DNA of 64,000 nt from Candidatus Omnitrophota bacterium (lineage in GTDB: Bacteria; Omnitrophota; Omnitrophia; Omnitrophales; JACQLI01): the NCBI GenBank assembly GCA_016179745.1, contig JACPCP010000022.1, positions 3,536 to 67,535 on the forward strand, in the 5' to 3' direction. The notes below the pieces were generated by a model. It did not search any database and was not told the origin of the DNA. It saw only the letters and a list, made by a program, of their open reading frames with translations. The translations under genes were made by a program, and so were the position numbers. Below, in pieces: positions 1 through 64,000 of the stretch (within the stretch, counting starts at the first letter, position 1; each line of letters opens with the position of its first letter).

Positions 1-93
1 AAGCGGGAGTGTGACGCATGAAAGCATTATAAGGGCGGAGGAAACAGGCAACAAGGGGTGAACAAAACAGGTGAACAAGACGGTGCCTTTGCT

Positions 94-2358
94 TCAGGTC
101 TTGAGGAAGGGGGTCACGGTGAGGCCGGCCTCTTCGAGGCCCAGACGAAGGGCGCCGGTTTCGGGAATGAAAAAGCAGGGGACCCCGGACTCGGTGAGGG
201 ATTCGGCGAGGGCAAGGGCTTCAGGGTCCTTACGGACAAAAACCACCTTCCGGGGAGAAAGGGTTTGGAGGATTTCACCGGCCAAAATTCGATCCGTCCG
301 GCCGGAGGGAAAAATCAAAAGATCCACGGAGACGAGCTCCTTCAAACGGGGCAGGGCCGCTTCGAGAATCTTTTTTTTCCAGGTCGGCACCAATAAAATT
401 TTCTGGGGCCCTTGATAAAGGATGAGGAAAACGGAATCTTCGACCACAGCCGGCGCCCAAAACCCGGACTCACCCTGAAATTGAATCCGGTCTCCGGAAC
501 GGAGCCGGGTCCGGTTCACCCGCTTGAGATTCGCTCCCTTCTCACCCGGCCCGGCAAAAAAAAGGGACGACACGGAAAAATTCCGGAGGAGCGTCGGAAG
601 GGCACCGGTGTGGCGGGCGGCCGAACCCGTCAGGACCACTCCCTCAAGCCGCTTCACCCCTTCCCGCCTCAAAAAGGGGCTCACGAGCCACCGGCCCTGG
701 TCGGAAGGGGCTCGCCGGCCGGCGTTCACGAGCCAATGCCTTCCACCCGGGAAGCGGACATGCAGGATTTCATTTTGCCCGGCCTCCAAAAATGTGACAG
801 CCAGATTCCGGTCCGCCCCCGGGAGAAAAAATAACGCCGCTGACAAAAGCCATAGAGAAACCGAAAGCGGGCCGAGGAAGGAAAGGCGTGACGATTTCAA
901 CTTGCCGGCCATCAAGGCAAAGGCCAGCGCCCCGTAATAAAAGGCAACGAGCCACGCTGAAGGCGGTCTCAGGTAAACGTAACCCCAGGAAATTTTGGAC
1001 CAAAGGGAAATCCAGCCGAGTCCGGCCTTGAGAAGCAGGGCCGCCAGTTTGACGAGGAGCGTCCCGAAAACGGGAAGGTCTCCAGCCGTCAAACTTCCGA
1101 TCCCCGCCATTGACCCGAGATGGAAAAGCGGGACCGCCAGAAGATTGGAAAAAAGGGCCGATCCCGAAAAAACATTAAAGTAGAGCACGCCCAGTGGAAA
1201 GGTCCCCACGAGGACAATCCCCGTCTGAAACCACTCGCCTGCCCATTCCTCCAAGGGCCGGGGCCTCACGAGAATGAGGGAGAGGACCGAGAGAAACGAA
1301 AGCTGGAACCCGACTTGAAAAAGCGCCTCAGGATCAAAAATCAAAATCGCAAAGAGCGCAAAGAAAAGGTTATTGAGGAGATCTTTCTCCCTTTCAAGGA
1401 GAAGCCCGGTGAAAAAAATCCCGGCCATCCAGCCGGCCCGGACCACGGGGATTCCGGCGCCGGAAAGGAAAACGTAACTCACCGTTGAGATGAGCCCGAC
1501 CCCGGCCGCCAGTTTTTGCGGGAACCGGGCCAGGATCGCCAGAAAGAAAAGGCTCCCTGCCACGAGCGTGATATTCATCCCGCTGATGGCCAAAAGGTGG
1601 GTCGTTCCCGTTTTCATAAAATCATCCCGGAATTCGTCCGGCAATCCTTTCCGAAGCCCCAGGAGGAGGGCCTTTAAAAATGCGTTGATCGGGAAGGCAA
1701 AAAGGGCGTCCAGCCGGCGGGCCGAGGCCTCCCGTAAATTTTGGATGACTTGAAGCGGCCTTTGAGCGAGCGGCAGGTCACGGTCCAAAACCCGGACGGA
1801 ACGGGGGCCGTAGGCCGAAAGGAGGGCGTAAATTCCCTGGCCCGCCAGGTAATCCCGGTAATTAAATTCTCCCGGGTTCCTGGGAATCTCCGGCCGCTCA
1901 AGCCTCCCCCACAACCGGACCCGGCTGCCGTAGGGAATCTCCTGGTTCGGATTAAAAAGAAAAACCTGGACCCGGCCGGCGGTCTCGTAAAATTTCTTTT
2001 CCAAAACCAAATTCTCCGAATCCAGAAGAAAGGAATAAATTTTCCTCCTCCCCTTCTCCTTGACCTCGGGGAGGGAGGCGGCCCGGCCTTCGACGGCCGT
2101 CCATGCCCCCTTCGAGAAATTCAGAATGTGGTGCGGTGGAATCCTTCCGACACTGTGGATGCGAAGGATTCCGAGGCCGGCCAGTGAAAGGAGAAAGAGG
2201 GGGAGAAAAAACCTCCGGCCCCGAAGAAACCAGAGAAAGGGAAGTAAAAAAAGCGTGAAGAGAAAAACGGGAGAATTGGGGAGAGGGAAAAGTTTTCCCA
2301 GAAGGACGCCGGCTCCGAGGCCGGCCGCCGGCCAGAAAAAAGGCCGCCGCCGCATCAA
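94..2358 (-). CDS. comEC: ComEC/Rec2-family DNA internalization channel protein
   Basis: 754-aa polytopic ORF with a competence-domain-like core (THLLAISGMNITLVAG). The C-terminal metallo-beta-lactamase-like region (VTFLEAGQNE ... VLTGSAARHTGAL) has a degenerate His/Asp metal motif. Confidence 0.7.
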   Translation of the reverse strand: MMRRRPFFWPAAGLGAGVLLGKLFPLPNSPVFLFTLFLLPFLWFLRGRRFFLPLFLLSLAGLGILRIHSVGRIPPHHILNFSKGAWTAVEGRAASLPEVKEKGRRKIYSFLLDSENLVLEKKFYETAGRVQVFLFNPNQEIPYGSRVRLWGRLERPEIPRNPGEFNYRDYLAGQGIYALLSAYGPRSVRVLDRDLPLAQRPLQVIQNLREASARRLDALFAFPINAFLKALLLGLRKGLPDEFRDDFMKTGTTHLLAISGMNITLVAGSLFFLAILARFPQKLAAGVGLISTVSYVFLSGAGIPVVRAGWMAGIFFTGLLLEREKDLLNNLFFALFAILIFDPEALFQVGFQLSFLSVLSLILVRPRPLEEWAGEWFQTGIVLVGTFPLGVLYFNVFSGSALFSNLLAVPLFHLGSMAGIGSLTAGDLPVFGTLLVKLAALLLKAGLGWISLWSKISWGYVYLRPPSAWLVAFYYGALAFALMAGKLKSSRLSFLGPLSVSLWLLSAALFFLPGADRNLAVTFLEAGQNEILHVRFPGGRHWLVNAGRRAPSDQGRWLVSPFLRREGVKRLEGVVLTGSAARHTGALPTLLRNFSVSSLFFAGPGEKGANLKRVNRTRLRSGDRIQFQGESGFWAPAVVEDSVFLILYQGPQKILLVPTWKKKILEAALPRLKELVSVDLLIFPSGRTDRILAGEILQTLSPRKVVFVRKDPEALALAESLTESGVPCFFIPETGALRLGLEEAGLTVTPFLKT

Positions 2359-2434
2359 AGGCTCATGAGATCAAAGCCTCCGTCTTCTTGGCGTTTGCCG
2401 GGCACCGCCTTGAGAGGGTCAGAAAGGTTTTTCA

Positions 2435-3994
2435 TCAGTCCAAATTCCGCTTTTTTTCCGTCGCCCAAAATTCCATGTGCCGCCCGAACATCAGACGGGT
2501 CTGAGCGTCCAGGGCCGGGAGCGCGCTCAAAAACGTAAAGACAAACGGGACCAAAAGCCACTCCAAGGCCAGGCCCAGTCTTTTCAAAAGGGGGCGCTTC
2601 ACCTTCTTCTTGGGAAGAAGGGAGAGACTTAAAAGGACCGTGGTAAAGAAAGCCACGAAACTCAGGTTGAAAATGGTCGACGTGATCCGGGGGGAGCTGT
2701 AATAAAGAACGGAATTGGAAAACTCGTGCCCGCTAAAGACGGCCGGAAACCAGCCGATCACCGCCAGGAGAAACGCCCACGTGGCCCAAGACACATGATT
2801 GTCGAAAAGCTTCAGGGCGTGACTCATCCTCACCTTCAATGGAATCCTATCAGACTTCAAAAAGGCCCTCATGACAAGCGGAAAATTCTCGGCGCCCCAG
2901 GCCCAACGGCGCTTCTGCCGGTAGACATTGACCACCGTCTTCCACCAGGTGCCGGCGTTGACGACATCCATCGAAAGCGTCACGGGAAGCGGCACGACCT
3001 GGTAATTGCCGTCATAATGAATGAAGGCCTTCCAGAAAATGGCGGAGTCATCGGAGATCATGTCGACCGGCCAGCAGCCTACCTCCATAAGTGCCTTGAA
3101 ACTCATGCTGTGGCTCGAGAAGGTCACGAGCCGGTCCGGGTTTGTGGCCTCGATCATTTGAAAGAAGGAGGAGCCGATGTCGAGGACCCGTGAAAAACCC
3201 GGGGCCTCCCAAATATTGTTGTGATAGACGGGGATCGGCTGGAAGCTTGCCCGGTCCCTCTCCGGGGAAACCATGAAGTGATAGGTCAGGCAGGAAAAAT
3301 AATCCGGGCTCACGACCGTGTCAGCGTCAAAGCAGGAGACAATCACGTTTTCGAAAGGAACCTGACGGGCCTCAAAATATTTCGCCGCTTCCCGGGCCGC
3401 AAAGGTGGCGTTGGCGCCCTTCACCCGGGCCTCTCCCGGAAGGCCGTCCGGGTGGGAGACGACCAGAAGGTCCAGGAGCCTGTCCCGATATTTTCTCTCC
3501 ATCTCCCGGGCTCCTTGCTTGACGGCCTCGGTTGAGCGCTCCTCCACGGCCAGGACCGTCAGGATTCGTTTCGAAGGAAACCGCTGGCTCAAGAGACTTT
3601 GAATCCCCGGATCCACAATTTCACGGGTCTCCTGCAAAAGGGGAAAAAGGACCAGGTGATAAATTTCTTTTGAGGACGGGGGCGGCGAACCGCTTTTTTT
3701 CAAAGCGCCGGCCAAATCGTCGACCCCCCGAACCCGGGCCATCCAGTCGGTCTCCTTTTCCAGGGAGAGCCGAAACGTGGCCAGCACCAGGAGGATCGTC
3801 ATATAGAAAAGCCGGAGGAGCCAATAGAGATCAAAGGCAATGATGAGGACGGCGGCCGTGAGCGGTTTCCAAAAGGAGAGAAAAAGCATTCCGAGGAGAA
3901 GGGTCCAGCTCGTGCCCCCGACCAGAATTTCGAAAAGGCGGTGGAGCGATTTCTCCCGGCCTTCGAGCCCGTGCCTTGAAAAGTGATAGTTCAC
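2435..3994 (-). CDS. Membrane-embedded processive family-2 glycosyltransferase (synthase-like)
   Basis: 519 aa with N- and C-terminal TM segments. It carries the GT2 motifs SCFDADT and a QxxRW-type motif (YRQKRRWAWG). The GTG start overlaps the upstream stop (GTGA at 3991-3994). Confidence 0.7.
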   Translation of the reverse strand: MNYHFSRHGLEGREKSLHRLFEILVGGTSWTLLLGMLFLSFWKPLTAAVLIIAFDLYWLLRLFYMTILLVLATFRLSLEKETDWMARVRGVDDLAGALKKSGSPPPSSKEIYHLVLFPLLQETREIVDPGIQSLLSQRFPSKRILTVLAVEERSTEAVKQGAREMERKYRDRLLDLLVVSHPDGLPGEARVKGANATFAAREAAKYFEARQVPFENVIVSCFDADTVVSPDYFSCLTYHFMVSPERDRASFQPIPVYHNNIWEAPGFSRVLDIGSSFFQMIEATNPDRLVTFSSHSMSFKALMEVGCWPVDMISDDSAIFWKAFIHYDGNYQVVPLPVTLSMDVVNAGTWWKTVVNVYRQKRRWAWGAENFPLVMRAFLKSDRIPLKVRMSHALKLFDNHVSWATWAFLLAVIGWFPAVFSGHEFSNSVLYYSSPRITSTIFNLSFVAFFTTVLLSLSLLPKKKVKRPLLKRLGLALEWLLVPFVFTFLSALPALDAQTRLMFGRHMEFWATEKKRNLD

Positions 3995-5412
3995 AGTTCG
4001 GGGAGGGGAAGAATTTCCCGGCTCGGAAGAATTTCAATCGAGGCAAGCCGGCCGCTTGGGTGTTCCAGATAATAAAGCTGACCGGACTCCTCGGAATAGT
4101 AAACGGAGCTGCCGTCTCTGACCTGAACCAGGGGAAGGGCAGAGCTTTCTCCGGAACCCTCCCCTTCCAGGAGGAAGACCCGGTCTCCCTCCCGAAACAC
4201 AATGTGGGAACCTTCATAAACCCAGAAGGCCTGCTCAATCCGGCGCCCCCCCTCAAAGATCCATCGAAGCCCGGGTCCTTTTTCAAAGATTTCCCTCCCG
4301 CCCGACTCCTCGGAGAAATCCAGGACTCCTACTTTTTCCGAAGTCCACAGAAGGAGCCGCTTCCCCTGGGGCTCGAATTCCATCCCGAGCACCCCCTTTT
4401 CCACAAACCGGTAAGGGAGGCGGCTGGCGAGAAGCTCGCCCCCTTCTCCCAGAAATACGAAAAGTTCCTTCGAGAGCCCTTTCACCTGATAATATTTTCC
4501 GGCAAACAGAGACCGGCTCAGCGTGGAATCGCCCAGGAGCAGTTCCTCATTCTTTCCTTCCGGATCCACTTTTCTAAACGTCCGGTCGGACGCCAAAAAA
4601 TAAACCTCCCGGTCGAAAAGGCCGAATCCCCGGAGGTCCTTCAAAAAATTCGGTTCCACGGATTTCGTCAGGATCTCAAGCCGGCTGAGGTTCTGGTCTT
4701 CGACGGAAAAAATCAGGCCCTTGAGGCGGGGGTCCCACTCCACGTGCCGGGGTTTGGCGGGGAAAAGCAGGGTCACGTCCTCGACCCGGGGGCCCTTCTT
4801 TCGGGGGTCCAGCCACAGGAATTTTTCCGCCCCCCGGAAATCCACGTGGAGAAGGATCCTGGAACTTCCCCGCATCAGAGTGTGGTCGAGGACCCGTGCC
4901 GCCCCAAAGAGGGACCGGGCCGGAAGAAGGCGGCGGAGTTTTTGCCATCTCCAATCATAGAGAAAAAGATCCTTCACCTTCGGCCCCCTTTTGAGAAGAA
5001 GGAGCCGGGTGTCCGGGAGAGCCGTCATTTCCCGGAAGGGACCGGCCAAAAGAACCCGGTGTTTCCAGGACGACGGAGTAAGCAGAATCCGGTCGAACAC
5101 CGTTGCCTTTTCGCTCTCGACCGAGACCGTTTTCGACCAGGGGCGGTGATTTCTCAAAACGATTTTGACCGGATACGGGCCGGGAAGGAGGTTATGGAGC
5201 GTGGCCGGGGTCTTGCCGGTAAAGCGCTTGCCTCCCACATAAACGGTGGCGCCCGAAGGCGAGGTCGCAAGATGAATCACTCCGGTCTTGACGATCCCCG
5301 TCTCGGACCCCGGCCGGTAAAGATACCCGAGGGCATACAAGATCGTCAGCGGACACAGGAAAACGTAGAGGGACAGAAAAAAATAGAAAAGGATCTTTCT
5401 CAGTTGTTTCAT
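3991..5412 (-). CDS. PEGA-domain membrane-anchored protein with large beta-rich C-terminal region
   Basis: 473 aa with an N-terminal TM helix, then a PEGA-like segment (SPSGATVYVGGKRFTGKTPATLHNLLPGPYPVKIVLRNHRPWSKTVSV). The remaining ~380 aa are uncharacterised. Confidence 0.6.
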   Translation of the reverse strand: MKQLRKILFYFFLSLYVFLCPLTILYALGYLYRPGSETGIVKTGVIHLATSPSGATVYVGGKRFTGKTPATLHNLLPGPYPVKIVLRNHRPWSKTVSVESEKATVFDRILLTPSSWKHRVLLAGPFREMTALPDTRLLLLKRGPKVKDLFLYDWRWQKLRRLLPARSLFGAARVLDHTLMRGSSRILLHVDFRGAEKFLWLDPRKKGPRVEDVTLLFPAKPRHVEWDPRLKGLIFSVEDQNLSRLEILTKSVEPNFLKDLRGFGLFDREVYFLASDRTFRKVDPEGKNEELLLGDSTLSRSLFAGKYYQVKGLSKELFVFLGEGGELLASRLPYRFVEKGVLGMEFEPQGKRLLLWTSEKVGVLDFSEESGGREIFEKGPGLRWIFEGGRRIEQAFWVYEGSHIVFREGDRVFLLEGEGSGESSALPLVQVRDGSSVYYSEESGQLYYLEHPSGRLASIEILPSREILPLPEL

Positions 5413-5538
5413 CTTTAAAAGGCCGGCTCCGTTTTAGCGGACCGTGCTCACCCAGGAGACGGCCGACGCCGTCAGGAGGAGGACCAGCAGAAAGAAGAGC
5501 AGGGTGTCTTGATGATAACGAAGAGGGCTCATGAAAAC

Positions 5539-6033
5539 TTAGTAGAGGCTGAGAGTCAGGGTTTGACCCTTAAAATCGAGAATCACTTCCTGGCTCCGAA
5601 TCTCTTTGACCTCGGCCCCGTTCACGGCCTCCCCCACCCGGACCAGCTCATTGTTGATGATGGCCGTCCAATCCGACCCACTCCGGCTGATGCCGGTCAG
5701 GTGAAAGGGTCCCTGGCGTCTCGAAGAAACCGGAAGCGGCGGCGCCGGCGGCCGTGACACTTCGGCCGCCCCCGTAAACTCAGGCTGGGAATCCGTTTTG
5801 TCCCTGGAAGCCAAAAACAAATAACCGAGGCCGAGGATGAAAAAAAATCCGAGAACGGCCCCGATCCCAAAAACAACTTTGGATTTCTTCTCGGGAGGGG
5901 AAGGCTTGGCCGAAAGAAGGGGGCTCTCAGAAAGCGGGGTGGTTTGCCGTTCAGCCGGTTCGGAAACCTCTGGATTCGGAACGTTTTTCGTCTCCTCCTC
6001 CAGCTTCTGAAGGGCTTCGTGAATCAAACTCAT
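5539..6033 (-). CDS. GspB/ExeB-like protein (partner of ExeA-like ATPase)
   Basis: 164 aa. N-terminus MSLIHEALQKLEEE resembles GspB N-termini. It has a central TM helix and a C-terminal T2SSB-like segment (TAIINNELVRVGEAVNGAEVKEIRSQEVILDF). ATGA overlap with the upstream ATPase gene. Confidence 0.5.
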   Translation of the reverse strand: MSLIHEALQKLEEETKNVPNPEVSEPAERQTTPLSESPLLSAKPSPPEKKSKVVFGIGAVLGFFFILGLGYLFLASRDKTDSQPEFTGAAEVSRPPAPPLPVSSRRQGPFHLTGISRSGSDWTAIINNELVRVGEAVNGAEVKEIRSQEVILDFKGQTLTLSLY

Positions 6034-6845
6034 ACTTTGATTCCTTCCAAATCCATTTGCGCCTCTTCTACAAGCGCTGCTTCCACCATCCGGGTCCCCT
6101 TGACGTAAGCGGCAAGGAGGGCCCGGTCGGCCAGGACATTGATCAAGCGGGGAATGCCTCCCGAGTGTTCGTAAATTTTCTCAAGGGCCTCGGGGGTAAA
6201 AAAGGAAACCTCCGGATCCGAACCCGCCACTCCGAGCCGGTGGGCGATATATTTCCCGGTCTCCTCCCGGCTGAGAGAGGGCAAGTGATACCGGATCGCA
6301 ATCCGCTGGCGAAGCTGCTCCAAATCAGGACGGGCCAGAAGGGCCCTCAGCTCCGGCTGGCCCACCAGGATGATTTGCAGGAGCTTCTCCCGGGTGGTTT
6401 CCAGATTGGAGAGGAGCCTCACCTGCTCCAGGGCGCCTGGGCTTAAATTTTGAGCCTCGTCAATGATCAAAACCGCATTGTTCCCCTTCTCCAGTTCGGC
6501 AAGGAGAAACTGGTTCAGGGCATCGAAATAGTCCTTGCGCCGTTTCCCGGGCGGCTCAATCCCGAGGTCCTCGACAATCGTCTGGAGGAGCTCCACCTGG
6601 GAAAGTTTGGGGTTGAAGATGAAGGCGCTCTTGACCCGGCCCTCCAATTCCTTCAGGAGGGTCCGGCAGAGAGTGGTCTTCCCGGCGCCGATTTCACCCG
6701 TGATCTCGATAAATCCCCGCCGGCTTTCGATGCCGTAAAGCAGGGTCGAAAGCGCTTCGAGGTGATGACGGCTTAAATAAATAAAACGGGGGTCCGGGGT
6801 GACATTGAAGGGCGCTTCTTTCAGGCCGAAGAAGGATTCGTACAT
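6030..6845 (-). CDS. ExeA/GspA-like AAA ATPase (AAA core only)
   Basis: 271 aa. N-terminus MYESFFGLKEAPFNVTPDPRFIY is typical of ExeA-like proteins. Walker A is GEIGAGKTT and Walker B is VLIIDEAQ. No C-terminal peptidoglycan-binding domain. Confidence 0.8.
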   Translation of the reverse strand: MYESFFGLKEAPFNVTPDPRFIYLSRHHLEALSTLLYGIESRRGFIEITGEIGAGKTTLCRTLLKELEGRVKSAFIFNPKLSQVELLQTIVEDLGIEPPGKRRKDYFDALNQFLLAELEKGNNAVLIIDEAQNLSPGALEQVRLLSNLETTREKLLQIILVGQPELRALLARPDLEQLRQRIAIRYHLPSLSREETGKYIAHRLGVAGSDPEVSFFTPEALEKIYEHSGGIPRLINVLADRALLAAYVKGTRMVEAALVEEAQMDLEGIKV

Positions 6846-7097
6846 TCGAGGCCGTTAGTTGGACGGATTTTACTCCGGGCCCTTCCCAAAAGCAATCAGA
6901 AACTGGAGCAGAATCTTGTACCCGCTAAAATAAATTCCTCCACAAGGTCGCCGGCGGAGTCAGCTACCGGCCCCCGTTTTGAGCGGGAGCCGACAGGTTA
7001 GGGCTGTGGAGGGACCCCTTTCTTTCTCAAGAAACTCACCCAAGAATTGGTTCCTCCGCTTCCGGAATTCCGGAATTAGGCGATGTCACCGAAAGCG

Positions 7098-7436
7098 TCA
7101 GATGGCGGCTCCTTCCTCTTCAGGAATCGTAATCTCCACCGACTTGGCGACCGAACTGCCGGAGGCCGTATCCTTCTCGACTTCCAGCTTGGCAATGTCG
7201 CCTTCCACCACTTCGGCCAGAGAGGCCGCATCGCCTGAAAAGACGGTTGTGTCGGAAACAGAAACAGCAACCTTCTCCTCGGCGCCGGTCTGGGCGTTCT
7301 TGGTGGTAACCTCGAGTTTGTTGCCGTCGAGGTCCACGCTGGCCACGTTGCCTTCCACGGTCTCAGCAAGGACGATCCCGCAAGGAAGAACCATCAGGGC
7401 CAACACGGCCAACGCAATGAGCTTGTTGACTTTCAT
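7098..7436 (-). CDS. Small secreted hypothetical protein
   Basis: 112 aa with a signal-peptide-like N-terminus (MKVNKLIALAVLALMVLPCGIVLAE). Acidic and beta-rich, with two similar halves. An AGGAGGA-type RBS lies upstream. Confidence 0.5.
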   Translation of the reverse strand: MKVNKLIALAVLALMVLPCGIVLAETVEGNVASVDLDGNKLEVTTKNAQTGAEEKVAVSVSDTTVFSGDAASLAEVVEGDIAKLEVEKDTASGSSVAKSVEITIPEEEGAAI

Positions 7437-7493
7437 ATCAGTGTATCCTCCTTTCCTTTTAGAGGCGGGATTATACCCCCTCTTGGGCGGAAT

Positions 7494-9551
7494 TCAAGTC
7501 CTCTTTGGACTAGGGGCGGGTCGAAATTCAAAGACCCGGCCGTCCTTCCGGGAGAGGCTCACCGTAAACTTGACGGCCCGGTCTGAGTTCAAGACCTCTT
7601 TCTCGCCCGAAATGAGTTCCCGGACCCTCAACCGGCCCTTGCCCCGAAGGTAGGGAATGTGGATCAGAGCGCTTTTCTCTTCCTTGCCGTTATTGACGGC
7701 CACAAGGTAACACTTTTTCCCGCCCCGGCAGTAAAGCGCCGTCTTGACTTCCCGGGTGCTCGAGTAAGCGTAAAGCGGAATCTTTAGGAATTGCAGGACT
7801 TCAAGAATCATCTCGGCCGTGGGCTCGAAACCCAGATGAATGAGCTGGCCCTTCCCGATCCGTTTCCGATAGCCCACCGTCTGCCGTCCGTAAGGGCCCA
7901 GGGAGGCCTTGATCTTCTCACCTTCCGCCTGGTCAAAACAGTAAACGGAGCTCGTGATCGGAATCTTGGGCCGGTCCGGGGCAAACTGGAAATCAAACCT
8001 CCTTTTAAATTCGAAAAGGACCCGGGACGGTTCGTGAAAGCCGACGATGTTGCTCGGCTCAAAATGATCGTCCTTCCTCGGAAAATTCCGGAAGGCCACC
8101 AAAATACCGCCCTCTTCCACGTAACGGCGAAGATTTTCCTGGGCCTTCCGCTCGAGCCACTGGTTGCCGGAATAAAAAACCACTTTGGACCGGGTGACCC
8201 CCACTCGGGGGTCATAAAGCGAGTAATCGATATCGGCCCCGTAAAGGGCAACGAGAATGGGGCTATTGTGCGTGAGGGTGCGGGCGGCATATTGAATCGG
8301 ATTGATCGTCACAGCCACGTCGCTCAACTTCTTCAAGGAGGGCGGGTTCATCTGCCGGAAAACCCGCACTAAATCCCGGAAGACATTATAAAGCTCGGGC
8401 CGGGTCCGCCCCCATTCATTGATCGGAGACATATACCAGTTGTCCCGGTTGACCAGCATATACCAGTTCCAGCCGCACACGCCGCCGAGAAGGGCGCTCA
8501 AGGTAATCAGACGGTAATGGTTGGGCGTGAGGACCCCGGTTTCATAGTGGCGGGCGTGCCAGACCCCGGCGGCAAATTCAGCGATGTAAGGGATCTTGGA
8601 AACGCTTCTAAGGTAGCGGACCTTGTCGATCAGCTTCCGCTGCTCGTAGTCATCCTCCGTGAGTTCGCTGGAAGGATAAAGATCGATCCCGATCAAGTCG
8701 GCCGCGGTCTGCATCTGAAGCCAGTCGTGCGCATAAAAGAACGGGTAGAGGTTCAGGTAAATGGGGACATTGATGCCGAGGTCCCGATAGGTTTTGACAT
8801 TCCAGCGGGCGCATTCCAGGGAATAGTGGTATTTGAATTTGAAGTAATCGATGTTCCGATTGAGTTCCTTGTCGCCCTTGAGCGGGAGGCCCGGCTCGTC
8901 CTTGAACATGGTGGCAATGTAAGGGGCCACGTCTTTGAAACTCTGATACCGGGTCCCCCAACGTTCGTTTAAGAGTTGGAGATTCCCGCCGTAAAACTCC
9001 TTCATGAATTCCTGGAAGAGGCCCGGTCTTCCGTCGAGGCCGTATTGCTGGCCGAAGACGTCCGGCCAGGGATCGATCTCGTTATCGGCCTGAAGAAGGA
9101 TGACGTGCCCGCCGGAACGGGTCGCCAGGAAGGGACGAATCACTTGCGTCACCCGGCTCATATATTCCCGGGCATACTGCAAAAATTTGGGATGAAGGCG
9201 GTGATACTTGTAAGCATAGGCCGGAACCCCTTCATTGGGCCATTCGCTGTAAATGTAGGGGCCGGGACGGATGATGACGTAAAATCCTTTTCGCCGGGCG
9301 AGGGCCAGGAAGGCCTTGAGATTCCGGGTCTCGTCGGTTTTCCCGGTGAAATCAAATTTTCCCCGCTCGTATTCGTGATAATCCCACGGCACGTAGGTGG
9401 CGACGACCTGAAGTCCCATCTCACGGACCCGGTTCAGAATCTCCTCCCAATAATTGGGATTGAGCCGCCAATAGTGGACTTCCCCGCTGACCAGCGGGAT
9501 TTGTTTCCTTCCCACCCAGACTGTATTTTTCCGGATCGTCACCTGGGACAT
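7494..9551 (-). CDS. Glycoside hydrolase family 35 beta-galactosidase-like protein
   Basis: GH35-like N-terminal block (SGEVHYWRLNPNYWEEILNRVREMGLQVVATYVPWDYHEYERGKFDFTG ... IIRPGPYIYSEWPNEGVPAY) and LLQADNEI. No signal peptide. Start set at MSQVTIRK (9551), 3 nt from the leuS stop. Confidence 0.7.
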   Translation of the reverse strand: MSQVTIRKNTVWVGRKQIPLVSGEVHYWRLNPNYWEEILNRVREMGLQVVATYVPWDYHEYERGKFDFTGKTDETRNLKAFLALARRKGFYVIIRPGPYIYSEWPNEGVPAYAYKYHRLHPKFLQYAREYMSRVTQVIRPFLATRSGGHVILLQADNEIDPWPDVFGQQYGLDGRPGLFQEFMKEFYGGNLQLLNERWGTRYQSFKDVAPYIATMFKDEPGLPLKGDKELNRNIDYFKFKYHYSLECARWNVKTYRDLGINVPIYLNLYPFFYAHDWLQMQTAADLIGIDLYPSSELTEDDYEQRKLIDKVRYLRSVSKIPYIAEFAAGVWHARHYETGVLTPNHYRLITLSALLGGVCGWNWYMLVNRDNWYMSPINEWGRTRPELYNVFRDLVRVFRQMNPPSLKKLSDVAVTINPIQYAARTLTHNSPILVALYGADIDYSLYDPRVGVTRSKVVFYSGNQWLERKAQENLRRYVEEGGILVAFRNFPRKDDHFEPSNIVGFHEPSRVLFEFKRRFDFQFAPDRPKIPITSSVYCFDQAEGEKIKASLGPYGRQTVGYRKRIGKGQLIHLGFEPTAEMILEVLQFLKIPLYAYSSTREVKTALYCRGGKKCYLVAVNNGKEEKSALIHIPYLRGKGRLRVRELISGEKEVLNSDRAVKFTVSLSRKDGRVFEFRPAPSPKRT

Positions 9552-9553
9552 TT

Positions 9554-12046
9554 TCAAACCACCATGTTTAACAAGCGGTGCGGGACGTAAATGACTTTTT
9601 TCACTTCCCTGCCGTTGATCCATTCTCGGACTTTGGGATCCTGCAAAGCAAGGTTTTTAATTTCCTCTTCGGAGATTTGGCTCGGCACCTTCAGGCGGGA
9701 ACGGACCCGGCCGGAGACCTGCACGACAACTTCCTCCTCGTCCCGCACAAGCGCCCGGGAATCATAAGTCGGCCAGGGAGTGCGGAAAACCGTCTCGGAA
9801 TGGCCGAAGCGGAACCAGAGCTCCTCGGCAACGTGAGGAACGAAGGGGGCCAGGAGTTTGACGAGCGTTTCGAGACTCTCCCGCAGCAGCTTCTTTTCCT
9901 CAGCCGTGTGGGGCTCGAAACGATAAAGGCAGTTCAAAAATTCCATGCAGGCGCTGATGGCGGTGTTGAAATGGAAGTCGCCTTCAAGGTCGTCGGTCAC
10001 CTTCTTGACGGTCCGGTGAAGCTCATATCGAATCTCGCCGGCTCCCAGCGCCCTCCCTTCCCGTTCCCCCGTTTTCTCAGACTCTTCCCGGGCGGCCATC
10101 CGCCAAAGCCGGGCCAGGAATCGATACGCCCCTTCCACGCCCTGGTCCTGCCATTCGGCGTCCTTCTCCGGCGGGCCCATAAAGAGGGTGTAGAGCCGGA
10201 CCGTGTCGGCGCCGTATTTCCGGATCAATTCGTCCGGGCTCACCACGTTTCCCTTGGACTTCGACATCTTGGCCCCGTCTTTGATGATCATGCCCTGTGT
10301 GAATAGCCGGGCAAAAGGTTCTTTGAAGGAAATGAGCCCCAGATCGTAGAGAACCTTATTAATAAACCGTGCGTAAAGAAGATGCAGAATGGCGTGTTCG
10401 ACGCCGCCGATATATTGGTCCACGGGAAGCCAGCGGTTCACCGCCTGCGTATCAAAGGCCCGCTTTTCGTCCTTGGGGCTGATGTAACGCAGAAAATACC
10501 AGCTCGAATCCACAAAGGTGTCCATCGTGTCGGGCTCTCTTCGGGCCGGGACGTTACAACGGGGGCACTTCACTTTTTGAAATTCAGGGTGGTCCTGAAG
10601 CGGCGAGACGCCCGTGGGTTTGAATTTGACACTCTCAGGAAGGAGGACAGGCAAATCCTTTTCCGGAACGGGTACGGCCCCGCATTTTTGACAGTGGATC
10701 ATCGGAATGGGGGCGCCCCAGTAGCGCTGGCGGGAAATCAGCCAGTCCCGCAGGCGATACTGAATTTTCCGCCGGCCGATTTTGTTCCTCTCCATAAAAT
10801 CGGCGATCTTTTCTTTGGCCGCTTCGCTTGGAATTCCCGTGAAGGCGCCGGAATCCACCAAAATTCCGGGATCCTCATAGGCCTCCTTGAAAGCCTCCGT
10901 CTTTAAAGATTTCCCGGGTCGACCAATCACCACCCGAATCGGCAGTTTGTATTTCTTGGCGAATTCGAAATCCCGGTCATCGTGAGCCGGAACGGCCATC
11001 ACGATTCCTGTGCCGTATTCCATCAAAACGTAATTTGCAACCCAGAGGGGGATTTTTTCCTGAGTCATGGGATTGACGACAAAGCGGCCCGTAAAAATTC
11101 CTTCCTTCTCCGTCTCAAGCTGGGACCGCACCGTTAAATCTTGTGCTTTCATCCGATTGACGGCGGCTTCCACGTTCTTTCTCTCGGGAACATCACGGAC
11201 GAGCTCCGAAAGCCTCGGATGTTCCGGAGAAATGACAACATAGGTGGCGCCGAAAATCGTGTCCACCCGGGTGGTAAAACAGGAAAGGGGACTGTCCCCC
11301 TTTGAGGGGACTGTCCCCTTCAGGGGAACCACGGGAAAATCAATTTCAACGCCCGTGCTTTTCCCGATCCAATTCTCCTGCATGATCCGAACCCGCTCCG
11401 GCCAACCCTCCAAAAGCTTCAGGTCCTCCAGGAGCCGTTCGGCGTAAGTTGTAATTTTGAAAAACCATTGTTCCAGATTTTTGCTTTCCACTTTCGCTTC
11501 ACAGCGCTCGCACCTGCCGTCCACCACCTGTTCATTGGCGAGGGAAGTCTGACAGGAAGGGCACCAGTTCACGGCCGCCTTCTTTTTATAGGCCAGACCC
11601 TTCCCGTAAAGCTTGAGAAAAATCCACTGGGTCCATCGGTAATAATCAGGAAGGCAGGAAGTGACTTCCCGGGTCCAATCGTAGCCGCATCCCCATTCGC
11701 CGAGCTGGCGCTTCATATTTTGAACGTTCTGAAGGGTGGAAGTTTTCGGGTGGATATTGTTTTTGAGGGCGGCATTCTCGGCCGGCAGGCCGAAGGCGTC
11801 AAAGCCCATCGGACTCAGGACATTGAATCCTCTCATCATCTTGTAGCGGGCCACGGCATCGCCCAAAATGTAATTGTGACCGTGTCCCACGTGAAGTGAG
11901 GCGGAAGGATAGGGAAACATCACGAGGCAGTAATATTTTGGACGGGCGTCTTCGAGTTTGACCTCGAAGAGACGCTTCTCCGCCCACTGGCGCTGCCACC
12001 TGGGTTCAATTTCCCGGAAGGGATAAACAGGGCTGGATTTTTCCAT
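9554..12046 (-). CDS. leuS: Leucyl-tRNA synthetase
   Basis: 830 aa with a HIGH-type motif (HVGHGHNY), KMSKS (KMSKSKGN), the editing-domain TTRVDTIFG block and the conserved C-terminus VIYVPHRLLNMVV. Confidence 0.95.
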   Translation of the reverse strand: MEKSSPVYPFREIEPRWQRQWAEKRLFEVKLEDARPKYYCLVMFPYPSASLHVGHGHNYILGDAVARYKMMRGFNVLSPMGFDAFGLPAENAALKNNIHPKTSTLQNVQNMKRQLGEWGCGYDWTREVTSCLPDYYRWTQWIFLKLYGKGLAYKKKAAVNWCPSCQTSLANEQVVDGRCERCEAKVESKNLEQWFFKITTYAERLLEDLKLLEGWPERVRIMQENWIGKSTGVEIDFPVVPLKGTVPSKGDSPLSCFTTRVDTIFGATYVVISPEHPRLSELVRDVPERKNVEAAVNRMKAQDLTVRSQLETEKEGIFTGRFVVNPMTQEKIPLWVANYVLMEYGTGIVMAVPAHDDRDFEFAKKYKLPIRVVIGRPGKSLKTEAFKEAYEDPGILVDSGAFTGIPSEAAKEKIADFMERNKIGRRKIQYRLRDWLISRQRYWGAPIPMIHCQKCGAVPVPEKDLPVLLPESVKFKPTGVSPLQDHPEFQKVKCPRCNVPARREPDTMDTFVDSSWYFLRYISPKDEKRAFDTQAVNRWLPVDQYIGGVEHAILHLLYARFINKVLYDLGLISFKEPFARLFTQGMIIKDGAKMSKSKGNVVSPDELIRKYGADTVRLYTLFMGPPEKDAEWQDQGVEGAYRFLARLWRMAAREESEKTGEREGRALGAGEIRYELHRTVKKVTDDLEGDFHFNTAISACMEFLNCLYRFEPHTAEEKKLLRESLETLVKLLAPFVPHVAEELWFRFGHSETVFRTPWPTYDSRALVRDEEEVVVQVSGRVRSRLKVPSQISEEEIKNLALQDPKVREWINGREVKKVIYVPHRLLNMVV
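11287..11318. repeat. Two exact copies of 13-nt palindrome GGGGACTGTCCCC spaced 19 bp, inside leuS
   Basis: Read directly from the sequence: aggaaaGGGGACTGTCCCCctttgaGGGGACTGTCCCCttcaGGGGAAC. It encodes the LeuS segment PLKGTVPSKGDSPLS. Confidence 0.85.
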
Positions 12047-12162
12047 AAAGCGGCCGTTATTTTAGCATTGGCGCCAGGTTCCGTAAAGGCAAGCTCCCCA
12101 GCCGAGAATTTCGAAACCAATGCTTGAAAAATAGGGAGTTTTGGTTAAGCTGATAGCCTCTT

Positions 12163-12250
12163 GGGCCGGCCCCTTGGTTACTTGGTGTGAGGGGCTGGCC
12201 TACATTTGGTTTTCGGGCCGGCCCCTTGATCGCTTGGTACGAGGGGCTGC
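12163..12250 (+). repeat. Two tandem similar stem-loops (52-bp period) upstream of tRNA-Ala
   Basis: GGGCCGGCCCC-ttggttacttggtgtga-GGGGCTGGCC at 12163-12200 and GGGCCGGCCCC-ttgatcgcttggtacga-GGGGCTGC at 12215-12250. Both begin with the same 7 nt as the tRNA-Ala acceptor (GGGCCGG). Confidence 0.7.
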
Positions 12251-12320
12251 TCGGTCAAGTGACGTGCGCATTAGAGTTGGCTGCCTCGAAATACGTTGGT
12301 TGCTTTTTGCAACGTTTTGT

Positions 12321-12393
12321 GGGCCGGTAGTTCAGTTGGGAGAACGCCACAATGGCATTGTGGAGGTCAGGGGTTCAACTCCCCTCCGGTCCA
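12321..12393 (+). tRNA. tRNA-Ala (anticodon GGC)
   Basis: Cloverleaf read by eye: acceptor GGGCCGG/CCGGTCC with a G3:U70 pair, anticodon loop ATGGCAT, T-arm AGGGG-TTCAACT-CCCCT. Confidence 0.9.
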
Positions 12394-12422
12394 GAAATAC
12401 AATTAAAAATTAATTGTTTTCA

Positions 12423-12506
12423 GCCGAAGTGGCGGAACTGGCAGACGCGCACGACTCAAAATCGTGTGCTCGCAAGGGCATGAGGGTTCGACTCCCTCCT
12501 TCGGCA
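12423..12506 (+). tRNA. tRNA-Leu (anticodon CAA)
   Basis: Acceptor GCCGAAG/CTTCGGC, anticodon stem-loop CACGA-CTCAAAA-TCGTG, long variable arm, T-arm GAGGG-TTCGACT-CCCTC. Confidence 0.9.
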
Positions 12507-12587
12507 GGATTTTCCTGTCCTCAGGTCCTCAGGCGCCCCCTCAAGTTTCAACCCGCCGGGCCGATTTATGCATAAGGTAAAACTTTT

Positions 12588-12788
12588 ATGAACCCCGTCA
12601 AACCGCTTTATACGTGCTCAGGGTGCCATTGGTCAGGGGACGAGGCCCGCTTCGTCACAAAGATCCTGAGCATTATGTACCGGCCCCGCCACGAAAATAT
12701 CCAGGCCTTCAAGCAGATCAAGTGCCCGAAGTGTCAATCGTTGGTGACGATCATCTTTGAGACCTTGAGCGGCACAACGGTCAAATAA
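12588..12788 (+). CDS. Small zinc-ribbon-like hypothetical protein
   Basis: 66 aa with two CxxC pairs (CSGC ... CPKC). One of very few plus-strand ORFs. It sits directly after the tRNA pair. Confidence 0.4.
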   Translation: MNPVKPLYTCSGCHWSGDEARFVTKILSIMYRPRHENIQAFKQIKCPKCQSLVTIIFETLSGTTVK

Positions 12789-12798
12789 AGGTAGGACT

Positions 12799-14124
12799 TT
12801 AAGAAACGATCTTCAGGCAGCGTTCCAGAATCTCCATCGCCAGATCCACTTCCTTTTGATTTACAACGAGCGCCGGCGAAAACCGGATCCCCGATTCCCC
12901 GCAGCCCAATAAAAGCAGTCCCCGCCGAAACGCCTTCTGGATAATTTTATTCCGTTCGCTCACGGCCGGCTCCTTCGTGGAACGGTCCCTGACGAGTTCG
13001 ATCCCCTGCATCAGCCCCACGCCCCGGACATCGCCGATCAAAGGAAACTTGCGCGCCAAATCCCAGAGCCGGGCTTCGAGATAGTCTCCGACCCTTTCGG
13101 CATTCTTCATCAAACCCGACTCGACGAGATGAATCGTCTCAAGCGCCGCTTCACAGGCCACGGGATTGCCGCCAAAGGTCGTGGCATGTGAACCCGGTTC
13201 CCAATCGGCCAGCTCACTTCGCGCAATCATGGCGCCGAGAGGCATCCCGGAGGCGATCCCTTTCGCCACGGTAACGATGTCAGGCTCCACACCCCAATGT
13301 TCGATGGCAAACATTTTCCCCGTCCTCCCCATCCCTGACTGGATTTCGTCGACGATGAGAAGAATTTTGTGCCTTCGAGTCAGTTCCCGAAGCGCCTCAT
13401 GGTAGCCGGGAGGCGGCATCACGTAGCCCCCCTCCCCCTGAATCGGCTCGACGATGATCGCCGCCACTTCATCGGCAGGAACCGTCTTCTTAAAAAGGGT
13501 GTCCTCCAGGTAAGAAACGCAGGAGATGTTGCACTCCGGATATTTCAGATTGTAAGGGCAGCGGTAGCAGTAACCGTAACCGGCGTGGACCACTCCGGGA
13601 AGAAGCGGCCCGAATTTTTCCCGTTGAACCACTTTGCTCGCCGTCAGAGAAAGGGCCCCGAGGGTCCGGCCGTGAAAGGCCCCGAAGAAGGCAATTAGTT
13701 TCTCCCGTTTGGTGTGATAACGGGCGAGCTTGATGGCCGCCTCAACGGCCTCGGCCCCGGAATTGGTGAAGAAGACTTTCTTCTTCCCCTTCCCGGGAGC
13801 CAGGCCTGCCAATTTTTCAGCCAGGCGCACTTGCGGCTCATAATAAAAGTCCGTGCCGGACATGTGGAGAAGCCTCGAGGCTTGCCGCTGGATCGCACGG
13901 ACCACCCGGGGATGACAATGGCCGGTCGTTGTGACCGCAATGCCGGCGGTAAAGTCGAGAAATTCGTTCCCGTCCGGGTCTTTGAGCCAGACCCCACGGC
14001 CGGTCTCGGCCACAAAGGGGTAGGGGCGGGTTAGGGAAGGCGAGAGAACGTGTGCGTCACGCTGGATGAGGGCCCGGGCCTTGGGACCGGGAAGTCGGGG
14101 TGTCCGAATTTTCGGCTGCTTCAT
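12799..14124 (-). CDS. Class-III PLP aminotransferase (GabT/omega-aminotransferase-like)
   Basis: 441 aa with typical class-III blocks (LDFTAGIAVTTTGHCHPRVV, FFTNSGAEAVEAAIKLAR, LLIVDEIQSGMGRTGKMFA, DIVTVAKGIASG, THATTFGGNP). Confidence 0.85.
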   Translation of the reverse strand: MKQPKIRTPRLPGPKARALIQRDAHVLSPSLTRPYPFVAETGRGVWLKDPDGNEFLDFTAGIAVTTTGHCHPRVVRAIQRQASRLLHMSGTDFYYEPQVRLAEKLAGLAPGKGKKKVFFTNSGAEAVEAAIKLARYHTKREKLIAFFGAFHGRTLGALSLTASKVVQREKFGPLLPGVVHAGYGYCYRCPYNLKYPECNISCVSYLEDTLFKKTVPADEVAAIIVEPIQGEGGYVMPPPGYHEALRELTRRHKILLIVDEIQSGMGRTGKMFAIEHWGVEPDIVTVAKGIASGMPLGAMIARSELADWEPGSHATTFGGNPVACEAALETIHLVESGLMKNAERVGDYLEARLWDLARKFPLIGDVRGVGLMQGIELVRDRSTKEPAVSERNKIIQKAFRRGLLLLGCGESGIRFSPALVVNQKEVDLAMEILERCLKIVS

Positions 14125-15646
14125 GCTTTAACTCATCGACGTCGATTTGCACCTTCTGAAGCTTTCCGCTGAAATCAACGCAGACTGTTTTCCATTCACT
14201 AAAAATGTCCAAGGCGGTCTGGCCCGCTTCCCGGTGGCCGTTTCCGGTATTTTTCACGCCGCCGAAGGGAAGGTGGACTTCCGCACCGATGGTGGGACCG
14301 TTAATGTAGGTGACCCCGGCTTCGATATCCCGGATCGCCTTCATCGCAAAATTGACATCCCGGGAATAAAGGGAAGAGGACAACCCGTAAGCGGTGTCGT
14401 TCACGCTTCGAATCGCCTCCTCGAAACGCTTGAAAGGGACGAGGCACGTCACAGGGCCGAAGATTTCTTCCTGCATAATCCGCATCTTGGGGTGGGCTCC
14501 CGTGAAAACCGTCGGCGGATAAAAGGACCCTTTATCCAGGCCCTTACCACGGGCAGGACCGCCGCCGATTTCAAGCTTCGCTCCCTCTTTCCTGCCAATT
14601 TCAACATATTCGTGGACTCTTTTCCTTTGAACCTCGCTAATAAGAGGCCCCATCTCCACGCCCTTCTTCATGCCGTCCCCGATTTTGATTTGGCGGGCCC
14701 GCTCGAGAAACATTTTCTTGAACCGGGAGAAGGTGTTTTCTTGGACAAAAATTCGGCTGGCGGCCGTGCAACGCTGGCCGGTTGTCCCGAAGGCGCCCCA
14801 CACCGCCCCTTCCAGGGCCAGATCGAGGTCCGCATCGTCCATTACGATTTGGGCGTTCTTGCCGCCCATTTCCAGGGAACAGCGCTTTAAAGTCTTTCCG
14901 CAGTGTTCGCCAATCAGCCGGCCGACTTCCGAAGAACCGGTAAAAGAAATGAGGCGGACTGCGGGATGTCTCACGAGGGCCTCTCCTGCAGCGGGTCCCC
15001 CGTGGACCAAATTCAAAACACCTTTCGGCAACCCGGCCTCTTCCAGAATTCTTACCAGCTCGACGGCTGAAAGGGGCGTGTCCTCCGCCGGCTTGAGGAC
15101 CGCCGTGTTGCCACAAATCAACGCCGGAAAAACTTTCCAAACCGGAATGGCCAGAGGGAAATTCCACGGGGAAATGAGTCCCGTCACACCGACCGGCATT
15201 CGGATGGACATCGCAAACTTGTCTCGAAGTTCACTGGTGGAAGTCTGACCGAAAAGGCGCCTCCCTTCTCCGGCGGCATAAGAGGCCATGTCCACCGCTT
15301 CCTGAACATCGCCCCGGGTCTCCCGAAGGACCTTGCCCATCTCCCTTGTCATGAGACGGGCCAGTTCTTCTTTCCGTTCCTTCATAAGAAGGCCTGCCTT
15401 GAGGAGGATTTCACCCCGCCGGGGAGGAGGCACGAGCCGCCATTCCGGGAAGGCCCGCTCGGCCGCTTCGACGGCGAGAGAAACGTCCTCGGCCCCGGAC
15501 TCCGGGAAAAAACCGATCACGTCATCCCGGTCGGCCGGGTTCACATTGGGAAAAGTTTTTCCGCTTCGGGACGGGACCCATTTCCCGCCGATGTAATTTA
15601 GATACTTTTTGGGTGGGGCCACGGGGCTTTTTTCTCCTTCGCCCAC
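14057..15646 (-). CDS. NAD(P)-dependent aldehyde dehydrogenase
   Basis: 529 aa with ALDH blocks (SPWNFPL, LEMGGKNA with the catalytic Glu, GQRCTAASR with the catalytic Cys, EEIFGPV). GTG start. The C-terminal tail runs 68 nt into the aminotransferase gene. Confidence 0.85.
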   Translation of the reverse strand: MGEGEKSPVAPPKKYLNYIGGKWVPSRSGKTFPNVNPADRDDVIGFFPESGAEDVSLAVEAAERAFPEWRLVPPPRRGEILLKAGLLMKERKEELARLMTREMGKVLRETRGDVQEAVDMASYAAGEGRRLFGQTSTSELRDKFAMSIRMPVGVTGLISPWNFPLAIPVWKVFPALICGNTAVLKPAEDTPLSAVELVRILEEAGLPKGVLNLVHGGPAAGEALVRHPAVRLISFTGSSEVGRLIGEHCGKTLKRCSLEMGGKNAQIVMDDADLDLALEGAVWGAFGTTGQRCTAASRIFVQENTFSRFKKMFLERARQIKIGDGMKKGVEMGPLISEVQRKRVHEYVEIGRKEGAKLEIGGGPARGKGLDKGSFYPPTVFTGAHPKMRIMQEEIFGPVTCLVPFKRFEEAIRSVNDTAYGLSSSLYSRDVNFAMKAIRDIEAGVTYINGPTIGAEVHLPFGGVKNTGNGHREAGQTALDIFSEWKTVCVDFSGKLQKVQIDVDELKHEAAENSDTPTSRSQGPGPHPA

Positions 15647-16377
15647 TTTTCAAGGTTGGAAATTGAGGAATAATCCGTTTGGTCGAGCTTCAAAGGGGTG
15701 ATGGCGACAAAACCTTCCTGGAGGACCTCCTCATCGGTGGTCCCGTCCGGGTCAAACACTTCGATCTCCCCGGCGAGCGAATAAATCCTCTTCCGGCCTC
15801 TGACATTTTCAAGGCTGAATTCTTCGATGAAACGGCTCCGGGCCTGCCGGGCCACCTTTACGCCCCGGATTTCGGATTCCGGCAGAGACGGAATATTCAC
15901 ATTTAACAGGATGTCCCGTGGGAGGGAACCCTCTTGATAGCCCTCCAAAAGCATTTGAACAAAAGAGCAGGCGTAATCAAATTCAGGTGAGATCTTGCTT
16001 CCGACGGAAACGGCCAAGGCAGGAATTCCATTGATGAGTCCCTCCCGGGCGGCTGAGATGGTCCCGGAATAATAAACGCTGACGCCCGTATTGGGGCCGG
16101 GGTTGATCCCGGAAATCAAAAGGTCCGGGACAAAATCCGCCTTGAGTTCGGAGAGGGCGAATTTGACACAGTCGGCGGGGGTGCCGTGAACGGCGAATCG
16201 TCCGGGGCCGAGTTCCTCAACGACAAATTCGTGTCCGAGGGAAATAGAATGGCTCGACGCTGATTTTTCCGAGGCGGGCGCCGCAACCAGAAGATCGTGA
16301 TTCGCTTCCAGGGCATGAACCAGCGCCCGAAGCCCCGGCGCCTCAATCCCGTCATCATTGGTCAGAAGAATTTTCAT
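15598..16377 (-). CDS. surE: 5'/3'-nucleotidase SurE
   Basis: 259 aa. N-terminus MKILLTNDDGIEAPGLRAL, GTPADCV and YSGTISAAREG are the SurE hallmarks. Confidence 0.9.
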   Translation of the reverse strand: MKILLTNDDGIEAPGLRALVHALEANHDLLVAAPASEKSASSHSISLGHEFVVEELGPGRFAVHGTPADCVKFALSELKADFVPDLLISGINPGPNTGVSVYYSGTISAAREGLINGIPALAVSVGSKISPEFDYACSFVQMLLEGYQEGSLPRDILLNVNIPSLPESEIRGVKVARQARSRFIEEFSLENVRGRKRIYSLAGEIEVFDPDGTTDEEVLQEGFVAITPLKLDQTDYSSISNLEKWAKEKKAPWPHPKSI

Positions 16378-16384
16378 GCGAGAA

Positions 16385-17140
16385 TTATATCACGAGTCCC
16401 CACTGGCGCCGGACACGCCGCTCCAGGGGCGCAAAGACGAGTTGGTCAAAAAAGAGCCCGACGGCCACGATCACGAGCATCACGGCGATGACCTGAGCCA
16501 TATCATTCAGTTCACGGCCGGTCTGAAGCAACTGGCCGAGGCCGAGACTCACGAAAAGAAGCTCCCCCGCCATCAGCGAGCGCCAGGCAAAAGACCAGCC
16601 GAGTTTCATCCCTGTCACCACCGAAGGAAGCGCGGCCGGGAAAATCACACGGATGTAAAGATCGAGCCCCTCGATTCCCATCGTTCGTGCCGCCCTGAGA
16701 TAGAGGGGTGAGATGTTCTTGATGCCGCTGTCGGTGGCAATCGCGATGGAGAGAAGCGCCCCCATGACCACCACAAACTGGATCGCCATTTCATTCAGAC
16801 CAAACCACAAAATCGCCAGGGGCAGCCAGCAAATGCTGGGGAGGACCTGAAGGGCCAGCATGAGCGAACCTGCCGTTTCATCCAGAAATTTGAAGCGTCC
16901 CACCAAAACACCCAGGCTCGCGCCCAGAAAGAGGGAAAGGGAGTAACCGATCAGAATCCGTTTGAGGCTGACCGCGAGGGCGATCGGAAAAGAGCCGTCA
17001 CGGAGCCCAAAGATAAAGGCCTGAAAAACGTCCCCGGGTGAGGGGAAAAGGTAAGGAGGCCAGACCTTCAGCCTAAATACCGCTTCCCAGATCAATCCCA
17101 GCAGGACGTAGAAAATCAGTTTTCTTGAGAGTCCACTCAT
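16385..17140 (-). CDS. ABC transporter permease (SsuC/TauC/NitT family-like)
   Basis: 251-aa polytopic protein of the BPD-transporter type. GAGGTGG RBS 7 nt upstream of the ATG. Confidence 0.8.
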   Translation of the reverse strand: MSGLSRKLIFYVLLGLIWEAVFRLKVWPPYLFPSPGDVFQAFIFGLRDGSFPIALAVSLKRILIGYSLSLFLGASLGVLVGRFKFLDETAGSLMLALQVLPSICWLPLAILWFGLNEMAIQFVVVMGALLSIAIATDSGIKNISPLYLRAARTMGIEGLDLYIRVIFPAALPSVVTGMKLGWSFAWRSLMAGELLFVSLGLGQLLQTGRELNDMAQVIAVMLVIVAVGLFFDQLVFAPLERRVRRQWGLVI

Positions 17141-17909
17141 GGTCCACCTCTTCTCTTAATACCTTTTCAATTTCCTCGCGAAGTTCCCGCTGGATTTGCT
17201 GGGCGTAGGACAAGACGCCGGAACTATTGATATCGCGGGGCCTCGGAAGATCAATTCGAAATTCCTTTTTGATCCGTCCCGGCCGGGCGGTAAAGACAAG
17301 CACCCGATCGCCGAGGCGGACGGCTTCGCGCACGTTGTGCGTGACAAAGAGAACGGTCTGGCGCGTTTTCTGCCAAATGTCTTGAAGCTCTTCATGAAGG
17401 AGGTCCCGGGTCTGGGCGTCGAGCGCCGCAAAGGGCTCATCCATCAGAAGCACGGAGGGATTCAAGGCAAGAGCCCGGGCCAGGGCCACCCGGCTTTTCA
17501 TCCCTCCGGAAAGTTCGTGAACATACGACTTCTCAAAGCGCCCGAGATGAACCAGGTTGAGAAAGGTGCGCGCAATCTCCCGGCGTTTTCCGGATTCCAT
17601 CCGCCGAACCAGCCCAAACTCAATGTTTTGGATCACATTCAGCCAGGGAAAAAGCGCGGCCTCTTGAAAAATCACCACGCGGTCACTCCCGGGCGCGGTG
17701 ACTTTGTCGCCGTTCGACCGGATCTCCCCGTGAGTCGGCGGTTCGAGGCCGGCCACCAGATTCAACAAGGTCGTCTTGCCACAGCCCGAGGGCCCCACAA
17801 AACAGACGAATTCTCCCGATTTGATTTCAAGGGAGGTTTCTTGCAGAGCCTGGAGTTTTCCCTGGCGGGTTTCAAATTCCTTCGCCGCCTGCCGGATCGA
17901 AATTTCCAT
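17073..17909 (-). CDS. ABC transporter ATP-binding protein (SsuB/TauB-like)
   Basis: Walker A GPSGCGKTT, signature LSGGMKSRVALARAL, Walker B LLMDEPF. Start set at MEISIRQ, just after the upstream stop. Confidence 0.85.
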   Translation of the reverse strand: MEISIRQAAKEFETRQGKLQALQETSLEIKSGEFVCFVGPSGCGKTTLLNLVAGLEPPTHGEIRSNGDKVTAPGSDRVVIFQEAALFPWLNVIQNIEFGLVRRMESGKRREIARTFLNLVHLGRFEKSYVHELSGGMKSRVALARALALNPSVLLMDEPFAALDAQTRDLLHEELQDIWQKTRQTVLFVTHNVREAVRLGDRVLVFTARPGRIKKEFRIDLPRPRDINSSGVLSYAQQIQRELREEIEKVLREEVDHEWTLKKTDFLRPAGIDLGSGI

Positions 17910-17910
17910 T

Positions 17911-18921
17911 CTAATTCTCATCCTCCTGCGCCTTAACGGAATCAAGGAAACGAAGTTCGTAGAGGCCGGAAAGATCCGCATCGTTTCTCCCGAGGTATCC
18001 GACGATGGAGGCGTGCCGGGCCGACTCCAGGACCTGAGACTCCATCGGGTCTGAAGTGTAGGTGATCCGTTCGAAGCTGTGTTCTAGATAGTCGGGGGGA
18101 AGCGGTTTGCCGGTTTCGCGCTTCAATTCTTCATTGAAAATCCGTTTCGCTTCGGTGGTATGATCGTTTACCCAATGGATGATTTCCACGTGGCCCTCCA
18201 CCCACCTTTCGACCCAATCCGGATGTCGCTCGGCGAAGCGCCTTCTTACGACAAGGAGAGTTGTCGCATATTTTGCATCCGGCCAAAGCTCTCCCTCTTC
18301 GAAGAGGATCTTTCCGTTCGCCTCCGAAACGAGGCGGGAGACCCACGGCTCCACCGTCCAGGCGGCGTCAATTTGTTCTTTCGCAAAGGCGGTGATTTGA
18401 TCGCCTCCGGCGATATTAAAAATCTCGACATCGCCTCCCTGAGAACGGGGCTTCAAACCCTTCTCTTTCATCCGATAGATCAGGGAAACATCCTGTGTGT
18501 TCCCCTTCTGAGGCGTTGAAACCCTGCGGCCGCGAATGTCTTCAAAACGCTCAATGTTCGTTCCTTGCCGCACCACGAACGCTGCACCGCCCGACGCCAC
18601 TCCGGCAATCACCCGTAGCGCATCGCCCTTTGAACGAATGAATCCGTTCACCGCAGGGTTGGGCCCCACATAGAGAATGTCGATGGCGCCGGCAAAAAGC
18701 GCCTCAATCGCTTCCGGCCCGGCGTTGAAAACGCTCCATTTGATGGGCGTCGTCTCCTTAAATTTCTCTTCAAAGTGCTGCTTCGCTCTCGCCACCAAAA
18801 CAGGGGCATGCGTCACGTTCGGGAAATGTCCAACCCGGATTTTTTCCATATCGGCGTCAAGCCGCCCTGTCAGGCCCGATAAAATCGCAAGCGTTAGGCT
18901 TAAGATCTTTTTCAGTCTCAT
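17911..18921 (-). CDS. ABC substrate-binding protein, NMT1/SsuA-like
   Basis: 336 aa with a signal peptide and NMT1/THI5-SsuA-like periplasmic binding protein features (IRVGHFPNVTHAPVLVA). Confidence 0.7.
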   Translation of the reverse strand: MRLKKILSLTLAILSGLTGRLDADMEKIRVGHFPNVTHAPVLVARAKQHFEEKFKETTPIKWSVFNAGPEAIEALFAGAIDILYVGPNPAVNGFIRSKGDALRVIAGVASGGAAFVVRQGTNIERFEDIRGRRVSTPQKGNTQDVSLIYRMKEKGLKPRSQGGDVEIFNIAGGDQITAFAKEQIDAAWTVEPWVSRLVSEANGKILFEEGELWPDAKYATTLLVVRRRFAERHPDWVERWVEGHVEIIHWVNDHTTEAKRIFNEELKRETGKPLPPDYLEHSFERITYTSDPMESQVLESARHASIVGYLGRNDADLSGLYELRFLDSVKAQEDEN

Positions 18922-18924
18922 GGA

Positions 18925-19380
18925 TTAAATGTAATACATCGGATGTGAGTTTTCCGAATGGCAGAGCTCACGGGATTTTTCGCAGATATCTGCCAAGGTT
19001 TTTTTGTCCACGATCTCGGCAATGGCATTCCGGACCTCCAGCAGGCAGGCGAAGAGCCCGGCGTGAGGGTCTTTTTTCTGAATCCTTTTCTCAATTTCCA
19101 AAGCTGTCCCGAAAGGGGCGATCGGACCTTCAATCACCCGAATGATTTCTCCTAGCGTTATTTCCTCAGGCCGGCGGGCCAGGGTGTAGCCTCCTTGTTT
19201 GCCCTTCGTGCTTTCCACCAGGCCGCTTCGCTTTAAAACCATCATGATCTGTTCCAGAAATTTAACGGGAAGTCTCTCTCGCTCCGAAATTTCTCTGAGA
19301 GAGAGCGACTTCTGCGGATAATTCGCCGAAAGCCTCAAAAGCGCCCGGAGTGCGTATTCGCCTTTCTTCGTTAGTTTCAT
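18925..19380 (-). CDS. Rrf2-family transcriptional regulator
   Basis: 151 aa. MKLTKKGEYALRALLRLS ... LREISERERLPVKFLEQIMMVLKRSGLVESTKGKQGGYTLAR is a canonical Rrf2 winged HTH. Confidence 0.85.
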   Translation of the reverse strand: MKLTKKGEYALRALLRLSANYPQKSLSLREISERERLPVKFLEQIMMVLKRSGLVESTKGKQGGYTLARRPEEITLGEIIRVIEGPIAPFGTALEIEKRIQKKDPHAGLFACLLEVRNAIAEIVDKKTLADICEKSRELCHSENSHPMYYI

Positions 19381-19393
19381 CGAGAGTTCTTAT

Positions 19394-19447
19394 CCTATAA
19401 AGTCTATAGGGTTAGTAGGATTATAACCGATACTCTTACCCTGTCAA
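19394..19447 (-). promoter_or_regulatory. Sigma-70-type promoter plus dyad operator upstream of the Rrf2 gene
   Basis: Minus strand reads TTGACA-16 nt-TATAAT (19447-19420). It is followed by the dyad CCTATA-gactt-TATAGG (19410-19394) between the -10 box and the ATG at 19380. Confidence 0.55.
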
Positions 19448-19460
19448 GGGGTTGCACGAT

Positions 19461-20222
19461 TTAAATCTGGCTAAAGTTAGTGAGCTCGATCTCAAACCGG
19501 GCGAGTTCCTGCCGTAACCGCCGGTCGCTAAAGAGCTTCAATTCCTTCTCCCGGGCTTCCCTCATCGAGCTTATTTGACGAAGTTGCCGGTCACAGAAGC
19601 CGGGATGGCAGGCAATTTCACTTGTTCCCAGGGGGAGATTGCGGAGAACTGAGAAAAGGGGATCCTTCTGCCAGTAGGAGGTGGCGTCCAGGCTCCCAAA
19701 TAAATAATCTGTCGTCTTGGGAAGGAACGCCTGCCCCCTTTCGGGGGACAGGCAAATGAGTGACCGGCGGACCGGGAGCTTCCACCGCCTGGCCAATTGA
19801 GAGAGCGCCTGAAAAAAAAGCGGGTCATCGTGGAGGTGGTGGTGGGTATCCAGATGGTCGGGCGGTTTCCTAAAGCGTTTTTCAAAAAGCCGGATTTGCG
19901 CTTCGTATTCCCGAATCACCTCACCCAAGGCCGGTTTTTTCTCCCCATAATCAAACGGCCTTCTAAAATTCCCTTCCGGCTTCAAAAGGGATCGGATTTT
20001 CCCGGGGGGGCTGACGGGTTTTCCCAACGTGATGTTTAAGTGAAGGCCGACGCCGAGCCGGTTTCTTCTCGAGGCCTGCCGCACCAGCGCAAGCTCCAAG
20101 GGAAGGTTGATCAGGACCGTCGTGCTCGTCACCATGCCCTGATCGTGGGCCTTTAGAATTCCCCGGGTGACACCCGGGGTCAGATTGAAATCGTCGGCGT
20201 TGACAATAAGACGGCGCTTCAC
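19461..20222 (-). CDS. YdjC/ChbG-family carbohydrate deacetylase-like protein
   Basis: LIVNADDFNLTPGVTRGILKAHDQGMVTSTTVLIN is the YdjC N-terminal motif. Start set at GTG 20222 (VKRRLIVNADDF), right after the acpS stop. The longer ORF-track N-terminus overlaps acpS. Confidence 0.7.
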   Translation of the reverse strand: MKRRLIVNADDFNLTPGVTRGILKAHDQGMVTSTTVLINLPLELALVRQASRRNRLGVGLHLNITLGKPVSPPGKIRSLLKPEGNFRRPFDYGEKKPALGEVIREYEAQIRLFEKRFRKPPDHLDTHHHLHDDPLFFQALSQLARRWKLPVRRSLICLSPERGQAFLPKTTDYLFGSLDATSYWQKDPLFSVLRNLPLGTSEIACHPGFCDRQLRQISSMREAREKELKLFSDRRLRQELARFEIELTNFSQI

Positions 20223-20226
20223 AGGA

Positions 20227-20607
20227 TCAGCCGAAGAAAAAAAGGACGAAGGAGACGGCGTGGGCCCGTTCGTGCGCCATCGAAAGCTCAATCCGGGCCC
20301 CGGGGGGAAGCCCAAAGCGTTGGGCGCTTTCAGGGCTGAGGTGGATTTCGGGTTTCCCGGTAGAACGGCGGCGGACCTCGATCTCCCTGAAGCGGAACCG
20401 GTTTTTCGCACGGATTTCCATCGCCTTCATCATCGCCTCTTTGGCGGCAAAGCGGGCGGCGTAATGCTCAAACTTGTATCGCTTTCCTTCGCAGTAGGTT
20501 CGCTCCCCGGGGGTGAAAATCCGGTCGAGAAACCGGTCACCGTGGCGGCAGACAATTTCCTCGAAGCGTTTGACACTGACAATGTCAATGCCCTGGCGGA
20601 TCTGCAT
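20227..20607 (-). CDS. acpS: Holo-[acyl-carrier-protein] synthase
   Basis: 126 aa from MQIRQGIDIVSVKRFE. Contains FTPGERTYC and AARFAAKEA. Confidence 0.85.
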   Translation of the reverse strand: MQIRQGIDIVSVKRFEEIVCRHGDRFLDRIFTPGERTYCEGKRYKFEHYAARFAAKEAMMKAMEIRAKNRFRFREIEVRRRSTGKPEIHLSPESAQRFGLPPGARIELSMAHERAHAVSFVLFFFG

Positions 20608-20615
20608 CGGAAGGG

Positions 20616-20909
20616 TCAGGAACGGACGACCACGAAAAAGAGAACAGCGATCAGGAGAAGAGAAAGAATGTAGAAGTTGTTGAAACGCCAGAAATCCCGG
20701 ACCCGGGCATACCAAGGAATGGAAAGATTGGCCTTCTGGCCGGGATGGAGTTCCTGCCTGAGGTTGAGGACCTCCTCTTTGCGGTAACGAAGGTAGGTCC
20801 CGCCGATCTTGTATGCGTGGAGCCTTCCTTTGGTGACAAATTGGTCCAGGTCTTTTTCTTCGACCTCGAGGAACTGTTTCACTTCCTCGGGTGAAAGCAG
20901 ATTATTCAC
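20616..20909 (-). CDS. Excisionase-type HTH protein with C-terminal TM anchor
   Basis: 97 aa. The N-terminal HTH_17-like segment (LSPEEVKQFLEVEEKDLDQFVTKGRLHAYKIGGTYLRYRKEEV) is followed by a hydrophobic helix (FYILSLLLIAVLFFVVV). Confidence 0.5.
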   Translation of the reverse strand: MNNLLSPEEVKQFLEVEEKDLDQFVTKGRLHAYKIGGTYLRYRKEEVLNLRQELHPGQKANLSIPWYARVRDFWRFNNFYILSLLLIAVLFFVVVRS

Positions 20910-20951
20910 AGAGGATGATCTTCGTTCTTAAACGTCCGATGGAATGAGGTG

Positions 20952-21482
20952 TCAGCCCGAAACCCGCTCTTGCTGGATCCAGCGGTCGATGGCTGACTTT
21001 TTAAAAATCCACTCGCCGCTTTCCTGCTGCCCCGGGATCTTCCGCTCCCGGGCCCATCCCTCCACCACCTGGGCCTCGACTTCCAGATACTGGGCCACGT
21101 CCCTCAAGGTCAGGTTAACATCGGGGACATCGCCCTCCCGGACTCCCAGCATCCGCACCTGGCCTTCGAGAAGCGAACCTTCGGCAATGCTCAGAGAAGG
21201 GGTGGAAATGTTTCCCTCCACAACCGCCGGCGCCACGAGAGAAAGGCTGTGTGTGGCCGTCACATCGCCTTTTACCTTGCCGGCCACCACAATCCGGTCG
21301 CCGTGGATCGCCGCCCTCACCTTGGCATTTTCTCCGATGGTCAGGTTGCCCCGAGTGTCCAATTTTCCCTCGAAACTGCCGTTGATGCGGAGATTCACCG
21401 GGTCTTTGAAGGCAATGGTCCCCTGCATGCTTGCATCAACGTCCAGAATTTTTTCCTCGATCTCTTCCTTTTTTTTGGCCAT
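20952..21482 (-). CDS. Bactofilin-domain protein fused to C-terminal excisionase-type HTH
   Basis: 176 aa. Bactofilin-like beta-helix repeats (GTIAFKDPVNLRINGSFEGKLDTRGNLTIGENAKVRAAIHGDRIVVAGKVKGDVTATHSLSLVAPAVVEGNIS) are followed by LTLRDVAQYLEVEAQVVEGWARERKIPGQQESGEWIFKKSAIDRWI. Confidence 0.65.
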   Translation of the reverse strand: MAKKKEEIEEKILDVDASMQGTIAFKDPVNLRINGSFEGKLDTRGNLTIGENAKVRAAIHGDRIVVAGKVKGDVTATHSLSLVAPAVVEGNISTPSLSIAEGSLLEGQVRMLGVREGDVPDVNLTLRDVAQYLEVEAQVVEGWARERKIPGQQESGEWIFKKSAIDRWIQQERVSG

Positions 21483-21659
21483 GGAGGCCTCCGATTTTTC
21501 CGGTTTGTGAAACGGACGTTAAGGTAGCACGGCCTCCCCCGCCTTGTCAAATGACGTCACCCGGCAGGGCCACTCCTGGCCCGGACCTTCTGCTTGTTGC
21601 GGGCTCAACGATGTGTTAGATTCTGTCGCCTGAACCGGGTCTGATCCAGGAAGCTCCCA

Positions 21660-22772
21660 ATGCCGACAAAACGCCGTTACTTTCTTTTTCTCATCCTTAC
21701 GGTCACCCTGACAACTCTTTTTCTGGCAGAAAGCTGCATCCGTCTCTTTTCCGAAGCAGGCTATATCACGCCGGAAATCCTGAAGAAAAACTCGCTTCAA
21801 TACGTCCCGGCCCCTTTTTCGAAATTTGCCCTGGCCCCCCAGGAACAGGAGGTCGTCAATTCCCTGGGCGCAAAAATTCACATCAATGCCAGGGGATACC
21901 GGGGAAGGGACTTTGAAATCCCGAAATCGAAGGGCCGGGTCCGGATTGTGTTTTACGGGGGCTCTTCGACTTTTGATATCGCCGCCTCAGAAGGCCAGGA
22001 TTGGCCCCGGCGGGTTGAGGCCCGGCTCAAAGAGATGGGGTTTTCGCATGTCGAAGTGATCAATGCGGGGGTCCCCGGCTACAGCACCTTTGACGCCTTC
22101 GGAAGTCTCTTTGCCGAAGGCCACCTCCTGGATCCTGATTTCGTGATCCTTTACGACACGTGGAATGACATTAAATACTTTGGCCATCCAGAGTCTTTGC
22201 TGAGACAATATCGACCTTACAACGACCGGGACAATCCCCTCTTGGAATATCAGAACCTCATCGACCGTCTCCTGTGTGAGCTTTCACAACTTTACGTTCG
22301 ACTCCGATACCGCTATTTTCTCTGGAAATACCCTTTCGGTCTGGAAGGTAAAAAGGCGGCGAGCGGGACAATCTCCGAAATCGCCCAGACCGCCCTCCGG
22401 CAATACCAGTTGAATTTAGAAATGTTCGTCGACCTGGCACGAAACATCGGGGCTGTCCCGGTTCTGATGACCGAGGCCCGCCTCGCTGATTCGCACAGTC
22501 CCGAAACCCAAAAAGAAAAAATCCATTTTGAGTATCACACGCTGACACCGGACTCTGTCTTTGAGGCCTTCCGGAAAAGTGATGAGATCATTTTTCGGGT
22601 CGCTGGGAAGAAAAATATCCCCTGGATCGATGCCTCCCGGCAAATGACCGGTCACGAGGACTTCTTCATCGATGAGGTGCACCTTTCCCAAAAGGGTTCG
22701 GGAGAGCTTGCCCATCTGACCGCCGAGGCCCTGGCCCCGCTTCTAAAACAAAAAGAGACCCTCAGAACCTGA
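21660..22772 (+). CDS. SGNH/GDSL-like hydrolase with N-terminal membrane anchor
   Basis: 370 aa with SGNH-like blocks (RIVFYGGSSTFD, VINAGVPGYS, VILYDTWNDI, FIDEVHLSQKG). Confidence 0.6.
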   Translation: MPTKRRYFLFLILTVTLTTLFLAESCIRLFSEAGYITPEILKKNSLQYVPAPFSKFALAPQEQEVVNSLGAKIHINARGYRGRDFEIPKSKGRVRIVFYGGSSTFDIAASEGQDWPRRVEARLKEMGFSHVEVINAGVPGYSTFDAFGSLFAEGHLLDPDFVILYDTWNDIKYFGHPESLLRQYRPYNDRDNPLLEYQNLIDRLLCELSQLYVRLRYRYFLWKYPFGLEGKKAASGTISEIAQTALRQYQLNLEMFVDLARNIGAVPVLMTEARLADSHSPETQKEKIHFEYHTLTPDSVFEAFRKSDEIIFRVAGKKNIPWIDASRQMTGHEDFFIDEVHLSQKGSGELAHLTAEALAPLLKQKETLRT

Positions 22773-22800
22773 ATCGAATTTGAAAAGGAGGCCCCCGACC

Positions 22801-23316
22801 ATGGCGAAAGAAGAAATTAAAATCGGCGGCACAGCGCCTGATTTCTCCCTCAAGGATGAGAAGGAATCGGTAGTCCATTTGAGCGATTTCAAAGGCCGGT
22901 GGGTCGTGTTCTATTTCTACCCCAAAGACAACACGCCGGGATGCACAATCGAGGCCCATGCCTTCACAAAATTCCTCAAGGAGTTCACAAAACAGAATGC
23001 CGTCATCCTGGGCGTGAGCCCGGATTCGTGCGGAAGTCACGTCAAATTCATCGGGGAACAAGGACTCAAGATCAGGCTCCTGAGTGATCCGGACCACAAG
23101 GTCCTTGAAACCTACGGCGCCTGGCAGCTCAAAGAGAATTACGGGAAGAAGTATTGGGGGGTCGTGAGGAGCACGGTCTTGATCGATCCGGAGGGGCGGA
23201 TCGCCCATCTCTGGAAGACCGTCCGGGCGGACGGTCACGCTGAGGCCGTCCTGGAAAAATTAAGGGAATTTCTGCGTCAAGAGAAGCTTGCACAAAATCA
23301 GGACGACGGTCTCTGA
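22801..23316 (+). CDS. bcp: Thiol peroxidase Bcp (peroxiredoxin)
   Basis: APDFSLKDEKESVVHLSDFKGRWVVFYFYPKDNTPGCT. ATG at 22801 is preceded by AAAGGAGG 9 nt upstream. The ORF-track start at 22780 is a TTG inside the RBS. Confidence 0.85.
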   Translation: MAKEEIKIGGTAPDFSLKDEKESVVHLSDFKGRWVVFYFYPKDNTPGCTIEAHAFTKFLKEFTKQNAVILGVSPDSCGSHVKFIGEQGLKIRLLSDPDHKVLETYGAWQLKENYGKKYWGVVRSTVLIDPEGRIAHLWKTVRADGHAEAVLEKLREFLRQEKLAQNQDDGL

Positions 23317-23828
23317 ATCTCCAAGATCACATTTTCGGCCGGAAAGAGATAGGTCCAGAATCGTTCGTAAGTATCCGGAAAACGGTTGGCCAGATATCTA
23401 ATCCCGCACGCGCGAAAGGTTTTGTAAAACGTGATTTCCTGCAACAACACTTTGAAATCGATTCCTTTTAATAGTTCCGTAAACATAAAGTAGGAATAAA
23501 AAAGTTTATGTTCCGGTTCGGAATAGGCAACGCGGCAGGAAAAATGAGGGGTTTCAATGTAGGCGGTGCCGCCAGGTTTTAGGACCCGGCGGATTTCTTT
23601 GAGAAAGCTTCTTGGATTGTCCAAATGCTCAATGATGTGCTTCGCATAGATTTTATCGATGCTGCCTTCTTCGATCGGATACGGATAAAGGTTGAGGTCA
23701 TGCAGAATGTCCGCCTGGCTCTGCGGATTAATATCAATGCCAATCGCATCCGGCATTTTGTTGGCAGCGCAGCCAATATCCAGAACTCGCATGGGTGTCT
23801 GTCGTGCAGCCTTGAGTGACTTATCCAT
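23298..23828 (-). CDS. Class I SAM-dependent methyltransferase
   Basis: VLDIGCAANK (degenerate motif I), HIIEHLDNPRSFLKEIRRVLKPGGTAYIETP. Start uncertain (MDKSL at 23828 or MRVLDIGC at 23792). The longer ORF-track N-terminus runs through a structured RNA-like region. Confidence 0.7.
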   Translation of the reverse strand: MDKSLKAARQTPMRVLDIGCAANKMPDAIGIDINPQSQADILHDLNLYPYPIEEGSIDKIYAKHIIEHLDNPRSFLKEIRRVLKPGGTAYIETPHFSCRVAYSEPEHKLFYSYFMFTELLKGIDFKVLLQEITFYKTFRACGIRYLANRFPDTYERFWTYLFPAENVILEIQRPSS

Positions 23829-23837
23829 TTTTGAATG

Positions 23838-24010
23838 AGTGCGTCCCCGACGGGATTCGGCTCCTCCGCCCCGATAACCGTCCGCCAAGAACCCTGGCGG
23901 ACATCGGGGCTCCGGTAGGCCAGCCGCAGCCTCGTAGGAAGTCGGCGCTCCTTCAAAGTCGCGCCTCCTTCTTAAGGGCTCGGCTGCTCCCTTCGAATCC
24001 CGTCTTCGTC
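23838..24010 (-). ncRNA. Candidate structured RNA or tRNA-derived element of unknown class
   Basis: On the minus strand, 5' GACGGGATTCG (24004-23994) is the exact complement of 3' CGAATCCCGTC (23859-23849). Nested hairpins include CCCCGAT-GTCCGCCA-gggttct-TGGCGGAC-ggtt-ATCGGGG, GGCGC-...-GCGCC and AAGGG-...-CCCTT. The 3' end is identical to the tRNA-Glu 3' end. Confidence 0.3.
23840..23859 (-). repeat. 20-bp exact direct repeat of the tRNA-Glu 3' end (partner at 24050-24069)
   Basis: TGCGTCCCCGACGGGATTCG occurs at both positions on the plus strand, 210 bp apart. Confidence 0.9.
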
Positions 24011-24014
24011 AGAC

Positions 24015-24050
24015 AAAAATTCCAGATGGCAAATGCCCTCTGGAATTTTT
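24015..24050. terminator. Bidirectional intrinsic terminator-like hairpin after tRNA-Glu
   Basis: AAAAATTCCAGA-tggcaaatgccc-TCTGGAATTTTT is a perfect outer stem flanked by an A5 run and a T5 run. Confidence 0.6.
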
Positions 24051-24051
24051 G

Positions 24052-24120
24052 CGTCCCCGACGGGATTCGAACCCGTGTTGCCAGAATGAAAATCTGGTGT
24101 CCTAGGCCAGCCTAGACGAC
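24052..24120 (-). tRNA. tRNA-Glu (anticodon UUC) lacking a complementary 5' acceptor strand (possible truncated or pseudo-tRNA)
   Basis: The D-arm, anticodon arm (CCAGA-TTTTCAT-TCTGG), T-arm (ACGGG-TTCGAAT-CCCGT) and 3' acceptor CGGGGAC-G are intact. The six nt where GTCCCC is expected read TAAAAA. Confidence 0.6.
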
Positions 24121-24229
24121 TTTTTAAGGATCTTCGATTGAGTTGAGGTTCGTTTGTTCTCGACCGCTGGTTTTTTTGACCGGATTCTTCAACTCTTAAT
24201 TTTTCATTCTTAATTCTTAATTGTAGTTC

Positions 24230-24303
24230 TGAGCCCGGATGGATTCGAACCATCGACACCCGCCTTAAAAGGGCGGTGCTCTACCAGGCTGAGCTACGGG
24301 CCC
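24230..24303 (-). tRNA. tRNA-Lys (anticodon UUU)
   Basis: GGGCCCG-TA-GCTCAGCCTGGTAGAGC-A-CCGCC-CTTTTAA-GGCGG-...-GATGG-TTCGAAT-CCATC-CGGGCTC-A. Confidence 0.9.
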
Positions 24304-24322
24304 ACGTCTCGGATTATTTCAC
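24297..24322 (-). repeat. 26-bp exact direct repeat, copy A (covers the tRNA-Lys 5' end plus upstream sequence)
   Basis: CGGGCCCACGTCTCGGATTATTTCAC on the plus strand. The identical copy B is at 24393-24418. Confidence 0.9.
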
Positions 24323-24392
24323 CACTCTCACGTTCTGCGTGTGAGGAACTTTACTGCCCACTCCCCTTTGCTCAACCGTCCCCGATAGGGGG

Positions 24393-24418
24393 CGGGCCCA
24401 CGTCTCGGATTATTTCAC
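24393..24418 (-). repeat. 26-bp exact direct repeat, copy B (just downstream of the frr stop)
   Basis: Identical to 24297-24322, with a 96-bp offset. Confidence 0.9.
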
Positions 24419-24426
24419 GGACGGGA

Positions 24427-24999
24427 TTAAATGCTCTTGATCTCCTGCTCTTTTTTCGCCATCGCCTGATCGATCTCGGCGATCAACCGGTCTGTCAGCT
24501 TCTGCGCCTCTTTTTGGCCGTGGCGGGACTCGTCCTCGGAAATCTTCTTTGACTTCTCCAGGGCCTTGGCGGCCTCAATGGCCTCGTGACGGACATTTCG
24601 GATCCCGATCCGTCCCTCTTCAGCGACACGGCGGATCACCTTCGCCAGCTCGAGGCGCCTCTCCTCGGTCAAGGAGGGGATCTGAATCCGAATCACCTTT
24701 CCGTCATTCATCGGTGTCAGCCCCAGGTCGGACTTCAAAATTGATTTCTCGACTTCGCCCAGCAGGGAAACATCCCACGGCTGGATCTGAATCGTCCGGG
24801 GGTCCGGGATCGTAATCGTGGCAAGCCCCTTCAGATGCGTCGGGGTCCCGTAATAATCCACGGTCAGGCCCTCCACCAGGCCGATCGAGGCCCGGCTGGT
24901 CCTCACATCCTGAAACTCCTTCCGGGTCAGGGCCAGGGCCTTGTCCATTCTCCTCTGGCAATCGTCCAGGATTTTTCGAATTTCGGGCCGTTCTGCCAT
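24427..24999 (-). CDS. frr: Ribosome recycling factor
   Basis: 190 aa from MAERPEIRKILDDCQRRMDKAL. Contains VDYYGTPTHLKGLATI and LTEERRLELAK. The ORF-track N-terminal extension overlaps pyrH. Confidence 0.9.
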   Translation of the reverse strand: MAERPEIRKILDDCQRRMDKALALTRKEFQDVRTSRASIGLVEGLTVDYYGTPTHLKGLATITIPDPRTIQIQPWDVSLLGEVEKSILKSDLGLTPMNDGKVIRIQIPSLTEERRLELAKVIRRVAEEGRIGIRNVRHEAIEAAKALEKSKKISEDESRHGQKEAQKLTDRLIAEIDQAMAKKEQEIKSI

Positions 25000-25007
25000 T
25001 TGAGAGA

Positions 25008-25727
25008 TTACTCCACCCGGGTACCGATTTTTTCCCCGAGGACGACCCGTCGGATGTTGCCCGGCCGGGTCAGGTTGAAAACCACGATGGGAAGCCGGTT
25101 GTCCATGCAAAGGGAAATGGCCGTCGAATCCATCACTTGAAGCCGCCTCTTGAGCACTTCCAAGTAACTGAGACGGCGAAACTTTTTGGCCCGGCGGTCT
25201 TTCACCGGATCCCGGTCATAGACCCCGTCCACCTTCGTGGCCTTTAAAATGGAATCGGCGCCGATTTCAACCGCTCGGAGAGCTGCGGCTGTGTCCGTCG
25301 TGAAGTAGGGATTTCCCGTCCCGCCGGCAAAAACGACGACCCGCCGCTTTTCAAGGTGCCGAACCGCCCGTCTGCGGATGTAAGGCTCGGCCAATTGGTG
25401 AATTTCAATGGCGGACTGCACCCGGGTGTGGACACCCCTTTTTTCAAGGGCATCCTGGAGGACGAGGGAATTGATGAGGGTGGCCAGCATTCCGATGTAG
25501 TCGGCCGTGGCCCGGTCCATCCCGGCCCGGGAGGCCTTCAGGCCCCGGAAGATATTTCCGGCGCCCACGACACAGGCGACCTCGACCCCGAGATTGTGGA
25601 CTTCTTCAATCTGTTCTGCAATGGAGCCGGCCACCTTGGGGTCCACGCCGTAACCTAGCTCGCCCTGCAGGGCCTCTCCGGAAAGTTTGAGAACGATCCG
25701 TTTGTAAACGGGTTTTTGGGTGCTCAC
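25008..25727 (-). CDS. pyrH: UMP kinase
   Basis: 239 aa. Contains [41 protein letters not shown] and [13 protein letters not shown]. Confidence 0.9.
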
Positions 25728-25730
25728 GCC

Positions 25731-26198
25731 TCAGAGCCGAACGATTGCGGGTTCTTCACCGACTTCAAAGCGGACAAAGTTTCGAATCACGATATTCTCC
25801 CCCAGACGGGCAATGGTCTCCGTCAGAATATCACGGACCGTCTTTGCCGGGTCCTTGATAAATTTCTGGTCCAACAGGGGGGCGTCCTCGGTCTGGGCCG
25901 CCACCTGCATCGCCACATCCCGGGCGAAACGTTGGAAGATCTCGTTCCGGGCCACAAAATCGGTCTCGCAGCTGATCTCCACCAAGACACCGATCTTCCC
26001 GCCGGCATGGACATAAGAAATGACTTGCCCCTCCCGGACTTCCCGGTTTCCCTTCTTCTTCGCAACTTCAATCCCCTGCTTTCGAAGAATCTCACAGGCC
26101 TTGTCGAAACTGCCCCGGGCCTCGGCAAAGGCCCGCTTGCAATCCATGATGCCGGCGCCGGTCGTCTCACGCAGCTTTAGAATTTCGTCTTTGCTCAT
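25731..26198 (-). CDS. tsf: Elongation factor Ts (unusually short form)
   Basis: 155 aa from the ATG at 26198. The UBA-like N-terminus is LKLRETTGAGIMDCKRAF, followed by GVLVEISCETDFVARNEIF and a C-terminal GENIVIRNFVRFEVG. A conserved middle segment seems absent (see findings). Confidence 0.8.
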   Translation of the reverse strand: MSKDEILKLRETTGAGIMDCKRAFAEARGSFDKACEILRKQGIEVAKKKGNREVREGQVISYVHAGGKIGVLVEISCETDFVARNEIFQRFARDVAMQVAAQTEDAPLLDQKFIKDPAKTVRDILTETIARLGENIVIRNFVRFEVGEEPAIVRL

Positions 26199-26209
26199 GG
26201 CGGTCAGGC

Positions 26210-27160
26210 TCACTTTATTTTTTTCGGCTCTTTCGCCCGGACGGGACGCTTGGTCTTTAACCTGGTTTCGGACTCCAGCTTTTCCCGCTCAAACCGGGCG
26301 GCCAATTCTTCGGCCGTCTCAACCACTTCTTTCTCGGGCCCGGGAGAGGCAGCGGCCCCGCCCGTTTCAACCTCCGCTTCGGTCTCCTCGGCCCCGGCCT
26401 CCCTGCCGGGCGCTTCGGCCGTTTTCTCGACCCATCTTTCCTCTCCGGTTTTGAGGGCCTCCGGATAAAGATTCAGGAATTCATTGCGCCCGCTTTGAAT
26501 GGCATCGGCCACCAGGTCGCAGAAAAGCTTGACGGCCCGAATGGCATCATCATTTCCGGGAATCGGGTAATCCACCAGCTCGGGATCACAATTGGTGTCG
26601 ATCAAGGCAACGGTCGGGATCCCGAGGCGCCGGGCCTCCTTGAGGGCAATCTCCTCCTTTTTCGTATCAATCATAAAAAGGGCGTCCGGGAGCCGCTTCA
26701 TTTGACGGACCCCGCTCAAATACCGCACAAGCTTCTCCCTTTCCTTCAAAAGCTGGGAGGCCTCCTTTTTCGTGATAAATTTCAGGTTCCCCTCCCGTTC
26801 CATTTGGTCGATCCAGTCAAGACGGGCAACAGATTTTCGGACCGTCTCAAAATTGGTCAGCATCCCGCCCAGCCACCGCTCGTGAACGTAAGGCATGCCG
26901 CATTTGATGCCTACCTCCTGAATCACTTCCTTCGCCTGTTTCTTGGTGCCGACGAAGAGGATGTCTTTTCCCCCGCTCGCCACCTTTTGCAGAAACGCAA
27001 GCGCCCGCTTGAGGCACTCAAGGGTCAGCTCAAGGTTAATAATGTAAATCCCGTTCTTCTCGCCAAAGATATATCGCTTCATCTTTGGGTTCCAGCGTTT
27101 GGTCTGGTGGCCGAAATGCACTCCGGCCTCGAGCAATTGCTTAAGGGTGATTTCCGACAT
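26210..27160 (-). CDS. rpsB: 30S ribosomal protein S2 with acidic/Ala-rich C-terminal tail
   Basis: 316 aa from MSEITLKQLLEAGVHFGHQTKRWNPKM. The ORF-track start at 27604 is an artefactual extension into mscS. Confidence 0.9.
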   Translation of the reverse strand: MSEITLKQLLEAGVHFGHQTKRWNPKMKRYIFGEKNGIYIINLELTLECLKRALAFLQKVASGGKDILFVGTKKQAKEVIQEVGIKCGMPYVHERWLGGMLTNFETVRKSVARLDWIDQMEREGNLKFITKKEASQLLKEREKLVRYLSGVRQMKRLPDALFMIDTKKEEIALKEARRLGIPTVALIDTNCDPELVDYPIPGNDDAIRAVKLFCDLVADAIQSGRNEFLNLYPEALKTGEERWVEKTAEAPGREAGAEETEAEVETGGAAASPGPEKEVVETAEELAARFEREKLESETRLKTKRPVRAKEPKKIK

Positions 27161-27250
27161 TGGATTTAATTCGTAACTCCTTACGGTATCAATGGTTTTA
27201 GCGTTCCAAGCCCTTCTTTCAGGAATCCGTTTCCTGCCAAAAGGTTTCGT

Positions 27251-27278
27251 ATTATAACAAAGTTTCCCAAACGGGCAA
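27251..27278 (-). promoter_or_regulatory. Sigma-70-type promoter for rpsB-tsf
   Basis: Minus strand reads TTGCCC-16 nt-TATAAT in the 127-nt gap between the mscS stop and the rpsB start. Confidence 0.5.
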
Positions 27279-27287
27279 TGAGTTAAA

Positions 27288-28331
27288 TCAAACAGCCCGG
27301 GGGGATTGAGCGCTGAGGGTCTTGGCCGCCTTGTCTGAAATCTCAAGCGTGCGGATGGGGAAGGGGATGACAATGCCTTCTTTTTGATAACGCCCGTGAA
27401 GCGCCTTGATGAACTCGTGGATGACCAGGTATTGGTCCGTGAATTCCCTGACTCGAAGGATGACGGTGAAATTGACGCTCGATTCCCCAAAGGTGTGGTA
27501 ACGGATAAAAGGCTCGAAACTCGGGACCGCCCCCTGCACTCTCTTTTGAATTTCCCTCGCCACCTCAATCGTAATCCGCTCCACCTTCTCAAGGTCGCTT
27601 GCATAGTGCACGCCTACCTGGACAAGGGCTGCTAGTTCTTTATCGGGAAGGTAGTAATTTCGGATCCGGCTCGAAATGATCTGGTTGTTCGAGCCGATCT
27701 CCGTCACGTATCCCTTCTCCTGTGATTCGAGTTCGATGTAATCCCCGACACGAATCGGCTGATCGGCAATGATGTAAAGCCCGGCAAAGAGATTGACCAA
27801 CGTCTCCTGGAGCCCCAACGCCACGGCCAGGGAACCGATCCCGAGAGAGGCCACGAGCGGCGTGATCGAGATACCGAGTGAATCCATGAGGATGAGAAAT
27901 CCGAAGGTCAGAACCGTCAGCCGGATCAGCCCCTGGACAATCCCGCCCGAAAGGTCCACCGCACGCACTCGACCGGCGAACTGCCGGAGCCCCCCCACCA
28001 GGAAACGGTCCAGGAAAAAAAAGAGGGCCACGATGATGACGATCCGGACCGCCAAATCGGTTTGCCGGGAAATCTCTTCCGAAATGGGGAGAAACTTGAA
28101 CAAAAGGCCGACGCCCACACCCAAGATCACGAGGCTCAAAGGAAGGTCGAGGCTCTTGATAAGAATGTTGTCCCAGCGGACCGCTGTCTTCTCTCCCCAT
28201 CTTCTCAGCCGGTAGAAACAAAAACCCTTCAGCCCGTAAAGGACGACGAGCCAGCCCGCAAAAAGAACGGGCCCGTAGACCCAGGCGGAAAGAGTCAAAC
28301 CCAAAATGTGAATCGAGGTTGTTTCCATCAA
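27288..28331 (-). CDS. MscS-family mechanosensitive channel
   Basis: 347 aa with TM helices, then LGLQETLVNLFAGLYIIADQPIRVGDYIE ... and a C-terminal alpha/beta domain (FGESSVNFTVILRV). Confidence 0.75.
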   Translation of the reverse strand: MMETTSIHILGLTLSAWVYGPVLFAGWLVVLYGLKGFCFYRLRRWGEKTAVRWDNILIKSLDLPLSLVILGVGVGLLFKFLPISEEISRQTDLAVRIVIIVALFFFLDRFLVGGLRQFAGRVRAVDLSGGIVQGLIRLTVLTFGFLILMDSLGISITPLVASLGIGSLAVALGLQETLVNLFAGLYIIADQPIRVGDYIELESQEKGYVTEIGSNNQIISSRIRNYYLPDKELAALVQVGVHYASDLEKVERITIEVAREIQKRVQGAVPSFEPFIRYHTFGESSVNFTVILRVREFTDQYLVIHEFIKALHGRYQKEGIVIPFPIRTLEISDKAAKTLSAQSPRAV

Positions 28332-28368
28332 GATATCCTAAACGATGAGAACTTCGAGAAAGGGGCTG

Positions 28369-29346
28369 CTAGGCGACCGGCTTCGAGGCGACGAGCTCTT
28401 TTCTCACTTCCCGGGCAGCTTCCACGACGACACGGAGCTTGTCCTTGGCCTCCTGGACCTCCCGGGTCTTCAAGCCGCAATCGGGATCGACATAAATCTG
28501 CTCCGGCCGGAAGACTTCCAGCGCCTGTTCGATCCGTTTCTTCACCTCGTCTTTCGACTCCAGGCGGTGGGAATGGACATCCACGACGCCGAGACCGTTG
28601 GTGAAGGGGGTCTTCCGGATCAATTCAAAGAGATTGAAGTCTGAATTGGAGAGCTCGAGGTCGATCTGGTCCACGGGGATCTCCAGCATGCCGGGATAAA
28701 TCTTCTGAAAATCGCCGTAACAAATGTGGGTCAGGGTCTTCGCCTTGAGGCCCTGTGTCACAATTCCCATCGCTTCACAGGCAAGCGGCAGTTCCTCGGG
28801 GCGGACGGAAACTGCCGGCTCGTCGATTTGAATGTACTGGGCGCCCGCCTTCTCCAGATCCACGGCCTCCTCATGGACCACCTCAGCCAACGCAAGCGTC
28901 AGCTCACGGCGGTCCTTGTAATATTCGTTAAAACTCCAGTCCATCACGGTGTAAGGCCCGGTCAGCATCCCCTTCACAGGCTTTTTCGTAAGACTCTGCG
29001 CAAATTTGAACCACTCGAGCGTGATCGGTTTCGCCCGTTTCACTTGATCCACCACGACCGGCTTCCGGTAATAACGGTTCCCGTAAGAGCGCACCAGGCC
29101 CGAGATCTCAAAACCCTTCCACGTCTCGGCAAAGTAGGTGACCATGTCTCCCCGATACATCTCGCCGTCCACGAGGATGTCGATCCCGATCTCTTCCTGA
29201 AACCGGATCCACTCCCGGGTGGCCCGCTCTTCAAGCTCCCTCAATTTCTTGGCTGAAATCTCCCCCCGGCTGGCCTGCGTGCGGGCCCGCTTCAGGTAAT
29301 CAGGTTTCGGGAAACTGCCGACGGAAGTGGTCGGAAGAAGATTCAT
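28369..29346 (-). CDS. Cobalamin-independent methionine synthase, catalytic (C-terminal-type) barrel
   Basis: 326 aa from MNLLPTTSVGSFPKP. Zn-ligand motifs are present (THICYGDF, DPDCGLKTR). ATGA overlap with the upstream gene. Confidence 0.7.
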   Translation of the reverse strand: MNLLPTTSVGSFPKPDYLKRARTQASRGEISAKKLRELEERATREWIRFQEEIGIDILVDGEMYRGDMVTYFAETWKGFEISGLVRSYGNRYYRKPVVVDQVKRAKPITLEWFKFAQSLTKKPVKGMLTGPYTVMDWSFNEYYKDRRELTLALAEVVHEEAVDLEKAGAQYIQIDEPAVSVRPEELPLACEAMGIVTQGLKAKTLTHICYGDFQKIYPGMLEIPVDQIDLELSNSDFNLFELIRKTPFTNGLGVVDVHSHRLESKDEVKKRIEQALEVFRPEQIYVDPDCGLKTREVQEAKDKLRVVVEAAREVRKELVASKPVA

Positions 29347-30332
29347 GCCTTCACCTTCGCTTCCCGGAATTCCCGGACGACCTTCGAAAGATGGGCGAGC
29401 TTTTTCCGGGCCGTCTCCCGGGGTAAAAATTCCAGTCCGTAATTGGGCGAGAGGGAAAGGTTCTCCGCCGAGACAAAATCCAGGGCCCGCTCGAGCCTTT
29501 CGTGAAGTTCCTCTTCGGTTTCCATCTTTGTATTTCGGGCGTCGACCAGGCCGGCCAAAAGCTTCTTCGTAAAAGGGGATTTCCCCAAGAGCCGCCAATT
29601 TTCCGGGGCCGTCGCCAAATCAAGCCCCACGGCGGTCACCGGCACTTCCAGAATCTGGGGATAGAGCCCCCGGAGGTCGCCATAGTTCAGAAAAAGGACC
29701 GTCTCGATCCCCTCCGGCAGAAGGCGGGCCAATTTGGTCCAGATTTTCTTGAAGACGGGAAATTCTTTTTTGAATTGAAGCAGCGCCGGCTCGTCAAATT
29801 GAATGATCGTAGCGCCGACCCGGGCGAGACGCTGGGCCTCCTCGCCCAGGATCACGGCCAGCCTGCCGGCAAACTCCTCAAAATCCTTGTAATGAAGGTC
29901 CTTGGAGAGTTTTGCAAGCGTGAAGGGCCCGGTCAAAAGGGCCTTGACCGGCACCGAGCTCAAGGCATTGGCAAATTGGAAGTCCTTGACCACGAGGGAG
30001 TCCGGCGCTTCCAGGTCCGCCTCACACACAGGCTGGCGGTAAAAAGTGTTGGTGTCGAAATAACGCAGGAGGCCGGTCAGTTTGAATCCTTTGATTTTCC
30101 CGGCCAGATAGGTGACGGCGTCATCCCAGCGGATCTGGCCATCGGTGACTATCTCAAGCCCGGCCTCGACCTGCTCTTGAAGGGCGTGGCGGGTCACCTC
30201 GTCTTTGATCCGCTCAAGCCCGGCCTCATCGATTTCCTTCCGGTCAAGCTGTCCATGGGCCCGCCTGAGGACCTGCTCTTCCGGCTTGTCGCCGATCTTC
30301 GGGTAATGACTGACTGCACTGAGGGTCAACAT
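29343..30332 (-). CDS. MetE N-terminal-barrel-like protein (no Zn ligands)
   Basis: About 329 aa from MLTLSAVSHYPKIG. Homologous in layout to the downstream gene, but the equivalent positions read LNYGDL and SPNYGLEF, with no His or Cys. Confidence 0.6.
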   Translation of the reverse strand: MLTLSAVSHYPKIGDKPEEQVLRRAHGQLDRKEIDEAGLERIKDEVTRHALQEQVEAGLEIVTDGQIRWDDAVTYLAGKIKGFKLTGLLRYFDTNTFYRQPVCEADLEAPDSLVVKDFQFANALSSVPVKALLTGPFTLAKLSKDLHYKDFEEFAGRLAVILGEEAQRLARVGATIIQFDEPALLQFKKEFPVFKKIWTKLARLLPEGIETVLFLNYGDLRGLYPQILEVPVTAVGLDLATAPENWRLLGKSPFTKKLLAGLVDARNTKMETEEELHERLERALDFVSAENLSLSPNYGLEFLPRETARKKLAHLSKVVREFREAKVKA

Positions 30333-30423
30333 GATTTTTGTCTTATCGGTGTCGTCTTGGTTTTTCGAGAAAGGGCGTATTTTAGGCAACTCCCCCGCCA
30401 AATGCAAACGGTATTTACAGAAA

Positions 30424-31827
30424 TTACCGCTTCTTGGGCTGAGTCAAGTTCCCGGGAGAAAGGACTTTGTCGAGGATGGACTTGGGGAGGAGTTTTTTAT
30501 CGAGGACGACCTGGCGGAGCGGCTTTCCGGTGCGGACGGATTCTTTGACGCACTCGGCCGCCTTCGCATAACCGATGTGGGGATTCAAGGCTGCGGCGAT
30601 GCCGTAACTTTCTTCGGCATATCGCTTCGCCTTTGCGGCGTTAGCAGTGATCCCTTCGATGCAGTGTGTCCGGAGCACCCCGCAGACATTCTTCAGGATT
30701 TCGATCGATTGAAACAAATTGTGCGCAATCACAGGCCGCATCACATTGAGCTCCAGCTGCCCCGCCTGCACGGCCGTAGAGATCGCCAGGTCGTTTCCGA
30801 TCACTTGGAACGCAACCTGGGCCGTGACCTCGGGCATCACCGGATTCACCTTCCCCGGCATGATGGAAGAACCCGGCTGACGGGTGGGCAGACGAATTTC
30901 AGCCAACCCTGTTTTTGGCCCTGAGCTTAAAAGCCGGAGGTCATTGGAAACTTGAATCAATGACAGGGCGAAGGCCCGAAGCACCCCGGAGATGCCGGCA
31001 AAATCGGCATCGGACTGCATCAGCTCAAAAAGGTTCTTCCCGCTCTTCACGGGAAGGCCCGTCACCCGCCTCAGGTTTTGAATCACCCGGCTTCGGTAGG
31101 CCAGCGTGGTATTGAGCCCGGTCCCTACGGCCGAGCCCCCGATCCCGAGCTCGAAAAGATTTCTTCCCATCGCCTCCGCACGCAGACGCCCCTTCTCCAA
31201 TTGCCTGGCATAACCTGAAAATTCCTGGCCCAGGGTGATCGGAGTGGCGTCTTGCAAATGGGTCCGTCCGGATTTGATGACCCGGCGGAATTCGCCTGCC
31301 TTTTTGGCGAACGACTTTTCAAGCGCTTTGGAGGACTCGGAAAACTCCCGGAGAAGCCGGCAGGCGCCAACCCGCAGGGCGGTCGGAATCACGTCATTGG
31401 TGGATTGGCCGGCATTCACGTGATCGTGGGGGCTCAAAAACTCGTAATCCCCTTTTTTCCGGCCCAGGATTTCAAGCGCCCGGTTCGCAATCACTTCATT
31501 GACATTCATGTGGCAGGAAACACCGGCGCCCGACTGCAGGACATCGGTGACGAATTGATCGTTCAGCCGGCCTACCATGACCTCCTCCGCCGCCCGGATG
31601 ATCGCCCGGGCCCGGCGCCCGTCCAGGACCCCCCGGCTCTGGTTCGCCAGGGCACAGGCCTTCTTGATGGCCCCGAGGGCCCAGAAAAACGTGGGATGGA
31701 AACGAAGGCCGGAGATGGGAAAATTTTCAACCGCACGGACGGTCTCAGCGCCGTAATAGGCTTCTGCCGGGACGCTCTTCGCGCCGAGCGAATCCCGTTC
31801 CGTGCGCAGTCGAATGGTTTTTGGCAT
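30424..31827 (-). CDS. aspA: Aspartate ammonia-lyase (class II fumarase/aspartase family)
   Basis: 467 aa. The signature is GSSIMPGKVNPV. AspA-like blocks are RAVENFPISG, DHVNAGQSTNDVIPTA and DLRLLSSGPKTGLAEIRLP. Confidence 0.8.
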   Translation of the reverse strand: MPKTIRLRTERDSLGAKSVPAEAYYGAETVRAVENFPISGLRFHPTFFWALGAIKKACALANQSRGVLDGRRARAIIRAAEEVMVGRLNDQFVTDVLQSGAGVSCHMNVNEVIANRALEILGRKKGDYEFLSPHDHVNAGQSTNDVIPTALRVGACRLLREFSESSKALEKSFAKKAGEFRRVIKSGRTHLQDATPITLGQEFSGYARQLEKGRLRAEAMGRNLFELGIGGSAVGTGLNTTLAYRSRVIQNLRRVTGLPVKSGKNLFELMQSDADFAGISGVLRAFALSLIQVSNDLRLLSSGPKTGLAEIRLPTRQPGSSIMPGKVNPVMPEVTAQVAFQVIGNDLAISTAVQAGQLELNVMRPVIAHNLFQSIEILKNVCGVLRTHCIEGITANAAKAKRYAEESYGIAAALNPHIGYAKAAECVKESVRTGKPLRQVVLDKKLLPKSILDKVLSPGNLTQPKKR

Positions 31828-31838
31828 GACGGGGAATC

Positions 31839-32708
31839 TTATTGAAATTGTGAGAGGATTTCGTCCACCGAGGCCTTTCCCCGCTTCTGGATGGAGTCCT
31901 CTTGAATCTTCCGGGCCCGTTCGTGAAAGGCAGTTCGTTCCCGTTTGTAGATGACACCCAGCGGAATCGTCTCCCGCTCAAGCGCCAATTGAAAGGCCTT
32001 GAGCCGGTCGGTAGGGTCATGTTCGGGGCCGATGAATCGCACCCGCTGAGAAATCGGTTTGTAGATATCGTGAAACGTCGTGCAGGGGCTCAGCACTTCG
32101 ACCAGGGCAAACCCCTTGTGCTCCACGCCCTGGATGATCAAGTCCGTAAGTTCCTTGGGTTTGGCGGAAAATCCCCGGGCCACGAAACCGATATCGTAAG
32201 CGATCGCCATCGCCACCGGATTCAGCGGTTCATCCATCTGGCCGTAAGGCGTGGTGCCGGTTGAAAATTCCTGCGGGGCGGTGGCCGAGCCCTGGCCTTT
32301 CGTCAGCCCGTAGACTTCGTTATCCATGACAATGTAACAGACGTCGATATTCCGCCGGGCCGCATGCGGGATGTGACCGGCACCGATCGAATAGGCGTCA
32401 CCGTCGCCTCCCACCGCCAGGACTTCCAGATTCGGATTGGCCGTTTTGACACCCGTCGCCACCGGAAGCACCCGTCCGTGGACCGTGTGAAATCCGTAGG
32501 ATTTAACGTAGCCGGAAAGCCGCCCCGAACATCCGATTCCCGCTACCACCACCAGATTATCCGGATTGATCTGTTTGGTGGCGAGCATTCGATAGATGCA
32601 GGTCAGCACTCCGAAATCCCCGCAGCCCGGGCACCAGACCGGGTGGACGTCTGTTTTGTATTCCTTGGCCGTTAAACCTTGTGTGTTTGTTTCAACCACG
32701 TTCCGCAA
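31839..32708 (-). CDS. korB: 2-oxoacid:ferredoxin oxidoreductase beta subunit
   Basis: 289 aa. Contains WCPGCGDFGVL and the TPP-binding block GGDGDAYSIGAGH. Confidence 0.8.
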   Translation of the reverse strand: MRNVVETNTQGLTAKEYKTDVHPVWCPGCGDFGVLTCIYRMLATKQINPDNLVVVAGIGCSGRLSGYVKSYGFHTVHGRVLPVATGVKTANPNLEVLAVGGDGDAYSIGAGHIPHAARRNIDVCYIVMDNEVYGLTKGQGSATAPQEFSTGTTPYGQMDEPLNPVAMAIAYDIGFVARGFSAKPKELTDLIIQGVEHKGFALVEVLSPCTTFHDIYKPISQRVRFIGPEHDPTDRLKAFQLALERETIPLGVIYKRERTAFHERARKIQEDSIQKRGKASVDEILSQFQ

Positions 32709-34417
32709 ACCTCCTCAACCTTTTCCAGAATCTCGTTGGGCGTGAAGGGAAGCCCCGCCACTTTATTCAACTGGACCACGTCCATCAGATAGCGGGCCCG
32801 AATCTCCTTGGCAAATTGGCCGGTGACATTGAGTTCCGGGACAATGACTGTTTTCACGGATCGAATAAAATCTCCGAGTTCCGCCGGCATCGGGTGAAGC
32901 ACCTTGGGATGGAAGGCGGCCACGCGGTATCCTTTCGCATTGGCCGCCTGCACGGCCTCCCGGATCACGCCTTCGCTCGAACCCCAGCCCACAATCCCGA
33001 TGTCGGCATCGAGGGGTCCGTAACGGCGGAAAAGATCCGGCCCCTGAAGAACCAGTTTCATCTTCCGCCACCGCTTTTCACTCATCCGCCGGTGAATGTC
33101 CGGCTCGTAACTCAGCTCGCAATCCTCACCGTGCTCAATCCCGGTCGCCGAAAAGGCGCCGCCGGGGGTCCCGGGAACCGTCATGGGAGAGACCCCGGTT
33201 TCCGTCATCTGGAATCTTTTGTAATGATCCAGCTCGCCCGGTTTTGGTTTGAGAATTTCTTCAGCGCGCACCTGCTGGACATCGGGTTTGCGGACCGTTG
33301 CCGTCCGCTGCGCCAAGTATTGATCGGAAAGAACGATGACCGGCATCTGACAGCGGACCGCATAATTGAAAGCACGGATCATCCCATAAAAGGCGTCCTC
33401 GACACTCGTGAGCGCCATGACAATCCGGGGCGCATCGCCATGGCCCGCAGAAATGGCGTGCCGCAAATCGCTTTGCTCGGTCTTGGTGGGCATTCCGGTG
33501 CTGGGCCCTGCCCGCTGACAATCCACAATGACACAGGGGAGTTCCGCCATGCTCGCCAGACCCAGGAATTCTGTCATGAGGTCGATCCCCGGACCGGAGG
33601 AGGCTGTCATCGCTTTGACACCGGCAAAGGCCGCCCCCAACACCATTCCGACAGCAGCGATTTCATCCTCGGCCTGGATCAGCGTTCCCCCGAAGCGGGG
33701 AAGCTCCCGGGCCAAAAATTCCATAATGTCCGTGGCGGGTGTGATCGGGTAACCGGCGTAGAAACGCATCCCCGCCTGAATGGCCCCCAGGGCCACTGCC
33801 TGGTTGCCGGACAGGACGAGGCGATTGTCGCCCTTCCGGGTTTCGATCAGGCAGTCGTCTTTTTTCGTCAGATTTTTCTCAACCCACTGATAGCCGTGCT
33901 TCAGGGCCTGAAAGTTGAGATTCAGGATGGCCTCACCCTTTTTCCCGAACTTTTCGCGCAGGATGGTTTCCAGGATCGAGAAATCGACGCCGCAGAGCTT
34001 GGAAAGGACGCCGAGGAAAATAATATTTTTGGTGAGGTAATTCCGCATCTCGAGCTTTGCCATCTCGGAAACAGGGATTCCATAAAGAAGGGCGTGGATC
34101 CCCTCTTCCGGCTTGGTGGAACTGGAATCGTAGAGGATCACCCCCTGACCGTCTTTCCGGACATCCTTGGCATGACGATCGTAGGCTTCCTGATTGAAGC
34201 AGATCAGCACATCCACTTCACTGCCCTGGGAAAGCAGGAGTTCCCTGGAGGTCCGGACCTGAAACATGGCCGGGCCGCCTTTGATTTCGGCCGGGTAACT
34301 GCGGAAGGTGTAAATCTCGAGCCCCATCCGGGCGCAGGCGAGTGTTAGAATTTCACCGCAACTGATGACGCCCTCTCCCCCTTCCCCTCCGACTCTGAAA
34401 ACAATGTCTGTCTTCAT
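32672..34417 (-). CDS. korA: 2-oxoacid:ferredoxin oxidoreductase alpha subunit (gamma-alpha fused type)
   Basis: 581 aa with an N-terminal POR gamma-like domain (GGEGGEGVISCGEIL), then the alpha domain (GYPITPATDI, LIQAEDEIAA). Confidence 0.8.
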   Translation of the reverse strand: MKTDIVFRVGGEGGEGVISCGEILTLACARMGLEIYTFRSYPAEIKGGPAMFQVRTSRELLLSQGSEVDVLICFNQEAYDRHAKDVRKDGQGVILYDSSSTKPEEGIHALLYGIPVSEMAKLEMRNYLTKNIIFLGVLSKLCGVDFSILETILREKFGKKGEAILNLNFQALKHGYQWVEKNLTKKDDCLIETRKGDNRLVLSGNQAVALGAIQAGMRFYAGYPITPATDIMEFLARELPRFGGTLIQAEDEIAAVGMVLGAAFAGVKAMTASSGPGIDLMTEFLGLASMAELPCVIVDCQRAGPSTGMPTKTEQSDLRHAISAGHGDAPRIVMALTSVEDAFYGMIRAFNYAVRCQMPVIVLSDQYLAQRTATVRKPDVQQVRAEEILKPKPGELDHYKRFQMTETGVSPMTVPGTPGGAFSATGIEHGEDCELSYEPDIHRRMSEKRWRKMKLVLQGPDLFRRYGPLDADIGIVGWGSSEGVIREAVQAANAKGYRVAAFHPKVLHPMPAELGDFIRSVKTVIVPELNVTGQFAKEIRARYLMDVVQLNKVAGLPFTPNEILEKVEEVCGTWLKQTHKV

Positions 34418-34854
34418 CCGGACGACTCCTTTTCACCTTCCTGGAGGAGAGGCTCACGGTAGGCATAACCCCGGCCCACTTCGTGCCAAAAGCCCACTCT
34501 CTCTTCCCCTAATTTCCAACAGAAGTAAACCACTCGCCCCTGATAAACGGCATAAAAATCCACCAACCCTGCTTCCGCATCTTTCAGAAAGCATCCCATT
34601 TTGTAAATCTCGTCGATGAGGGAGTCATACCGATCCACACATTCCTGGTAAACCTCGATTTCCTCTGCTAATTCCCTGGGAGGTTTTTTTTCTCTGCCTT
34701 TCGCTGAAACCAGCTCAAGGGCGTCAATCTCCACCTCTTTGGTCAAGATCTCCTGCTGAAGCCTCTGAATTTCGGTCACCTTCTCGGTTAATTTTGGAAT
34801 AAGCCGGTTCGCTTCCTCCACCGTAAAAGTTTTAAGCTGATTCATCTCACCCAT
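34414..34854 (-). CDS. DUF2203-family protein
   Basis: 146 aa. FTVEEANRLIPKL ... GLVDFYAVYQGRVVYFCWKLGEERVGFWHE matches my recollection of DUF2203. Confidence 0.55.
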   Translation of the reverse strand: MGEMNQLKTFTVEEANRLIPKLTEKVTEIQRLQQEILTKEVEIDALELVSAKGREKKPPRELAEEIEVYQECVDRYDSLIDEIYKMGCFLKDAEAGLVDFYAVYQGRVVYFCWKLGEERVGFWHEVGRGYAYREPLLQEGEKESSG

Positions 34855-34934
34855 CTCTTCCGCCCGGCCTGTGGCACGGTTCTCCTGTTATATACGACTT
34901 CCCCGGTTTTAACTAAAGTCTAGAGACCGCAAGT

Positions 34935-34943
34935 ATTATAACA
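34935..34943 (-). promoter_or_regulatory. Extended -10 element (TGtTATAAT) upstream of the DUF2203-korAB-aspA gene string
   Basis: Minus strand reads caTGtTATAATactt, about 80 nt upstream of the ATG at 34854. No convincing -35 box. Confidence 0.35.
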
Positions 34944-35033
34944 TGAGGCATTTTAAATCGCACAGGGGGCCCTTTTCTTCGAATCTGCTGACTTTTATGC
35001 CTGTTTTTGCTAAACTTCCAACTTCCTTATCGT

Positions 35034-35110
35034 CGGGGCGTAGCGCAGCCTGGTAGCGCACACGCTTGGGGTGCGTGCGGTCGGCCGTTCAAATCGGCCC
35101 GCCCCGACCA
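35034..35110 (+). tRNA. tRNA-Pro (anticodon GGG), CCA encoded
   Basis: CGGGGCG-TA-GCGCAGCCTGGTAGCGC-A-CACGC-TTGGGGT-GCGTG-CGGTC-GGCCG-TTCAAAT-CGGCC-CGCCCCG-A-CCA. Confidence 0.9.
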
Positions 35111-35166
35111 ATTTTGAGCGAAGCGAAAAACGGGTCGGGACGACCCGGAGCTTCCACTGCAACCAT

Positions 35167-35228
35167 AAAAATAGGGACAGCGACCTTTTACTGACTGAAA
35201 TCGTAAGAGGCTGCTGTCCCTATTTTTT
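35167..35228. terminator. Bidirectional intrinsic terminator between tRNA-Pro and hup
   Basis: AAAAATAGGGACAGC ... GCTGTCCCTATTTTTT. The long stem has an inner CCTTTTAC/GTAAGAGG extension and is flanked by an A-run and a T-run. Confidence 0.6.
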
Positions 35229-35243
35229 GCTCAATCCCGCTTC

Positions 35244-35516
35244 TTACTTCAGCGAGTTCTTGAGCTCGGCGCCGGCGTGGAACGCCGGAACACGGCGGGC
35301 CTTGATCTGGATCTGCTCCCCCGTCTTCGGGTTGCGGCCCAGGCGGGCCTTCCGATTCTTCACGAGGAAACTGCCAAATCCGACGAGCTGGACCCTCTGC
35401 CCCTTTTTGAGGCTCGACTTAATCGAGTCAAAACAGGCATTCAACGTCTCCAAGGCCTTCGACTTGGAAAGGCTGGCTTTGCGGGCAATTTCATTGGCGA
35501 GTTCTGCCTTATTCAT
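35244..35516 (-). CDS. hup: DNA-binding protein HU
   Basis: 90 aa. MNKAELANEIA ... GFGSFLVKNRKARLGRNPKTGEQIQIKARRVPAFHAG. Confidence 0.9.
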   Translation of the reverse strand: MNKAELANEIARKASLSKSKALETLNACFDSIKSSLKKGQRVQLVGFGSFLVKNRKARLGRNPKTGEQIQIKARRVPAFHAGAELKNSLK

Positions 35517-35548
35517 TTAACACCTCCTTCCTTATTATCGATGTCGTT

Positions 35549-36559
35549 TTAATACTGCTTCCACTCTTCGCGTGCATCGCGCGCTAGCAAATCTTCGACC
35601 GCCCGGGAACAATCTTTACCCTTGAAAAGCACATTGTAAACCTCGGTCATAATGGCAAGCTTCACTCCCAGTTTGTCCGCCAATTCCACCACGGCCTCGG
35701 AGGTGTCCACGCCCTCGGCAACCATCTCCATCCCGGCCAGGACTTCTTGAATTTTTTTTCCCCTCCCGAGCTCCCGCCCAACCCGCAAATTCCGTCCGTG
35801 GGGGGAAAAACAAGTCGTCATCAAATCCCCCAGGCCCGAGAGTCCGAAAAAAGTGTTGGGGTTGGCCCCCATCCGGACGCCGAGTCGGGTCATCTCAAAA
35901 AGCCCCCGGGTCAAAAGGCCCGACTTGGTGTTGTCTCCAAAGCCGAGGCCGTCACAAATTCCGGCAGCAATAGCGAGAACATTTTTGAGGGAGCCTCCCA
36001 ATTCCGTCCCAATGACATCCGTTTGAATATAAATCCGGAAGGTCCGGTCCCGGAGGGCCTCTTGGGCCTGGACGGCGCATTGTTCCTTTTTGGAAGCGAC
36101 AACGACCAGGGTGGGAATGCCCCGGGCCACCTCTTCGGCGTGGGAAGGCCCGGAGAGGACCGCCAGATTGGCCCGGCCCAGGAGGGACTCCACAATTTCC
36201 GAAGGCCGGAGATGCGTTTTCTTCTCGATCCCCTTGGCAACACTCAAAATAATCTTCTTGGAAAGGTCGGCCTCCCTCAGCTTGTGAAGGACGTTCCGGA
36301 TAAACTGGGTGGGAATGGCGATAATGAGGATTTCCCCGAACTCCACGGCCTCTTTCAGATCCGCAGTGATTTTGATTTCGGGAGGGAGCGGAATGCCGGG
36401 AAGAAATTTTTGGTTTTCTCGCTTTTCCCGGAGGGTCTTGGCGTAATCCGGAAAAGCGCTCCATAGAAGTGTAGGGTTATGTTTTCGCTGACTCACGAGT
36501 CCGAGCGCCGTACCCCATCCGCCATCTCCCAGCACCGTGACCCGGTAGTTCCTGCTCAC
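35549..36559 (-). CDS. gpsA: NAD(P)H-dependent glycerol-3-phosphate dehydrogenase
   Basis: 336 aa. Contains VLGDGGWGTALG, KGIE, LSGPSHAEEV, NVLAIAAGI and GLGDLMTTC. Confidence 0.9.
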   Translation of the reverse strand: MSRNYRVTVLGDGGWGTALGLVSQRKHNPTLLWSAFPDYAKTLREKRENQKFLPGIPLPPEIKITADLKEAVEFGEILIIAIPTQFIRNVLHKLREADLSKKIILSVAKGIEKKTHLRPSEIVESLLGRANLAVLSGPSHAEEVARGIPTLVVVASKKEQCAVQAQEALRDRTFRIYIQTDVIGTELGGSLKNVLAIAAGICDGLGFGDNTKSGLLTRGLFEMTRLGVRMGANPNTFFGLSGLGDLMTTCFSPHGRNLRVGRELGRGKKIQEVLAGMEMVAEGVDTSEAVVELADKLGVKLAIMTEVYNVLFKGKDCSRAVEDLLARDAREEWKQY

Positions 36560-36649
36560 TGTCTCACGAGATCCTGGATGAATGATTCCATTGAATGCAA
36601 TCGAACTCTCCTTCCACCGAATTCTGAATCCGTCGGGAACCCCTGAAAT

Positions 36650-37060
36650 TTAAGGCGTTTTAGCGGGGGGTAATGTAACACGCTGACCCGGACGGGTCAA
36701 TCGGGAAATCCGGAAAATCCCAGTGGCGACAAGGGCCCCCAGGGCATCGGCCCCCCAATCCGTGAGACTCGCCACCCGGCCCGAAACGCCCCGCTGCGCC
36801 CATTCCAGGAACGCTCCATAAAGGAGAGAAAATACGAACGCCTTTTCTCCGGCCCAAAGGTGAAAAAACGGCCGGGGAGAATAAAAAAAGGCCCGAAAGG
36901 CCAGAAGGGCGAGGAGGAAAAAATCGAGGAAATGCAAAAGTTTGTCATTGGCCTCGAGAACGGCGCTCGGAAGCTCGTCCGGAGGAAGGGTAAAAAGAAT
37001 GTAGAGAAAAAGGGCGTAGCTTAAAAAGAGGGACCAACGAAGGCCCGGGCGGACGATCAG
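36650..37060 (-). CDS. VanZ-like membrane protein (start codon uncertain)
   Basis: The C-terminal part [33 protein letters not shown] is VanZ-like. The frame stays open upstream of the ORF-track TTG start (36937) and encodes a plausible TM N-terminus ([25 protein letters not shown]). The only start-like codon there is a CTG overlapping the dnaJ stop (CTGA). Confidence 0.5.
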
Positions 37061-38160
37061 GAGAAGAGACCTTTTTTCTTCGGGGTTGCCGGGGAGTCTT
37101 TTCTTTCCTTTGCCAGTTCCTGAAGGAGTGTGCGTTCCCGCTCCGTAAGACGGCTCGGGACTTCAATCTCGATCCGGACCAATTGGTCTCCCCGGCCGCC
37201 CCCCTGAAAAACCGGCATTCCCTTTTCCCTCAAACGGAAAACTTTTCCCGAGGGTGTGCCGGCGGGTATTTTGAGCCGCACCTTTCCCTCCAGGGTCGGC
37301 ACTTCCACGTCGCCTCCCAGGGCGGCCGCCGTAAAGGGAACCCCGAGTTCGCAATAAAGGTCGCTTCCCTGACGTGCCAGCACGGGATGATGCTTGACGA
37401 GGATATGAACATAAAGATTACCCCTCGGGCCGCCCCGCTCTCCGGCCTCTCCTTCGCCCGTCACCTTCAGCCGGGAATCGGTATCAATCCCAGCCGGGAC
37501 CCGGACACTCAGTTTTCGCTTCCGCTCAACGAGCCCCCGGCCCCGGCAATGAGAACAGGGCTTGTCGATCCGTTCTCCGGCCCCCTGACAACGGGGGCAG
37601 GTCCGGCGAAGCGAAAAAAAACCCTGTGTGACCCGGATCTCTCCGGCCCCCCGGCATTCCGGACAAACGGATTTCGAAGAGCCGGGCGCCACACCGCTCC
37701 CGCTGCAGGATTCACACGGCTCATGCCGTGGAAATTCCAGCGTGACCTCTTTCCCCCGGTAGGCCTCCTCCAAACTGATCTCCACGGCCGTCTCAAGGTC
37801 GGCCCCTTTGCGGCCCCCGCTCCGGGAACGAGTGCTCGTCCCGAAGAAATCCTCGAAGAGATCGCCGAAGATATCGCCGAACCCTCGAAAGTTTTCTTCA
37901 AACCCCTGAAATCCCGGAAACCCGCCGCCTCCCAGGGAGTGGCCGAACTGATCGTATTGGGTGCGCTTCTGGGAATCGCTCAGAACGGCGTAAGCCTCGG
38001 CGGCCTCTTTGAATTTTTCCTCGGCCTCCTTGTTCCCCGGATTCCGGTCCGGGTGATATTTGAGGGCCAGTTTCCGATAGGACTTTTTGATCTCCTCGAC
38101 GGAGGAGTTCCGTGACACGCCCAGGACCTCGTAGTAATCCCGCTTGGTCTGCATGGTCAT
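37057..38160 (-). CDS. dnaJ: Chaperone DnaJ
   Basis: 367 aa with a J domain (DYYEVLGV ... KYHPDRNP), a G/F region and four CxxCxGxG zinc motifs. Confidence 0.95.
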
Positions 38161-38163
38161 GAA

Positions 38164-38724
38164 TTAGGTAATCTCTTCTTCCTTCTCTTCCGCCGGCTTC
38201 GAGCCTATTTTTCCCGGGCGGACCCGGATCTCAACCTTGGCGGGCCGGAGGACCCGTTCGTGCAAAAGGTATCCCGGAAGGATTTCCTTGATTACGACGT
38301 CTTCGGGGCCTTCCTCCTCTACTTGATCAACGGCCTCATGACGGTGCGGGTCAAAGGGCTCTCCCACGGAGGAAAAACGATTCAGCCCGTGACCGGCCAG
38401 GACCTTCAGGAGTTGTTTCGAGATCATCTGAATTCCGGTGGTGAGTGCTTTTAAAGAATCCTTGGCGTCGGGGCCGGACTCTTCCAGGTGAGGAAGGGCC
38501 CGCTCAAAATTATCCAGGATGGGGAGGAGTTCCCGAAGGAGCCTCTCCTGGCTGAATTTGATGAATTCCTCCCGTTCCTTCTGAAGCCGCTTTCGGGCAT
38601 TGTCGTAATCGGCGGCATTTCTGAGAAGCTTGTCCCGGAGCGCTTCGAGTTCTTGATGGATCTTTTCGTCTTCCTTGTTGGGCTCCGTCTCCGGATTTGA
38701 TTTCTCCGGTTTTTCCTGTGCCAT
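38164..38724 (-). CDS. grpE: Nucleotide exchange factor GrpE
   Basis: The GrpE core is LRNAADYDNARKRLQKE ... FDPHRHEAV ... GYLLHERVLRPAKV. The ATG at 38724 overlaps the hrcA stop by 1 nt. An alternative GTG lies at 38736. Confidence 0.85.
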   Translation of the reverse strand: MAQEKPEKSNPETEPNKEDEKIHQELEALRDKLLRNAADYDNARKRLQKEREEFIKFSQERLLRELLPILDNFERALPHLEESGPDAKDSLKALTTGIQMISKQLLKVLAGHGLNRFSSVGEPFDPHRHEAVDQVEEEGPEDVVIKEILPGYLLHERVLRPAKVEIRVRPGKIGSKPAEEKEEEIT

Positions 38725-39761
38725 CAAGATCCCCACCGCTCAAGCGTCTGACTGATCTGGCCGGCCATCTGGCGAACCAGTCCGATCATGCGCCCGTAAG
38801 GCATTCGCCGGGGACCCAAAATCCCGAGCGCCCCCACCGATCTCCCCCGCCACCGATAGGAAGAACTGACCAGGGAACAATCCCAAATGTCCCTGGAGAG
38901 CTCCTTTTCGCCGATGGCGATCCGAACCTGCCCCTCCGGCTGGGGCCGTGAAACGAAACGGATGAGCGCTGGTTTTTCCTCCAGGGCCGCCACCAAATGC
39001 CGGAACTTCTCGTGATCCTGGAATTCCGGCTGGTTCAAAACATAGCGGGACCCCTCCACAAATACCCGGGGGGTCCCCCAATGAGGAATGCTCTCTCGAA
39101 CAATTTGGAGCGTCCTTTCATAGAGCCTCTTCAAAGAATCCCGGCGGGCCTCAATTTTTTTCAAAAGTTCCATTTCGAGGGCCTCAATCGCAACCCCTGC
39201 CAGTTCTTTATTGATAAAATTTCGGACCCTCTCCAGCTCCTCCGGGATCATCGGTTCCTCCAGGACCACCAGGCAATCCTGGATCAGACCCGAGGTGCTG
39301 CACCACACGGCGAGCACACGGTTCTCATCGAGCAGCAGCAAATTGAGCTCCTTCAAACACAACTGCTGCAGGGCCGGTAACACCATCAAAACCGCTTCCT
39401 CGGCGATCGTCGAAAGAATCCGGGAGGCCCGTTCCATCAGGCTGTCGAGATTCTTCGCCCCGCCTTCCATCTCCCGGGAAATCAATTGCAAAAAGGCCTC
39501 GGACACGGGCTCCTCGCAAACCGCCTCCTCCACATAGAAGTGATAACCCCTGTCGGTGGGGACACGGCCGGCGGAGGGGTGCGGGTGACCCAGGTATCCC
39601 CGCTCCTCCAGAACCCCCAGCTCGTGGCGGACGGACGCCGGGGAGAGACGAAAGGGGTAGCGTTCGGTCAGGGTCCGGGAACCGACCGGCAGAACGGTCT
39701 CGATATAGGATTCGATGGTTCGAATCAGGATTTCTTTTTGTCGTGGGGTCAGCTCATCCAT
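38724..39761 (-). CDS. hrcA: Heat-inducible transcription repressor HrcA
   Basis: 345 aa. MDELTPRQKEILIRTIESYIETVLPVGSRTL ... SPASVRHELGVLEERGYL. Confidence 0.85.
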   Translation of the reverse strand: MDELTPRQKEILIRTIESYIETVLPVGSRTLTERYPFRLSPASVRHELGVLEERGYLGHPHPSAGRVPTDRGYHFYVEEAVCEEPVSEAFLQLISREMEGGAKNLDSLMERASRILSTIAEEAVLMVLPALQQLCLKELNLLLLDENRVLAVWCSTSGLIQDCLVVLEEPMIPEELERVRNFINKELAGVAIEALEMELLKKIEARRDSLKRLYERTLQIVRESIPHWGTPRVFVEGSRYVLNQPEFQDHEKFRHLVAALEEKPALIRFVSRPQPEGQVRIAIGEKELSRDIWDCSLVSSSYRWRGRSVGALGILGPRRMPYGRMIGLVRQMAGQISQTLERWGS

Positions 39762-39778
39762 GGTCTTGACAGCGGTCT

Positions 39779-41155
39779 TCAGAAGGGTGAGACGCCGCCC
39801 AGAATCCCCTGAAGGTCGGCCTTGTTTCTGCGAAAGAGCTCCAATTCCTCACGGGCCAGAATGCGCGCCAGAGGGTCGGAGACAAGATTCAGCTGAAGAA
39901 ACTCATAATCGGAAAATTGGTAACTCCTGAGCAAATCCACAAATTCCCGGGAGGCCAGGTTGAGCAGATAAAGAACATCTTCATTCAGCGCCGAAGGCTG
40001 AAGGATCTGGGGGGTGTGGCCCTTGGGTTTGACGTCAAGCTCGAGCGAAAAATATTTTTGAGGGACGTCCTTCTGGTATCGAAAACTCATCCGGACTTCC
40101 TCAAAGGTGTTATGGACCCGCTCGTCCTGGGTCAAAAGGGCCTGGGTCCGCCGGGACAATTGCTCCGCCAAAAAGTCCCCCAGCCGGATTTCGGTCAGCG
40201 GAAACTCGATCTGCCAGGAATCCGGATCGGTCTGAAAATTAAGTTCATTGGAAAGGGGAAATTTTTGGATCGCCCCCGCCGCATCCAGATAGGAAATCGG
40301 AATCACACGCAGGATCCGTCCCGGCTCCGAGGCAAAGGAAACGATCATAAAATATTCCAGGGCGCTGCCCGCTGGGACCTTGAAGGCACCAGGCGCAACT
40401 TTTTGGGGGTCGTATTCCAGCTCAACCGGGACGTGGACCAAAACCCGTGTGGGCTCAACCAGCGTGCTTCGAAGCTCCCCCAGCCTCCAGTGCGCCGATC
40501 GCTCGCCGGAGGACTCCGGATTGAAAAAGAAAAGGGACTCGACCAGGGAAGGGGAAAGCGGCCTGACGAAAGAAGGCTGAAGGAACTCCAACGTGGGTGA
40601 TTTTTCAAGCTCCCCGAAAAATTGGGTCACGGGACGGTGCCAGACGACCGCCCGGTTCAGCCGGATCTCGTGAAGGACCCGCTTTCGATATTCGTTCCGG
40701 GAGATGTCCCAAAGCCGGACCCGCTTGATGTCATCGACATAGCCGATCAGGATCAGTTGAAGGCCGGTCTTCTCAGTATCGGTCGCCTGCAAAACATAAA
40801 ACTGAAGTTTGAGTTCGGTGCTGAGGAGGACACGGGAAATGGAGAAGAGGACATCTTCCACTTGATCGAGGGCCTCCGGAGAAGGATGAAAGAGGTCTTC
40901 TACGTCGGCAACGGTTTTCCCGGCCAGCAGGGTTTCTTTGAAGTCAGTCGCAAAGAGCTTTTTCAAGGGAAGGAAAACACCGATGGTGCTGCCGACGATT
41001 TTGACATCGATCTTTTCGATGCCGTATTCGGCCCGGCAGATCTCTTGAATGGACTCTTTGACCCGGTCCGGTGCATACGTTTGCGTGCAGGCGGTCAGGG
41101 CCAGGCCCAGGACAAACACCCCCGCCCCTCTTCGAACCCCACCCAGGCCCCTCAT
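39779..41155 (-). CDS. Hypothetical lipoprotein
   Basis: 458 aa with a lipobox-like signal (VLGLALTAC). No recognisable domain. 4-nt overlap with the upstream ftsH-like gene. Confidence 0.5.
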   Translation of the reverse strand: MRGLGGVRRGAGVFVLGLALTACTQTYAPDRVKESIQEICRAEYGIEKIDVKIVGSTIGVFLPLKKLFATDFKETLLAGKTVADVEDLFHPSPEALDQVEDVLFSISRVLLSTELKLQFYVLQATDTEKTGLQLILIGYVDDIKRVRLWDISRNEYRKRVLHEIRLNRAVVWHRPVTQFFGELEKSPTLEFLQPSFVRPLSPSLVESLFFFNPESSGERSAHWRLGELRSTLVEPTRVLVHVPVELEYDPQKVAPGAFKVPAGSALEYFMIVSFASEPGRILRVIPISYLDAAGAIQKFPLSNELNFQTDPDSWQIEFPLTEIRLGDFLAEQLSRRTQALLTQDERVHNTFEEVRMSFRYQKDVPQKYFSLELDVKPKGHTPQILQPSALNEDVLYLLNLASREFVDLLRSYQFSDYEFLQLNLVSDPLARILAREELELFRRNKADLQGILGGVSPF

Positions 41156-42843
41156 GGCTTTTCTTTTGAGCCGCCCTCTCCCGGGACCTTTAAACCGGAA
41201 TTCTTTTTCTCCGTCTCCAGGGCCGTGCGGGCCGTCAGACGGGGATTGGCTTTTCCATACTCGGCAAAAATGGCTTCAATCTCGTCGTAATCGAGTTCCG
41301 CCCGGACCAGGAGTTCATGGGCAAACCGTTCAAACAGTTCATGTTCCTTTTTCAGTAAACCCTCGACCTCTGTCACGCAGGCTTTGAGGAGGGCGTCCGT
41401 ATCCTGATTGAGCCGGGTCTTGGTTTCTTCCGATATCTCGGACTCCGGGATCGTCGTATAATCCCCCACCCATCCCGAAGGCCCCATCCCGAAACGCCAG
41501 ACCATTTGATGCGCAATCCCCATGGCCTGCCGGAAATCCTGCGAGACGCCGCTCGTCGTTGTTCCAAACTTGATTTTTTCAGCCACGTAACTGGCGATAC
41601 ACACCTTGATGTCCGCCATCAAAGTTTCACGGTCTGCGCTGTGCCACTCTTCCCTCGGGGTGGGGTGGACAACCCCCAGCGTCCCCTTCCGGGGGACGAT
41701 CGAGGCCTTAAAGACATCATCTCTCGGGTGCAAAAGATAGGTGGCGATCAGATGGCCTGTTTCGTGGTAGGCAGTCATCTCCCGTTCACGATCGTTCATC
41801 TTGAAAGATTGCTTCATCCCCAGCTCGATCCTTTCAATGGCCTCGGAAATTTCCTTCAACGTGATGAGTTCCTTGCCGTTCCGGACGGCAATCAAGGCGG
41901 CCTCTTTGACAATATTTTCAATTTCGGCCGGAGTTTTGCCCACTGCCTTTCGGGCCAGACGGGCCGTATCCACGGAGGCCTCATGTTTGACCTTGTTCAA
42001 ATAATACTTGAAGAGGGCCTCACGCCCTTCCAGGCCGGGTTTGGTAATGTAAACCTTCCGGTCAAACCGGCCGGGACGAAGGAGGGCCGGGTCCAAAATA
42101 TCTTCGGAAGCGTTGGTGGCGCCGATCACAATGACATTTTCAGCCTTCCCGGTGAGCCCGTCCATTTCGACCAAAAGCTGGTTCTGGGTATTGTTGGTCT
42201 CCGCCCCGCCGAATTGATTGAAGACACGGCGGTGGCCCAGGGCATCCAACTCGTCGATAAACACCACGCACCCGCCGAAACCATAGGCCAGACTCCGGGC
42301 CTTTTTGAAAAGAGACCGGACACGGCTCGAGCCGACCCCTACAAATACTTCATTAAATTCGCTGGCCGCCATCGAAAGAAACGGCAGTCCCGCCTCCGCC
42401 GCAATGGCCTTCGCCAAATAGGTCTTCCCGCAGCCCGGGGGGCCGACCATCAAAATGCCCCGCAGAATCTTTCCCCCGATTCTCTTGAGGCGGGCATGAT
42501 CCTTGATGAGCTGGACAACCTCCCAGCATTCTTCCTTGGCCTCATCAATCCCGATGACATCGCTGAAACGGACACTGACATCCCGGGCCTTGATATTCTT
42601 CTTGTCAATTTTGGTGAAGCCGCCTCTCAGAACCAGCGCATACATATAGACAAACACAAGGCTGTTCACGATCACCAAAAGGATGGAGATGGGCATTTGG
42701 GCGAGCGTAATATTCCGGTAATAGCTTTCAAGAGACATCATTCCATAAATGGAGAGGATGACGAGAAGAATGATTCCCAGGATGACAAACAGCTTGGTCC
42801 GGTGGTTCAAGAAGTGCATTTTAAGCCGTCTGTAGTGATTCAT
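41152..42843 (-). CDS. FtsH-family AAA+ zinc metalloprotease lacking the periplasmic domain
   Basis: 563 aa. Walker A GPPGCGKT, Walker B VVFIDELDA, SRH ATNASEDILDPALLRPGRFDR, HEXXH (HETGH). Two N-terminal TM helices are separated by only ~14 residues. Confidence 0.8.
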   Translation of the reverse strand: MNHYRRLKMHFLNHRTKLFVILGIILLVILSIYGMMSLESYYRNITLAQMPISILLVIVNSLVFVYMYALVLRGGFTKIDKKNIKARDVSVRFSDVIGIDEAKEECWEVVQLIKDHARLKRIGGKILRGILMVGPPGCGKTYLAKAIAAEAGLPFLSMAASEFNEVFVGVGSSRVRSLFKKARSLAYGFGGCVVFIDELDALGHRRVFNQFGGAETNNTQNQLLVEMDGLTGKAENVIVIGATNASEDILDPALLRPGRFDRKVYITKPGLEGREALFKYYLNKVKHEASVDTARLARKAVGKTPAEIENIVKEAALIAVRNGKELITLKEISEAIERIELGMKQSFKMNDREREMTAYHETGHLIATYLLHPRDDVFKASIVPRKGTLGVVHPTPREEWHSADRETLMADIKVCIASYVAEKIKFGTTTSGVSQDFRQAMGIAHQMVWRFGMGPSGWVGDYTTIPESEISEETKTRLNQDTDALLKACVTEVEGLLKKEHELFERFAHELLVRAELDYDEIEAIFAEYGKANPRLTARTALETEKKNSGLKVPGEGGSKEKP

Positions 42844-42851
42844 ACTTTCTC

Positions 42852-43292
42852 CTATCTCTTTTGGGATTCGGTAGTTACGTCGTGCCTCTTGTGGCCTTTT
42901 CTGATGAAACTATATCCGTTTGCCCCTTGGGTGTCAAGAAAGGGGCCTGGAGGGGGCTCTTCTTCCGGCCATTCTTCCCAGCTATCGTCTGTTTCCAAGT
43001 CCGGCTTGACCTCTTCCTCCTCCTCGAGCTTCGACCGCTCGTCTTCTTCACGTTCCGTCCCAGCTTTTTCTTTTTCGAACGGGCCTTGTGTGAGAAAACG
43101 CTCCTGAGGGTAGAGCCGGATCGCAGGCGACGGAGAGCCTTTTTTGCCTTCCGCCTGTTCTTTAGCCTTTTCCTGGTAGCTCGCCGGATTGGTTTGCGTG
43201 AGTTCGATGGCATCTTTTTTCTTAACCACTGTGCCCACGGAAACGAGACCGATGGCAATCAGGAGCCACGCCCGAAGGATTCTCTTTATCAC
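42852..43292 (-). CDS. Hypothetical membrane-anchored acidic protein
   Basis: 146 aa with a GTG start, an N-terminal TM helix and a Glu/Lys-rich low-complexity body. Confidence 0.4.
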   Translation of the reverse strand: MIKRILRAWLLIAIGLVSVGTVVKKKDAIELTQTNPASYQEKAKEQAEGKKGSPSPAIRLYPQERFLTQGPFEKEKAGTEREEDERSKLEEEEEVKPDLETDDSWEEWPEEEPPPGPFLDTQGANGYSFIRKGHKRHDVTTESQKR

Positions 43293-43324
43293 AAAGATAA
43301 GGTTAGCCTCTTAAGAGGTAAAAA

Positions 43325-46117
43325 TCAAACGGTTACCTTCCGCTCCAAGTGGCGCTTCAGGCAACGGCCCGTGTGGGAGGCCGGGCACTCCAGGATCCCC
43401 TGCCGGGGCCCCTGGTAGACAATCCTGCCGCCGTCTTCGCCCCCCTCCGGGCCCAGGTCAATGATCCAGTCAGCGCATTGAATCACTTCCATATTGTGCT
43501 CGATGACGACGAGGGAATGTCCCCGCTCCAGGAGTTCCTCAAAGGCGCCCATCAAATAGGAAATATCGTGGTAATGAAGCCCGGTGGTGGGCTCATCAAA
43601 AAGGTAAAGAATCCGTTGGTAAGGACGGGACGACATTTCATGCGCCAGCTTGAGGCGCTGGGCTTCGCCGCCCGACAAGGTCGGGGCCGGCTGACCCAAC
43701 GCCAAATATCCGAGCCCGGTCTTCTGAAGGAGGGTCAGCTTCTCCCGGAGAAGCGGCCGATCGTGAAAAAAAGCCAGGGCCTCGTCAATCGTCATCTGAA
43801 GGACATCGTCAATCGATTTGCCAAGCAATCGCACTTCGAGAATCTCAGGCTTGAAACGCCTGCCCCGGCAGGTCTCGCAAGGAAGGTAGACGTCCGCCAG
43901 AAAGTGCATCTCGACCTTGATCCGGCCGTCGCCCTTGCAATTCTCACACCGCCCCCCCTCCACATTGAAGGAAAAATTCCGGGCCGAAAAACCCTTCTGC
44001 CGGGCGGACTCACTCGCTCCGAAAATCTTCCGGATTTCGTCGAAGGCTCCGAGGTAAGTCGACGGGTTCGACCGGGAGGTGCGGCCGATCGGACTTTGAT
44101 TGACCAACACGATTTCATCCACCCCGTCGAAGCCGGAAATTTTTTTCACGGCCCCCAGGTCTTGGACGGGGCGGCCCCGCCACTTCTGGTAATTTTGATG
44201 GAGGACATCGTAAACCAGCGTGCTTTTTCCGGAACCTGAAACCCCGGTCACCACGACAAACTGTCCGAGCGGGATTTCAACGTCTACGGATCGGAGGTTG
44301 TGCTGTGCGGCCCTTTCGATCCGGATGGGCCGGGCGTCCGGCCGATTGAGATTTTGTTTGCGCCGCCGCCAGACAATTTGAAGTTCCCCGGCAAGATATT
44401 TTCCCGTCAAGGAACGGCCTTCCCGGGCGAAGCCCTCCACCTTCCCCTGAAAAAGGACCTCGCCCCCTTTTTTTCCGCCAAGCGGCCCCAGATCGATCAC
44501 CTCATCCGCCGCCTCGATCATGGTCCGGTCGTGCTCGACCACCACCACCGTGTTCCCAAGGTCCCGAAGTTCCTTCAGGAGACGGATTAAAAGTTCGTTG
44601 TCCCGTTCGTGAAGGCCGATCGAGGGCTCATCCAGGACGTAGAGCGTATCCACGAGGCTGGAACCCAGCGAGGTTGCCAGATGGATGCGTTCCACCTCTC
44701 CGCCGGAAAGCGTCCGTGAAAGCCGGTCGAGGGTGAGATACGTGAGCCCCACCTCCTTCAGAAATCGAATCCGTTTGCGAAGCTCCACGAGCACCGGCTC
44801 CACCTTCGCCTCCTCCCCGGCTTCCAGCTGCAAGGTTTCAAAAAAGGCGTGGAGCCCGCTGACCGGGAGGGCTGAGAGTTCTGCGATATTTTTTCCCGCC
44901 ACACGCACGGCCAGGGCTTCGGGCTTGAGCCTTTTCCCGGAGCAAAGACGGCATTCGACAAACGCCCGGTAGCGGCTCAGGAAGACCCGAATGTGCATCC
45001 GGTAGGTCTTCTTCTCAAGCGACTCGAAGAAATCCTTCACGCTGAAATAATCGTCTTCCTTTTTTCCGAAGCCTTCCAGAACCCATTGACGGTGGACTTT
45101 GGAAAGCTCCTGCCAGGGTTTCTCGACGGAAATTTGCCGACGTCGGCAGAATCGGAGGAGCTGGCGAAACTCCCATTTTGAGCTGGGTTTGGTCCAGGGC
45201 TCAACGGCCCCCGCTTCGATCGACTTCCGTGGATCGGGAATGACCCGGTCCCAATCCAGGGTAATCACCCGCCCGAATCCCTGACACTCAACGCAGGCGC
45301 CCAGGGGGCTATTAAAGGAAAAAAGATTGGGCGTAGGTTCCCGGTAATCGATCCCGCATTTCGCACACCGGAAATGAGCTGAGAACCGGATCGGCTCAGA
45401 ACTTCGTGGACAGGCCACGGCCGCCTCCCCCCGCCCCTTTTCAAAGGCCAGCTCAAGCGAATCAGCGAGCCGCTTCCGGTTCCGCTCCCGAAGAGCGAGC
45501 CGGTCCACAACGACCCAAATCACCGGACCCTTGAAAACCCGTTTTGTTTCCGGGAGAGGACAGCATTTCCCCCCCTCAAAAATTTCGGTGAAACCCTGCC
45601 TTGCGAGTTCCGGCAGGAATTCCCGAATCGAGGCCCCTCCCTTCTTTCCCAGGGAAACCGGAAAAAGGACTACGGCCTCCTCGGAAGGAAAGGTCTCCAA
45701 AAGGAAACGCACCGCCCGTTCCGGTGTCTGGCGGGTCACCTCCTCCCCGCAGCGAAGGCAAAACGTCCGGCCGACCCGGGCCAGGAAAAGCCTCAGATAA
45801 TCGTTGATCTCTGTCTGCGTTCCGACCGTCGAACGGGCATTCGTAATCACATTCTTGGCTTCGATGGCAATGGCCGGAAGGATGCCCGAGATGCCGTCCA
45901 AGTCAGGCTTTTCCATCCGTTCGAGAAATTGGCGGGCGTAGCTCGAGAGGGACTCCACGTAACGGCGCTGGCCCTCGGCATAGAGGGTGTCAAATGCGAG
46001 AGAGGATTTTCCGGAGCCTGAGACCCCCGTGACCACGGTGAGTTTTTTGTGGGGAAGAATCAGATCAAAATTTTTGAGATTGTGGGTCCGGACCCCTTTG
46101 AGAAGGATGGCGTCCAA
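43325..46117 (-). CDS. uvrA: Excinuclease ABC subunit A
   Basis: 930 aa with two ABC modules (GVSGSGKSS twice, LSGGE signatures) and zinc-finger Cys pairs. Confidence 0.95.
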   Translation of the reverse strand: MDAILLKGVRTHNLKNFDLILPHKKLTVVTGVSGSGKSSLAFDTLYAEGQRRYVESLSSYARQFLERMEKPDLDGISGILPAIAIEAKNVITNARSTVGTQTEINDYLRLFLARVGRTFCLRCGEEVTRQTPERAVRFLLETFPSEEAVVLFPVSLGKKGGASIREFLPELARQGFTEIFEGGKCCPLPETKRVFKGPVIWVVVDRLALRERNRKRLADSLELAFEKGRGEAAVACPRSSEPIRFSAHFRCAKCGIDYREPTPNLFSFNSPLGACVECQGFGRVITLDWDRVIPDPRKSIEAGAVEPWTKPSSKWEFRQLLRFCRRRQISVEKPWQELSKVHRQWVLEGFGKKEDDYFSVKDFFESLEKKTYRMHIRVFLSRYRAFVECRLCSGKRLKPEALAVRVAGKNIAELSALPVSGLHAFFETLQLEAGEEAKVEPVLVELRKRIRFLKEVGLTYLTLDRLSRTLSGGEVERIHLATSLGSSLVDTLYVLDEPSIGLHERDNELLIRLLKELRDLGNTVVVVEHDRTMIEAADEVIDLGPLGGKKGGEVLFQGKVEGFAREGRSLTGKYLAGELQIVWRRRKQNLNRPDARPIRIERAAQHNLRSVDVEIPLGQFVVVTGVSGSGKSTLVYDVLHQNYQKWRGRPVQDLGAVKKISGFDGVDEIVLVNQSPIGRTSRSNPSTYLGAFDEIRKIFGASESARQKGFSARNFSFNVEGGRCENCKGDGRIKVEMHFLADVYLPCETCRGRRFKPEILEVRLLGKSIDDVLQMTIDEALAFFHDRPLLREKLTLLQKTGLGYLALGQPAPTLSGGEAQRLKLAHEMSSRPYQRILYLFDEPTTGLHYHDISYLMGAFEELLERGHSLVVIEHNMEVIQCADWIIDLGPEGGEDGGRIVYQGPRQGILECPASHTGRCLKRHLERKVTV

Positions 46118-46149
46118 AGTATATCGGCCCTGCGGGGGAATCGGTCGAG

Positions 46150-46563
46150 CTAGCGAAGGCTGGCTTCTTCGGAAAGGGCGGCCTGGATCAATTTAAGAAC
46201 TTCGCCGCCGCCGACCACCGCCTGTGACTCGGGGGCCAGCCGGACCGAGCTCCCACCTTCATCTTCCCGCTTAACGAGAAGGACCATCGACCGTTTGTCC
46301 GCATCGGCAAAACTCGAATAGCGGGTGTTCTGGAGGTGGATCACGCCCTTTTCCTTGTCCGTCCAGTTCGGTTCCCAATCGGGGTGGGTATCCGCCGCCT
46401 CAAGCACCCTTAGAAAGGTCAGGTCGTAGGGAAGGGAAAAAACAAGGACTTCATCGTGGATGGGAAGCAACGGGGCATGGGCGCAACCCCCCAGAAGGAA
46501 AAGCCCCAAGGCCAGAGAAAAAACAGATTTTAATTTCATGACTCCCCTTGCCGGATGGGTCAT
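46150..46563 (-). CDS. Hypothetical small lipoprotein
   Basis: Signal plus lipobox (LALGLFLLGGC). The start is either at 46563 (ATGA overlap with the giant gene stop) or MKLKSVF at 46539. Confidence 0.45.
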   Translation of the reverse strand: MTHPARGVMKLKSVFSLALGLFLLGGCAHAPLLPIHDEVLVFSLPYDLTFLRVLEAADTHPDWEPNWTDKEKGVIHLQNTRYSSFADADKRSMVLLVKREDEGGSSVRLAPESQAVVGGGEVLKLIQAALSEEASLR

Positions 46564-49500
46564 ACCTTTCCGGTCAACCGGATAAAAAATCCGCTCCGGC
46601 TGAAATCGTTTGTGTTCCTGAGATCGTCATCAAAATCGGTAAAATTATAACCCATTCCAAGCCGAATGGTATCGTAAAGTTCACGGTCGACTTCGACCAA
46701 GGGACCGTGACGGAGCGAATCGGCCGTGTTCAACTGAAAAAGCATCCGGTATTCGGCCCCCACGTCCCACTTGCGGGTCACATGATAGTTAAACCGGTGG
46801 ACCCAGAGAAAGGTCCCCAGATTCAACCGGCTGACGGCGGCCGTGCTCATCGAAGACAACCGGTAGGCCCATTTTTCGACCGCCTGAAAATATTTCGTCA
46901 GTTCATAGGCCCCCTCCAGAGAAAGGATGTGGGACCATTCATCCACCGCCACGAGCCCCGAATCCGCCGCCCCTTCAAACTGGGCGTCGTTGGCCCTCTC
47001 ATGGAGAAGCGTGTAACGGGTCAGCCAGTTCAAACGGTCCGAATCGACGGGCCGATAAGCGAGCCCCGTGCTGAATTCGAAAAAACGGGCCGTCAAGTCG
47101 CTCGGGTCGAGGAAACGGGAATTTCCGAAATTGGCACGCCCCAGAAAACTCAAATCCTGATTGATCCGCCACTCCGCCGAATTTTGGGTGACCCACTGCC
47201 GGACCTCGGGGGCATCGGGCTCAAGACGGATTTCGATGGAATCATCCCACTTCCATTTTTCCGGCTCCGTGTAACCCACACGGAGGGCCAGCGTATTAAA
47301 GGAATTGGTCCGGGTTTGGTTATCGATCGCCTCGTCGCCCAGAAGGCGAAAGTCGTCCGCATCCAAATGACGCCGCTCAAAACGGAGTCCCATGTCCCAA
47401 TGTTTTGAAAAATGGGTCTCATAGCCGTAAATGTCGGACGCCCACAGGCCCGAGGAACCCTCGCTCCCAAGAAGCGTTGGGACGAGACTGGGCGGGAGAT
47501 TTCCCGAATAAGTCGAATACTGCCGCTCGGAATAGATCCGGCTCTTCTCGCTCAACTGGTGGCTGGAACCGAAGGAGGCGGAAACCTCCCGGGCGCCCAA
47601 ACTCAAATCCCGGGATTTGACAGCGGCGTAACTCGTGGTCTTCTCGTCCTGCCGGTGGTTTACCCCGAGGACCGTGGCATCGCCCGCCCGTCCCATCATT
47701 TCTTCGAAAAAGACCTGGGTCTGGTCTTTCACCTGAAGCTCCAGACCGCCTCCCGCCTGAAAGTTATTCTTTCCGGAGAAAGCGTATTGGGTCTTCACGT
47801 AGGGGGAGAGCCATTCCGACACCCGGCGCTTGACCCTGAGGCCCACCGCATTCCCAAAGGGCATTTCGGAAAAAAAGGAATTGATCCGGTTTTGGAGGGG
47901 GATGTCGAGGTCCTGGTGGAGATACTCCCCGATCACATTCCAGGACCCCTGATTGAAAACGGCCTGTCCGGTCGTGGATTGAATTTTTTCAAAGGTGGCA
48001 GAGACCCCCCGTGAAGTCAAAGGCCGGAGTTGGGCGGAAACCTCGCTCAAGTCGTGCCGGGCCAAAAGATGGAAAGAGTCAGAAACTTTCAGCCGGGCCT
48101 GGAGGCCGTATTTACGGAATCCCTCCTGGCCTTTGATCCGGTCGGCCGAAAAGCCCGGCTCCACATTCTGAAGATAGCCGGAGAGCTCCACGGGCTCAAG
48201 CGGCCGGGTCTCCCCTTTGAGGAGATAGGCCTTCTCCCGGCGCCGGCGGGAGGGAAGGAGCGTCTGATTTCGAAAACTCAAACCGCCGTCAAAGGAGGTG
48301 GACTGACTCACCTGCTGAAATTTGGCCTGCCCGAACTCGGCCGTGATCTTGGTATTTCTCCCCGTCCGGAAGGTGGCGTCCACGGCCCGGAGGTCGTAGT
48401 CGGTATTGAGCCGTTTTTCCTCAACGGCCGTGCCCCCCAGCCGAAGATGATCCCCCAAATGAGTGAACCCGTGAAATCCCCGGGGCTGGTCGTCGTTCAG
48501 GGCCCGGAAATTTTCGTATTCGTAATCGACAATGAGAAAAACCGGATTTCCGTCGAGGATATCGTTCGTGATAATTGTCTCGGAGGCCGAAATCGAGGAC
48601 AAGGGGTTCTTCAGGAGAATCCGCCCCTGTTTGTAGTCAATCTCATAATCCCCGCCGTAGGTGAGGTCCCGGCTTTCGACGGGAAGGTCCTGGATCTTGT
48701 CTCGAACCTCGATCCGGATCTTCTCGCTCCCCGACACCACATTTCGATTCCTCAAATAGTAGAGCGATCCTCCCGTGGCCCGAAACTCGTTGTGGTCGGC
48801 CGCCGTTCGGGCCTTGGACATGAAAAGCGTGAAGCCCCGCTTGGCGTCGCCATACCGGGTCGTGCTGAGAGTTTCATGATGAAGCTTGAGGCCGGAGAGG
48901 GTCCGGTTGTAACGGGCAAGCTCGGTCTGGGTGAAATCGGTCTCGTAACTCCCCCACTTCAGGAAGGAACGGTCCATCTCCACCAAAAGATAGAGCCGCT
49001 CCTGGGTCTCCTGGCCCTCGTATTCAATCTGGGAGTAATCGCCGTAGACCGGATAATAGTCATCGGGGTCGAGCCGGGTAAAAAGCTGGGAGCGCTTGTC
49101 CCCCGTGTCGTAACGGGACTTCACCAGAAATTTCCCCTTGAGTTTCGCTTTTAAATAATAGGAAAGCCTTCCGTCCTGATAAAAATCCTCGTGAAAGGTT
49201 TCGTCCCGGCCGACGGTTTCAAGATTGCCTGTCATATGATTGAGGCCGAGCTCTTCTTCCCCCAGCGCCACGAGGAAGAAGATGCTGTCTTTGACTGTAA
49301 TTTTTTCCTCGACCGTGACCACCTCCCCCTGGGTGTTGGCGGCACTGACAACGATATTTTTCTCCCCCGCCGTCACAAAAAACTCCTTCTCGAATTCTCC
49401 CGTCGGCCCCGCTTCCACCGGCTGCCTGCCGATAGAGACCCGCCGCCCGGGTTCGGTCTTTCCATAGATCCGGATGGAAGGCTTGGCCACGAGCGGGATC

Positions 49501-51215
49501 GTCCGCTTTCCGTCCCGGGCAACATTGAAGTCCCCGAGGGCGGGGATCTCAAGTGCCTCCGCCGGCGAATCCGAAAAATCCCGGGCCTTGTGCACCACCC
49601 GGAAAAATCCAAGGGGGGTCCAGTCCTCGTGGTCCTGGGCGTCCCGGACAATCAGGCGATAACTGTAAATTCCGGGGTGAATCATCTCTCCGGCATCGGT
49701 CATCCCGTTCCAGAAAACCTGGGGCGGAGGCTCCGAAATGCCGACGCCCGACCAAACCCGCTCACCCATTTCGTCCCGGACCTCCAGGCGCCAGCTGGCT
49801 ATATATTCCCCGTAGTTGGTATTAATCCGGAAGCGGGGTTCTTGCTCAAAACGCCCCAGGCCGACCTTGAGAAGCTCGGGCTCGAGGGACACACGCAGAT
49901 CCGGCTGTGTGAGATCGATGCCCTGCGTGACCCAAATTTGAAGTTCCTTTTTAAATTCATCGGGAAGGGCCGATTCCGGCACCAGGACGGCAAAACGGAC
50001 TTTGCTGAGAAGTCCCGGTGTGGTCTTCACAACGAGCGACTCCTCCGTGATAAAACGAGTGCCTGCCGGAAGCGTATGGCTGTCAATTTTCAGAACGTGC
50101 CGTCCCGGCCGGACCGCGGGAAGATGAAAGCGGCCGTCTTTGTCCGTGACGATGCTCACCCCCTGCTCCGTATAAAGGCGGACCCTCGGCACCCCGATTT
50201 CCGAACCGTTCTGAACGCCGTCTTCATTGCGGTCGTCAAAGACCTTTCCCAGAATGGTCCCCTCATCAAAAACGGGGTCCGTCTCTACCTCGATCACGAC
50301 GTGAAGGGTTTCTGACAGAGTGTTTGTGGCCGAGCGGGCCAGGAGGGTCACTTCATAGCGTTTTCCGGGTTGGGCCCCTGAACTGATCAAGACCGGCAGG
50401 GCCAGGATGGAACTCTGACCGCTTTGCAGGGTCCCCAGGGAAAAAATGACGGAACCTTCCCGATGGGCGGGGCTCGTACTGTCAAAAGCGGTTTTGTCCG
50501 CCAGGATGTCCAGGCCTTCCGAGGCGGTGGCCACGAGTTCGACACCCGTCAGGCTGTCGGCGCTGACATTGTCCACTCTCGCCTGAACAAGCGCCATCTC
50601 GCCCGGGTGCTTGGCGCCCGTCCCGCCTCCCGCCGAAAGGGTAACGGGAAAGGTGTCGATGGTCCCCTTCATGTCATCAAAATCAACCTGGCTTGTCCCG
50701 CCGACGGCGGACGGCTGAATCCGGATGACAAAGGAGATTTGTGCAGTTCCGGCCGGCGCTGTGCCGCTCACGAAAATTCGGGAAAATGCGGCGGAGGTCG
50801 TTGTGACCGAGACATTTGTTGCGCTGATATCGGCGCCGGCCGAGTTTTCAAATTCGATACGAAGCTGTCCCGCATCTCCGACGTCCAGCGTATTGGCTCG
50901 CACCAGACCGCTGAAGGCAACCCGGTCTCCCGGTGCGGCTCCACTGACCGTTTGAAAGGTAAAGGCCCCGGCCGTCCCGGCAGCGAGGAGTGCCTCATCC
51001 AGCCTGAGAAACCGGTTGCCCTCGGGCGCCCCGCCCGTCTGGATCGCAATCCCCCGATTTGCCGTGTTGTCCCAGTTGTTGGACCCCCCGATGTCACTTT
51101 CAAAACCGCCGTTTTGAGTGCGGAGGGTAGCCGAATAGACAGGGCTTTGACAGACAAAGAAAAACCCGATGAAAAGGAAATAAATCACCCGATGGCGTGT
51201 CATTCTCAAAATCAT
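46560..51215 (-). CDS. Giant secreted/outer-membrane protein: N-terminal adhesin-like modules plus ~900-aa putative beta-barrel region
   Basis: 1551 aa with a signal peptide. It has a CBM-like jelly-roll start (NGGFESDIGGSNNWDN), a DUF11/CARDB-like module, a Cna-B/SdrD-like module (GKVFDDRNEDGVQNGSEIGVPRVRLYTEQG ... DGRFHL) and an FlgD-Ig-like module (FWNGMTDAGEMIHPGIYSYRLIVRD). A long region of alternating aromatic beta-strand-like sequence follows. Confidence 0.6.
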   Translation of the reverse strand: MILRMTRHRVIYFLFIGFFFVCQSPVYSATLRTQNGGFESDIGGSNNWDNTANRGIAIQTGGAPEGNRFLRLDEALLAAGTAGAFTFQTVSGAAPGDRVAFSGLVRANTLDVGDAGQLRIEFENSAGADISATNVSVTTTSAAFSRIFVSGTAPAGTAQISFVIRIQPSAVGGTSQVDFDDMKGTIDTFPVTLSAGGGTGAKHPGEMALVQARVDNVSADSLTGVELVATASEGLDILADKTAFDSTSPAHREGSVIFSLGTLQSGQSSILALPVLISSGAQPGKRYEVTLLARSATNTLSETLHVVIEVETDPVFDEGTILGKVFDDRNEDGVQNGSEIGVPRVRLYTEQGVSIVTDKDGRFHLPAVRPGRHVLKIDSHTLPAGTRFITEESLVVKTTPGLLSKVRFAVLVPESALPDEFKKELQIWVTQGIDLTQPDLRVSLEPELLKVGLGRFEQEPRFRINTNYGEYIASWRLEVRDEMGERVWSGVGISEPPPQVFWNGMTDAGEMIHPGIYSYRLIVRDAQDHEDWTPLGFFRVVHKARDFSDSPAEALEIPALGDFNVARDGKRTIPLVAKPSIRIYGKTEPGRRVSIGRQPVEAGPTGEFEKEFFVTAGEKNIVVSAANTQGEVVTVEEKITVKDSIFFLVALGEEELGLNHMTGNLETVGRDETFHEDFYQDGRLSYYLKAKLKGKFLVKSRYDTGDKRSQLFTRLDPDDYYPVYGDYSQIEYEGQETQERLYLLVEMDRSFLKWGSYETDFTQTELARYNRTLSGLKLHHETLSTTRYGDAKRGFTLFMSKARTAADHNEFRATGGSLYYLRNRNVVSGSEKIRIEVRDKIQDLPVESRDLTYGGDYEIDYKQGRILLKNPLSSISASETIITNDILDGNPVFLIVDYEYENFRALNDDQPRGFHGFTHLGDHLRLGGTAVEEKRLNTDYDLRAVDATFRTGRNTKITAEFGQAKFQQVSQSTSFDGGLSFRNQTLLPSRRRREKAYLLKGETRPLEPVELSGYLQNVEPGFSADRIKGQEGFRKYGLQARLKVSDSFHLLARHDLSEVSAQLRPLTSRGVSATFEKIQSTTGQAVFNQGSWNVIGEYLHQDLDIPLQNRINSFFSEMPFGNAVGLRVKRRVSEWLSPYVKTQYAFSGKNNFQAGGGLELQVKDQTQVFFEEMMGRAGDATVLGVNHRQDEKTTSYAAVKSRDLSLGAREVSASFGSSHQLSEKSRIYSERQYSTYSGNLPPSLVPTLLGSEGSSGLWASDIYGYETHFSKHWDMGLRFERRHLDADDFRLLGDEAIDNQTRTNSFNTLALRVGYTEPEKWKWDDSIEIRLEPDAPEVRQWVTQNSAEWRINQDLSFLGRANFGNSRFLDPSDLTARFFEFSTGLAYRPVDSDRLNWLTRYTLLHERANDAQFEGAADSGLVAVDEWSHILSLEGAYELTKYFQAVEKWAYRLSSMSTAAVSRLNLGTFLWVHRFNYHVTRKWDVGAEYRMLFQLNTADSLRHGPLVEVDRELYDTIRLGMGYNFTDFDDDLRNTNDFSRSGFFIRLTGKV

Positions 51216-51234
51216 TAAGTCCTCGGCGAGGAGG

Positions 51235-52788
51235 CTAGAACCGCCTCAATGAAAATGCGACCCCGAGCCGCCAGTCCTCATCGGGATGGGGCCGGGAGTC
51301 GTCCTGTTTTAAGTTTTGAACTTTCCCAATTCCGAGCCACTCCGCAAAAACCTTTGTCTTCGCAAGCCATTCGTTATTCTGATACCGGTAGGAGCGGAAG
51401 GGCATCCAGCGAAGGCCCAAGCCCAAAAAGTAGCGGTTGTCCGCCGGGTTCGAAAATTGGGTGTTGGCAATCAAACCAAAATGCAAATAGGGCATGAGGC
51501 CAAATTCCTCCAGAAAGGGATTTTGGGGAAGCTTGAACGAAGGGGTCTTGAGGCCGAGGAGCAAGGAGGTGTCCAGGATCCAGGAATCAAAACTTTTATG
51601 GACGGTGAAGTTTGTTTTCCGCCATCCGTAATTGCCGAAATATTCGCCCCAGACATAATCCCTCAGAAAACCGGAGAAACCCCGGCCGCCCTTTTCGCCC
51701 AGGGACGGGGCCTCGACGCCCCATTCATAGAAAATATCCACCCCGAAACGGAAATCCTCGTCGTGGATATTGGCGATTTCGTCCTTCAGGTTCCTCCGGT
51801 CCAGGTATTCCACATAAAACCGGTAGTTCTTGATCCACTTGAGATAAGGGATCCCTCCGGGTCTGAAATTCTCAAGCGCTGCGCTTCGTGCCAAGGGCCG
51901 CCATTCCAGCCCGGCCACCGTATCCAGCTGGCTCCCGCCGTCGTTGGGAGAGGATTCCAGGGCGCCCGTGATTTCAACAAAGGGATCCACGGTGTTGATG
52001 GGAAACCAAAGGCCTTTAAAGACAAGCCGGTTGGTCCAGAATCCGACCTGTGAATTAAACCTTCGTTCGGCCAGATTGGTGGTCCGGAAAGTGGTTTCCC
52101 CGAAGGACTGATAAAGGATTTGTTCCCCGGCCGAAGTTCCCTGAAAAGGGCCGTAGAGTTTTTCGCCGATCTCCAGGTGGTCGAGCCAGCGCAGTGCGAT
52201 TTCCTCTTCTTTCTCGGTTTGAGACCGGACCCGGGCCGCTTCACTCGGCGTCACCTGTCCGGGCTCCATGAATTCTTCCGAGAGGAGGAGGGCTTGATTA
52301 AAATCCCCGCCCTGGGTTTCAATGATCGATTTCATCATGGCGACTTCGGCGGCCGCCTCGTCAAAGGAACGAAAGCCCCGGTGCCCCACCCAGTAAACTT
52401 CTTCCGTCTGGCCGTTCGCAAGCTTGAGCGGAAGCTCTGAAATGGAAACCCCCTCAAAAGAAGTTGTCTTCTTCTGCTTTTGAATCCATTCCTTGGCCTG
52501 CTCCACGGATTGGATGTCCCTGAGCACCCGGGTCCTCAAGGCCCGGGGGCCGAAGCCGCTGACAAGGGCGATATTGGAATTCCATTCCGGAGACGGCTGC
52601 TCGATGACAAGGAAGTCATCCGCCGCAAATGTGTTGAAATAAACTTTCTGTGAGGGGGCGAGGTAAAATTGATCTCGAAAAAGAAGGTTCACCGGAGCGT
52701 CTTCGGGCGTGGAGGGTTTGGCCCAGAGAGAGGAAACGGGGAGGATCAGGACTCCGCTTAGGATGAGTGCACGGACAAAGAGACGCAT
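51235..52788 (-). CDS. Putative outer-membrane beta-barrel protein
   Basis: 517 aa from MRLFVRALILSGVLILPVSSLWA (signal peptide). The C-terminus VAFSLRRF resembles an OMP beta-signal ending in Phe. The ORF-track start at 53025 overlaps dapB and is rejected. Confidence 0.5.
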   Translation of the reverse strand: MRLFVRALILSGVLILPVSSLWAKPSTPEDAPVNLLFRDQFYLAPSQKVYFNTFAADDFLVIEQPSPEWNSNIALVSGFGPRALRTRVLRDIQSVEQAKEWIQKQKKTTSFEGVSISELPLKLANGQTEEVYWVGHRGFRSFDEAAAEVAMMKSIIETQGGDFNQALLLSEEFMEPGQVTPSEAARVRSQTEKEEEIALRWLDHLEIGEKLYGPFQGTSAGEQILYQSFGETTFRTTNLAERRFNSQVGFWTNRLVFKGLWFPINTVDPFVEITGALESSPNDGGSQLDTVAGLEWRPLARSAALENFRPGGIPYLKWIKNYRFYVEYLDRRNLKDEIANIHDEDFRFGVDIFYEWGVEAPSLGEKGGRGFSGFLRDYVWGEYFGNYGWRKTNFTVHKSFDSWILDTSLLLGLKTPSFKLPQNPFLEEFGLMPYLHFGLIANTQFSNPADNRYFLGLGLRWMPFRSYRYQNNEWLAKTKVFAEWLGIGKVQNLKQDDSRPHPDEDWRLGVAFSLRRF

Positions 52789-52801
52789 GGCCCCCCTCTT
52801 T

Positions 52802-53492
52802 TTATAAAATGTCCCGCATATTATAGAAACCTCTCTTCTGACTGGCAATAAACTTTGCCGCCCGGAGCGCCCCCCGGGCAAAGGCGTCCCGGGAGGTGGC
52901 CCGGTGACAAAATTCCACCGTCTCCCCCGGACCCGAAAAAGACACCGTGTGGTCGCCCACCACCTCCCCCTCCCGAAGGGCGTGAATCGCAATGGATTTT
53001 GGGTCCTCGCCCCGGACCTCGGCAATCTGACGGGCCAGCTCCAGGGCGGTCCCGCTGGGGGAATCCTTTTTCATTTTGTGATGAACCTCGGAGATCTCGA
53101 CGTGATAACCTTTTTTCAACACCTCGGCCGCCCGGGCGACGAGTCCAAACAGCAAATTGACGCCGGGACTCATGTTGGGCGATTGAAGAATGGGAATTTG
53201 AGCCGACGCCTTCCGAAGGGCCTGGAGCGTTTCCTCCGAAAGCCCCGTGGTCCCGACCACCATCCCCTTGCCGAGTCCGAGGGCTCCGGAGGGCCTCTTC
53301 GGGACGGGAAGTGACTTTGATGCCAAGCGGGCCTTGACCAATCAGGGAGCCGACATCCTCCCCCAGGCCTTCAGCATCGGGGCGCTCCAAAGCCCCGGCA
53401 ATTTGAAATTCCGGATCCCCGGCGGCCAGGGCGAGAATCCGCCGGCCCATCTTTCCGCCGGCGCCCGCCACGGCGATGCGGACCGCTTTCAT
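52802..53492 (-). pseudogene. dapB: 4-hydroxy-tetrahydrodipicolinate reductase, disrupted (internal gap plus frameshift)
   Basis: The N-terminal frame reads MKAVRIAVAGAGGKMGRRI ... GIKVTSRPEEAL. The C-terminal frame reads LGKGMVVGTTGLSEE ... EVHHKMKKDSPSGTA ... FYNMRDIL. The DVxIDFT segment expected between them is absent, and the two parts are in different frames. Confidence 0.7.
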
Positions 53493-54391
53493 CGGGCCGG
53501 GGGCCTTTTTTTATTTCGAAGCACTCCCAGGTCCGCCAAAACCTTTCTCAGTTTCTCCCGGTTTTCGGCGCCCATCTCACAGAGCGGCAGACGGAGCTCT
53601 GGATGAATCAGCCCCATCATCCCCAGCGCTGTCTTCACAGGAATGGGGTTTGTCTCCACAAAAAGAATTTTTGACAGCGGGTAATGCTTCCGGTGAAGAT
53701 CCCGGCCCTGTTCAAGATCGCCATTCAGCATGGCATGCACCATTTCCCGGACGAGCGACGGGACGACATTGGCCGTCACGGAAATCACGCCCTTGGCGCC
53801 GATCGCCATCATCGGCATCGTGAGCGAATCTTCCCCAGAGAGGACCGTAAGGTCGCAAAGTTCGAGGATTTGGTCGACTTGATCGAGGCTCCCGCTTGCC
53901 TCTTTGATGGCGACGATGGTTTCAATTTTGGAAAGCCGGGCCACGGTTTGAGGCGCAATCGAGACCCCGGTCCGCCCCGGCACGTTGTAAAGAATCATCG
54001 GAATCTCCACCTTGGAGGCGAGGGTGGAGTAATGCCGATAGAGACCCTCCTGGGTGGGACGATTATAGTAAGGGGTAACAACCAAAACGCCGTCGGCCTT
54101 GATTTGTTTCGCATGGCGGATGAGACCGAGGGCCTCTGCCGTGTTATTGGAACCGGTGCCGCAGATCACGGGAACTCTTCGGTCAACAAACTCCACCACA
54201 AACGACATCACCCGGCGATGCTCTTCGTGGGAGAGCGTCGCCGATTCCCCCGTCGTCCCCGTGGGAATAATGGCGTCCGTCCGGGCCTCGAGGTGAAATT
54301 GAAGAAGGCCTTTGAGGGCCTTCCAGTCCACCTTGCCGTTCCGGAAAGGGGTCACCAAAGCCACCATGGAGCCCTGAAATAATGTTTTCAT
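53489..54391 (-). CDS. dapA: 4-hydroxy-tetrahydrodipicolinate synthase
   Basis: About 300 aa from MKTLFQGSMVALVTPF. Contains GTTGESATLSHEEH, YNRPTQEG and AIKEASG. ATGA overlaps on both sides. Confidence 0.9.
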   Translation of the reverse strand: MKTLFQGSMVALVTPFRNGKVDWKALKGLLQFHLEARTDAIIPTGTTGESATLSHEEHRRVMSFVVEFVDRRVPVICGTGSNNTAEALGLIRHAKQIKADGVLVVTPYYNRPTQEGLYRHYSTLASKVEIPMILYNVPGRTGVSIAPQTVARLSKIETIVAIKEASGSLDQVDQILELCDLTVLSGEDSLTMPMMAIGAKGVISVTANVVPSLVREMVHAMLNGDLEQGRDLHRKHYPLSKILFVETNPIPVKTALGMMGLIHPELRLPLCEMGAENREKLRKVLADLGVLRNKKRPPAR

Positions 54392-55257
54392 CGGTTTCTT
54401 CCCGCCCACCTTCCTTCGAAGATGAATGTCGCCTCCCCTTCCAGAAAAATTTCCCGGAGGAGGTCTCCCTTTTTGGCAAAATCGATCGTGAGAATCTCCC
54501 CGCCCGAGGTCTTCACCTCGACCGGCGGGTTGACGTATTCCAAATGCGCACTGACCACGGCAGAGGCGGCTGATCCCGTGCCGCAGGCCAGCGTTTCCTT
54601 CTCCACTCCCCGCTCGTAGGTCCGCACCGAAAGGGACCGGGGCCCCGTCACTTCGACAAAATTGACATTCGTGCCGGCCGGCCGGAACCGGGAATGAAAA
54701 CGCAGTTCTTTTCCCAGATCAAAAACCGGGATCTTTCCGAGCCCCTCCACGAAGACCACCACGTGAGGCACGCCCGTATTGACGAAATAATAATGGATTT
54801 GGCGGTCAAAAACCTTAATCTTTTCCGGTCCTGTCAGACGATTTGGATTCGCCAACCGAACCCGCACCCGCTTCCCCTTGACCTCGGCTTGAATCATTCC
54901 GGAGAGGGACTCAAATTGTTGCCGGTTGGGAAGCCCCAATTTTTCCTTCGCAAACAAGGCCACGCAGCGAAATCCGTTGCCGCAGGCTTCCGCTTCCGAG
55001 CCGTCCGAATTAAAAATCCGGACCCGGAAATCGGCCTTCTTCGAAGAAAAAGGGGACTGTCCCCTTTTTGGGGGGCCGTCCCCTTTTTCCTCCGCTAAGG
55101 GTTCGAGCAAGAGGACCCCGTCAGCCCCCACGCCCCGGTGCCGGTCGCAAACGGCCCGGGTCAGGGCAGGCAAATTTGAAACTTTCCGGGCACGGTTGTC
55201 GATCACCACGAAATCGTTTCCCGATGCCGCCATTTTGTAAAAGGAAATTTCTTTCAT
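54388..55257 (-). CDS. dapF: Diaminopimelate epimerase
   Basis: 289 aa. Contains FYKMAASGNDFVVIDN, IFNSDGSEAEACGNG, NTGVPHVV and LACGTGSAAS (second catalytic Cys). Confidence 0.85.
   Translation of the reverse strand: MKEISFYKMAASGNDFVVIDNRARKVSNLPALTRAVCDRHRGVGADGVLLLEPLAEEKGDGPPKRGQSPFSSKKADFRVRIFNSDGSEAEACGNGFRCVALFAKEKLGLPNRQQFESLSGMIQAEVKGKRVRVRLANPNRLTGPEKIKVFDRQIHYYFVNTGVPHVVVFVEGLGKIPVFDLGKELRFHSRFRPAGTNVNFVEVTGPRSLSVRTYERGVEKETLACGTGSAASAVVSAHLEYVNPPVEVKTSGGEILTIDFAKKGDLLREIFLEGEATFIFEGRWAGRNR
55052..55083. repeat. Palindrome GGGGACTGTCCCC plus degenerate second copy GGGGGGCCGTCCCC, each flanked by A5/T5 runs, inside dapF
   Basis: Read directly: gaagaaaaaGGGGACTGTCCCCtttttGGGGGGCCGTCCCCtttttcc. 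It encodes the DapF segment EEKGDGPPKRGQSPFSSKK. Confidence 0.85.
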
Positions 55258-56555
55258 CGGAGGAAAGGCGGGACCTTCTCCCCCCGGAGGAGATCGCCGT
55301 GAGTCTCCCGTTTCCGGATCACGGCAAATTCGCTGCCCTTGACCAGCACCTCCGCCGGCCGGGGACGGGAATTGTAATTGCTCGCCATTGAAAAGCCGTA
55401 AGCGCCGGCGCTTAAAAAGGCAAGGCCCTCCCCGGCCCGAAGCTCCTGGGTCGAGCGATCCCGGGCCAGGAAATCTCCGCTTTCACAAACAGGGCCCACA
55501 AAGTCGTAAACCCTTTTCTCCCGCCGGGGATCCTTCTCAAGCGGCCAGACCTCGTGGTGTGAATCGTAGAGGGTCGGCCGGATCAAATCATTCATTCCGG
55601 TGTCCAGCACCGCAAAATTTTTCACCGGCGTCTTTTTCAGATAAAGGATTCGGGCGGCCAGGATCCCCGCATTTCCCACAATGAAACGCCCCGGCTCAAA
55701 AATGAGGCGGAATTTTCGATGGTGAAAAAGCGGCAGGATCTCTTGGGCGAACTCCTCGGCGGTCTGCGGTTTTTCATCCGAATAGATGATCCCGAGGCCC
55801 CCGCCCAAATTCAGATACTCGATCTTGCAGCCCTCCTTCTCAAGGCTCGTGACAAAAATCAGGACCTTCCGGAAGGCCTTCAGGAAAGGCTCTCCCGTCA
55901 GGATTTGAGAGCCGATGTGAACGTGGATCCCGCAAATGGAAAGCGCCGGATACCCGGGACTTTGGATGAAAACGGCGTGGGCCGTGTCGAGATCCAGGCC
56001 GAATTTGCTCTCCGGCTTCCCCGTGGCAATGTGCCGGTGGGTCCCGGGATCGACGCCGGGGTTCACCCGGAGCGACACCTTTACTTTTTTCTTCAGGCGG
56101 CCTGCGATCCGGTTGATCTCACCGAGCTCTGCCGTGGACTCGATATTAAAAAGAAGGATCCCGGCCCGGATCGCTTCTTCAATTTCTTCCCCCGTCTTGC
56201 CGACACCGGCATAAACGATTTTCCGGGCCTCACACCCCGCCCGCCGGGCCCGGTAAAGTTCTCCGCCCGAAACGATATCGAGACCCGCCCCTTCTCGAAC
56301 CAGCGTCTTCAAGACCGCCAGGTTGGAATTGGCCTTCATCGAGTAACAAATGAGCGGGCGAAGGGACTGAAAGGCCCTCTTCAGTTTCCGGAAATGCTCG
56401 ACAATCGTCCGATGGCTGTAAATATAGACGGGCGTCCCGACCGCCTGGACAATGTCCCAGACCCGGACCTTCTCGCAGCAAAGGTCCCGGCCCACGTAAT
56501 AAAAATCGTGGAGCCTTACACCCCGCTCAATCTCTTTTTCCAGACCCGCAGACAC
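55254..56555 (-). CDS. lysA: Diaminopimelate decarboxylase
   Basis: Contains GTPVYIYS, YSMKANSNLAVL (PLP Lys), HVHIGSQ, LNLGGGLG, CESGD and the C-terminal SAGAYG. Start uncertain. GTG at 56555 is chosen, overlapping the argH 3' end. Confidence 0.8.
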   Translation of the reverse strand: MSAGLEKEIERGVRLHDFYYVGRDLCCEKVRVWDIVQAVGTPVYIYSHRTIVEHFRKLKRAFQSLRPLICYSMKANSNLAVLKTLVREGAGLDIVSGGELYRARRAGCEARKIVYAGVGKTGEEIEEAIRAGILLFNIESTAELGEINRIAGRLKKKVKVSLRVNPGVDPGTHRHIATGKPESKFGLDLDTAHAVFIQSPGYPALSICGIHVHIGSQILTGEPFLKAFRKVLIFVTSLEKEGCKIEYLNLGGGLGIIYSDEKPQTAEEFAQEILPLFHHRKFRLIFEPGRFIVGNAGILAARILYLKKTPVKNFAVLDTGMNDLIRPTLYDSHHEVWPLEKDPRREKRVYDFVGPVCESGDFLARDRSTQELRAGEGLAFLSAGAYGFSMASNYNSRPRPAEVLVKGSEFAVIRKRETHGDLLRGEKVPPFLR

Positions 56556-57916
56556 TTTTTGACCTCCCTCGGATGGGTGCTCCCGGGCGTTTTTTTCCGG
56601 CTCACGGAGCTCCAGGGGTCCAAAAGCTGATAGACCCCGGAATCCACGCCGGGCAAAAACTTGCGAAACTCCGAAAGTGAAAGCTCCCCCAAATTTTTCT
56701 CCCGGTCCGCTGCGTAGCGGACCAGACGTCCCACCCGCTCGTGAGCCGCCTGAAAAGAAATCCCTTTTTTGACCCAATGCTCCAGGAGGTCTGTGGCATA
56801 AAGAAAATCATCCTGGGCGGTCCAATTCCGGACCTTCTCAGAAATCCGGCACCGGTCGATCGTGACCGCCAGTGCCTCCAATGCCAGCGATGTCTTGTGG
56901 ATCGCACTGAAAAGCGCCGGTTTGTCCTCCTGCAAATCCCGGTTGTAGGCAAAGGGCAGACCCTTCAAGAGCGTAAGCGAAGACAGAAGGTTCCCGAAAA
57001 TCACCCCCGCCCGGCCCCGGATAAGTTCAAACACGTCCGGATTTTTCTTCTGGGGCATGAGGCTCGAACCCGTCGCCACGGAATCATCAAGCCTCACATA
57101 GTCAAAGGCTTCGGAGTTCCAAAGGATAAAATCCTCGGCGAGGCGTGACAGGTGCACCCACAGGATGGAAAGACCGGCCAGGGTCTCCAAAACAAAATCC
57201 CGGTCGCTCACGGCATCCATGCTGTTTTCGGCCACGCCCTTGAATCCGAGCTGGCGGGCCACAAATTTTGGATCGAGGGCAAGACTGGAGCCGGCCAAGG
57301 CTCCTGCCCCGAGCGGCAATTTGTCCATCCGCCCCAATGCATCACGAAGACGGGAGCGGTCCCGGTCCAGCATCCCCACGTAGGCGAGCAGATGATGGGA
57401 CAGGAGGACCGGCTGGGCCCGCCTCAAATGCGTCAGGCCCGGAATCACCACGTCGAAAGCCTTCTCCGCTAAGTTCACAATCGCCTTCTCGAACTTGGCA
57501 ATTTTTTGGTCCAAGACCGGAAGAGTTCTTTTCAAATAAACCAGCGTGGAGGTCACGACCAGATCGTTCCGTGAACGGCCCGTGTGAATCTTCTTCGCCA
57601 GGTCTCCGACCCGCTTGGCAAGCTCCGACTGGATAAACGTGTGAATGTCCTCCGTATTTTTCCGGTAATGGGCCAAGGGGTCCTCGTGAGGGTCTTTCAC
57701 TTCAAATTTTTTTCCGATTTGGGCAAGGGCCGACACCAGCCTCCGGCCCTCGGCGGCCGAAATCAGACGCACCCGGGCCAGCATCCGGGCATGGGCCTGG
57801 CTCACGGCAATCTCCGCCTGTAAAAGCTCCCCGTCCACAGCGAGGGAGTAACTAAAACACTTCACCACGGGATCGAGATCCTTTTTGAAACGTCCTCCCC
57901 AAAGTTTTCCGGCCAT
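56516..57916 (-). CDS. argH: Argininosuccinate lyase
   Basis: 466 aa. Contains MAGKLWGGRF, HTGRSRNDLV, GLTHLRRAQP and GSSLMPQKKNPD. Confidence 0.9.
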   Translation of the reverse strand: MAGKLWGGRFKKDLDPVVKCFSYSLAVDGELLQAEIAVSQAHARMLARVRLISAAEGRRLVSALAQIGKKFEVKDPHEDPLAHYRKNTEDIHTFIQSELAKRVGDLAKKIHTGRSRNDLVVTSTLVYLKRTLPVLDQKIAKFEKAIVNLAEKAFDVVIPGLTHLRRAQPVLLSHHLLAYVGMLDRDRSRLRDALGRMDKLPLGAGALAGSSLALDPKFVARQLGFKGVAENSMDAVSDRDFVLETLAGLSILWVHLSRLAEDFILWNSEAFDYVRLDDSVATGSSLMPQKKNPDVFELIRGRAGVIFGNLLSSLTLLKGLPFAYNRDLQEDKPALFSAIHKTSLALEALAVTIDRCRISEKVRNWTAQDDFLYATDLLEHWVKKGISFQAAHERVGRLVRYAADREKNLGELSLSEFRKFLPGVDSGVYQLLDPWSSVSRKKTPGSTHPREVKKCLRVWKKRLSGV

Positions 57917-57917
57917 T

Positions 57918-59102
57918 TTAATTTCCTTTCGTCCCTTCGTAGGGAAGGCCCCAGATTTTCATAAATCCCTCCGCCGCACGCCGGTCAAAGGCGTCCTTCT
58001 CGGAGTAAGTCGCAAGACGCTCGGAATAAACCGAGTAAGGCGAAGAGCGGCCGACGCAGACGGCCTCGCCCCGGCTCAATTTGATCCGGACTTTTCCTGT
58101 CACCCGTTTTTGGTTCGACTGAAAGAATTGGTCGAGCGCCTGTTTCAGGGGCGTGAACCAAAGCCCATAGTAAACCAGCTCCGAATATTTCTCGGAAAGG
58201 AGCCGCTTGTAATGCAGAAACTCCCGGTCCATCACCATTCCCTCCAGCTCCTCGTGGGCCGACAAAAGCACCGTGGCCGCCGGCGCTTCATAAATCTCCC
58301 GGCTTTTGATTCCCACCAAGCGGTTTTCAATCTGGTCCAATCGGCCCACGCCGTAAGCGCCGGCGAGTTGGGTGACCTTTTGAATCAATTCGACCCAGGG
58401 CATCCTCCGCCCATTCAAACCGACCGGGATCCCCGATTCAAATTCGATGACCAAATACTTGGGCGCCCGGGGCGCTTTTTCTGGAGAACGGGTGATGCGA
58501 TACGCCGCTTCCGGCGGCTCCTGCCAAGGGTCCTCCAGAATCCCCGCCTCGATTGCCACGCCCCAGATGTTTTGATCAATGGAATAGGGGCTCTTTTTGG
58601 TCGCCTCGACCGGGATTCCGTTTTCCCGGGCATAGTCCACTTCCTCTTCCCGGGATTTGAAGTCCCATTCCCGGAGGGGCGCCACGATCTTTAAACGGGG
58701 GTCGAGCGTGCGGACCCCGACTTCAATCCGAACTTGGTCGTTTCCCTTTCCACTACAGCCGTGGGCCACGGCCTCCGCCCCTTCCTTCCGGGCGATCCGC
58801 ACCAAATGCCTGGCAATCAGGGGCCGCCCCAAAGCCGTGGCCAGCGGATACTTGCCTTCGTAGCGGGCGTGGGCCCAGAGGGCCGGAAGAATAAAATCAC
58901 GGGCAAATTCCTTTTTCAGGTCTTCAATATAGATCCGCTTGGCCCCCGCCCGAAAGGCACGTTTCCTCAAAACGGACGGATTTTTCACCTCGCCCAAAAA
59001 TGCGGAAAAACAAATCACCTCCGCCCCGTAACGCTCCTGGAGCCATTTCACGGCGCAGGAGGTATCAAGCCCCCCCGAATAGGCCAGCACAATTTTTTTC
59101 AT
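57918..59102 (-). CDS. argG: Argininosuccinate synthase
   Basis: 394 aa. Contains KIVLAYSGGLDTS, HGCSGKGNDQVR and YSIDQNIWG. Confidence 0.9.
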   Translation of the reverse strand: MKKIVLAYSGGLDTSCAVKWLQERYGAEVICFSAFLGEVKNPSVLRKRAFRAGAKRIYIEDLKKEFARDFILPALWAHARYEGKYPLATALGRPLIARHLVRIARKEGAEAVAHGCSGKGNDQVRIEVGVRTLDPRLKIVAPLREWDFKSREEEVDYARENGIPVEATKKSPYSIDQNIWGVAIEAGILEDPWQEPPEAAYRITRSPEKAPRAPKYLVIEFESGIPVGLNGRRMPWVELIQKVTQLAGAYGVGRLDQIENRLVGIKSREIYEAPAATVLLSAHEELEGMVMDREFLHYKRLLSEKYSELVYYGLWFTPLKQALDQFFQSNQKRVTGKVRIKLSRGEAVCVGRSSPYSVYSERLATYSEKDAFDRRAAEGFMKIWGLPYEGTKGN

Positions 59103-60034
59103 TCGCTCTCCTCACTGGAATTTTGTCCGCAAAGCTGAATCAAAACGGCCTTCTGCACATGCAAACGGTTTTCTGCCTGATCGAAGACGATCGAAGACTT
59201 TCCCTCAAGGACTTCTTCGGTAATCTCCTCGCCCCGGTGCGCCGGAAGGCAGTGCAGCGCCTTCACCGACCGGGAGGCCCGGCCCAGCAATTCCGAATTG
59301 ACCTGAAAACCCTTGAAGCTTTTTATTTTAGTCTTCCTCTTTTTTTCCTCTCCCATACTGACCCAGACATCGGTGTAGACAAAGTCAGCGCCTTTCACGG
59401 CCTCCCTTGGATCGGTCAAGGCTTCAATCGAAGCACCGCTCTTCCCGGCAATTTCACGGGCCTTTTTCACCAGACCGGCATGCGGCTCGAAGCGGCCCGG
59501 GGTGGCGTAGCGGATCCGGCCGCCGAGCTTCGCCGTCAAGAGGATCAGGGAATTCAAAACGTTGTTGCCGTCGCCCACAAAGGCCAGCACCGGTTTTTGC
59601 GGTCCCTTGAAATGCTCCCGGATCGTCAAAAAATCAGCCAGCGCCTGACAGGGATGCTCGAAATCACTCAGGCCGTTGATGACGGGCTTGTGAAAATAGC
59701 GCTCAAAAGTCGTGATCGTCCCGTGCGAAAAAGTGCGGAGCACGACCCCGTCCAGATACCGCTCCAGGACCCGTGCAACGTCCTTCACCTCTTCCCGGAC
59801 GCCCAACTGAAAATCGCCGGGGCCCATAAAGATCGTCCCGCCCCCCATGGACTGGATCCCGACTTCGAAGGAGACGAGGGTCCGGGTCGAGGGTTTCTCA
59901 AAAATCAGCCCGAAAACCTTTCCCTGAAGTTTTTCCCGGTAGGCCCCCGGATTTTTCTTGATCCGGGCCGCAAGCGAGAGAATTTCTCCAATTTCCCCGG
60001 CCGTCAAATCATCCACGGAAATTAAGTGTTTCAT
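59099..60034 (-). CDS. argF: Ornithine carbamoyltransferase
   Basis: 311 aa from MKHLISVDDLT. Contains EKPSTRTLVSFE, HPCQALAD and LHCLPAHRGEEI. ATGA overlaps on both sides. Confidence 0.85.
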   Translation of the reverse strand: MKHLISVDDLTAGEIGEILSLAARIKKNPGAYREKLQGKVFGLIFEKPSTRTLVSFEVGIQSMGGGTIFMGPGDFQLGVREEVKDVARVLERYLDGVVLRTFSHGTITTFERYFHKPVINGLSDFEHPCQALADFLTIREHFKGPQKPVLAFVGDGNNVLNSLILLTAKLGGRIRYATPGRFEPHAGLVKKAREIAGKSGASIEALTDPREAVKGADFVYTDVWVSMGEEKKRKTKIKSFKGFQVNSELLGRASRSVKALHCLPAHRGEEITEEVLEGKSSIVFDQAENRLHVQKAVLIQLCGQNSSEESE

Positions 60035-61218
60035 CCCAGTTCCTCGAAAACTTTCCCGAGGGTCCAAAGCCCCCGGTCGAGCCACTTTTTTGAAATCGTG
60101 ATCGCCGGCATGATCCGAAGCACCTTCTCCTGAGTGCAATTCAGGAGAAGGCCTTTTTCCCGGGCCCGATCGACATAAGGAGTCCCGGGCCGATCCAGCT
60201 CCACACCCAGCATCAAACCCATTCCCCGGACTTCCCGGATACTGGAAAATTTTGCCTTCAATTCCAAAAGCCTCTCCTTTAAATAGGCGCCCAGGCGCTC
60301 GGCATTTTGAAGAAGCCCCTCCTTGCGAATGGTTTTAAACACCGCCAGGGCCGCCGCACAAACCAGGGGGTTTCCTCCGTAGGTCGAAGCGTGCGTTCCG
60401 GGGGTCAAAACCTCCTTCTTGATTTTCCGATTCACCACCAGGGCGCCGATCGGAACGCCGTTTCCAAGCGATTTTGCCAGGGTCACGAGGTCGGGCTCCA
60501 GGCCGTAATGCTGGTAGGCAAAAATCTTTCCCGTCCGTCCCATTCCGGTCTGGACCTCATCTAAAATTAAAAGAAGGTCTTTCTCGTCACAAAGAGAGCG
60601 CAGGCCCTGCAAAAATTCCCGGCTCGCCACGTGGATCCCGCCCTCTCCTTGAATGGGCTCTACCATCACGGCAATCGTCTTCTCCCTGACCTCCCGCTTG
60701 ACGGAATCCAGGTCATTGAACTCGCCGTAACGAATCCCGGGAAGGAGCGGATCAAAACCCTGATGCGTTTTCTCCTGGCCCGTGGCCGTCATGGCGGCAT
60801 AAGTCCTTCCGTGGAAGGAACGCTTCACGGTGATGATTTCAAACCGCCCCGTCTCCTGGCCGTAGCGGCGGGCAAATTTGAGGGCCGCCTCCACCGCCTC
60901 AGCGCCGCTATTCGAAAAAAAACACCGGGCCGGAAATCCCCACTTTGAAATCTCCCGGCCGAGCTCGGCCTGTTTCAGATTCAGGTAATTATTTGAAATG
61001 TGAACGATCTTCCGAAGCTGGTGCTTTACGGCATAACCCACGGCCGGATGACAATGGCCCAGGCCCGAGACCCCCCACCCCGGAAAAAAATCCACATATT
61101 CCCGGTTCTCCAAATCCCAAACCCGGGAGCCCTTGCCCTTCACGAGGCAGACCGGCACCCGGGTCACCGTGGGAAGAATAAATTCGGTGTAGAGCGCTTC
61201 AAGTTCCCGGGTGTTCAC
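60031..61218 (-). CDS. argD: Acetylornithine aminotransferase
   Basis: 395 aa with a GTG start. Contains FFSNSGAEAVEAALKFAR, LILDEVQTGMGRTGKIFA, DLVTLAKSLGNG and THASTYGGNP. Confidence 0.85.
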   Translation of the reverse strand: MNTRELEALYTEFILPTVTRVPVCLVKGKGSRVWDLENREYVDFFPGWGVSGLGHCHPAVGYAVKHQLRKIVHISNNYLNLKQAELGREISKWGFPARCFFSNSGAEAVEAALKFARRYGQETGRFEIITVKRSFHGRTYAAMTATGQEKTHQGFDPLLPGIRYGEFNDLDSVKREVREKTIAVMVEPIQGEGGIHVASREFLQGLRSLCDEKDLLLILDEVQTGMGRTGKIFAYQHYGLEPDLVTLAKSLGNGVPIGALVVNRKIKKEVLTPGTHASTYGGNPLVCAAALAVFKTIRKEGLLQNAERLGAYLKERLLELKAKFSSIREVRGMGLMLGVELDRPGTPYVDRAREKGLLLNCTQEKVLRIMPAITISKKWLDRGLWTLGKVFEELG

Positions 61219-62069
61219 TGGACAATCTCCGTTCCGATCCCCTGATCGGTAAAAATTTCCAAAAGCAGCGAATGCTTGATCCGGCCGTCAATGATGTGGG
61301 CTTTCTTAATGCCCCCTTCGAGGGCCGTCGTGCAGGCCGTCACCTTCGGGATCATCCCGTCGGTGATGACCTTTTTCTTGATGAGTTCCTCGACATCGCC
61401 CACGTGAAGCGAAGAAACCAGGCTTTTTTCGTCGACCGGGTCCCGAAGGATCCCCTGGACGTTGGTCAGGATGATCAATTTCTGCACTTCCATCGCCGCC
61501 GCAATCTTGGCGGCCGCCTCGTCCGCATTCACATTGTAAGTTTCGCCCGCCTTGTCGATCCCGACCGGGTAAATCACCGGGATCACGTTAAACTCCGTCA
61601 ACTCCCGGATGGGGAGCGTGTTGACCGAAACCACCTCCCCCACGTAACCCACATCGCCATTGGCCCGGTGTTTGACCACATTCAGGATTTCCGCATTGTG
61701 GCCCGAGAGGCCGACCGCCTGCGCCCCAAAGAGATTGATGTCGTGGACAATCTCCTTGTTGATTTCAGCCAGGGTCTCCTCCACCACCTTCATGGTCTTC
61801 TGGTCCGTCACCCGAAGCCCATTGACGAATTGCGACTGGATTCCTTTCTTTTTCAAATTTTCCGTGATCGCCGTGCCGCCCCCGTGGATCAAAATCGGAC
61901 GGATCCCGACAAAATTCATGAAGACGAGGTCGTGGAGCACGTTCTCCCGCACCTCTTCATAACTCATGGCGGCACCGCCATACTTGATGAGGATTTCCTT
62001 GCCCCGGAATTTCCGGATGTAAGGAAGCGCCTCAATGAGAATACTCGCCTTTTCGACTAGTTTTTCCAT
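61215..62069 (-). CDS. argB: Acetylglutamate kinase
   Basis: 284 aa. Contains ALPYIRKFRGKEILIKYGGAAM, ILIHGGG, VNADEAAAKIA and GMIPKV. Confidence 0.9.
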   Translation of the reverse strand: MEKLVEKASILIEALPYIRKFRGKEILIKYGGAAMSYEEVRENVLHDLVFMNFVGIRPILIHGGGTAITENLKKKGIQSQFVNGLRVTDQKTMKVVEETLAEINKEIVHDINLFGAQAVGLSGHNAEILNVVKHRANGDVGYVGEVVSVNTLPIRELTEFNVIPVIYPVGIDKAGETYNVNADEAAAKIAAAMEVQKLIILTNVQGILRDPVDEKSLVSSLHVGDVEELIKKKVITDGMIPKVTACTTALEGGIKKAHIIDGRIKHSLLLEIFTDQGIGTEIVQ

Positions 62070-62078
62070 GGGATAAGA

Positions 62079-63181
62079 TCAGGACGAATAGGAAGCGTTG
62101 ATGGCGACGTATTTCTGCGTCAGGTCCGAGGTGATAAATTCCGCCCGGGCATGTCCTTTTCCGAGCCCGATCGAAAGATCGAACTGTCTTTTTGCCAGCA
62201 CCCGGCGGGCCTTGGGAAGATGAGTGACCCGGAGTTTCCCGTGTGAGAGGACCGGCACGTCGAAGTCCCAATCTGACGGGCCACCCGCTCGGCCTCGGTC
62301 GGGCGCTTGGCGCCTGAAATGTGGAGCGTGCAAACTTTGGTGACTCCCTCCCCGTCCCGCACCAGTCCTTTGGCCACGTGGCGGCAAATTTCCTCCAGGG
62401 CATCCCGGAAATGCCGATACCGGCGGTCCACTTTTGTAATCGTGGGATTTCCTGCTTCCCCATTGGCCAGGATAAAAACCGTGTCGTTGGTGCTTTGGTC
62501 GTTGTCAATGGCGATCCGGTTGAAGGTCTCGTCCACCGCACGACGAAGGGCTCGGCGAAGCAGGCGCTTGGTGATTCGAACGTCGGTCGTGATAAAACAA
62601 AGCATCGTCGCCATCTGGGGATGGACCATCCCGGCCCCCTTGGCGATGGCCCCGATTGTAACACGTTTCGTGCCCAAATAGAACGAGAGGCCCACCTCCT
62701 TGGTTCGAAGGTCCGTAGTCAGAATCCCCTGGGCCGCCTGACGCCCCCCGTCCCGGGAAAGGCGCTTCACGAGTTTCGGGAGGGCCCGCTTGAACCGATT
62801 GATGGGGAAGGGAATCCCGATCAATCCCGTCTGGGCAATCAGAATTTCCTCCGGCGCAATCTTTAGAATTTTTGCCAGCGTCTCGACGGACTCCTGAACG
62901 GCCGCCCGTCCGCCGGGGCCGTTGAAACAATTGGCGTTTCCGCTGGAAGCGAGGATCGCCCGGTGTTTGGCATTCCCGATGGATTTCATCGAATGAATCA
63001 CGGGCCACGCCTTTGCCCGGTTCTTCGTGAAAGTCCCGGCGGCCACGGCCGGCACCCGGGAGAAAGTCAAAGACGAATCGTATTTCTTTTTCTGTTTGAT
63101 CCCCGAACGGATCCCGGCGGCCAAAAACCCGAGCGGGGTCGTGATGGTGCCGCCCCGCCTCTTTTCAAAGACGGGCTTCAT
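62079..63181 (-). pseudogene. argJ: Bifunctional glutamate N-acetyltransferase/amino-acid acetyltransferase ArgJ, disrupted (internal gap plus frameshift)
   Basis: The main frame runs from MKPVFEKRRGG through the autoprocessing region (GMVHPQMATMLCFITTD) to AERVARQI. The genuine C-terminus (FDVPVL ... FITSDLTQKYVAINASYSS) is in another frame. The LVKTA...NWGR block expected between them is absent. Confidence 0.7.
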
Positions 63182-64000
63182 CGGAGGAGGCCCTCCTCTT
63201 CCGGGAAACCGGCCCGGACATTCAGATTTTGAACGGCCTGCCCGCTCGCCCCCTTCACCAAATTGTCGATGGCCGTGACCACGATGAGCGTGTCCGAACC
63301 GGGGTCCGAAGTAAAACCGATCTCGCAGAAATTTGTCTCCTGGACCTTTTGGAGCGTTGGAAATTCTCCGTCCGGCAGAACCCGGACAAAAGGCTCATCG
63401 CCGTAAGCCTGCTCAAAACTCTCCCGCACCTTCGAGGCCCGCACGCCGGCCCGCTTCTTCAAATAGATCGTGGCCAGGATCCCCCGACGGAGCGGCAACA
63501 GGTGAGGAACAAAGGTCAAACGCACGTCCGTCCCTGCCGCCTCGGAAAGGACTTGTTCCATCTCCGGCGTGTGTTGGTGACGGCCGACCTTGTAAGCATA
63601 AAAATTTTCGTCCACCTCGCAAAATTGAGTGGCGGGATTCAGCTTTTTTCCGGCCCCGGTGACCCCGGACTTGGCGTCCACCACGATCGAGTCGAGTTCC
63701 ACGAGTCCGTCCTTGACGAGCGGTGCAATGCCTAGACAGGCGGCCGTCGGGTAACAGCCCGGATTGGCAATGAGGTCCGCCTTCCGGATCTTGTCTCGAT
63801 AAAGTTCCGGGAGCCCGTAGACGGCCTTCGGCAAAAGCCTTTTGGCCTGATGCTTCACGCCATACCACTTTTCGTAGACAGCACTGGAGCGCAGGCGGAA
63901 ATCCGCTGACAGGTCAATCACGATTTTTCCCACCCTCAAAAATTTCGCCGACAGGTCCATGGCCTCGGTGTGGGGAAGCGCCAGAAAAACGACGTCCGCC
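63178..64000 (-). CDS. argC: N-acetyl-gamma-glutamyl-phosphate reductase (5' end outside window)
   Basis: Contains ANPGCYPTA (catalytic Cys), DAKSGVTGAG and DNLVKGASGQAVQN. The reading frame continues to the window edge (ADVVFLALPHTEAMDLS). Confidence 0.85.
   Translation of the reverse strand, partial: ADVVFLALPHTEAMDLSAKFLRVGKIVIDLSADFRLRSSAVYEKWYGVKHQAKRLLPKAVYGLPELYRDKIRKADLIANPGCYPTAACLGIAPLVKDGLVELDSIVVDAKSGVTGAGKKLNPATQFCEVDENFYAYKVGRHQHTPEMEQVLSEAAGTDVRLTFVPHLLPLRRGILATIYLKKRAGVRASKVRESFEQAYGDEPFVRVLPDGEFPTLQKVQETNFCEIGFTSDPGSDTLIVVTAIDNLVKGASGQAVQNLNVRAGFPEEEGLLR

Follow-up and report, generated by a model that had tools for sequence, protein, structure and literature searches.

A short palindromic repeat in frame within leuS and dapF of an uncultivated Omnitrophota bacterium, probably of the REP/REPIN type

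Most classical REPs lie outside genes, often in hundreds of copies. REPINs are likewise extragenic, with lineage-specific sequences that are inherited vertically and a cognate single-copy Y1 (RAYT) gene that is typically flanked by the repeats. Among the palindromic elements of Rickettsia, RPE-1 measures about 100-150 bp and is found in Rickettsia only. Bacterial MITEs such as Correia/NEMIS and Coxiella QMITE1/2 are non-autonomous, possess inverted repeats and may overlap ORFs; in general, MITEs measure 70-400 bp, carry terminal inverted repeats (TIRs) and show target-site duplications. Two other kinds of short element deserve mention. DUS/USS sequences are lineage-specific and occur at a density of roughly 1 per kb, and terminators, to our knowledge, neither make up a repeated sequence family nor normally lie within essential ORFs. 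The REPIN-RAYT systems were reportedly described by Bertels and Rainey in 2011 and by Nunvar and colleagues in 2010, and the Rickettsia palindromic elements by Ogata and colleagues between 2000 and 2002.

In the main text of Di Nocera et al. (2013, BMC Genomics 14:522, PMC3733652), short (20-40 bp) palindromes are described in frame in housekeeping genes, comprising intragenic GTAG/CGTC REPs of Opitutus terrae, Thauera and others together with Rickettsia RPE-4 and RPE-6, which are themselves CGTC-tagged REPs. According to the same text, GTAG/CGTC REPs sit mainly just 3' of ORFs, with a subset in frame in known genes. The intragenic REPs are mostly dimers that encode 20-30 aa, tRNA synthetase genes being among their hosts, and in Opitutus terrae (PVC group) the dimer partners lie 1-2 bp apart with a larger hairpin possible (PMC3733652). 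The core of the repeat considered here, GGGGACWGTCCCC, is absent from that main text (PMC3733652). Neither the 13-mer nor 11-mers nor the encoded peptides led to a bacterial paper in literature searches, and a search by keyword for more recent studies of intragenic REPs in metagenomes gave nothing specific. The family with this core appears to be undescribed, although its kind (REP-like) is already known from the intragenic REP dimers and RPE-4/RPE-6 of that main text (PMC3733652), contrary to a preliminary description of the locus that had recognized no described short-unit family inserting in frame.

With a probability of about 70%, the elements in leuS and dapF are two copies belonging to a REP/REPIN-type family of non-coding palindromes, dispersed and able to form hairpins, likely mobilized by HUH/Y1 and surviving in tolerant loops. 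The same estimate jointly covers the core, GGGGAC[A/T]GTCCCC, and its use in Omnitrophota as tight doublets between A-rich and T-rich flanks.

The repeat as a feature of the DNA

The window is the whole 64-kb stretch of DNA that was analyzed, and it holds three exact matches to the 13-mer GGGGACTGTCCCC, two in leuS and one in dapF. The exact GGGGACNGTCCCC positions are 11287-11299, 11306-11318 and 55052-55064, the leuS pair having a 19-bp period, and a degenerate fourth unit, GGGGGCCGTCCCC, adjoins the exact dapF core at 55071-55083. Exact-match search and reading of the sequence agree on the two palindromes 19 bp apart, and the recurrence of the core and two-unit layout in dapF, as well as the encoded peptides (PLKGTVPSKGDSPLS and EEKGDGPPKRGQSPFS), proved to be as first described. 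The one detail to be withdrawn is a partial third start in leuS: GGGGAAC at 11323-11329 represents native Val-Pro codons (GTT CCC), which are also present in a palindrome-free relative (L122). A search of the window with an nhmmer profile built from Omnitrophota copies returned two loci with E-values of 4e-14 and 4e-13, the next match having an E-value of about 1, and a window-wide hairpin scan found just chance 7-bp stems besides the leuS and dapF elements. The density is 2 loci per 64 kb, both intragenic, or about 1 core per 20 kb.

Lys-Gly-x-x-Pro loops might spell such a palindrome by codon coincidence, the loops then representing ordinary lineage-specific protein variation. K-G-D and V-P codons are frequent in loops, relatives have LeuS loops of similar length, and a lone GTCCCC..GGGGGAC pair is present at 41680-41697 of the window. 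Against this, dinucleotide-preserving shuffles gave an expected core count of 0.04, and 0 of 100 reached three. When synonymous codons were permuted within the 52 ORFs that make up 90% of the window, the mean was 0.06 cores and the maximum 1, with 0 of 300 shuffles reaching the three observed, so that the motif stands far above a codon-usage null. Furthermore, identical 13-mers are read in different frames, being translated at their respective sites as KGTVP, KGDSPL and RGQSPF, with KGDGPP for the degenerate copy; since the frames differ, the repeat is a DNA feature and not a peptide motif. The two-unit blocks at 11284-11320 and 55049-55085, which belong to unrelated genes, share 86% identity over 37 nt, and the same doublet recurs at 120 or more loci elsewhere. 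Both nulls and the differing frames refute codon coincidence, leaving it only a very slight probability. The observation of the repeat in leuS and dapF is confirmed, including the original proposal of a palindromic DNA repeat in frame in both genes, and the repeat is shown to be a DNA-level family, the ORFs being intact and the frames differing between units.

The leuS and dapF loops and their counterparts in relatives

The leuS gene (9554-12046, minus strand) encodes a leucyl-tRNA synthetase of 830 aa and its ORF is intact. Its element, a pair of 13-nt palindromes between A/T-rich flanks (AAAGGGGACTGTCCCCCTTTGAGGGGACTGTCCCCTT), spans 11284-11320 and is predicted to form one hairpin by pairing of unit 1 with unit 2. 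On the sense (minus) strand, unit 1 (11287-11299) reads K-G-D-S-P-L, and unit 2 (11306-11318) reads K-G-T-V-P in another frame. LeuS codons P241-S252 (11291-11326, minus strand) number 12 against 4 in L144/P0019, the shortest allele of the clade, and the 8 extra residues of the window protein fall just before the Thr-rich TTRVDT editing motif. The solved structures of T. thermophilus and E. coli LeuRS are also exceeded by 8 residues, which bears out the longer loop reported at the outset. Most relatives at 75-80% identity have a 16-aa LeuS loop without the palindrome, a case followed to the DNA level in L122, compared with 18 aa in the window. A loop of 8 aa is confined to some clade members (P0019, P0021) and to the more distant orthologues (L144). 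The proposal of a lineage-specific insertion in leuS therefore stands with respect to the extra length over distant orthologues, but not as a simple insertion into a short loop: palindrome-free 16-aa loops are common, so the extra residues are in part found without the repeat. From these alignments, an old insertion in leuS that was kept intact or refreshed by gene conversion is no less possible than a recent transposition. The same element occupies the same leuS site in P0020/L121 at the DNA level and in P0016 at the peptide level only.

All close relatives are represented by metagenome assemblies, which is the one point in favor of an assembly or binning artefact in which the palindrome was introduced by the assembler. 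However, an independent Logan assembly (P0001) carries an identical insert-bearing LeuS of 830 aa, and the leuS insert is for this reason not an assembly artefact. In addition, the frame is kept in two essential genes, and doublets are also found in isolate genomes and in complete chromosomes from long reads (OY969568.1, OY969804.1). An artefact is extremely improbable.

The dapF gene (54388-55257, minus strand) encodes a diaminopimelate epimerase of 289 aa, also with an intact ORF. It contains an in-frame insert of 54 nt, or 18 codons (LAEEKGDGPPKRGQSPFS), at 55045-55098 that is missing in the closest relative (L124/P0121). Within this insert, which folds into a long but imperfect hairpin (arms GA(A/G)GAAAAAGGGGAC...), unit 1 (55052-55064) is an exact core and unit 2 (55071-55083) differs from the core at two positions. 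The closest DapF relative (L124) has 88% protein identity and 85-95% nucleotide identity without the 54 nt, and the window DapF is 15-18 residues longer than both this relative and solved DapFs. In dapF, the contrast between presence and absence is a clean one. No convincing target-site duplication was found at the dapF junctions on comparison with the empty allele. Another relative (L125) possesses a related single-hairpin insert at the dapF site and is elsewhere about 68% identical to the window. Over the 60 nt that run across the insert's 3' end into the adjoining downstream sequence, identity is 92% to L125 and 72% to L124. Because this junction resembles L125 and the rest of dapF is nearer to L124, the comparison indicates a recombination tract around the 3' end of the insert.

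In predicted structures, LeuS residues 241-250 have a pLDDT of 64 between flanking blocks at 91 and 87, and DapF residues 53-76 form a coil with a pLDDT of 52-69 between adjoining blocks at 88-96. The models show both copies as predicted low-confidence loops between beta strands, the leuS copy lying at the entry to the CP1 editing domain. In relatives, the LeuS and DapF loops house at least five other palindromic families, including ATAG/CTAC-tagged REP dimers, and the two loops can on this basis be regarded as tolerant hot spots. Alignments of close relatives show that copies evidently come and go at orthologous sites. A further copy in relatives lies at the argG 3' end in L126. The cores are still exact even though the host genes differ by 12-25% from those of relatives. 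The native codons beside both insertion sites look like an arm of the element.

Doublets in other genomes and the search for a mobilizing enzyme

Tight doublets of the same core were found at no fewer than 120 loci; the genomes concerned, at least 70 at species level, come from many phyla, with single genomes elsewhere holding at least 3-7 loci each. Since a statistic for location within a long ORF is unreliable in high-GC genomes (random positions score 90%), gene context was judged by stop-codon distance and Pfam-verified cases. Across 120 loci in about 70 genomes, 48% of doublets start 30 nt or less past a stop codon, compared to 8% of random positions; the median distance from the stop codon is 11 nt, and 21 doublets fall between convergent ORFs. 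Pfam-verified genes with in-frame doublets encode a MiaB-like protein (three doublets), QueG, an amidase, a GT4 glycosyltransferase, a UvrD-like helicase, CobQ and a rhamnosidase. Elsewhere, then, doublets lie mostly just 3' of stop codons or in frame within genes. Homodimers (AA/TT centers) number 88 and heterodimers (AT/TA) 43, and GTAG/CTAC tags were seen at a few copies in other phyla (L005, L016, L074). As the viral contigs scanned yielded no doublets, phage carriage is not supported.

The 13-nt core and its flanks together form a unit of about 19 nt, a short GC-rich palindrome of the REP type. In the predicted fold, unit 1 pairs with unit 2 to give one 16-19 bp hairpin per doublet, which is the REPIN arrangement of two inverted REPs in one hairpin. 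Each unit is self-palindromic and its orientation is set solely by the central base, the leuS copy being T/T (one central mismatch) and the L121 copy A/T. The flanks of the window units are GAAA/CTTT, TTGA/TTCA and AAAA/TTTT.

These properties raise the question of whether the hairpin has a function in RNA or transcription, for instance in translation-dependent termination or attenuation, in mRNA stability or in ribosome pausing at a domain boundary, and whether selection for this function retains the intragenic copies. A consensus scan predicts the leuS copy to be terminator-like on the sense strand in mid-ORF (AAAGGGGGACAGTCCCCTTT then CCTGTTTTAC), Omnitrophota copies are flanked by an A-run and a T-run as in bidirectional terminators, and half of the doublets lie about 11 nt past stop codons. 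The RNA hairpins are also very stable (-35 to -38 kcal/mol, z -3.1 to -5.1), and the exactness of the cores in diverged host genes would fit with selection. On the other hand, a strong terminator within an essential gene would be costly, and the nearest DapF relative does without the insert. Unrelated palindromes in the same loops of other lineages point to tolerance as opposed to a specific signal; moreover, doublets face either way without bias with respect to the upstream ORF, and an Rfam search with both elements matched no family. Taken together, a functional signal is unlikely.

Turning to mobility, Y1 transposases were sought with phmmer and jackhmmer from IS200 and IS608 TnpA seeds, the search covering every ORF of 90 aa or more in the window and in 126 loci. 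There was no Y1/RAYT match within the 64-kb window. The single Y1 match among the 126 loci (L041) was rejected as a doublet partner, being flanked by a different palindrome. Clustering of the ORFs neighboring doublets gave just ubiquitous superfamilies (response regulator/GGDEF, ABC ATPase, SDR) and no recurrent partner gene.

The core could instead be a recognition signal that is spread by biased recombination, either DUS/USS-like or a recombination hot-spot motif, with inverted pairs that double as terminators and enter coding regions. Such a signal would account for the mosaic dapF, with its tract of about 60 nt of other ancestry at the 3' end of the insert, for pairs that are both intragenic and just past stop codons, for the likeness of the neighboring native codons to an element arm, and for the lack of a transposase in the window and of a recurrent partner gene beside doublets. 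Yet about 1 core per 20 kb falls well below the roughly 1 per kb of DUS/USS, uptake signals belong to particular lineages but many phyla have this core, and no uptake receptor is tied to the motif. A recombination signal is accordingly quite improbable.

Origin of the repeat and comparison with known systems

As a REP/REPIN-type repeat, the element would spread as a non-autonomous unit, likely as a single-stranded hairpin handled in trans by an HUH/Y1 (RAYT- or IS200/IS605-like) enzyme whose gene lies at another place in the genome, and homologous recombination may also pass it between alleles. Insertion would be blind to reading frame. The core has zero stop codons in all six frames and encodes Gly/Pro/Ser/Lys-rich peptides. 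Copies with a length divisible by three that land in tolerant loops would survive selection, and the insertion hot spots would result from the survival of such stop-free copies; the encoded peptide itself would be incidental. A broader and rather doubtful extension is that all GGGGAC[A/T]GTCCCC doublets form one pan-bacterial mini-palindrome family, whose core is recognized by one conserved putative enzyme or DNA/RNA-binding protein, and which spreads horizontally across phyla, is terminator-like at gene ends and routinely colonizes coding loops. If true, it would be a cosmopolitan mobile hairpin distinct from lineage-bound REPIN-RAYT systems. The wide distribution of the 13-nt core relative to a matched control palindrome, for which the counts are not from the same collection, suggests an unrecognized and widely shared recognition system.

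In uncultivated Omnitrophota, essential enzymes are repeatedly "decorated" by several palindromic families at the same few tolerant loops, here in DapF and at the entry to the LeuRS editing domain. Such inserts are a source of lineage-specific indels and may mislead protein alignments, gene calling and MAG annotation. The hot spots are naturally validated insertion-tolerant sites in LeuRS and DapF.

Several known systems share some of these features. Like Neisseria DUS and Pasteurellaceae USS, which spread by recombination, the repeat has a short fixed core and terminator-like inverted pairs that are also intragenic, but it is about 20-fold sparser here (3 exact cores in 64 kb) and common to many phyla, which places it outside the DUS class. 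With bidirectional intrinsic terminators it shares a GC-rich hairpin, an A-run and T-run, and a position about 11 nt past stops in many genomes. The architecture of non-autonomous inverted repeats is that of MITEs, although at 37-54 nt and with no duplication visible at dapF the element falls outside that class. Rickettsia palindromic elements similarly insert in frame into housekeeping genes, where surface regions tolerate them, and their peptide is likewise set by the frame. The present host is an omnitrophote, the element measures 37-54 nt and has no apparent sequence similarity to them, and the resemblance is one of behavior. In contrast to classical REPs, the window copies are few (2 loci per 64 kb), and each lies within a gene. 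As in REPINs, two palindromic units make one long hairpin that is non-coding and dispersed; unlike REPIN-RAYT systems, the window has no RAYT and both homodimers and heterodimers occur, and the identity of the core across phyla is contrary to what vertically inherited REPIN-RAYT systems would predict. Finally, the window copies bear neither tag of the GTAG/CGTC REPs, and their unit is just 13-19 nt with one core common to many phyla. With the intragenic REPs of Di Nocera et al. (2013), the repeat nevertheless has in common its short palindromes, its dimers, its bias in other genomes towards the 3' side of ORFs and its in-frame subset.

Palindromic doublets in leuS and dapF

The element occupies two intact open reading frames (ORFs) on the minus strand, leuS (9554-12046, 830 amino acids) and dapF (54388-55257, 289 amino acids). 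Read on the plus strand, the leuS copy (11281-11325) is aggaaaGGGGACTGTCCCCctttgaGGGGACTGTCCCCttcaggggaac and the dapF copy (55045-55095) is agaaaaaGGGGACTGTCCCCtttttgGGGGGCCGTCCCCtttttcc; their two-unit blocks are 86% identical across 37 nt. The 13-nt core GGGGACNGTCCCC occurs exactly three times in the window, at 11287, 11306 and 55052, against 0.04 expected under dinucleotide shuffles. Under the codon-usage null proposed in the preliminary description, with synonymous codons permuted inside 52 ORFs that together make up 90% of the window, the expectation is 0.06 and the highest value in 300 shuffles is 1. The doublets first noticed in these two genes are thus confirmed, and the structural interpretation offered for them was largely right. 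When the window is searched with a profile built from Omnitrophota copies, no locus other than these two is matched, and the LeuS of an independent Logan assembly (P0001) is identical to the one described here. A further site in the ftsH-like gene (41680-41697, GTCCCCTTCCGGGGGAC) is most likely due to chance, as had been suspected, because it occurs just once and the order of its half sites is reversed.

Across the element, the leuS sense strand reads CCC CTG AAG GGG ACA GTC CCC TCA AAG GGG GAC AGT CCC CTT. Since the 19-bp period shifts the frame, the same 13-mer is read as G-T-V-P in one unit and as G-D-S-P in the other, while the dapF units encode G-D-G-P-P and R-G-Q-S-P. The core is free of stop codons in all six frames. 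The element is a DNA feature rather than a peptide motif. Unit 1 of each doublet is predicted to pair with unit 2, giving a single long hairpin with folding energies of -35 to -38 kcal/mol as RNA (z -3.1 to -5.1) and -17.6 and -17.9 kcal/mol as DNA.

Insertion sites and their history

The LeuS loop is longer than in reference enzymes, as first described, by eight residues relative to LeuRS of both T. thermophilus (1H3N) and E. coli. The extra residues follow GVEIDFPV and precede the Thr-rich TTRVDT motif, where the chain enters the CP1 editing domain. In the AlphaFold model, residues 241-250 form a loop of lower confidence joining two strands (pLDDT of 64, against 91 and 87 in the adjoining blocks). 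An intact doublet is found in the window, in P0016 (at the peptide level) and in P0020, whose locus L121 reads AAGGGGACAGTCCCGTTAAAAGGGGACTGTCCCCTT. Some members of the clade (P0019, P0021) and more distant orthologues have an 8-residue loop, encoded in P0019 (locus L144) by GAC GGG AGC GAA. Most relatives of 75-80% identity have a 16-residue loop without the palindrome (L122, AAAGGAGACCGATCTTTGGAGCCCCCCCTT), which may be a decayed copy. The closest LeuS relative, P0002, carries another palindrome of ~66 nt at this site, GTCATCCTGAG...CTCAGGATGAC. The history of the leuS site is more complex than that of dapF.

Turning to DapF, the window protein has a gap-free excess of 15 residues over solved structures, and residues 53-76 are modelled as coil (pLDDT 52-69) between strands 47-52 and 77-83. 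In its closest relative, P0121 (locus L124; 88% protein identity), the gene is shorter by exactly 54 nt: the empty allele joins GAA CCT directly to TCC AAA AAG, and the filled allele reads GAA CCC, TTAGCGGAGGAAAAAGGGGACGGCCCCCCAAAAAGGGGACAGTCCCCTTTTTCT, TCG AAG AAG. The two genes are 85-95% identical in nucleotide sequence except over ~60 nt that take in the insert's 3' end and the flank downstream of it (window 55000-55045; dapF alignment columns 211-270). This tract is 92% identical to another relative, L125, and 72% identical to L124, while L125 is only ~68% identical to the window outside it. The mosaic indicates a short recombination tract. The insert may have entered the window gene together with this tract, or L124 may have been deprived of it by a similar one; the mosaic points to homologous recombination as a process that moves the element between alleles. 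At the same dapF site, L125 and L126 each have a related insert that forms one long hairpin (AAAGGGGACAGGTCC...GGACCTGTCCCCTTT). The cores are exact although the host genes have diverged by 12-25%, which implies recent insertion, gene conversion among copies or selection on the hairpin.

Among related Omnitrophota, three positions in LeuS (columns ~255-300, 420-490 and 760-790 of the protein alignment A1; loci L121 and L123) and one in DapF vary by insertion. At least five further palindromic families are present at these hot spots, including, in LeuS, the palindrome of P0002, an ATAG/CTAC-tagged dimer of short palindromic repeats (REPs) and CCCTCTCCCCAACGGGGAGAGGG, as well as a sibling doublet, AAAAGGGGTCAGGCCCCTTTTAGGGGTCTGACCCCTTTT, with core GGGGTC[A/T]GACCCC. 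Other LeuS inserts, such as GAIHELPL and GQAQGPAPT, are known from protein sequence alone. The simplest reading is that insertions are widespread and the survivors are those in tolerant loops; alternatively, the element may have a target preference. Native codons adjoining both sites (11291-11305 and 55030-55044) look like one arm of the element, reading GAC GGG AGC GAA CCC TTG in the short leuS allele (L144) and AAA AAG GGC GAC in the empty dapF allele, which could reflect a microhomology-guided target or coincidence.

Distribution and possible mobilisation

When one genome of each species was scanned for doublets with spacers of 4-8 nt, at least 120 loci were recovered in at least ~70 genomes. 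The matches listed span many phyla: Omnitrophota, Planctomycetota including Kuenenia, Actinomycetota, WOR-3, Patescibacteria, Desulfobacterota, Pseudomonadota, Kiritimatiellia and others. Complete chromosomes from long reads are among them, as are a few isolates; viral contigs yielded no doublets. The doublets listed comprise 88 homodimers and 43 heterodimers with spacers of 4-8 nt, and ~90% of the units listed have A or T at the centre. Flanks and spacers differ by lineage, with Omnitrophota copies sharing the A-run and T-run flanks seen in the window. A control doublet of matched composition and likewise free of stop codons, GGGGCANTGCCCC, was present at 17 loci of a much larger metagenome collection, where each of the four bases occurred at the centre; the two counts are only indicative because the collections differ. 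Arrays of 3-10 units occur at loci L074, L019 and L024. In L074 (1529-1684, an Allosphingosinicella MAG), about nine core units are repeated in tandem with an 18-bp period (GGGGACAGTCCCCGGTAG), each adjoined by GTAG.

Among the matches listed, 48% of doublets begin no more than 30 nt past the stop of an ORF that is 150 or more amino acids long, compared with 8% of random positions; the distance has a median of 11 nt, and convergent ORFs flank 21 doublets. In-frame doublets lie within Pfam-verified genes for QueG, an amidase, a GT4 glycosyltransferase, a UvrD-like helicase, a CobQ fusion and a rhamnosidase. A MiaB/RimO-like radical-SAM gene of 447 amino acids (L006 4309-4863, Omnitrophota JAUSED010000009.1) contains in-frame doublets at three separate places, of which two fall within Pfam domain matches. 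In L126 (7213-7240, GCA_964373135.1), a copy (GGGGACAGTCCCCTTAAAGGGGACAGG) at the 3' end of argG is located at the C-terminus of argininosuccinate synthase, which has 403 residues there and 394 in L125.

The hairpin repeat is dispersed, polymorphic between close relatives and REP-like in its position at gene ends, with in-frame copies tolerated in loops. At gene ends the hairpin plausibly acts as a terminator or RNA element; for intragenic copies such a role is unlikely because the closest DapF relative has no insert. By analogy with REPINs (REP pairs), an HUH/Y1 enzyme would mobilise the element in trans as a single-stranded hairpin. Several observations count against this: both window copies lack a GTAG/CGTC tag, no Y1 transposase is encoded in the 64-kb window, the only one found near the doublets listed is flanked by a different palindrome, no other gene recurs beside doublets, and no target-site duplication is visible between filled and empty dapF alleles.

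The window holds other structured features. Directly downstream of tRNA-Pro (35034-35110), a long hairpin at 35166-35228, AAAAATAGGGACAGCGACC...GGCTGCTGTCCCTATTTTT, has arms beginning GGGACAG/CTGTCCC, as in the element, and is flanked by an A-run and a T-run; it resembles a bidirectional terminator and may be related to the family. Two 35-nt direct repeats (12163-12197 and 12215-12249), 86% identical and 52 bp apart, lie between leuS and tRNA-Ala; each forms a GC-rich hairpin (GGCCGGCCCCT...AGGGGCTGGCC), and 12163-12249 has no Rfam match. A c-di-AMP riboswitch (RF00379, 43.8 bits, exceeding the gathering score) is located at 6933-7092 on the minus strand.

Comparison with known repeat families

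Searches of the literature, and the main text of PMC3733652, gave no match to the core. The suggestion that in-frame insertion by such short units was new is overstated, since intragenic REP dimers that keep the frame have been described (Di Nocera et al. 2013, PMC3733652). In that study, REPs are divided into GTAG- and CGTC-tagged superfamilies; the intragenic ones are mostly dimers encoding 20-30 amino acids, some within tRNA synthetase genes, and are commonest in Opitutus terrae, where just 1-2 bp separate the partners of a dimer, and in Rickettsia conorii (RPE-4, RPE-6). The window element behaves like these intragenic REPs and is therefore of a known kind. It differs from the two superfamilies in lacking the tag, and no RAYT (the Y1 transposase of REPIN systems) could be tied to it, so it is kept apart from both. 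We classify it as a new family of that known kind: a palindromic repeat, similar to REPs and REPINs, that has copies lying in frame within genes.
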